Origin: a virus
Length of the DNA stretch: 16,740 bases
IMG/VR virus record: IMGVR_UViG_3300045988_050264
Location: 1-16,740 of that record
Reading direction: 5' to 3' (one strand)
How positions within the stretch are numbered: position 1 is the stretch's first letter; each line of letters starts with the position of its first letter. The notes below the pieces were generated by a model, which was given only the letters and a program-made list of their open reading frames with translations, ran no database searches and was not told where the DNA came from. Below are positions 1 to 16,740 of the stretch, piece by piece. The translations under genes and the position numbers were made by a program.

Positions 1-26
1 AAATTAAGGTTTCTCAAAACCGGTAC
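1..26. repeat. Left inverted terminal repeat (26 bp) of a linear protein-primed genome
   Basis: nt 1-26 AAATTAAGGTTTCTCAAAACCGGTAC is the exact reverse complement of nt 16715-16740. Identity breaks at nt 27. The terminus begins AAA, as in phi29-type ends. Confidence 0.95.
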
Positions 27-125
27 ACCATTTCCCCATTTATCGGTACGACGATATGTCAAAAATACACAAAACCAGCGTACTATATTTGTACAACATT
101 TTACGAAAAAATCAGTAAAAACCTA

Positions 126-154
126 TTGACAAAAAGGGGTGTACATGGTATACT
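126..154 (+). promoter_or_regulatory. Early promoter P1 (sigma-A type, extended -10)
   Basis: TTGACA (126-131), 17-nt spacer ending TGG, TATACT (149-154). A-rich tract upstream (106-121). Predicted start near 160. Confidence 0.8.
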
Positions 155-160
155 AAGCAT

Positions 161-494
161 GTAAACAAGAGAGGGAAACAAGAGGGCCGGCCGGGTGACC
201 GCCCACCGTCAAACCAGCGGGACGCCGACAGCGTCAAGGTGTGAACCTTGAAAAGTGAATACTGGACATAAACAAGCCCCACGGCACAAGCGCACCGGAC
301 AGCGCGTCAGCTACGCATATCAGCGGCCACGCGTTGCCTGGTCTGTTAGTGGGAAGTCGCTCCATTTTGTTGAAAAGGTGAAAGCCCCGCTGCGCATTGC
401 GAAAGCAGAACCGCAGCTGTTCGCCGGGTGAATTTGCGATAGCCCGGACGGTGAATGACGAGTCTTTGAAAATTAAGACGAAACACGCGCAAGT
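161..494 (+). ncRNA. ORF-free, GC-rich, hairpin-dense RNA downstream of P1; candidate packaging RNA (pRNA) or structured leader
   Basis: No SD-preceded ORF between P1 and the ATG at 556. nt 181-240 are ~72% GC by my count. Local helices: GACGC/GCGTC 221-235; CAAGGT-GTGA-ACCTTG 235-250 (GNRA loop); a ~12-bp bulged helix 295-307/329-341; CC(A)UUUU-GUUG-AAAAGG 362-378; GCTGCG/CGCAGC 389-417 enclosing UGC-GAAA-GCA; CCGGG/CCCGG 424-447. Direct repeat AAACAAGAG(AG)GG at 163-186. Function not demonstrated. Confidence 0.4.
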
Positions 495-545
495 CACGGC
501 AGAAATGCCGTGTCGGGTAACACCAAAATTCAACGACAAAAGGAG
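495..545 (+). repeat. Early intergenic hairpin+leader module, copy A
   Basis: CACGGCA-GAAA-TGCCGTG hairpin (495-512) overlapping the core GTGTCGGGTAACACCAAAATTCAACGACAAAAGGAG (510-545). ATG at 556. Confidence 0.85.
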
Positions 546-555
546 TACAAAAACT

Positions 556-816
556 ATGGCAAGACAGAGAATGATTACTCGCACTATCACTTTCCAGGAA
601 ACCGAGATTATGTGCCTGGACATTTCCACCGCACAGGCGCATGTTTCGACATTTTGCACGGCAAGCCCCTCGCCCCTGACGCTTGACCAGCTCAAGGCCC
701 GGTATGATACCGACACCAACAAGCTGGTTGCCATTCTCAACAACCGCACCACGGAACAGGTGTACGGCATGAGCGAGGATGATTTCATGGCACACGCACA
801 TATCATCACGCGCTAA
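556..816 (+). CDS. phi29 p6-like dsDNA-binding (histone-like) protein, paralogue 1 (86 aa)
   Basis: ATG at 556 lies 10 nt after AAAGGAG. The track ORF 397-816 is trimmed because its N-terminus reads through the non-coding repeat. MARQRMITRTI...CLDI...DTDT.K.V.I...GMSEDDFMAHA aligns with the product of 2710-3024. It also resembles my recollection of phi29 p6 (REITKTT ... YELPVEKFLEVA). Confidence 0.75.
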   Translation: MARQRMITRTITFQETEIMCLDISTAQAHVSTFCTASPSPLTLDQLKARYDTDTNKLVAILNNRTTEQVYGMSEDDFMAHAHIITR

Positions 817-822
817 TGACCA

Positions 823-875
823 GGCCCCAGCAATGGGGCCGTGTCGGGTAACACCAAATTCAACGACAAAAGGAG
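823..875 (+). repeat. Early intergenic hairpin+leader module, copy B
   Basis: GGCCCC-AGCAAT-GGGGCC (823-840) followed by GTGTCGGGTAACACCAAATTCAACGACAAAAGGAG (841-875). Starts 6 nt after the stop at 816. ATG at 885. Confidence 0.9.
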
Positions 876-884
876 AAACAAAAA

Positions 885-1223
885 ATGGACATCAATCAGC
901 GTGAAATTAATGAAGCATGCCGCGCATATTATGACGCCGCAATGACGGAGCGCGGTCAAATGCCGTGGGTTCCGGATAATAAGCCCTCGCCGTGGAAAAG
1001 ATTGCGTAGCTGTAGCGCAGATGTGTTAGAGACTCCCAACTTTTTCATTCTTCGGTCCTACAACACCGTTGTTGCTGTCATTGACAAGGATACTGGAAGC
1101 ACCTGGGATGTACTCCGCATGGTCTACGGCTACACAGCCACCAGCGCACAGCACATTACAAAGTTTTCCCACGACTACGGCAACGGCAATCGCTACACAT
1201 GGCGCGAGATTCCGAACCGCTGA
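885..1223 (+). CDS. Hypothetical early protein (112 aa)
   Basis: ORF with AAAGGAG 9 nt upstream. Flanked by repeat copies B and C. No family recognised. Confidence 0.8.
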   Translation: MDINQREINEACRAYYDAAMTERGQMPWVPDNKPSPWKRLRSCSADVLETPNFFILRSYNTVVAVIDKDTGSTWDVLRMVYGYTATSAQHITKFSHDYGNGNRYTWREIPNR

Positions 1224-1228
1224 CGAAT

Positions 1229-1282
1229 GGCCCCAGCAATGGGGGCCGTGTCGGGTAACACCAAATTCAACTACAAAAGGAG
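1229..1282 (+). repeat. Early intergenic hairpin+leader module, copy C
   Basis: GGCCCC-AGCAAT(G)-GGGGCC (1229-1247) followed by the core with one substitution (CAACTACAAAAGGAG). Starts 5 nt after the stop at 1223. Confidence 0.9.
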
Positions 1283-1290
1283 AAACAAAC

Positions 1291-1488
1291 ATGAACAACG
1301 AACAGAAGGTTATGCGCGCACGTGCAATAGCAGATTTTACCGCCGAAATGCTGGACGAGATTTTCTTCATCGAAAGACTCAACGCAGAAATTGACGCAGA
1401 TACGCCTGACTATGAAAAGGCGCGCCGCCGCGAATTGCTTGAAAAGGCAAAGATTATGGGCGAGGTTATCGCATGGCTTGTGAAATGA
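1291..1488 (+). CDS. Hypothetical early protein (65 aa, predicted helical)
   Basis: ATG at 1291 lies 8 nt after AAAGGAG. Track ORF 1069-1488 is trimmed because its upstream part overlaps gene 885-1223 and reads through the repeat. Confidence 0.75.
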   Translation: MNNEQKVMRARAIADFTAEMLDEIFFIERLNAEIDADTPDYEKARRRELLEKAKIMGEVIAWLVK

Positions 1489-1577
1489 TTTTGGTGCATA
1501 TTATTCTGCCGCTGTCACCGCTGATTGCGATGTCATTTGCTTGTCTGGTAGAATGGCTAATCAAGCGCCGCCGCTGA
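1485..1577 (+). CDS. Putative 30-aa hydrophobic peptide MILVHIILPLSPLIAMSFACLVEWLIKRRR (below the ORF-track cutoff)
   Basis: ATGA start/stop overlap with the preceding gene (ATG 1485-1487, TGA 1486-1488). One predicted TM helix with a KRRR anchor. Its stop (1575-1577) sits 6 nt before repeat hairpin D, the same spacing seen after the other genes. No SD of its own. Confidence 0.45.
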   Translation: MILVHIILPLSPLIAMSFACLVEWLIKRRR

Positions 1578-1583
1578 CCACCT

Positions 1584-1635
1584 GGCCCCAGCAATGGGGC
1601 CGTGTCGGGTAACACCAAATTCAACGACAAAGGGG
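1584..1635 (+). repeat. Early intergenic hairpin+leader module, copy D
   Basis: GGCCCC-AGCAAT-GGGGCC (1584-1601) followed by the core, ending ACAAAGGGG. ATG at 1643. Confidence 0.9.
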
Positions 1636-1642
1636 TAATATT

Positions 1643-1969
1643 ATGGACTACAACATTAAGGACCTGTATTCAAGCACGATGTCAGCGCTAATGGCCGATT
1701 ATGGCAAGATGCTCCAGACCACCACGGTATATTCTGACTTCTACAATGTCACCGTTGAGCGCACAACAAACTTTACCGTTTTGTGGGATGGTCAAGATTC
1801 AATGACACTGCTTGCCTTGTACGACTGGAATAATCACATTGCGCTTGACCTGTCTGCTAATGCAGATGATTTTACTAACGGTGAAAATAAAATCATTATC
1901 GAAAATTTCTTCTGGTTTGCAGACGAAGTAATTTCTGTCCCGCAGGAGGTGATGGAATGCCGCGAGTAA
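1643..1969 (+). CDS. Hypothetical strongly acidic early protein (108 aa)
   Basis: ORF preceded by AAAGGGG. By my count 11 D + 7 E vs 3 K + 2 R, net about -13. Confidence 0.8.
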   Translation: MDYNIKDLYSSTMSALMADYGKMLQTTTVYSDFYNVTVERTTNFTVLWDGQDSMTLLALYDWNNHIALDLSANADDFTNGENKIIIENFFWFADEVISVPQEVMECRE

Positions 1970-2223
1970 AAATGAATCAAGCGGATATGCTTGACGCTGG
2001 AATTACATGGTTTGCTTCACGCAACACAACGAATTTTGACGGTCTATATGGACGTGCGTATTTTCTCACGCATAATCTGACAAAAACTCAGCGCAAGGCA
2101 GTCACACGCTGGAAGAATACAGCAATCCGCAACACCAGCATACCAGGTGAAAAAGGCAAGCCAAGCAAATGCCACATTGTAATTATCTATGACAAAATCA
2201 TTCCGCGCGAAAATGTGGAATAA
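1957..2223 (+). CDS. Hypothetical basic early protein (88 aa)
   Basis: ATG at 1957 preceded by AGGAGGTG. 13-nt overlap with the upstream gene. Stop lies 4 nt before repeat hairpin E. Confidence 0.75.
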   Translation: MPRVKMNQADMLDAGITWFASRNTTNFDGLYGRAYFLTHNLTKTQRKAVTRWKNTAIRNTSIPGEKGKPSKCHIVIIYDKIIPRENVE

Positions 2224-2227
2224 CACT

Positions 2228-2277
2228 GGGCCTCGCGGCCCTGTGTCGGGTAACACCAAATTTAACAACAAAAGGAG
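2228..2277 (+). repeat. Early intergenic hairpin+leader module, copy E
   Basis: GGGCC-TCGC-GGCCC (2228-2241) followed by GTGTCGGGTAACACCAAATTTAACAACAAAAGGAG (2243-2277; two substitutions). ATG at 2288. Confidence 0.9.
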
Positions 2278-2287
2278 AAACAAAATT

Positions 2288-2506
2288 ATGATTACATTGC
2301 GCGCAAAAAAGAACTACACACCGGACGACATTCGTGCTCTCATAGAAGTCATTGAAATAGGCTCTGAGAATATGAAATGTGCAGAAACGTGTGAACGCTG
2401 TACCCATAGCACAGCTTGCGCCGACCTGTGCCGGTTTTACAACTATCTGTATGGCGTTTTGGATTCCTGGAGAAGTGATGATTTCTATCCCATGCCGAAA
2501 ATTTGA
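2288..2506 (+). CDS. Hypothetical Cys-rich early protein (72 aa)
   Basis: ATG at 2288 lies 10 nt after AAAGGAG. Track ORF 2189-2506 is trimmed. Contains CAETCERCTHSTACADLC. Confidence 0.75.
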   Translation: MITLRAKKNYTPDDIRALIEVIEIGSENMKCAETCERCTHSTACADLCRFYNYLYGVLDSWRSDDFYPMPKI

Positions 2507-2527
2507 ACATTGTTAAAAATTTAACGC

Positions 2528-2557
2528 TTGACAGCTTACCGGTCCGCATGGTATAAT
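2528..2557 (+). promoter_or_regulatory. Promoter P2 of the replication operon (extended -10)
   Basis: TTGACA (2528-2533), 18-nt spacer ending TGG, TATAAT (2552-2557). AT-rich inverted repeat GTTAAA-AA-TTTAAC just upstream (2512-2525). Confidence 0.8.
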
Positions 2558-2563
2558 AAGGCG

Positions 2564-2709
2564 TAGCCGCTGATGGCGTTACTCTCTTTCTCTCCTATGT
2601 GTTCCCGGCATTGCCGGGTTCACGGGCCACGGAAGTCCGCACCTGCTGGGGCAGTACCAGCATGGCCCTGTCATATCAACAAACAGTGTAACACAAGGAG
2701 GTACAACAA
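2564..2709 (+). promoter_or_regulatory. Structured ~145-nt 5' leader of the replication operon
   Basis: CU-rich tract CTCTCTTTCTCTCCT (2582-2596). Hairpin CCCGGC-ATT-GCCGGG (2604-2618). Three-way junction: GGGCCA/TGGCCC (2624-2629/2663-2668) enclosing CGG-AAGU-CCG and GCTGG-GGCAGTA-CCAGC. Then an A/C-rich linker and AAGGAGG (2695-2701). Confidence 0.45.
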
Positions 2710-3024
2710 ATGGCAAGAAAACCCATGGTAACCCGCACCATCAAGGTGACCCAGGCATGCGTCCTGTGTCTGGACATTGAGCAGGGCGAACCCTGCACCA
2801 GAGAGGTCACCCTCTCCCGAACCTACAAGAACGACGAAGCAATCCTCAAGGCCGCAAAGGCCGTCGTTGACACGGATACCCTCAAGGCTGTGTCTATCTC
2901 GAAGTCCTGGGTGGAGGAAAAGCTACTGGGTATGCCCGAAGATTTTTTCATCGCCCACGCCGTGGACATTGTTCGCCGCAAGCCTGACGCAGAGATTCCC
3001 AAGCAGCCCAGTGACCCCCAGTGA
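2710..3024 (+). CDS. phi29 p6-like dsDNA-binding protein, paralogue 2 (104 aa)
   Basis: Strong SD AAGGAGG. First gene of a p6-like, p5-like, TP, DNAP block, which matches phi29 gene order 6-5-(4)-3-2. Shares MAR..M.TRTI / CLDI / DTDT / GM.ED.F.AHA with 556-816. Same length as I recall for phi29 p6 (~104 aa). Confidence 0.8.
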   Translation: MARKPMVTRTIKVTQACVLCLDIEQGEPCTREVTLSRTYKNDEAILKAAKAVVDTDTLKAVSISKSWVEEKLLGMPEDFFIAHAVDIVRRKPDAEIPKQPSDPQ

Positions 3025-3025
3025 A

Positions 3026-3125
3026 CCCAAGCAATCCCGCCTGTTTATCGTGTGACTTGCAGGAAATCTGCAAGCCGCCGATTACAGTGATATGCACTCA
3101 CAACAAATCTGACAACGAAAAGGAG
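3026..3125 (+). repeat. Degenerate relative of the early intergenic module
   Basis: CCCAAGCAATCCCGCC (3026-3041) resembles CCCCAGCAATGGGGCC but has lost its pairing. A new hairpin CTTGCAG-GAAAT-CTGCAAG lies at 3056-3074. The linker CAACAAATCTGACAACGAAAAGGAG resembles CACCAAATTCAACGACAAAAGGAG. Confidence 0.35.
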
Positions 3126-3134
3126 TAAAGCAAA

Positions 3135-3509
3135 ATGGAAGGTTACAACGTCACCATCGCTAAGTCCAGCAAGGAGCTGACCCACAAGGAACGTGTACGC
3201 ATGAAGGACACCACCAACGCGCTAAGCCTGGACGATGTTACCAAGGACGGCCCTGTCCTGATTGACCTGGATTTTTACGCAGTGATGGACGTACACAACG
3301 AGAAGTCCGAGAGCATCGACTACACTGTTTGCATTCTCGTTGACAAGGCAGGCACCAAGTATCGCACAGGCTCCCCCAGCTTCATGACTGCCCTGGACGA
3401 AATCATGGTGGACATGGCTGACTGTGATGAAGCCTGGCAGTTGGAAGTTTCCCGCCGTCCCAGCAAGAACTATAAAGGAAAAGAGTTCCTGACGTGTTCC
3501 GTGGTGTAA
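3135..3509 (+). CDS. phi29 p5-like single-stranded DNA-binding protein (124 aa)
   Basis: SD AAAAGGAG. Sits between the p6-like and TP genes. Same length as phi29 p5 as I recall it (124 aa). The C-terminal half (YTVCILVDKAGTKYRTGSPSFMTALDEI...KGKEFLTCSVV) parallels the recalled phi29 p5 (TTIFAADGSLYSAISKTVAEAASDLI...KGNVFFSLQL). Confidence 0.65.
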   Translation: MEGYNVTIAKSSKELTHKERVRMKDTTNALSLDDVTKDGPVLIDLDFYAVMDVHNEKSESIDYTVCILVDKAGTKYRTGSPSFMTALDEIMVDMADCDEAWQLEVSRRPSKNYKGKEFLTCSVV

Positions 3510-3518
3510 CGTAACGCC

Positions 3519-3556
3519 AGCGCCCATCATGGGATTCCGTGGTGGGCGCTATTTTC
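3519..3556 (+). terminator. Intrinsic terminator/attenuator between the SSB-like and TP genes
   Basis: 14-bp stem 3519-3532/3537-3550 (12 Watson-Crick pairs + 2 G.U) with GAUU loop, followed by ATTTTC. There is no room for a promoter before the TP SD at 3561. Confidence 0.6.
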
Positions 3557-3574
3557 ATATAGGAGGAAAGAACC

Positions 3575-4396
3575 ATGGCAAAGAAAAGGTCCACCAAGGC
3601 TAAAAAGAAACCCGCAAAAAAGCGCCAGAAAATGACACCAAACCAGGCGGCATTTACAAAGCAACAACAGAGAATACGCCGCTTCATCAAATCAGCAGAG
3701 AAGCGCGGCTACAGTTTTCCAGCAAATGTTGTTCCTGAACGTCCATCCAGAGTCACAAAGCGCGACATTGCAAGAATCACAGCAATCAAGCCGGAAACAC
3801 TTTACGAGCAAGCAACTTTCATCTATGAAGGTTCCACATTCACCGGCACAGAGGGCCGCATGATTGAACGCTCATTAGCCGCACAAAAAGGTGCATTGCA
3901 CAAGCGCGAAAAAGACCCCCGGTATCACACCCAGGCCGGGTCCCCTCCTGCCGAAGCTACGGATGTTGCTGACCGCTTGGGCGAGGTCATTGACCGTATT
4001 GCCGACACCGGTTACAAAATCAACCAAGGCACAGCGGCCTACAACGCCGCCCAGAATAAAATTGACAGCTGGTCAGGCTCCCCATATTGGAACGAATGGT
4101 TCACGCAGAAGCGTTATGAACAAGTGGAGCAGTTGCAACGCATGATTCAGTCATCAATCCGCACATATGGGTTTGGCGGTGCAATGAAAGCTATCGGCAC
4201 CCAGGCAGAGGAATTTGCCAGGGCCGTGGATATCATCTGTTACGATTCCAATCAGGAACGCATTCGCGTAGCGTTCAATACCCTCGCTGAAATTCTCAAG
4301 GGGTCCGCCCTGACGGCAGAGGAAGGTGCCGACATGGACGTGCTGATGGACGCTACAGTGGGCTACAGCCCAGACTGGTACGATGAAGGTGAGTAG
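3575..4396 (+). CDS. Putative terminal protein (273 aa)
   Basis: Immediately upstream of, and abutting, the protein-primed DNAP gene, as in phi29 gene 3. Similar size (phi29 TP is 266 aa). Very basic N-terminus MAKKRSTKAKKKPAKKRQK and acidic C-terminus. The genome has ITRs. No confident residue-level alignment, and the priming residue is not identified. Confidence 0.6.
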   Translation: MAKKRSTKAKKKPAKKRQKMTPNQAAFTKQQQRIRRFIKSAEKRGYSFPANVVPERPSRVTKRDIARITAIKPETLYEQATFIYEGSTFTGTEGRMIERSLAAQKGALHKREKDPRYHTQAGSPPAEATDVADRLGEVIDRIADTGYKINQGTAAYNAAQNKIDSWSGSPYWNEWFTQKRYEQVEQLQRMIQSSIRTYGFGGAMKAIGTQAEEFARAVDIICYDSNQERIRVAFNTLAEILKGSALTAEEGADMDVLMDATVGYSPDWYDEGE

Positions 4397-6364
4397 ATGG
4401 CAACACGCAAGAATCGCGTGTTTGTCGGAGACTTTGAAACAACCGTGTACAAGGGCCAGGACCACACCGAAGTGTGGGCGGCGGCCTGTGTAGAGCTGTT
4501 CACAGAGGACGTTTCACTGTTCCATTCTATCGGCGAAATGTGGGACTTTCTCAAGGGACTGCGTGAGAACGTCATATGTTACTTTCACAATCTCAAGTTT
4601 GACGGTTCATTCTGGCTGTCCTATTTCTTGATAAATCTTGGCTACAAGCAAGCGTTTGAACAGTTCGGTGAAAACGACTTTGTGCGCATGAAGAACAAAG
4701 AAATGCCAAATAACAGTGTTAGTTACAGCATTTCAGGCATGGGCCAGTGGTATGACATAACCGTCAAGGTGAATGGGCATATTATCGAATTTAGGGACAG
4801 CTTGAAGCTACTGCCGTTTAGCGTTAAGGCAATCGGAAAGAGCTTTGAGACTAAGCACAAGAAGCTGGACATGGAATACACCGGCCTACGGTACGCAGGT
4901 TGTCCAATAACCCCTGAAGAACAGGAGTACATTAAGAATGACGTTCTTGTTGTAAAGGAAGCGCTGGAAATAATGTTCACTGAGGGGCACAAGAAACTTA
5001 CCATTGGAAGCTGTTGTTTGGCAGAATACAAGAAGTCCATAGGGAAAAAAGCCTACGCCGCAATGTTCCCGGACCTCTACCAAATGCCATTGGACAAATC
5101 ATTCGGTTCGGACAACGCAGGGCAATATGTTAATCGTTCGTACCGTGGCGGCTGGTGCTATTTAGCCCGTGGCAAGGAACAGAAGTTGTTCCACAATGGT
5201 GTAACAGCAGACGTTAACTCCCTGTACCCCTCCATGATGTCAAGCGAGTCCCTTAACAAATATCCAATTGGAGAACCTCACTTTTGGTCAGGCGACTTCA
5301 TACCAGACGAAGCAAAACGCGCAACGTCATACTACTTTGTGCGGTTCAAGACACGGTTCTACATTCGTCCCGGCAAACTGCCGTTCATACAGCTAAAGAA
5401 CAGCATGAGTTATCGCGCAAATGAGATGCTTGAAACCAGTGACCATTACAACAAGGAGGACGGAAAGTATTATCCAGTGTATTATGACCTTGATGGTAAC
5501 CTAAAACCAGCAATAGTAGAACTCACAATGACCATGACAGACTTTACACTTTTCAAAGAGCATTATGAGCTTGTTGATTTCCGCATTTTAGACGGATGCT
5601 GGTTCGACTCCGCTGTAGGAATCTTTGACCAGTACATTGATAAATACAAGAAAATCAAGATGGAGTCTAAGGGTGCAAAACGTCAGCTTGCCAAACTGTT
5701 CCTTAATAACCTGTACGGCAAGATGGCTTCATCACCAAACAGCGACTTCAAGATTGCATTCACCAAGGAGGACAAGACAATCGGCTTCCGCACCATTCGC
5801 GCAAACGACAAAACCCCAGGCTACATACCAGTGGGCAGTGCAATAACCAGCTACGCCAGAAACTTCACCATCCGAGCCGCACAAGCAAACTACTACGGCC
5901 CAGACAAACCAGGGTTTATCTATGCCGACACCGACTCAATCCATTGCGACCTTGCACCTGACCAGCTAAAAGGCATTAAGGTACACAATAAGAACTTCTG
6001 TTTTTGGGACCTTGAAAGCACCTGGGACGAAGGCTGGTTTGTACGCCAAAAGACCTACATCGAGCACGTCATAGCAGAAGAACTGGAACCTGTAGACACG
6101 CCATACTACAACGTCAAGTGTGCGGGTATGCCGAAGCAGTGCAAGGACCTATTTCTCATGGCGGTAAACGGTTTCACAGACGAAGAAGCGGCTGAACACA
6201 CAGAGATGGAACAGGCATTCTTGTACACAGACAAAGAGCGCACACAGCACCGTTCACTGACAGTTCAAGACTTCACCGTCGGCCTTGCGATTCCAGGCAA
6301 GCTACTCCCGAAGCGTATACCAGGCGGGGTTCTTCTTGTTGACAGCGTTTATGAAATGAGGTAA
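4397..6364 (+). CDS. Protein-primed family-B DNA polymerase (655 aa)
   Basis: Exo I GDFETT, Exo II HNLKFDGSF, Exo III YIKNDVLVV. Motif A DVNSLYPS, motif B KLFLNNLYGK, motif C YADTDSIH (5921-5938), KxY motif RQKTYIE. Confidence 0.95.
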   Translation: MATRKNRVFVGDFETTVYKGQDHTEVWAAACVELFTEDVSLFHSIGEMWDFLKGLRENVICYFHNLKFDGSFWLSYFLINLGYKQAFEQFGENDFVRMKNKEMPNNSVSYSISGMGQWYDITVKVNGHIIEFRDSLKLLPFSVKAIGKSFETKHKKLDMEYTGLRYAGCPITPEEQEYIKNDVLVVKEALEIMFTEGHKKLTIGSCCLAEYKKSIGKKAYAAMFPDLYQMPLDKSFGSDNAGQYVNRSYRGGWCYLARGKEQKLFHNGVTADVNSLYPSMMSSESLNKYPIGEPHFWSGDFIPDEAKRATSYYFVRFKTRFYIRPGKLPFIQLKNSMSYRANEMLETSDHYNKEDGKYYPVYYDLDGNLKPAIVELTMTMTDFTLFKEHYELVDFRILDGCWFDSAVGIFDQYIDKYKKIKMESKGAKRQLAKLFLNNLYGKMASSPNSDFKIAFTKEDKTIGFRTIRANDKTPGYIPVGSAITSYARNFTIRAAQANYYGPDKPGFIYADTDSIHCDLAPDQLKGIKVHNKNFCFWDLESTWDEGWFVRQKTYIEHVIAEELEPVDTPYYNVKCAGMPKQCKDLFLMAVNGFTDEEAAEHTEMEQAFLYTDKERTQHRSLTVQDFTVGLAIPGKLLPKRIPGGVLLVDSVYEMR

Positions 6365-6368
6365 TCAC

Positions 6369-6656
6369 ATGGAGCATTACAAGAAATACACGGTTATCGT
6401 GAACAAGCTGAAAGAGTTTGGAGATAGCCAAATTGTTATAATAAACCACGCAACTGGCAAGCCAACTATCTGGCAGAGAATTATCACCAAGGACAGAGAT
6501 AGCGTTCCTACTCTTTCTCCGTCACTACGAAACACCCTATGGCAGTTGTGCCTTAACGAAAAGGAATGTAACATAATACTTTGCGAAGATGGCGAAGTGG
6601 TAATCTGTGACCCTATCGCCGAAATCCGCAAGTATCGCTATCCCTCAAGCAGATAA
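6369..6656 (+). CDS. Hypothetical protein (95 aa), last gene of the replication operon
   Basis: ORF starting 4 nt after the DNAP stop, with a weak SD (GAGG). Followed by a strong terminator. Confidence 0.65.
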   Translation: MEHYKKYTVIVNKLKEFGDSQIVIINHATGKPTIWQRIITKDRDSVPTLSPSLRNTLWQLCLNEKECNIILCEDGEVVICDPIAEIRKYRYPSSR

Positions 6657-6671
6657 AGGCGGAACTAAGCT

Positions 6672-6705
6672 AAACACCCCTATGGAAAACCATAGGGGTG
6701 TTTTC
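6672..6705. terminator. Bidirectional intrinsic terminator between convergent operons
   Basis: AAACACCCCTATGG-AAAA-CCATAGGGGTGTTT perfect 14-bp stem, with a T-run on the + strand and TTTAGC on the - strand. Lies between the + operon end (6656) and the - strand ATPase end (6820). Confidence 0.85.
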
Positions 6706-6819
6706 ATATCTGTAACCCTTGCACCAACAAAGCGGCAACCTATCCGATAAACAGTCCCGGCGACATATTCCAGCCGTGGTTATCCGGGGAGTTCAGTGTT
6801 GGACACAATGGCAGATACC

Positions 6820-7872
6820 TTAATATGACAGCGCCTTTAACACAGCTTCCTTGCAACGCAGGTCTTTGAACCGGAAACATCCACGCTCAAAATACCAGCG
6901 CATATTTGTGAGAAACAGGTCATTCCTTTTAAGCATCACATAGTTTAATCCGTGGTCCTCTGTTGTTACTGTGATTTTACCCTTGAACGTGCTGTCAGGG
7001 CGATTGTCGCAATAGATAATGCCAAGTTCAGGAAACTCGCGCAATGCGTACTCTGTTCCGTTATACCGAAGTGTTGCAAGATAACGTCCTCTACCAGTTG
7101 GCTGGTCAATGAATGCCTTGCTATCATTCAAGTACACACATTGCGCACTGTATGCAACATAGCTGTTACGCGAAAATGCGCGATTAAAGCCGCTTTGTTT
7201 TTGCGCTTCACTTGCAGACTCGACAAAGCCCTGTTCAAGGACAAATCCGTCACCACGTAGGAACCTGGTATCATCGTTCAGGCGTTCGCTGATTCCCATC
7301 TCCACATAGTACGGATTGATGATGGATACTGGGTTAGCGCACATATACACCGGAACATAACGAATTTGTTCTCCGTTACCACGTGCAATAGACGTATGAA
7401 TCGACAGGAACTTCCTAATTTCGTCGTTGCAATAGTGGTTTGTCTCACTCTGAAACTCGTCAAAGAACATCCGCTTCACGTCGCTGAATAGGTGGCTGTA
7501 TTTTTTCAGCTGGTCAGCGCTGTTGAGAGATACGGCATATCCGCAACACTCATCATCCCAGAAAAGTTCGTGGAAGATACCACTTGCGCGGCGTTTGCTG
7601 GTGAACGTAACGCCGTCAAAGAACAACCTGCCAATGTCCTTAAAGAACTTGTCGGCACAATCGTCCAGTTCATAATTGTAACGATAAACCAGGCAGAATT
7701 TTTCGCGTTTCTTTTTCCACCCATTAGCGCATAGTCTACCAAAGAAAGTGGTTTTACCGCCGGTTCTGTTGGTGGTACACATATAAATCTCAGGACGGTT
7801 TCCGTTGATATCCATAAGAGACAACAGTTTTGCACCGTCATAATACTTTCCCACACTTTCACCTACTTTCAA
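6820..7872 (-). CDS. DNA encapsidation (packaging) ATPase, phi29 gp16-like (350 aa)
   Basis: Walker A TNRTGGKTT, Walker B RMFFDEF, and an ANPVSIINPYY motif as in recalled gp16 (SNAVSVVNPYF). The start is uncertain. One option is TTG at 7872, only 4 nt after AGGAG. The other is an in-frame GTG at 7854, 5 nt after AGGTG. Confidence 0.9.
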   Translation of the reverse strand: MKVGESVGKYYDGAKLLSLMDINGNRPEIYMCTTNRTGGKTTFFGRLCANGWKKKREKFCLVYRYNYELDDCADKFFKDIGRLFFDGVTFTSKRRASGIFHELFWDDECCGYAVSLNSADQLKKYSHLFSDVKRMFFDEFQSETNHYCNDEIRKFLSIHTSIARGNGEQIRYVPVYMCANPVSIINPYYVEMGISERLNDDTRFLRGDGFVLEQGFVESASEAQKQSGFNRAFSRNSYVAYSAQCVYLNDSKAFIDQPTGRGRYLATLRYNGTEYALREFPELGIIYCDNRPDSTFKGKITVTTEDHGLNYVMLKRNDLFLTNMRWYFERGCFRFKDLRCKEAVLKALSY

Positions 7873-7886
7873 AGTTCTCCTATTAG

Positions 7887-7915
7887 ATTATACCATAGCC
7901 CTTGACAAATGTCAA
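7887..7915 (-). promoter_or_regulatory. Promoter P4 for the packaging ATPase (extended -10)
   Basis: Minus strand reads TTGACA (7915-7910), 17-nt spacer ending TGG, TATAAT (7892-7887). The predicted start near 7880 would put the AGGAG at the very 5' end of the mRNA. Confidence 0.7.
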
Positions 7916-7930
7916 GCCATATGCTATAAT
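7902..7930 (+). promoter_or_regulatory. Promoter P3 for the lysis + morphogenesis operon (extended -10)
   Basis: TTGACA (7902-7907), 17-nt spacer ending TGC, TATAAT (7925-7930). Confidence 0.85.
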
Positions 7931-7976
7931 CATCATAGGGAATCTTTTCTCACTATTCTTGTAAAGGAGGAGCACA

Positions 7977-8168
7977 ATGGACACCAACGCAATTACCACT
8001 CTTATCACCAGTGTGGGCTTCCCCATTGTCGTGTGCCTGATTTGTTTCTGGTACATCAAGACCATGACGGAAACGCACAAAGATGAAGTCAGACAGCTGA
8101 CCGAAGCAATCCAGAACAACACCCTGGTTATGCAACAGCTGGTTGACAAAATGGGAGGTGTAGAGTAA
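7977..8168 (+). CDS. BhlA/UviB-like holin (63 aa)
   Basis: SD AAAGGAGGAG. One N-terminal TM segment (ITTLITSVGFPIVVCLICFWYI) followed by a charged helical tail (KTMTETHKDEVRQL). This resembles the BhlA family as I recall it. Lies directly upstream of the lysin genes. Confidence 0.75.
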   Translation: MDTNAITTLITSVGFPIVVCLICFWYIKTMTETHKDEVRQLTEAIQNNTLVMQQLVDKMGGVE

Positions 8169-8836
8169 TGGCTACTCCCCGCATTTTCGTTTCCCCTTCA
8201 GACCAGTTTAACAACATCTATGCCTATGGCAACACTACTGAAGGCGACCAGTGCAAGAAGATTGCAAGCGCCCTTGTCTCGGCTCTGCTTCGCAACAAGT
8301 TTGAAGTCAAAATGATGCAGGGGCCGGACATGGCAAGTGTTGTAAACGCTTCCAACAACTGGTCCGCAGACCTCCACGTCTGTGTTCACACTAACGCATA
8401 CAACGGAACTGTTGCTGGAACCAGAGTATACGCATATGACAAGATCAAGCCTGGCTACAAGGCCGCGCTCAAAGTCTTTAACAGGCTGGCCCCGATTACG
8501 CCCGGCACCAGCGAGTCCGTACAGATCAACAAGACCTGGTATGAGATGGTAAACACCTGGGCGCCCTGTGTGTACTGCGAATGTGAGTTCCACGACAACC
8601 CCACCAGCGCAAAGTGGATTGTGGAGCACACTAACGATATCGGCGAAGCCATTGCCGCCGGTATTTGCGACTACTTTGGCGTGAAGTACGTTGAACCTAT
8701 CAAACCCGTTGCGCCTGATAAAGATGACACCCTGTATCGCGTACAGGTTGGCGCTTTTAAGGTGCGCGAGAACGCAGAGCGTTACCGTGACAAACTCCGC
8801 GACATGGGTATCTCCGCCTTTATTGTGAAGGTGTAA
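8168..8836 (+). CDS. N-acetylmuramoyl-L-alanine amidase endolysin with C-terminal SPOR domain (222 aa)
   Basis: TAATG overlap with the holin gene. Amidase_3-like ADLHVCVHTNAYNG and CECEFHDN. The C-terminal YRVQVGAFKVRENAERYRDKLRDMGISAFIVKV is a typical SPOR repeat. Confidence 0.85.
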   Translation: MATPRIFVSPSDQFNNIYAYGNTTEGDQCKKIASALVSALLRNKFEVKMMQGPDMASVVNASNNWSADLHVCVHTNAYNGTVAGTRVYAYDKIKPGYKAALKVFNRLAPITPGTSESVQINKTWYEMVNTWAPCVYCECEFHDNPTSAKWIVEHTNDIGEAIAAGICDYFGVKYVEPIKPVAPDKDDTLYRVQVGAFKVRENAERYRDKLRDMGISAFIVKV

Positions 8837-8841
8837 CACCC

Positions 8842-9387
8842 ATGTACACGCCAAGACTCACCAAAGAGGGGATGCTGGGCAGTAAATACTGGTACAGCAA
8901 CACGAATCCATTCTACGCTTCCAATTGGGGCCTACCGAACTGCACATGCTATGCCTGGGGCCGATTCTGGGAAACATATGGCGTGGTTCCGCACCTCCCG
9001 ACTGGTGATGGCGGCGAATGGTGGGGAGCCGTGTCTGGTTATGACACTGGCGCGGTTCCCCAGCCTGGCGCGGTTTTGTGCCTGGAACAACCGGGACATG
9101 CTGGTCACGTCTGTATAGTTGAGTACATTGACGACGAAGGTAACGCGATATGTAGCAACAGCGGTTATAGCCGTAACCCAGGCGGTTATGATGACCCCGA
9201 CTATTTCTGGGTTTCAACACAGTTGAAATCATTGGGTTACTTGACACAGAGTCAGGTAAACAATGGTTACAGATTCCAGGGTTTTATCTACAACCCCGAT
9301 TATGATGGAGACGAGCCAGGTCCCGGGCCAGGCCCATCCCCCGGGGCAAAAAAGAAGCGCCGCTGGAAATTTTATCTGTACGGATAA
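8842..9387 (+). CDS. CHAP-domain peptidoglycan hydrolase (181 aa)
   Basis: Catalytic Cys context NCTCYAWGRFWE and His context GHAGHVCIVEYID. C-terminal EPGPGPGPSPG linker followed by AKKKRRWKFYLYG. Could be a second endolysin or the virion-associated lysin (phi29 gp13 role). Confidence 0.85.
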   Translation: MYTPRLTKEGMLGSKYWYSNTNPFYASNWGLPNCTCYAWGRFWETYGVVPHLPTGDGGEWWGAVSGYDTGAVPQPGAVLCLEQPGHAGHVCIVEYIDDEGNAICSNSGYSRNPGGYDDPDYFWVSTQLKSLGYLTQSQVNNGYRFQGFIYNPDYDGDEPGPGPGPSPGAKKKRRWKFYLYG

Positions 9388-9397
9388 GGAGGACAAC

Positions 9398-9697
9398 ATG
9401 GCTATCAAAACTAAAGACGAACTGATTCAGTCTCTGAACGCATTCTTGGGAGACAACGCTTCCGATGAAGCCCTTGCTCTCATGGAAGATGTGTCTGACA
9501 CTCTGGACGACAACGCCGCAAAGGGCGCTGTTGACTGGGAACAGAAGTATCGAGAAAATGATGCCGCCTGGCGCGCCAGGTATCGTGACCGTTTTATGAA
9601 CAACGCCGACAACAATGTCCAGCCGGATATTGACCCCATTATCAATCCGGCTCCCGCCGAACGTCCTACGTTCGAAAATCTTTTTAAGGAGGGTTAA
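9398..9697 (+). CDS. Putative scaffolding protein, phi29 gp7-like (99 aa)
   Basis: ATG at 9398 preceded by AAGGAGG. Track ORF 9263-9697 is trimmed. Small, acidic and predicted helical. Lies directly upstream of the major capsid gene. phi29 gp7 is ~98 aa. Confidence 0.7.
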   Translation: MAIKTKDELIQSLNAFLGDNASDEALALMEDVSDTLDDNAAKGAVDWEQKYRENDAAWRARYRDRFMNNADNNVQPDIDPIINPAPAERPTFENLFKEG

Positions 9698-9700
9698 ATC

Positions 9701-10795
9701 ATGCCCAGTAGAGTAGCAATTACCAACCTGAACGCGCGGTCTATTGATATCATCAATACTATCCGCGCTAACCTTGGCCAGGATTACCAGGACCAGGTCC
9801 CTGAAATCACCAACGAGAAGTGTATTCCCCAGGTGGGTGACATCCTGTATGGTTATCCCGTTTTGGCCAACCAGTTTCTGTCCGCCCTGGTTAACAGAAT
9901 CGCCGCCGTAAAGGTTAAGAGCGCCCTGTTTAACAACGCCTATGCCGAACTGAAAAAGGGCTATCTGGAGTTCGGCGAGACTGTCGAGGAAGTGTACATT
10001 AACATTTCCAAAGCGCGAGAGTTCTCCGCCGAAAAGGCCGCTGACCGTGAGTTCAAGCGTACCCTCCCCGATGTGCGCACCGCTTTCCACGCTATGAACT
10101 GGCGTGTACAGTATCCCATCACCATTCAACAGCAGGACCTGAAACAGGCGTTCATGACTGCCAATGGCGTGACCGACCTGATTGCCAGAATCATCTCTGC
10201 TGTTTCCACCGCCGCCGAGTACGATGAATATCTGCTGTTCAAGTATCTCATTATCAAGGGTGTGAACGCCAATGAGATGAAGACTGTAAACGTGGACACC
10301 AGCAACGGCCTGAACAGCGCCGCTGTCGCTTTCCGTGGGACTTCCAATATCCTGGAGTTTATGAAAACTGAATACAACGCCCAGGGGGTTCACACCACCA
10401 CCCCCAAGGATGACCAGTTCATTTTCATGGATGCTATGTTCAATGCCCAGTTCGATGTCAACGTGCTTGCCAGCGCGTTCAACATGGACAAGGCCAATTT
10501 CATGGGGCATCTCAAGCTCATTGACGACTTCACCACGTTTGACTCCGACCGGTTCAGTATTATCCAGGCTTCCAGCGACATGCTTCCCCCTGTTACCCAG
10601 GACGAGCTGGACAACATGAAGGGTGTACTGGCTGTGCTGTGCGACCGCGAGTGGTTCCAGGTGTACGACAACCTGACTGCTTTCACCGACGATTACGTCG
10701 CGGCTGGTATGTACAACAACTATTTCCTGAACGTCTGGAAAACCGTTTCCTCGTCTCCGTTTGCCAACGCTGTTGTGTTCAAGAAGGGGGCCTAA
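9701..10795 (+). CDS. Major capsid protein, phi29 gp8-like (364 aa)
   Basis: SD AAGGAGGG. Segments FLSALVNRIA, EEVYINISKA, AAEYDEY, DVNVLASAFNMDKANFMG, REWFQVYDNL and PFANAVVF match recalled phi29 gp8 (ITSLVDRIG, EEIYTDITKE, SAEVDEYEY, DVDVLAKAFNMNRTDFLG, KDWFMVYDNL, RFANAVAF). Confidence 0.92.
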   Translation: MPSRVAITNLNARSIDIINTIRANLGQDYQDQVPEITNEKCIPQVGDILYGYPVLANQFLSALVNRIAAVKVKSALFNNAYAELKKGYLEFGETVEEVYINISKAREFSAEKAADREFKRTLPDVRTAFHAMNWRVQYPITIQQQDLKQAFMTANGVTDLIARIISAVSTAAEYDEYLLFKYLIIKGVNANEMKTVNVDTSNGLNSAAVAFRGTSNILEFMKTEYNAQGVHTTTPKDDQFIFMDAMFNAQFDVNVLASAFNMDKANFMGHLKLIDDFTTFDSDRFSIIQASSDMLPPVTQDELDNMKGVLAVLCDREWFQVYDNLTAFTDDYVAAGMYNNYFLNVWKTVSSSPFANAVVFKKGA

Positions 10796-10798
10796 GTC

Positions 10799-11200
10799 AT
10801 GGGAAGCTATGGCGTAATTAAGGAAGCGCTGTTGGTAAAGAGCAACGGGTCTACTGGTGAATACACCGTAGTGCAGAAACTTGTACCGGCCACTGTGAAT
10901 GGTATTGTAATTAGCAGCAAAGGCGGAGATTTTGAGGATGCTGGTGGCGTGAAAGTCACTGTCCATAGCGTTTACCATGGTGGCGCGTTTGGGTTTTCGG
11001 AGGGGTCTGAAAACGCCAATATTCAGCTCTCGGTAAACATCCCAGGTTATGGCGTTAAACTGTTCCAAGGCACGACACGCATTGAGAACGTGAATGGAGT
11101 GGGCAATTGCGTTAAGTGTACTCCAGTAGTTTCAGACCCCTCTGCACATTACACGCATTTGTGCCTGGTCGTTGAGTCGCCCGGAAGTGTGTTTGCTTAA
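10799..11200 (+). CDS. Hypothetical beta-rich structural protein (133 aa); possible capsid decoration / Ig-like module
   Basis: Lies in the same reading frame as the MCP, separated only by TAA plus one codon. SD-like AAGAAGGGGG upstream. Composition rich in V/G/S/T. Confidence 0.7.
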   Translation: MGSYGVIKEALLVKSNGSTGEYTVVQKLVPATVNGIVISSKGGDFEDAGGVKVTVHSVYHGGAFGFSEGSENANIQLSVNIPGYGVKLFQGTTRIENVNGVGNCVKCTPVVSDPSAHYTHLCLVVESPGSVFA

Positions 11201-11223
11201 ACTGAACAAGGAGGTGTTAAAAC

Positions 11224-11649
11224 ATGGCAAGCATTACTGTTGAAATCGTCTCCAAGACAACCTCCGAAGCGGGCACCACGTTTGTCCTGGCGGCGTCAGA
11301 GGAAGAAATCAAAAGAGCAGGGTTTGTGCCGTACTTTATCGACCTTAGGTTCGAAGGAATTACACAACCCACGACAATCGGAGACCTTGCGGCGGTTACA
11401 CCGTACGGCTCTGTAGTTATGGCTCCGCAGGTCATAGAATTTGCTGTCGCCGTTCTGCCTTTTGTCCCGGCTCTTACCAACGGAGAGATTGACCAAGCGT
11501 GGGTTATGGCGCACTGCTGGACAGCTTATGAACTGGTGAAAACCAGTGATAAGCCGAATGGAACGTGCGAGCTAAACCTGCTGACTCCTGACAAGAACGT
11601 CGGAGATACAATTGTGTTCTACGACAGCAAACCAGTCGACCCGGCCTAA
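11224..11649 (+). CDS. Hypothetical structural protein (141 aa)
   Basis: SD AAGGAGGTG. Lies between the capsid and tail-knob genes. No family recognised. Confidence 0.75.
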   Translation: MASITVEIVSKTTSEAGTTFVLAASEEEIKRAGFVPYFIDLRFEGITQPTTIGDLAAVTPYGSVVMAPQVIEFAVAVLPFVPALTNGEIDQAWVMAHCWTAYELVKTSDKPNGTCELNLLTPDKNVGDTIVFYDSKPVDPA

Positions 11650-11653
11650 TCAT

Positions 11654-11675
11654 GAGGGGAGGGTTTCCTCCCCTC
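11654..11675 (+). promoter_or_regulatory. GC-rich hairpin between the capsid and tail modules (no U-tract)
   Basis: GAGGGGAGG-GTTT-CCTCCCCTC, a perfect 9-bp stem 5 nt after the stop at 11649. Followed by TCTCCTT-CT-AAGGAGA, which can pair with the SD of the next gene. Confidence 0.5.
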
Positions 11676-11696
11676 TCCTTCTAAGGAGATGAAAAC

Positions 11697-13355
11697 ATGG
11701 CTACACCTAACACATGTGTAAAACTACTTGAGGGCGCACCATTTGACAAGAGTTTTGACCACACTGTGTACTTCAAAAATCGTGAGGACCAGTACAACGC
11801 TATGAGCACTTTTGTTAAACACACTTATACTGGTTTAACGTTTCAGCGAATTGAGCGCGGTTATATTGACGTGGAGAGTCGAATTTCTGCGCTTTATACG
11901 TCAAACTATGTGATGTTTACAAATAGCTGGAATCCAAACACGCCGTATATCACCAGATGGTTCTATGGTTTTGTTGACAGTGTGGCGTACGTAAACGAAA
12001 ACACTACCAGAATTAACTATACCATTGACCCGATTCAGACATGGTTTCTCGATTGCGATTTAGAACAATGCTTTGTTGAACGCGAACACCCACTTACTGA
12101 CAATGTTGGAGACAACACTGTTCCAGAAAACATTGGAACAGGTGACATGGAAGCCGGTTCCCTGGCAGTATGCCCACACTTTCATGAATGGGTCATTGTC
12201 GTAGCAAAAGCCGCTACACTTCGCGGAGACTTGTCTGAAAGTAAACTGTACGCAGGTAAATACTTCTCACAGGTTGAGTTTGAAACATACCCTCTAACAC
12301 AAGCCGGTGTTAATAGCGTCAAAGCACTGCTTGCTGGTTTGCAGATACTATCAAACCCAGACGTGATTATGGACATTTATCTGCTTCCGAAAGATTTCGT
12401 ACAGGATTCTGGTGGAGAAACCGATGATTACAAGACATTCAGTGTCACGTTTGAAAAGTCACAACAGTCAATCGGCGGTTACACCCCACGCAATAAAAAA
12501 CTGCTGACATACCCATATAATTACCTGTTAGGAAGCAACTTACAGGGAGCAGAAGTGGAATACCATTATGAGTATTTCAAGGGCACCGGATGTGATTTCA
12601 CTTTAACACCAGACATTGGGGTTAGTCCAACTGCTGTGTTAATGCCTGTTGGTTATAAGCAGAGGGCTTCGCTAAACTATACAACACCTGTAGATATGTT
12701 GTCAGTTACAAATTTTCCCAAATGCCCTTATGCTACAACAGATGGTGCGGCAAAATTTGTACAGTCCATGATGATGCTAAATATGGCCGCTATGGCCGCA
12801 GCTTCCGGCAATCCGCAAATGCTTACTGGTTTTATGGCCGCAGAAGCGCCAACTACAACTGGTCTTGCAACTACAACTGTTAGCAGTGGAGCGGCAAGAG
12901 CGGCGTACATTGGTGCAAACAAGAACGCACTTCCAACGGAGACACAGACAGCTAACCGCTTGCAAATGGGTTCAGATGCCCTATATGGGGCGCAACGTGC
13001 TATGGGCTACTTACAAAATCGCAAGGTTACTGTTGGTTCTCTAACCTCAAACGTTGCAATGTATTTACGTGACCTGTTTGGCTTTGTGTTTATGAACATG
13101 CACGTTCGCCCAGAATATGCACGTATCATTGACGATTATTTTGACCGCTTTGGCTACGCAACGTTAAGAAACAAGGTGCCGTATATCAGCACCAGACCAC
13201 ACTGGAACTACGTCAAAACTGCTGGATGTACTATCACCGGAAAAGCTCCTGGGGATGCTGTTAATCAAATTTGCAACATTTTTGACCACGGCATTACGTT
13301 CTGGAAAAACATAAATGAGGTGGGGCATTATGAACTTGACAACAGCCCACAATAG
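11697..13355 (+). CDS. Tail knob / distal tube protein, phi29 gp9-like (552 aa)
   Basis: N-terminal region (LEGAPFDKSFDHTVYF...QYNAM...YVMFTNS...RWFYGFV...YTIDPIQTWFLDCDLEQCFVEREH) parallels recalled phi29 gp9 (LADVPFSNDYKNTRWF...QYNWF...YIMFQNA...KWFYAFV...[24 protein letters not shown]). Confidence 0.9.
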   Translation: MATPNTCVKLLEGAPFDKSFDHTVYFKNREDQYNAMSTFVKHTYTGLTFQRIERGYIDVESRISALYTSNYVMFTNSWNPNTPYITRWFYGFVDSVAYVNENTTRINYTIDPIQTWFLDCDLEQCFVEREHPLTDNVGDNTVPENIGTGDMEAGSLAVCPHFHEWVIVVAKAATLRGDLSESKLYAGKYFSQVEFETYPLTQAGVNSVKALLAGLQILSNPDVIMDIYLLPKDFVQDSGGETDDYKTFSVTFEKSQQSIGGYTPRNKKLLTYPYNYLLGSNLQGAEVEYHYEYFKGTGCDFTLTPDIGVSPTAVLMPVGYKQRASLNYTTPVDMLSVTNFPKCPYATTDGAAKFVQSMMMLNMAAMAAASGNPQMLTGFMAAEAPTTTGLATTTVSSGAARAAYIGANKNALPTETQTANRLQMGSDALYGAQRAMGYLQNRKVTVGSLTSNVAMYLRDLFGFVFMNMHVRPEYARIIDDYFDRFGYATLRNKVPYISTRPHWNYVKTAGCTITGKAPGDAVNQICNIFDHGITFWKNINEVGHYELDNSPQ

Positions 13356-13368
13356 GAGGTGACAACCA

Positions 13369-14250
13369 ATGAGCAGACGGAATAAAATGTTCTGGGAAAG
13401 CGGTGTGCTGAATAACGCGACCTATTTGCAGTATTACCATAGACTGACGGAACTGGCAATATCCATGTTTGAGTGGAAGAATCTGCCTGACACAGTTGAC
13501 CCCAGGTATATGGAGTTAGGTTTGTTCGCACAGGGACAAATGGTGTTCTTTGAGGATGATGGCGGGCTTGGCTATCTGTGCTTGCACAATGCACAGGGTG
13601 GTAGCCTTGACGTGTACGGAATCCCCAACAACCGTCAGGCCTACGCTCCTAATGGGTACACCAAAAGACTGACAGCTAATGACAGCGTTCTAATTTTCAA
13701 CAACTATCTACACACAAACTCCATGCTTGACATTCAGATGTTTGCAAGACGGCTATACAATCTGGACCGAGCCATTGACGTGAACGCCAACGCGCAGAAA
13801 ACCCCTGTTCTCATTAACTGTGACGAGAGCCAGCGCCTGACCCTGCTGAATGTGTACAAGCAGTGGACAGGCAATGAACCAATTATTATGGGCACCAAGG
13901 ACCTGGGCAAGAGTCCGCTGAACGTGCTTAACACTGGCGCGCCGTTCGTGGCTGACAAGCTGTACACGCTCAAGACACAGCTATGGAATGAAGCGTTGAC
14001 TTATCTGGGCATAAGCAACATCAACATTCAGAAGAAGGAACGGCTTATCACCGATGAAGTAACCAGAAACCAGGGTGGCACGATTGCAAGCCGGTACAGC
14101 AGACTTGAAAGCCGCCGCGAAGCCTGCAAGAAAATCAACGCAATGTTTGGTCTTGATATCTGGTGCGATTACCGTGAGGATTTCCAGGCTATCAACCCGG
14201 AGAGTGACATGGGAGACGATACCATTGATTCCGAGGGGGTGGAGGAGTGA
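13369..14250 (+). CDS. Head-tail connector / portal (upper collar), phi29 gp10-like (293 aa)
   Basis: [17 protein letters not shown] and [35 protein letters not shown] match recalled phi29 gp10 ([52 protein letters not shown]). [10 protein letters not shown] matches KKERMVTDEV. Confidence 0.93.
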   Translation: [293 protein letters not shown]

Positions 14251-15092
14251 GCATCTACACAACCGAAGTTCGCTATATCTGTGAAGTAGCAGCCGGTTAT
14301 GACGTGAGCCAGGGATTCAGCAAGATTGACGAAATCCTTGACAAGGCTGTTCCGAAAATATTCGACTTTGAATGGCCTATCTTTGACGAGGAATACCGTG
14401 TTCCGCTTGAGAAGAAAATTCTACGGCATTTCTATACCCGCGAAATCGGGTGTGAGACGTATGGCCATTGGAAGCTGATGTTACAGAACAAACTGTGCGA
14501 AATTATGCCGTACTACAATCAGCTGTACAAGTCAGAACTTCTAATGGCTGGTGTGAACCCCCTAACTGACGTAGATTACACCAAGAGTGGCAATCGCACT
14601 GACCAAGGAGCTGATACCAGAATAACCAAACGCGATGGTACTGACAACACTGAAAGCACTGCAACAAGCAAGGACGTGAAAAAAGTAGAGACAAGCGGCA
14701 AAGACACCACCAGCGTATCCGGCAATCAGACGCACATCAAAAAGTATTCCGACACGCCGCAGGGAATCCTGACCGGTGTTGAGAATGGAACATACCTCAC
14801 AGAAGCAGAGTATAACACAGATAGTGACAACACCAACACAAACGTCACAACAACCGGAAAAGAGGACGTTACCGACCAGGTTGACAGCAGTGGGACTGTA
14901 AAAAACACCACAACCGGAAACGAAGATGTCAAAGGAACTACCAACAATACAGCAGAATATCTTGAGAAGGTCACAGGCAAAATGGGCGGTACGTCCTATG
15001 CGAAAATGCTAAGAGAACTGCGGGAAAGTTTTCTAAACATTGACCTGAGCATTCTCAAGGAACTTGGTACGCTGTTTATGAATATCTGGTGA
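14247..15092 (+). CDS. Putative lower collar protein, phi29 gp11-like (281 aa)
   Basis: GTG start in a GTGA overlap with the connector stop, with GGAGGA SD. Position and size match gp11 (~293 aa). Has a central T/N/D/K-rich segment. The call rests mainly on synteny. Confidence 0.65.
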   Translation: MSIYTTEVRYICEVAAGYDVSQGFSKIDEILDKAVPKIFDFEWPIFDEEYRVPLEKKILRHFYTREIGCETYGHWKLMLQNKLCEIMPYYNQLYKSELLMAGVNPLTDVDYTKSGNRTDQGADTRITKRDGTDNTESTATSKDVKKVETSGKDTTSVSGNQTHIKKYSDTPQGILTGVENGTYLTEAEYNTDSDNTNTNVTTTGKEDVTDQVDSSGTVKNTTTGNEDVKGTTNNTAEYLEKVTGKMGGTSYAKMLRELRESFLNIDLSILKELGTLFMNIW

Positions 15093-15105
15093 GGGAGGAT
15101 TTTAC

Positions 15106-16638
15106 ATGGCTGAATTTACACCGAGGGTGGTTAAAAGGACGGCTATCGGGTTCCATCCCACGGTCTTACCGACTGTGTATGACGATGCCCTTAGCTACTA
15201 TGAGGAACTGAACAAAATTCTTCATAGCCTGAATGACGCTATTGACGTTATTGACGAGAACCGGACGCTGATTTTGCAACTTGATGCCAACGTCAAGGAA
15301 CTGGACGCAAGACTGACGGCGCAGATTAAGCGGGTTGCAGACGACCTGGCCGCACTGCGAGAAGAATATGAAAACTTCCGCGACGAGGTTAATGCTAAGA
15401 TTGCCGCAATCGAAGTAAAAGACCGTGAACAGGACAACAGGCTGACGAGCATCGAATCCAAGAACAACCAGCAGGACGCCAGACTCACAGCAATCGAGAC
15501 GAAGAACACACAGCAGGATGATGAGATTAACGCGCTAAAGACCCGGTGCGCTACGCTGGAATCTAACCTGAGCAAGCTAACCACAAGAGTAACAACGCTT
15601 GAAAACAATCTCACCGCACTTACCACGAGGGTTAGCACTGCCGAAACGCACATTACAGAACTGCAAGGCGATGTCGAAAGAATCGACCATGAACAGACCG
15701 AGCAGAACAAGCGAATTAAAGACCTTGAAGATAGGCCGAGCGGAGGTGCTGGAAGCGTATATGGGCAGGTAGATGTGTACCAGCTCTGGGCAAATGACGG
15801 TTCGACCGGACAGCTGCATGGGTGCCACTTCATCAGGCATGTAGATTTGCAGAAAAACAAGTACAACATTCTTCTCAATACCGGCGGTGGTACAAGTGTT
15901 AAGGCGGCAGTTGCCGGACTGTTTGCACACCACGGATTTGTCGAACCTGGTAAGCCTGAAATTGACGAGCTTATCATCACCTCTTGGAGCCCCGAAGTGT
16001 GCAGTGCTTCCGCAATTCAAGAGCTTAAAACCACCTATACCATCAAGCACGCCTGGATTCCGTCAAGCATTAACTGGACAAACTACACAGGTGAAGACAA
16101 GGATGCTGTAAAGGCTGTAGAAGCTGGTGTGATTGCGGCACTCCATGAAGGAACAAATACCGAGTTTACGCGCATGGGTGCAGAGGGTGCGGCCATTGAT
16201 GTTGGTGCAATTACATTTAACTGCCTGTATGACCCGACAATTTATGGCAAAACTAACGCAAACATGCTGTGCAGAATTAAGTGTAGCTGTGACATGCTCA
16301 TTCCTGGAAATGGCGACCTCGGTAATGCCATTTTGCACAACGAAGCTATCGCAAGATGGATGCCGAACATTCTGGTCATCAGTGGGCCTGTGTATGCGTA
16401 TCCTGATGAAACGGTCCCTACTCAGAAACAGAGGTACAATCCGCGGTTCACGTTTGTTGAATACAACATGACGCAGGGAGCACCTGTCACCAGGTCTGTT
16501 GCATACGGAGGATTGCAGTGGGTTAACACCCCTGGAGCGCTTCCTGACCTTGGTGCGGCAAGCATGATTTCTCTCAGCGGAGACATGCCACGTATGACAC
16601 CCACTACGCTTACAAAATTTTTGCCGAGTTTGGCGTGA
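15106..16638 (+). CDS. Tail fibre / appendage (receptor-binding) protein (510 aa)
   Basis: SD GGGAGGA. The N-terminal YDDALSYYEELNKILHSLNDAI motif is typical of Firmicute phage fibre anchors (from memory). Long coiled coil with tandem repeats (RLTSIESKNNQQD / RLTAIETKNTQQD; LESNLSKLTTRVTT / LENNLTALTTRVST). Globular C-terminal domain. Last gene of the late operon, in the gp12 position. Confidence 0.8.
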   Translation: MAEFTPRVVKRTAIGFHPTVLPTVYDDALSYYEELNKILHSLNDAIDVIDENRTLILQLDANVKELDARLTAQIKRVADDLAALREEYENFRDEVNAKIAAIEVKDREQDNRLTSIESKNNQQDARLTAIETKNTQQDDEINALKTRCATLESNLSKLTTRVTTLENNLTALTTRVSTAETHITELQGDVERIDHEQTEQNKRIKDLEDRPSGGAGSVYGQVDVYQLWANDGSTGQLHGCHFIRHVDLQKNKYNILLNTGGGTSVKAAVAGLFAHHGFVEPGKPEIDELIITSWSPEVCSASAIQELKTTYTIKHAWIPSSINWTNYTGEDKDAVKAVEAGVIAALHEGTNTEFTRMGAEGAAIDVGAITFNCLYDPTIYGKTNANMLCRIKCSCDMLIPGNGDLGNAILHNEAIARWMPNILVISGPVYAYPDETVPTQKQRYNPRFTFVEYNMTQGAPVTRSVAYGGLQWVNTPGALPDLGAASMISLSGDMPRMTPTTLTKFLPSLA

Positions 16639-16655
16639 TAGCTTAAACTTAATAT

Positions 16656-16702
16656 GTGCCAGTGTTTGTATTATTTATTGTGCAAATGCTGGCACTTTTA
16701 TT
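16656..16702 (+). terminator. Intrinsic terminator of the late operon
   Basis: GTGCCAGTGTTTG / CAAATGCTGGCAC 13-bp stem (2 G.U pairs) with a 14-nt loop, followed by TTTTATT. Only 12 nt separate it from the right ITR. Confidence 0.8.
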
Positions 16703-16714
16703 GTTGTAAACTGG

Positions 16715-16740
16715 GTACCGGTTTTGAGAAACCTTAATTT
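16715..16740. repeat. Right inverted terminal repeat (26 bp)
   Basis: GTACCGGTTTTGAGAAACCTTAATTT is the exact reverse complement of nt 1-26. Confidence 0.95.

Follow-up and report, generated by a model that had tools for sequence, protein, structure and literature searches.

The question raised by this locus is which function resides in the segment between the early promoter P1 and the first early gene of a phi29-like phage. The window, i.e. the whole analysed stretch of 16,740 nt, represents a complete 16.7-kb genome of a phi29-like podophage and encodes a phi29-type connector and a gp16 ATPase. A sequence-only reading of positions 161–494 had suggested a packaging RNA (pRNA) or, as a fallback, a novel structured or regulatory leader RNA. 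Several elements on which it relied were recovered: the P1 consensus (TTGACA and TATACT at a distance of 17 nt, with a TG extension), the tandem purine-rich repeat near the 5′ end, the first start codon preceded by a Shine-Dalgarno sequence (556, with AAGGAG at 540–545), and the GC content, which amounts to 71.7% at 181–240 and 56% at 161–494 compared to 48.4% for the genome. The early transcript probably starts near 160–162. Mechanical translation yields an ORF at 255–431 and an open frame from 397; the 1-nt indels that distinguish the relatives led to the rejection of coding potential, in line with the earlier statement that no credible ORF is present. A tRNA/tmRNA scan of the window revealed no such gene.

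The leader 161–555 is kept in at least 13 related genomes from gut metagenomes, and BLAST searches with the whole genome and with the leader as queries retrieved no match among deposited phages. Scanning a genome collection with a pattern of the 5′ domain gave no cellular copy, and scans of viral contigs with the 14-mers GGTCTGTTAGTGGG and GCTGTTCGCCGGGT, which produced more than 100 chance matches each, returned only already known relatives. Comparison of the relatives revealed 12 leader base pairs changed on both sides, compared to 2–5 in controls. The cells of the alignment were paired in 91–93% of cases, compared to 29–44% in slid controls, and the covariation score reached 0.148 while slid controls did not exceed 0.065. 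The structure exceeds the level of chance in pairing and covariation. The single-sequence fold gives less support than claimed earlier, with a z-score of only −2.2 (opposite strand −1.8). The long bulged helix at 294–342, also described earlier, is conserved with mostly G-C/G-U changes and one compensatory pair. Conversely, none of the three GNRA loops to which attention had been drawn is conserved among relatives: the GUGA hairpin 235–250 retains just 3 pairs, the GAAA hairpin 389–417 is a variable stem at whose place other hairpins stand, and the GAAA hairpin 495–512 is likewise replaced by other hairpins. The 3′ boundary had been set too early at 494, as the conserved RNA extends to 524. 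Positions 161–555 are a conserved structured non-coding leader of the early operon, and the fallback reading holds.

The main reading, in which 161–494 would be a prohead RNA bridging the connector and the gp16 ATPase, is highly improbable. The leader does adjoin the left end of the genome and follow an early promoter, as in phi29 (PMC11476376), and both protein partners are encoded in the same genome. However, the Rfam pRNA model RF00044 found no match, neither at the gathering score in the whole window nor at E ≤ 10 in positions 1–1000, and the leader RNA up to the putative hammerhead site would measure about 354 nt compared to 120–174 nt for pRNA. Its consensus structure shows neither a helix joining the 5′ and 3′ ends nor a three-way junction, and the inspected loops of this structure include no conserved complementary pair of 4-nt sequences; the sole loop pairing (434–438 with 488–492) belongs to an internal pseudoknot of the predicted ribozyme. 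Furthermore, the 5′ domain is variable among phages whose connector and ATPase are close relatives: in L261, L258 and L285 it is much shorter or different although their gp16 proteins are 73–81% identical, and in L356 the block 184–235 is swapped for other GC-rich hairpins. The leader and the phi29 pRNA (RF00044; PMC5066667, PMC4201828) thus have in common only the place near the left end behind an early promoter. The leader was rejected as a pRNA on the grounds of the RF00044 result, size, topology and non-conservation, and in view of a far better candidate at 6818–6706 on the minus strand.

This candidate, which emerged from folding the region 6650–6825, lies within the gp16 3′ UTR, mid-genome and not at the left end. 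It consists of a bulged terminal helix, a three-way junction and two arms, of which arm 1 exposes AACC (6781–6778) in the bulge loop AUAACCA and arm 2 exposes GGUU (6740–6737) in the loop AUAGGUUG. All topological elements of the phi29 pRNA were found (helix A bulge, three-way junction, C helix bulge loop and E hairpin, D hairpin). RNAalifold predicted 30 pairs, of which 13 are compensatory. With 96.7% of the cells paired, compared to at most 40% in slid controls, 15 compensatory pairs were counted. The loop 4-mers change in a concerted manner, with AACC/GGUU in the window and the L312 clade, AAGC/GCUU in L258 and L285 and UAGC/GCUG in L261; at alignment columns 44 and 86, which take part in the loop-loop pairing, 7 sequences have C-G, 3 have G-C and 1 has A-U. 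Size (about 113 nt), element order and complementary loop 4-mers resemble the phi29 pRNA (PMC5066667, PMC4201828), whereas the location behind the ATPase gene and a helix bulge on the 3′ strand differ. Sequence or covariance-model similarity to RF00044 was not detectable, and a search of 6660–6830 at E ≤ 10 gave no match. The earlier statement that the genome has no other obvious pRNA gene can consequently not be maintained. The sequence-only reading had itself named a pRNA elsewhere in the genome as a refutation, and the pRNA-like RNA at 6818–6706 contradicts the pRNA reading of the leader. The P2 leader (2560–2712), which was also folded as a pRNA candidate, gave z = −1.7.

Table 1. Features of the early leader, the putative substrate cassettes and the pRNA-like RNA in the window.
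Feature	Position	Strand	Remarks
Early promoter P1 (TTGACA-17-TGgTATACT)	126–154	+	Same position in relatives; sequence differs in L005 and L006
Purine-rich 5′ end with tandem repeat AAACAAGAG(AG)GG	163–186	+	Similar CAAGAGAGGGAA starts in L246 and the distant L316
Three GC-rich 5′ hairpins (184–204, 206–220, 221–235)	184–235	+	Consensus structure
Conserved motif ACCUUGAAAAGUGAAUACUGGACA	245–268	+	Almost unchanged across the clade
Long bulged hairpin, 17 pairs	294–342	+	95.7% of cells paired
Alternative strand able to pair with 377–387	351–361	+	94–97% of cells paired
Predicted stem I 5′ strand GGUG-AAA-GCCC, then C388 (proposed C3)	377–388	+	Homologous to AAAGCGCCC-C of L258
Insertion: variable hairpin 389–417, linker, hairpin B 424–447, second linker	389–455	+	
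Putative enzyme core: GUGA-AUGAC-GA, stem II (462–466/475–479), G12-A13-A14 (480–482)	452–482	+	Covariance model match
Predicted stem III (ACACG 483–487/CGUGU 509–513) enclosing hairpin 495–512; C514 = position 17	483–514	+	
Predicted stem I 3′ strand GGGUAACACC (515–524), A-rich spacer, Shine-Dalgarno sequence of first early ORF	515–555	+	
Orphan cassette 2: hairpin 823–840, GUGUC|GGGUAACACC 841–855, Shine-Dalgarno sequence, before ORF 885	823–883	+	
Orphan cassette 3: 15-mer 1248–1262, before ORF starting at 1291	1230–1290	+	
Orphan cassette 4: 15-mer 1602–1616, before ORF 1643	1584–1642	+	
Orphan cassette 5: 15-mer 2243–2257, before ORF starting at 2289	2227–2288	+	
pRNA-like RNA, 113 nt, directly after the gp16 stop codon	6706–6818	−	Topology and covariation

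The sequence-only reading had missed a hammerhead-type module at 377–524, which by sequence comparison is homologous to a family of type-I hammerheads common in gut phages. A covariance model of this family, built from 17 canonical type-I hammerheads of gut phages, aligned 456–514 to model positions 9–52 (39.4 bits, E = 9.1e-11) as the only significant match in the window genome; canonical phi29-like relatives scored 45–68 bits over the full model length. With the Rfam hammerhead models, no match in the window reached the gathering threshold and only a partial type-III match appeared (E = 8.5). The canonical relatives likewise remain below the Rfam thresholds, and the family was therefore missed by annotation pipelines; the Rfam type-I model aligns end to end with one canonical gut-phage hammerhead. 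A pattern search with stem II and GAAAC retrieved more than 100 canonical type-I hammerheads directly upstream of phage genes. One relative, L246, carries a perfect hammerhead core with all three stems; the type-III reading which Rfam gives for it was rejected because just 8–9 nt remain for stem I. The 22.5-kb relative L244 also carries CCCCUGAUGAG, and no convincing stem II could be parsed there.

In the window, stems I (377–387/515–524), II and III as well as GAAA and GUC are all present, three helices surround the core with stem I open as in the type-I layout, and folding of 377–524 alone yields the hammerhead arrangement. Among relatives, stems II and III are both 100% paired, the former with 2 compensatory pairs and the latter without variation in the clade, and the proximal part of stem I is 97.7% paired; the distal part reaches only 63.6% because its register varies. 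The pairs of stem III and proximal stem I show no variation in the clade, which was counted against the hammerhead model. The GAA at 480–482 corresponds to G12-A13-A14 and the pair A483-U513 to A15.1-U16.1, all invariant in all relatives, while the sequence of hairpin 495–512 differs between them. Cleavage is predicted at 514|515, following the GUC triplet 512–514.

The contiguous core strand C3-U4-G5-A6-N7-G8-A9 was not found. Alignment with L258 and L285 places GAAAGCCC-C of the window at the stem I/C3 position, and C388, the sole C adjoining stem I, lies 67 nt upstream of the base before UGACGA (456–461), separated from UGA…GA by a two-hairpin insertion of 63–67 nt. As alternatives for C3, the bases A455, which directly precedes UGACGA, and G451 were considered and rejected because neither adjoins a stem I strand. 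The core register is ambiguous: UGACGA suits the window, but other members of the clade have A or C in place of U456, and there the invariant GUGA 451–454 would require N7 to be expanded to 4–5 nt. To our knowledge, no insertion between C3 and U4 of a hammerhead has been described.

One explanation of this architecture is that the hammerhead of this clade has lost its catalytic activity and persists as a dead relic. The leader would then be a structured 5′ UTR serving stability, acting as a decoy or mediating regulation by a protein or ligand, and a host or phage protein would recognise the downstream cassettes. The interruption of the core, the variation of U456 and G460 and the lack of a G at the proposed G5 in L297 (GUAA instead of GUGA) are in agreement with this explanation, as is the finding that even 2-nt insertions next to C3 cripple hammerhead activity under ordinary conditions (PMC3088659). 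The helix 351–361/377–387, an alternative to stem I, is moreover as stable as stem I itself. Decay, however, does not readily account for GUGA, RA, GAAAC, ACAC and GUGUH being invariant in both variant clades, that of the window and that of L312, which diverge elsewhere. Covariation is also seen between positions 388 and 460: the 14 sequences contain C-G in 2, U-A in 9 and U-G, C-A and A-G in 1 each, so that the pair is broken in 3/14 and otherwise resembles in large part the C3-G8 to U3-A8 covariation already described (PMC3088659). Finally, a pseudoknot between UUGCG (434–438) in the loop of hairpin B and CGCAA (488–492) in the stem III loop ties the insertion to stem III. It covaries (GUGCG/CGCAC in L005, UGUGGG/CCCACA in the L312 clade) and gives the appearance of an integrated fold rather than of decay. 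We therefore regard a dead relic as rather unlikely.

Within the insertion, compensatory changes occur in 4 pairs of the variable stem 389–417 and in 1 pair of hairpin B, which is 100% paired and carries a large, invariant 12-nt loop. This loop, together with conserved single-stranded motifs and two mutually exclusive pairings of the stem I strand, might suggest that insertion and 5′ domain form a sensor, making the leader an allosteric ribozyme which times early expression in response to a ligand, protein or RNA. We consider this very unlikely: no riboswitch or other Rfam family matched, no candidate ligand is apparent, and the pseudoknot already accounts for the loop of hairpin B.

The 5′ domain contributes further elements. 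Hairpin 221–235 has 3 pairs with compensatory changes, and we infer that the GC-rich hairpins at 184–235 protect the 5′ end. The motif ACCUUGAAAAGUGAAUACUGGACA also occurs in the leaders of L258, L261 and L312; its part 263–268 is predicted to pair with 418–423, and these pairs show no variation. The strand 351–361 mimics the substrate strand, and its helix with 377–387 has a duplex energy of −9.3 kcal/mol, equal to that of stem I; an analogous helix was found in L258.

The substrate half of the putative ribozyme, comprising the hairpin, GUGUC|GGGUAACACC and the Shine-Dalgarno sequence, is repeated exactly before four further early ORFs, so that one enzyme half faces five identical substrate halves in the genome. 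Five exact copies of the 15-mer compare to 0.42 expected by chance. Each cassette follows the order stop codon, GC hairpin, GUGUC|GGGUAACACC, A-rich spacer, Shine-Dalgarno sequence and start codon. A separate enzyme core was searched for beside each cassette and none was found; every genome examined possesses one enzyme core per early region. Among about 80 cassettes from 17 genomes, 69 carry C at position 17, 8 carry U, 3 carry A and none carries G, as expected for an NUH triplet. Later cassettes form on average as many contiguous pairs with the leader arm of their own genome as first sites do (4.62 and 4.64), compared to 3.45 for combinations across clades, and clade-specific arm/cassette pairs include UCUCC/GGAGA, UGCCC/GGGCA and CRCCC/GGGUG. 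Cofolding of 377–487 with cassette 2 predicted a trans complex with stem I and with stem III beside the substrate hairpin, with a gain of 12.5 kcal/mol over the separate RNAs.

From these sequence and modelling results we propose, with even confidence for and against, that the leader 161–524 is built around a single unusual hammerhead module and that this one candidate ribozyme strand processes the polycistronic early mRNA. The ribozyme would cut after C514, setting free a leader RNA of about 354 nt whose two ends are capped by hairpins and leaving the first mRNA with a 5′-OH end; once released, the ribozyme would be stabilised by its GC-rich 5′ hairpins. The same enzyme strand would then pair, by long-range contacts or in trans, with the four orphan cassettes and cut them, converting the polycistronic transcript into mRNAs of one gene each, with a protective hairpin at every 3′ end. 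As cleavage in cis leaves a type-I enzyme with its stem III 3′ strand still in place, action on orphan cassettes needs strand exchange, which speaks against the proposal; the alternative helix 351–361/377–387 together with hairpin 495–512 might let the arms exchange partners. In its strongest form, a natural multi-substrate hammerhead whose released leader strand cuts 4–6 orphan cassettes and whose core tolerates, or is controlled by, the insertion, the proposal is tentative and somewhat less probable.

Alternatively, the hammerhead might act in cis only, cutting the adjacent site 514|515 and removing the leader. The other cassettes would be 5′-UTR copies spread by recombination, serving as 3′ stabiliser hairpins with strong translation-initiation regions or as sites of a protein RNase. 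The type-I topology, which keeps stem III closed after cleavage, the limited stem III of 4–6 bp with orphan cassettes and the early ORF order, which is shuffled at the cassettes, speak for this view, and hammerheads are known in 5′ UTRs of early phage operons (PMC3088659). Cassette similarity could indeed stem from recombination between cassettes rather than from pairing with the leader. On the other hand, no orphan cassette has lost GUGUH-GGR, although the polymerases of the clades are just 64–70% identical and the hairpin and spacer sequences drift, G is absent at position 17, and orphan cassettes fit their own leader arm as well as first sites do. In L241, L247 and L251, the first site itself lies about 200 nt from the enzyme. 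Considering these points, we judge action in cis alone to be unlikely.

Type-I hammerheads of phages and prophages are known from intergenic regions (Perreault et al. 2011, PMC3088659; RF00163), and multiple complete hammerheads flanking prophage genes cleave polycistronic RNA in vitro (PMC3088659). The window module shares with them three stems around the core, the GUC triplet, the C3-G8/U3-A8 type of covariation and a location in a polycistronic phage operon where a Shine-Dalgarno sequence and start codon follow directly; its stem II and GAAAC are nearly identical to those of the >100 gut-phage examples. It differs by the core split by 63–67 nt after C3, the possibly expanded N7, the internal hairpin of stem III, the preceding conserved 5′ domain of about 200 nt and scores below the Rfam thresholds. 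While the known phage cases have a complete ribozyme per site, the window has one enzyme half and five substrate halves. The HHphage and HHmeta variants from haloviruses HF1/HF2 and saltern metagenomes share extra nucleotides next to C3 and, on a polycistronic early transcript of a lytic virus with linear dsDNA, the position a few nt upstream of the first ORF (PMC3088659). Their insertion, however, comprises 2 nt (2a, 2b) and they need very high salt (PMC3088659), whereas that of the window comprises 63–67 nt, is folded and occurs in the gut. Literature searches gave no relevant report of hammerheads in phi29-like phages or of phage hammerheads that act naturally in trans.

In discontinuous hammerheads such as that of the mammalian Clec2 3′ UTR and the engineered Haseloff-Gerlach ribozymes, the enzyme strand is distant from the substrate strand or belongs to another RNA, and arms of 4–8 bp flank the NUH site. 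Those systems have one substrate per enzyme or are man-made, whereas here a natural enzyme strand faces 4–6 cassettes and additionally has an adjacent cis site.

pRNA has been regarded as a feature of Bacillus phi29-like phages only (PMC11476376); a pRNA-like RNA with covariation, at another genome position, in phi29-like phages of the gut makes the origin and generality of RNA-dependent packaging testable. The leader points to a hammerhead family which is abundant in gut phages and was nevertheless overlooked by annotation pipelines. In the usual view, a hammerhead cleaves itself and each site has its own ribozyme. If the proposed processing is true, the large folded core insertion would extend the known tolerance of the hammerhead fold and could represent a natural regulated ribozyme. 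One enzyme strand serving many substrate-only sites would be the natural counterpart of engineered trans-cleaving ribozymes and would provide these phages with a simple, RNA-only route to operon processing.

The window is a complete linear genome of 16,740 bases with inverted terminal repeats of 26 bp (1–26 and 16715–16740), which is consistent with protein-primed replication; the terminal repeat of phi29, with 6 bp, is much shorter. The gene set is phi29-like and comprises, in addition to the polymerase and packaging ATPase listed in the table, a phi29-type major capsid protein, tail knob, connector and lower collar. No near relative was found among deposited phages, and relatives are numerous in human-gut metagenomes (designated here L001, L246 and so on). 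The layout differs from that of phi29: both the early operon, which starts at the left end, and the late genes point rightwards, and the minus strand carries the ATPase gene alone. Within 7887–7930, two divergent promoters of perfect consensus overlap; one drives gp16 and a pRNA-like RNA to the left, the other the late genes to the right. At 2528–2557 lies a second sigma-70-type promoter of perfect sequence, and a GC-rich leader about 150 nt long comes after it (region 2528–2709; fold z = -1.7). The first bases of this leader, AAGGCGUAGCCG, match the RNA next to the promoter at the left ends of L285, L312 and L286. Ahead of the hammerhead leader, the left ends of L246 (90–245) and of L258, L261, L285, L312 and L286 (first 100–450 nt of the oriented loci) carry two or three tandem copies of a promoter plus short RNA, versus one copy in the window.

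The early-operon leader had been proposed, in a sequence-only reading, as a candidate pRNA or novel structured RNA. As stated there, it is preceded by a promoter (126–154) and begins with a tandem repeat (163–186), about 395 nt lie ahead of the first Shine-Dalgarno-led start at 556, and GC content is high (71.7% at 181–240 and 56% at 161–494; genome 48.4%). The claimed lack of a credible ORF also holds: ORFs overlapping the region are mechanical, and the leader is non-coding because homologous leaders of relatives differ by single-base indels. The long bulged helix is conserved as 294–342. The three GNRA hairpins that had been stressed are not conserved in relatives: hairpin 235–250 retains three pairs, the stem of hairpin 389–417 varies and gives way to an insert of two hairpins closed by CCUGU/ACAGG, and unrelated hairpins stand in place of 495–512. 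Folding of the single sequence gave a weak signal (z = -2.2; opposite strand -1.8), and comparison gave a clear one. Across 11 leaders, 91–93% of cells were paired versus 29–44% with partners slid, 12 pairs had changed on both sides (2–5 in controls) and the covariation score was 0.148 (≤0.065 in controls). The observation was real, and the leader RNA is conserved. Other hairpins replace its 5′ GC-rich hairpins in L356. A purine-rich transcript start, CAAGAGAGGGAA, directly follows the -10 box in the window (163–186), L316 (118–135) and L246 (128–150) and recurs even in a phi29-like phage at only 32% polymerase identity. The motif ACCUUGAAAA(G/C)UGAAUA (window 245–261; also leaders of L258, L261 and L312) is kept across clades with otherwise unalignable leaders and resembles both the stem II loop region UUUGAAAAUUAA and window 369–381.

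The interpretation of the leader as pRNA is not supported. It contains no match to the Rfam pRNA model RF00044, no helix joining its two ends and no complementary loop pair, and relatives in which gp16 stays 73–81% identical have a 5′ domain that is either reduced (to about 90 nt in L261) or replaced. The sequence-only reading saw no other obvious pRNA gene and named a pRNA elsewhere in the genome as a finding that would refute the assignment of the leader; such a candidate is present. Folding of other non-coding stretches pointed to the gp16 3′ UTR, which encodes an RNA that is kept in five clades of phi29-like gut phages. RNAalifold yielded 30 pairs, 13 with compensatory changes; with loop–loop pairs included, 96.7% of cells were paired (≤40% in slid controls), 15 pairs showed double changes (≤7) and the covariation score was 0.435 (≤0.104). 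The order of its elements matches that of phi29 pRNA domain I (PMC5066667; PMC4201828), the first being a terminal helix with a 3-nt bulge and the fourth a second hairpin with loop AUAGGUUG. The 4-mers of its bulge loop and hairpin loop are complementary and covary (AACC/GGUU, AAGC/GCUU, UAGC/GCUG). AACC/GGUU are also the loop 4-mers of phi29 pRNA. This RNA was not detected by RF00044. Because pRNA is so far known only from Bacillus phages according to a recent review (PMC11476376), we consider it a candidate for a new, divergent pRNA at a new genomic position.

The region is an unusual leader, built on a hammerhead. L246, a distant AT-rich relative with 66% polymerase identity, gave a BLAST match to the leader of only 32 nt, and this piece falls within a textbook hammerhead (GUGCCC-CUGAUGA-GUCUU..AAGAC-GAA-ACAC[hairpin]GUGU-A↓GGGCAC) scoring 25 bits with the Rfam type-III model. 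Scanning public collections for a stem II plus GAAAC pattern returned 82 stretches of viral-contig DNA and another 21 from bacterial genome records; canonical type-I hammerheads 20–60 nt upstream of a start codon make up almost all of these. The Rfam type-I model aligned one of them end to end at a score below threshold. A covariance model built from 17 of these type-I hammerheads found full-length matches at 45–68 bits in the canonical-core phi29-like relatives L246, L258, L261, L285, L308 and L332, and a single significant match in the window (456–514; 39.4 bits, E ~9e-11; model positions U4 to C17). Homology of the window leader to hammerheads is very probable. Hammerheads lie near the left end in many phi29-like gut phages, down to 31–36% polymerase identity, and in the most distant phages (L316) between ORFs, not within a long leader. 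Hammerheads with stem II GUCNNUGNAAAUUNNGAC (loci L255–L355) are widespread in gut phage contigs and Clostridia genome bins, usually 20–60 nt upstream of a start codon; none of the tested members reached the Rfam gathering score, and the 5′ end left by predicted cleavage may refold into a hairpin. CCCCUGAUGAG is present in the leader of L244, a 22.5-kb relative with a tRNA gene (regions 5103–5172 and 720–900), where stem II could not be parsed.

Features of the window, with hammerhead numbering for core positions
Feature	Position	Strand	Remark
Protein-primed family-B DNA polymerase	4397–6364		
gp16-type packaging ATPase	7872–6820	minus	
Stem I 5′ strand	377–387		GGUG-AAA-GCCC, then C388
Stem II	462–466 / 475–479		
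G12A13A14	480–482		
Stem III	483–487 / 509–513		ACACG with CGUGU; encloses hairpin 495–512
Position 17	514		C
Stem I 3′ strand	515–524		GGGUAACACC
pRNA-like RNA	6818–6706	minus	113 nt; starts two bases after gp16 stop codon
Loop 4-mers of pRNA-like RNA	6781–6778, 6740–6737	minus	AACC, GGUU
Terminator hairpin	6703–6672	minus	3′ limit of pRNA-like RNA

The 5′ strand of stem I was located by alignment with canonical L258 and L285 (...GUAAAGCGCCC-CUGACGAG), and an insertion with two hairpins (389–417, 424–447) separates C388 from the remainder of the core. UGACGA at 456–461 is a perfect U4–A9; in other clade members U456 is replaced by A or C and GUGA at 451–454 is invariant, therefore the general core form is C-[insertion]-(G)UGA-[4-5 nt]-RA. 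The same split arrangement, with different sequences, occurs in a second clade (L312, L286, L265, L297; polymerase about 69% identical). Three observations argue that the split core is a maintained fold and not decay. Positions 388/460 read C-G in two sequences, U-A in nine and U-G, C-A and A-G in one each, a pattern which largely follows the C3-G8/U3-A8 covariation known from natural hammerheads (PMC3088659). Pairing also joins the loop of hairpin B (424–447) to the stem III loop, on its 5′ side: UUGCG with CGCAA in the window, GUGCG with CGCAC in L005 and UGUGGG with CCCACA in the L312 clade. Lastly, GUGA, GAAAC, ACAC and GUGUH are invariant. Counting against activity, we know of no hammerhead described with a large insertion at this site, after C3. 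Likewise, 2-nt insertions beside C3 cripple cleavage save at extreme salt (PMC3088659), and L297 reads GUAA where others have GUGA. Stems I and III provide no covariation evidence within the clade, as their pairs are constant.

GTGTCGGGTAACACC is present in five exact copies, all on the plus strand (starts at 510, 841, 1248, 1602 and 2243; chance expectation 0.42 even with three mismatches allowed). Each copy lies within a cassette, in which the order is stop codon, GC hairpin, GUGUC↓GGGUAACACC, A-rich spacer, Shine-Dalgarno sequence and start codon. The enzyme half adjoins only the first copy, and the core strand GACGAAAC occurs once per early region in the window and every relative examined; relatives with canonical cores carry one complete hammerhead followed by 4–5 orphan cassettes without their own enzyme half. 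Among about 80 cassettes in 17 genomes, position 17 is C in 69, U in 8, A in 3 and never G; GUGUG-GGR matches in these genomes lie inside genes only. From clade to clade, the bases after the cut site change together with the leader arm, itself present once: GGGU (..CACC) with arm GCCC (+GGUG) in the window clade, GGGCA with UGCCC in L246, GGGUG with CRCCC in L258, L261 and L285, and GGAGA with UCUCC in the L312 clade. Contiguous pairs with the own arm were 4.62 for later cassettes and 4.64 for first sites, and 3.45 across clades. Cofolding of 377–487 with cassette 2 formed stems I and III directly beside the substrate hairpin, with a gain of 12.5 kcal/mol relative to the two unbound RNAs. Concerted evolution, which would itself make cassettes uniform, is a real alternative because the cassettes are recombination joints: the order of the first two early ORFs (window 556–1223, L001 557–1224) is reversed in the 93%-identical L001, and since the joints of this swap coincide with hairpin + GUGUC cassettes, these seem to act as recombination modules.

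According to the processing model, the leader hammerhead would cut after C514, and the released leader RNA, about 354 nt long, would have a GC-rich hairpin stack at its 5′ end and a hairpin with cyclic phosphate at its 3′ end. The same enzyme strand would then engage orphan cassettes of the same or other transcripts, which would give every early gene a separate mRNA that ends in a 3′ hairpin and has its ribosome-binding site in a 5′-OH leader. A precedent exists in complete hammerheads flanking prophage genes, where polycistronic RNA was cut in vitro (PMC3088659). We propose the full model, including orphan-site cleavage, tentatively, at even chances or somewhat less. A mechanistic hurdle is that a type-I enzyme keeps its own stem III 3′ strand after cis cleavage and strand exchange would therefore be required. 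Such exchange is plausible because stem III in the window has just 4–5 bp, closing an internal loop and hairpin, hairpin 495–512 overlaps the GUG of site 1, the first site lies about 200 nt from the enzyme in the relatives L241, L247 and L251, and an alternative helix (351–361/377–387) is isoenergetic with stem I. If the model is true, the economy of one enzyme serving many sites would be new.

Follow-up and report, generated by a model that had tools for sequence, protein, structure and literature searches.

RNase III, which requires about two helical turns, or roughly 20 bp, of irregular duplex RNA, processes the early RNA of T7 and leaves a protective 3′ hairpin. Stoperators, known from cluster A mycobacteriophages, L5 among them, are DNA sites for the prophage repressor and have no associated hairpin, and mascRNA is a tRNA mimic processed by RNase P/Z. 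In T4-type phages, the promoter-early stem-loop (PeSL) combines a strong sigma-70 promoter with a stem-loop terminator (Arbiol et al. 2010, PMC2839356; Comeau et al. 2014, PMC4122927). The intergenic stem-loops of the cip-cel operon of Ruminiclostridium cellulolyticum have been shown experimentally to direct cleavage by an endoribonuclease in selective RNA processing and stabilisation; most cuts lie immediately 3′ of the stem, the products on either side are stabilised by the stem-loops, and RNase Y is the suspected enzyme (PMC10311766). They are not sequence repeats and show no sequence specificity beyond their GC pairs (PMC10311766). Finally, in tRNA punctuation, known from mitochondrial polycistrons, the t-elements of plant mitochondria (PMC1920247), and the MALAT1 mascRNA (RF01684), structured RNA lies between coding units and recruits housekeeping endonucleases that cut the polycistron.

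Here we describe a set of repeated intergenic modules in a tiny gut phage. The window, that is, the whole stretch of 16,740 nucleotides that was analysed, holds a complete, phi29-like genome of 16.7 kb. The nearest isolates have Clostridium symbiosum as their host; the setting is clostridial and Gram-positive, and the genome is that of a protein-primed podophage. The P1 promoter drives an early operon containing all five modules, which occupy 5/5 of the intercistronic gaps between non-overlapping genes and occur nowhere else in the genome; according to the ORF layout, overlapping genes inside one cassette have no module between them. The P2 promoter marks the right-hand limit of this modular region. 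Its features are, in order:

126–154, + strand: P1 promoter, near-consensus sigma-A-type, TTGACA-17-TATACT with TG (11/12 match, extended −10).
162–494, + strand: long non-coding P1 leader, with a conserved hairpin near its 3′ end.
462–479, + strand: P1-leader hairpin, GUCUU-loop-AAGAC, then GAAACAC, directly before module A.
495–555, + strand: module A; hairpin 495–512 (CACGGCA-GAAA-UGCCGUG), motif GUGUCGGG at 510–517, A-rich leader, SD 542–545, ATG 556.
556–816, + strand: cassette 1; family F1, 86-aa p6-like dsDNA-binding paralogue (phrog_6370, E 1.1e-5).
823–884, + strand: module B; upstream stop codon 814–816, hairpin 823–840 (GGCCCC-AGCAAU-GGGGCC; z −3.1), motif 841–848, core 841–875, ATG 885.
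885–1223, + strand: cassette 2; family F2, 112-aa ORFan (phrog_4264, unknown function).
1229–1290, + strand: module C; hairpin 1229–1247, motif 1248–1255, core 1248–1282, ATG 1291.
1291–1577, + strand: cassette 3; 65-aa gene (1291–1488) overlapping a 34-aa hydrophobic ORF (1473–1577), no module between them.
1579–1642, + strand: module D; hairpin 1584–1601, lengthened by CAC (1579–1581)/GUG (1602–1604), motif 1602–1609, core 1602–1635, weaker SD (GGGG), ATG 1643.
1643–2223, + strand: cassette 4; 108-aa gene (1643–1969) overlapping an 88-aa gene (1957–2223).
2223–2287, + strand: module E; hairpin 2228–2241 (GGGCC-UCGC-GGCCC), lengthened by ACAC (2223–2226)/GUGU (2243–2246) into overlap with the stop codon, motif 2243–2250, core 2243–2277, ATG 2288.
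2288–2506, + strand: cassette 5; family F3, 72-aa Cys-rich ORFan, the final gene of the P1 operon.
2528–2557, + strand: P2 promoter, perfect consensus (12/12), which starts the replication-gene operon.

The five copies named in the initial annotation were recovered, with cores starting at 510, 841, 1248, 1602, and 2243, all on the + strand, and a covariance model built from the clade matches exactly these five sites in the window and none on the − strand. Searching for the 35-nt core with up to 3 mismatches gave 4 matches against 0.00 expected from 200 dinucleotide shuffles, module A being a fifth copy set apart by a 1-nt insertion. The hairpin positions and pairings given earlier hold, except that copy C has an additional G in its 3′ arm. 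Likewise, the claim that each core differs by 0–2 substitutions or a 1-nt indel needs amending for copy D, which has both a 1-nt deletion and a substitution and shows 3 mismatches when compared ungapped. The sequence agrees with the reported spacing: in B–E, the hairpin begins 4–6 nt after the stop codon, and the ATG lies 7–10 nt past the SD. Stems in the window are 6–9 bp long, and in A, D, and E the base of the hairpin includes CAC/ACAC paired with the first 3–4 nt (GUG/GUGU) of what had been called the core.

Related genomes carry the same element. In 14 of them, we found 57 copies of the hairpin, motif, and SD on the coding strand and 0 on the opposite strand. These genomes form one DNA-polymerase clade, with 65–70% identity and a genome GC of 0.33–0.51, and share a common anatomy, in which the stop codon is followed by a stable hairpin with an invariant 3′ flank, G[U/C]GUC.GG, and then by an A-rich leader and an SD with ATG. 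In most copies where it can be assigned, the gap between stop codon and hairpin is −2 to 17 nt; a single outlier has 37 nt. Stem length varies from 4 to 17 bp (median 9 bp), and the last paired base falls at −2 to +4 relative to motif position 1 in 56/57 copies. The distance from motif to SD ranges from 19 to 56 nt over the 57 copies and reaches ~110 nt in L141, so the motif is tied to the hairpin and not to the ribosome site. Given the divergence of the polymerases and the spread in GC, the motif is under purifying selection and not merely homogenised within genomes.

The initial annotation had inferred selection on the hairpin from three stem types in the window, and the relatives bear this out: the 57 copies include 47 distinct hairpin sequences, with a mean z of −3.35 against dinucleotide shuffles. 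These values come from per-copy folding and shuffling, which we used in place of a fixed-column covariation count since stem and loop lengths differ and the hairpins cannot be aligned by column; in a covariance-model alignment of 26 clade-1 copies, 68.8% of cells were paired, a −1 slide gave a similar value, and the register differs. A lack of related copies or of covariation in relatives, which had been named as the outcome that would count against the element, is clearly not what we observed, and the clade-wide copies contradict a recent duplication. An internal mini-hairpin in the core, GUGU-N6-ACAC, was rejected, as the ACAC is neither kept nor compensated in L140, L141, or the other subclades. 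Hairpin pairs are nearly all Watson-Crick (6% G-U) and equally stable on both strands, and a test of G-U wobble and strand asymmetry for RNA versus DNA found no asymmetry; the hairpin may thus act as a DNA-level structure. The nearest cultured relatives, CS229P1-3, have tightly packed early genes and no modules, and the element is therefore dispensable for this phage type.

The initial annotation did not recognise the modules as a described element, in agreement with Rfam, the GenBank phage records, and a 2024 review. Rfam 15 gave nothing over the modules at E<=1 for the whole window or at E<=10 for 150–2720, and neither megablast of the entire window nor blastn of one module found a related element in GenBank phages. 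A metagenome scan with the 14-mer GTGTCGGGTAACAC gave, among the matches listed, single chance matches, none in a module context. An 18-mer had 11 matches in 185,579 species genomes, all of them by chance, without hairpin or SD context and apparently in coding sequence; hence there is no evidence of a host-derived element. We also looked for a cis-encoded antisense partner of the motif, covering six genomes over their first 8 kb, and found none scoring above shuffled motifs.

The layout resembles that of PeSLs. Modules and PeSLs alike are short composite motifs that recur between the genes of a plastic, ORFan-rich early region. Each runs from the stop codon of one gene, across a GC-rich stem-loop, as far as the SD and start of the following gene, and in both, recombination between copies leads to the insertion, deletion, and reordering of small cassettes among close relatives. 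The modules have two PeSL features, a stem-loop adjoining the SD/start and small-gene indels or reshuffling with junctions in the motif, and lack a third, the sigma-70 −35/−10 within the motif. They also differ in having no U-tract, in the conserved single-stranded motif that adjoins the hairpin base on its 3′ side, in the reliance of all cassettes on the single upstream promoter P1, and in their setting, a 16.7-kb phi29-like podophage of a Gram-positive (clostridial) host.

The PeSL-like order of stem-loop, conserved block, and SD, with an asymmetric motif ~30 nt upstream of the SD, would fit non-canonical promoters, in which an alternative sigma factor or a phage-modified polymerase reads the core and gives every cassette a start site of its own while the hairpin terminates the upstream unit, as in PeSLs. 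We consider this extremely unlikely. A scan of the genome found no sigma-70 promoter in the modules, the four consensus promoters lying only at 126, 2528, and 7902(+)/7915(−); the earlier statement that −35/−10 hexamers are lacking stands apart from one weak 9/12 match in E. The would-be −35 region is the hairpin, whose sequence is not conserved, and the 16.7-kb genome encodes no recognisable polymerase-type transcription enzyme or sigma factor. Compared by eye, the core is unlike the sigma-54, sigma-D, and ECF consensus; we presume, from inspection by eye, that promoters of these three kinds, an rrn/lambda boxA, CsrA sites, and an SD-like standby site can all be set aside.

Transcription attenuation is very unlikely as well. 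GC-rich hairpins directly after stop codons could be partial terminators or pause sites that create a 5′-to-3′ gradient of early expression along the P1 operon; the stem-loops of T4-type PeSLs act as terminators or attenuators (PMC2839356), and one cip-cel stem-loop also terminates (PMC10311766). However, that stem-loop is the one with a U-rich 3′ side (PMC10311766), whereas a U-tract follows the hairpin in 0 copies across 4/4 subclades. In the window, the hairpins are followed by GUGUCGGGUAAC, in line with the initial annotation, and intrinsic (Rho-independent) terminators were rejected on this ground. Canonical hairpins with U-tracts do exist in the same genome, only at 3519–3550 and 16656–16695. 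Moreover, five serial terminators would starve the distal cassettes, and attenuation leaves the conserved 3′ motif unexplained.

That motif is what a shared operator would account for. It is short, asymmetric, strictly conserved, and in a single orientation in each intergenic gap, it is not predicted by the structure-only cleavage signals of cip-cel, and it is kept despite very different genome GC, as expected for a co-evolving binding partner. A single protein, of the phage or of the host, would then bind G[T/C]GTC.GG and co-regulate all early cassettes, either as an RNA-level regulator of translation or stability of the T4 RegA type or, at the DNA level, through oriented stoperator-like roadblocks that shut off the P1 operon. 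Stoperators, too, are short asymmetric motifs that occur many times in narrow intergenic gaps and always point the same way relative to transcription; the modules differ by their hairpin, and no repressor or integrase is recognisable in these phages. We regard a shared operator as unlikely. Occlusion of the ribosome site is improbable with the motif 19–56 nt or more from the SD, which weakens the translational operator suggested in the initial annotation, and a RegA-like operator was rejected for the lack of a fixed distance. A pure DNA operator would have no need for an adjoining hairpin that stays paired across 47 different sequences. Among the early-cassette proteins, no family is present in every module-bearing genome. 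Compared with Pfam, PHROGs, NCBIfam, and PDB, the early proteins come out as ORFans, and we found no phage-encoded RNase or RNA-binding protein among them; the p6-like ones alone have a recognisable nucleic-acid-binding domain, and no nuclease domain was recognised. We found no support for the suggestion that the modules are a binding array for the p6-like proteins.

The modules are also sites of cassette exchange, as the initial annotation had proposed, and here the support is direct. Blocks of the window and L142 are 89–97% identical, yet cassettes F1 and F2, themselves ~90% identical between the two, are in swapped order; at module junctions, some relatives have and others lack the 108-aa gene or the 112-aa gene, the former missing in L142 and L139. 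The junctions of permuted, gained, or lost cassettes fall within modules, and therefore recombination occurred at the repeats: the 45–65-nt modules serve as portable homology for cassette permutation, loss, and gain. The leader variants CAACGAC and CAATAAC sort by genome and not by downstream gene, and module copies within one genome evolve in concert.

It is possible to read the modules as nothing but such a recombination scaffold or a selfish repeat, made of duplicated and gene-converted SD-containing leaders with a relic terminator as the hairpin and with cassette-exchange homology as the sole effect, comparable to T4 PeSLs and the “boundary sequences” of lambdoid phages. The exchanges at the modules, the homogenised leaders, which point to gene conversion, and the absence of modules from the nearest cultured relatives all suit this reading, which we nevertheless judge quite unlikely. 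Concerted evolution makes copies alike within one genome, but it cannot keep an 8-nt motif and its junction with the hairpin the same from one subclade to another at 65–70% polymerase identity and GC 0.33–0.51, where the hairpin sequence turns over completely, and what a sister clade carries in the same slot argues for a function in expression.

In this sister clade, tRNA-like minihelices with a 7-bp acceptor stem, a T-arm, and a T-loop lie between the stop codon and the leader/SD, 51 of them on the + strand vs 5 on the − strand, and give weak matches to the Rfam mascRNA family. The P2 leader of most relatives contains true tRNAs or minihelices. The tRNA-like elements and tRNAs in these slots and leaders point to the processing of early transcripts as a probable general design of this phage group. 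The argument stands on shared position and not on homology: modules and minihelices are alike in position and presumed role, not in family. The modules of the window gave no ARAGORN, regex, or Rfam match and have no acceptor stem and no T-loop (UUCRANY-like), so a tRNA or tRNA-like element was rejected there; the acceptor and T-arm of tRNA punctuation are present in the sister-clade elements and absent from the window modules, for which the recruitment of housekeeping endonucleases is presumed.

Because of these sister-clade elements and the clostridial cip-cel precedent (PMC10311766), we favour the view that the modules are an intercistronic RNA punctuation of the P1 early operon, cut by an endoribonuclease, stabilised by the hairpin, and supplied with a standard leader for translation. 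We put its probability at about one half. As in cip-cel, the stem-loops lie between the genes of one polycistron in a clostridial setting, are GC-rich, mostly perfect, and free of a U-tract, and show the type I pattern of GC pairs at top and bottom (e.g., GGCCCC/GGGGCC, GGGCC/GGCCC, CACGGCA/UGCCGUG). In contrast to cip-cel, the phage element has an 8–12-nt stem-adjoining motif invariant in 57 copies and is repeated as an entire module, with its leader and SD. Cleavage is demonstrated for cip-cel; for the phage we infer it, together with the enzyme and RNA as the level of action. The signals of cip-cel do not explain the strictly conserved 3′ motif, which could instead be a protein-binding site.

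Of the RNA processing or stability sites put forward in the initial annotation, the general idea is thus the one we prefer, on the strand-specific anatomy, the selected hairpin, the sister clade, and the cip-cel findings (PMC10311766), while the analogy with T7 and RNase III does not fit, as window stems have only 6–9 bp. T7 early RNA likewise has several related hairpins between the cistrons of an early polycistron made by the host polymerase. In the phage module, however, the conserved part is single-stranded and the stems are too short, and RNase III sites were rejected with stems of 4–17 bp across the clade.

We propose that P1 would give one long transcript, in which the five gene cassettes come after the conserved structured leader RNA. 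The P1 promoter is kept in the related genome L142, with which the leader shares 92% identity; the leader anchor AATTAAGACGAAACAC is present in 4/4 subclades, and the leader stem carries the compensatory changes GUAUU/AAUAC, GUAUC/GAUAC, and GUCGU/ACGAC across them. At each cassette boundary, the RNA would fold into a stable GC-rich hairpin a few nt past the upstream stop codon, its base and 3′ flank bearing the conserved (A)CAC...GUG(U)C.GG(U)AA as a putative structure-plus-sequence signal. A host endoribonuclease, most likely RNase Y in a clostridial host, would cut at the hairpin or immediately 3′ of it. The upstream product would keep the hairpin as a shield against 3′ exonucleases, and the downstream product would start with the unstructured A-rich standard leader and, with its strong SD, be translated independently of context. 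The expression of each cassette would thus be insulated from that of the others, and the leader RNA would be set free. More tentatively, we see it as possible that a dedicated endoribonuclease activity reads an undescribed signal, which would consist of a stable hairpin of whatever kind with CAC/GUG at its base and UC.GG(U)AA after it, and cuts one early transcript into insulated, plug-and-play cassettes; functionally, this signal would be interchangeable with the sister-clade minihelices.

From a biological perspective, the modules offer a concrete mechanism by which very small phages keep a fast-evolving region of accessory genes, as 45–65 nt of homology at every boundary allow cassettes to be permuted, lost, or gained without disturbing expression. 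They extend the PeSL concept, in a promoter-less form, from T4-type myoviruses of 170 kb to protein-primed podoviruses of 16 kb that infect Gram-positive gut bacteria. If the modules are cleavage or stability signals, they would be a compact natural “insulator part”, consisting of a hairpin, a recognition motif, and a standard leader, that makes the expression of small genes independent of their neighbours, comparable to the synthetic RiboJ, Csy4 sites, and tRNA arrays, and the conserved motif would give a handle on an RNase recognition rule in Clostridia. With minihelices occupying these slots in the sister clade, a tRNA-type punctuation of phage mRNAs becomes directly testable. If the two signals are indeed interchangeable, this would be the first described mRNA processing in the style of tRNA punctuation in bacteriophages, with two alternative punctuation marks.

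The early operon of this phi29-like phage contains an intercistronic element that is real, under selection and not previously described, and our confidence in its anatomy and conservation is high. The five copies proposed in the initial annotation (modules A to E) are real, lie where it placed them and all fall inside the operon between promoters P1 and P2. In each, a stop codon is followed after 4-6 nt by a GC-rich hairpin, then by GUGUCGGGUAACACC, an A-rich stretch, an SD and, 7-10 nt further on, an ATG, and every module spans its whole intercistronic gap. The near-invariant 35-nt core 3′ of the hairpin gave four matches with ≤3 mismatches, against 0.00 expected, and the fifth copy differs by a 1-nt insertion; a covariance model returned exactly five module sites in the window, on the + strand only. 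The copies had been described accurately overall, except that the 3′ arm of copy C has one additional G and that copy D has lost 1 nt and bears one substitution. The proposed core boundary also needs correction in A, D, and E, where the first 3-4 nt pair with CAC/ACAC at the base of the hairpin. The stems are almost wholly Watson-Crick, and their stability is equal for both strands, so a DNA-level structure may also be possible. The A-rich stretch is unpaired in the predicted fold of A, B, C, and E; in that of D, the SD and some of the leader are paired. Within the P1 operon, a module occupies 5/5 non-overlapping junctions, and the two junctions inside cassettes (a cassette being the gene or genes between modules) are overlapping stop/start pairs without a module. 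No module was found in the rest of the window genome.

This genome is complete and linear (16,740 bp, with inverted terminal repeats of 33 bp) and encodes a p6-like dsDNA-binding protein and a phi29-type SSB-like protein, the latter a weak match under the Pfam cut-off. By polymerase, the closest cultured relatives are the Clostridium symbiosum phages CS229P1-3 (59% identity), and further relatives come from human faeces. The polymerase gene, the four sigma-A-type consensus promoters and the terminators are as follows.

Landmarks of the window
126, P1 promoter
2528, P2 promoter
3519-3550, terminator of textbook type (hairpin and U-tract)
4397-6364, protein-primed type B DNA polymerase
~7900, divergent promoter pair
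16656-16695, terminator of textbook type (hairpin and U-tract)

The divergent pair (7887-7930) consists of two 12/12 consensus promoters on opposite strands, overlapping back to back, one pointing to the - strand gene 6820-7872, a putative packaging ATPase by analogy with CS229P2, and the other to the late genes; this is likely an early/late switch region. A weak match to the Rfam family ctRNA_pGA1 at 3494-3560 (31 bits, under the gathering score) falls on the genome's canonical terminator at 3519-3550, downstream of the SSB gene, and is probably just the terminator hairpin.

An exact 18-mer out of the core retrieved six IMG/VR contigs, and using the adjacent p6-like protein as query yielded 38 related genomes of 13-21 kb. 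The same module type is present in 14 of these genomes, in four sequence flavours.

Module flavours
GUGUCGGGUAAC, flavour of the window group
GUGUCGGAGAA, second flavour
CCGUGUCAGGUG, third flavour, seven copies in the relative L159
GCGUCUGGUACGUUCAAAC, fourth flavour, with stems of 12-17 bp, each one different

Both strands were scanned for a hairpin followed by G[TC]GT[CA].G[GA] and then by an SD and start codon. In the 14 genomes, 57 copies were found on the coding strand and 0 on the other (58 raw matches, from which one dubious match in L167 was excluded). These copies comprise 47 different hairpin sequences, with a median stem of 9 bp and a mean folding z-score of -3.35 against dinucleotide shuffles; in 56/57, the last paired base falls at -2 to +4 relative to the first base of the motif, the first 8 nt of the core. 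Conservation extends beyond the search pattern to CC 5′ of the motif, (U)AA 3′ of it and CAAA ~15 nt downstream. As the distance from motif to SD is variable (19 to 56 nt, and one copy in the relative L141 lies ~110 nt from the next start), the motif goes with the hairpin and not with the ribosome site.

In the polymerase tree, the module-bearing genomes form a single clade whose branches are just 65-70% identical, with genome GC from 0.33 to 0.51. Gene conversion could homogenise copies inside one genome, but it could not fix the motif and the hairpin-motif junction across such lineages while the stems were fully replaced. The constancy of motif and junction across divergent lineages, with stems turned over, thus indicates selection on the hairpin as structure and on the motif as sequence, and rules out recent duplication, the fallback explanation of the initial annotation. 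A fixed-column covariation count gave no clear signal, as the hairpins differ in register. The modules are wholly absent from the CS229P phages, so the element is optional, not necessary, for this phage type. Other repeats occur in more distant relatives: a double-hairpin module followed by AGCTGAATTAACAGCC in 4-5 copies (L171:419-2930), a 3-copy repeat around CACCTACATGGT (L149:81-800), a consensus promoter present three times in tandem (L153:124-500) and, in the late region of L178, the palindrome TGTTTCACGTGAAAC four times (8298, 10436, 12083, and 13901).

The modules also take part in cassette shuffling, a role in which our confidence is high and which is seen in the order of the early protein families (F1-F9).

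Cassettes of the window and two relatives
Window, A-F1(p6-like)-B-F2(112 aa)-C-F4/F5-D-F9/F6-E-F3
L142, A-F2-B-F1-C-F4/F5-D-F6-E-F3
L139, without F2 and F9; F1 divergent

Blocks of the window and L142 share 89-97% DNA identity, yet the order of F1 and F2 is reversed, and the F1/F2 junctions lie inside modules. In subclades HP2 and HP4, cassettes were gained, lost, duplicated, and reordered at modules. The leader variants CAACGAC and CAATAAC follow the genome and not the downstream gene, which indicates conversion between copies. Shuffling of cassettes with conversion of copies is the behaviour reported for the promoter-early stem-loops (PeSLs) of T4-type phages (PMC2839356, PMC4122927). The modules are not PeSLs, as the defining promoter is missing, and are best viewed as the counterpart without promoter.

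Several features of individual cassettes were also observed. The p6-like paralogues at 556-816 and 2710-3024 have a common N-terminus (MAR..M.TRTI); the former belongs to a P1-operon cassette that shuffles, and is missing in subclade 2 and divergent in L139, and the latter is the fixed first gene of the P2 operon. A strongly hydrophobic 34-aa ORF (MILVHIILPLSPLIAMSFACLVEWLIKRRR, 1473-1577), which overlaps the end of a 65-aa gene and is kept in every relative of the window's group (clade 1), may encode a small membrane peptide. In L141 (640-700 and 1053-1186), one module has the variant motif GUGUUGGG, and in another, upstream of a 147-aa gene, the leader is replaced by ~85 nt repeating the last part of the P1 leader (cgcgccaacagata..agagcgcg), which looks like the insertion of a cassette carrying its own upstream sequence.

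Other known classes of element were rejected as well. An intrinsic terminator would have a U-tract, which the modules lack although canonical terminators are used elsewhere in the genome; for RNase III sites the stems are too short; and nothing in the modules matched a tRNA-like element. The initial view that this is not a described element agrees with the lack of any Rfam match in the modules, with the absence of the element from GenBank phage records and with a 2024 review on phi29-like phages, in which hairpins, stem-loops, and intergenic elements go unmentioned. The core 18-mer, searched in one genome per bacterial species, gave only chance matches without module context.

Ahead of the modules, P1 is followed by a long non-coding leader RNA (162-494, ~330 nt), which is structured and conserved, with 92% identity to that of L142. 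All four subclades retain the 3′ hairpin of this leader (462-479), with compensatory changes, as well as GAAACAC, and the leader has no Rfam match. It may act in packaging (pRNA-like) or have another role as an RNA co-transcribed with the early genes; if it has its own function, a defined 3′ end would be needed. The P2 leader (2558-2709), which separates P2 from the second p6-like gene, is predicted to fold at 2624-2668 into an acceptor-like stem (GGGCCA/UGGCCC) around two hairpins, one small and the other of 6 bp with a 7-nt loop. At this place in the P2 leader, most relatives carry a canonical acceptor and T-arm minihelix (in CS229P2, L176:1917) or a true tRNA (L149, L170, and L172-L175), and the element of the window is similarly shaped.

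In a sister clade, the slot of the modules is taken by a different structured element, a tRNA-like minihelix. In it, a 7-bp acceptor-like stem and a linker of 8-16 nt lead to a T-arm whose loop reads UUCAAUU or UGCAAGU; downstream come UUU, a small hairpin in which the AAUAG loop is conserved, an A-rich leader, and an SD.

Minihelices of the sister clade
L166, 499-594, 888-985, and 1143-1237
Also present in L148, L152-L155, L158, L160, L161, L164, and L169

A pattern scan gave 51 matches on the + strand versus 5 on the - strand. Their acceptor stems comprise at least 11 different sequences, and 3/3 L166 elements gave weak, sub-threshold matches to mascRNA, a tRNA-like Rfam family. No genome combines hairpin modules with intercistronic minihelices. 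Processing by RNase P/Z is classically directed by tRNA-like elements, and the minihelices look like punctuation of the tRNA type in the early operon of a phage.

We propose that the modules most likely serve as a signal for RNA processing and stability, coupled to a translation leader of standard form. From the anatomy, the sister-clade element, and experimental precedent we infer action at the RNA level, cleavage and the enzyme, and we give the processing mechanism a probability of about 0.5. RNA punctuation is favoured by the strict co-orientation of the element with transcription, its abutment on stop codons (gaps of -2 to 17 nt in almost all assignable copies), the leader predicted to be unstructured downstream of the hairpin and the structured leader RNA that precedes the modules, as well as by the tRNA-like element in the slot of the sister clade. 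It is also favoured by the cip-cel operon of Ruminiclostridium cellulolyticum, in which GC-rich intergenic stem-loops without U-tracts are proven endoribonuclease cleavage signals, cut mainly just 3′ of the stem with stabilisation of the flanking products; RNase Y is the suspected enzyme (PMC10311766). However, this precedent does not predict a strictly conserved motif, which is a feature of the phage modules and may instead serve for the binding of a protein. No complementary partner of the motif was found in cis, and no nuclease or RNA-binding signature was found among the early proteins. Under RNA punctuation, a single P1 transcript would be cut at every module, the hairpin would shield the upstream product, and the standard leader would allow context-independent translation of each downstream gene.
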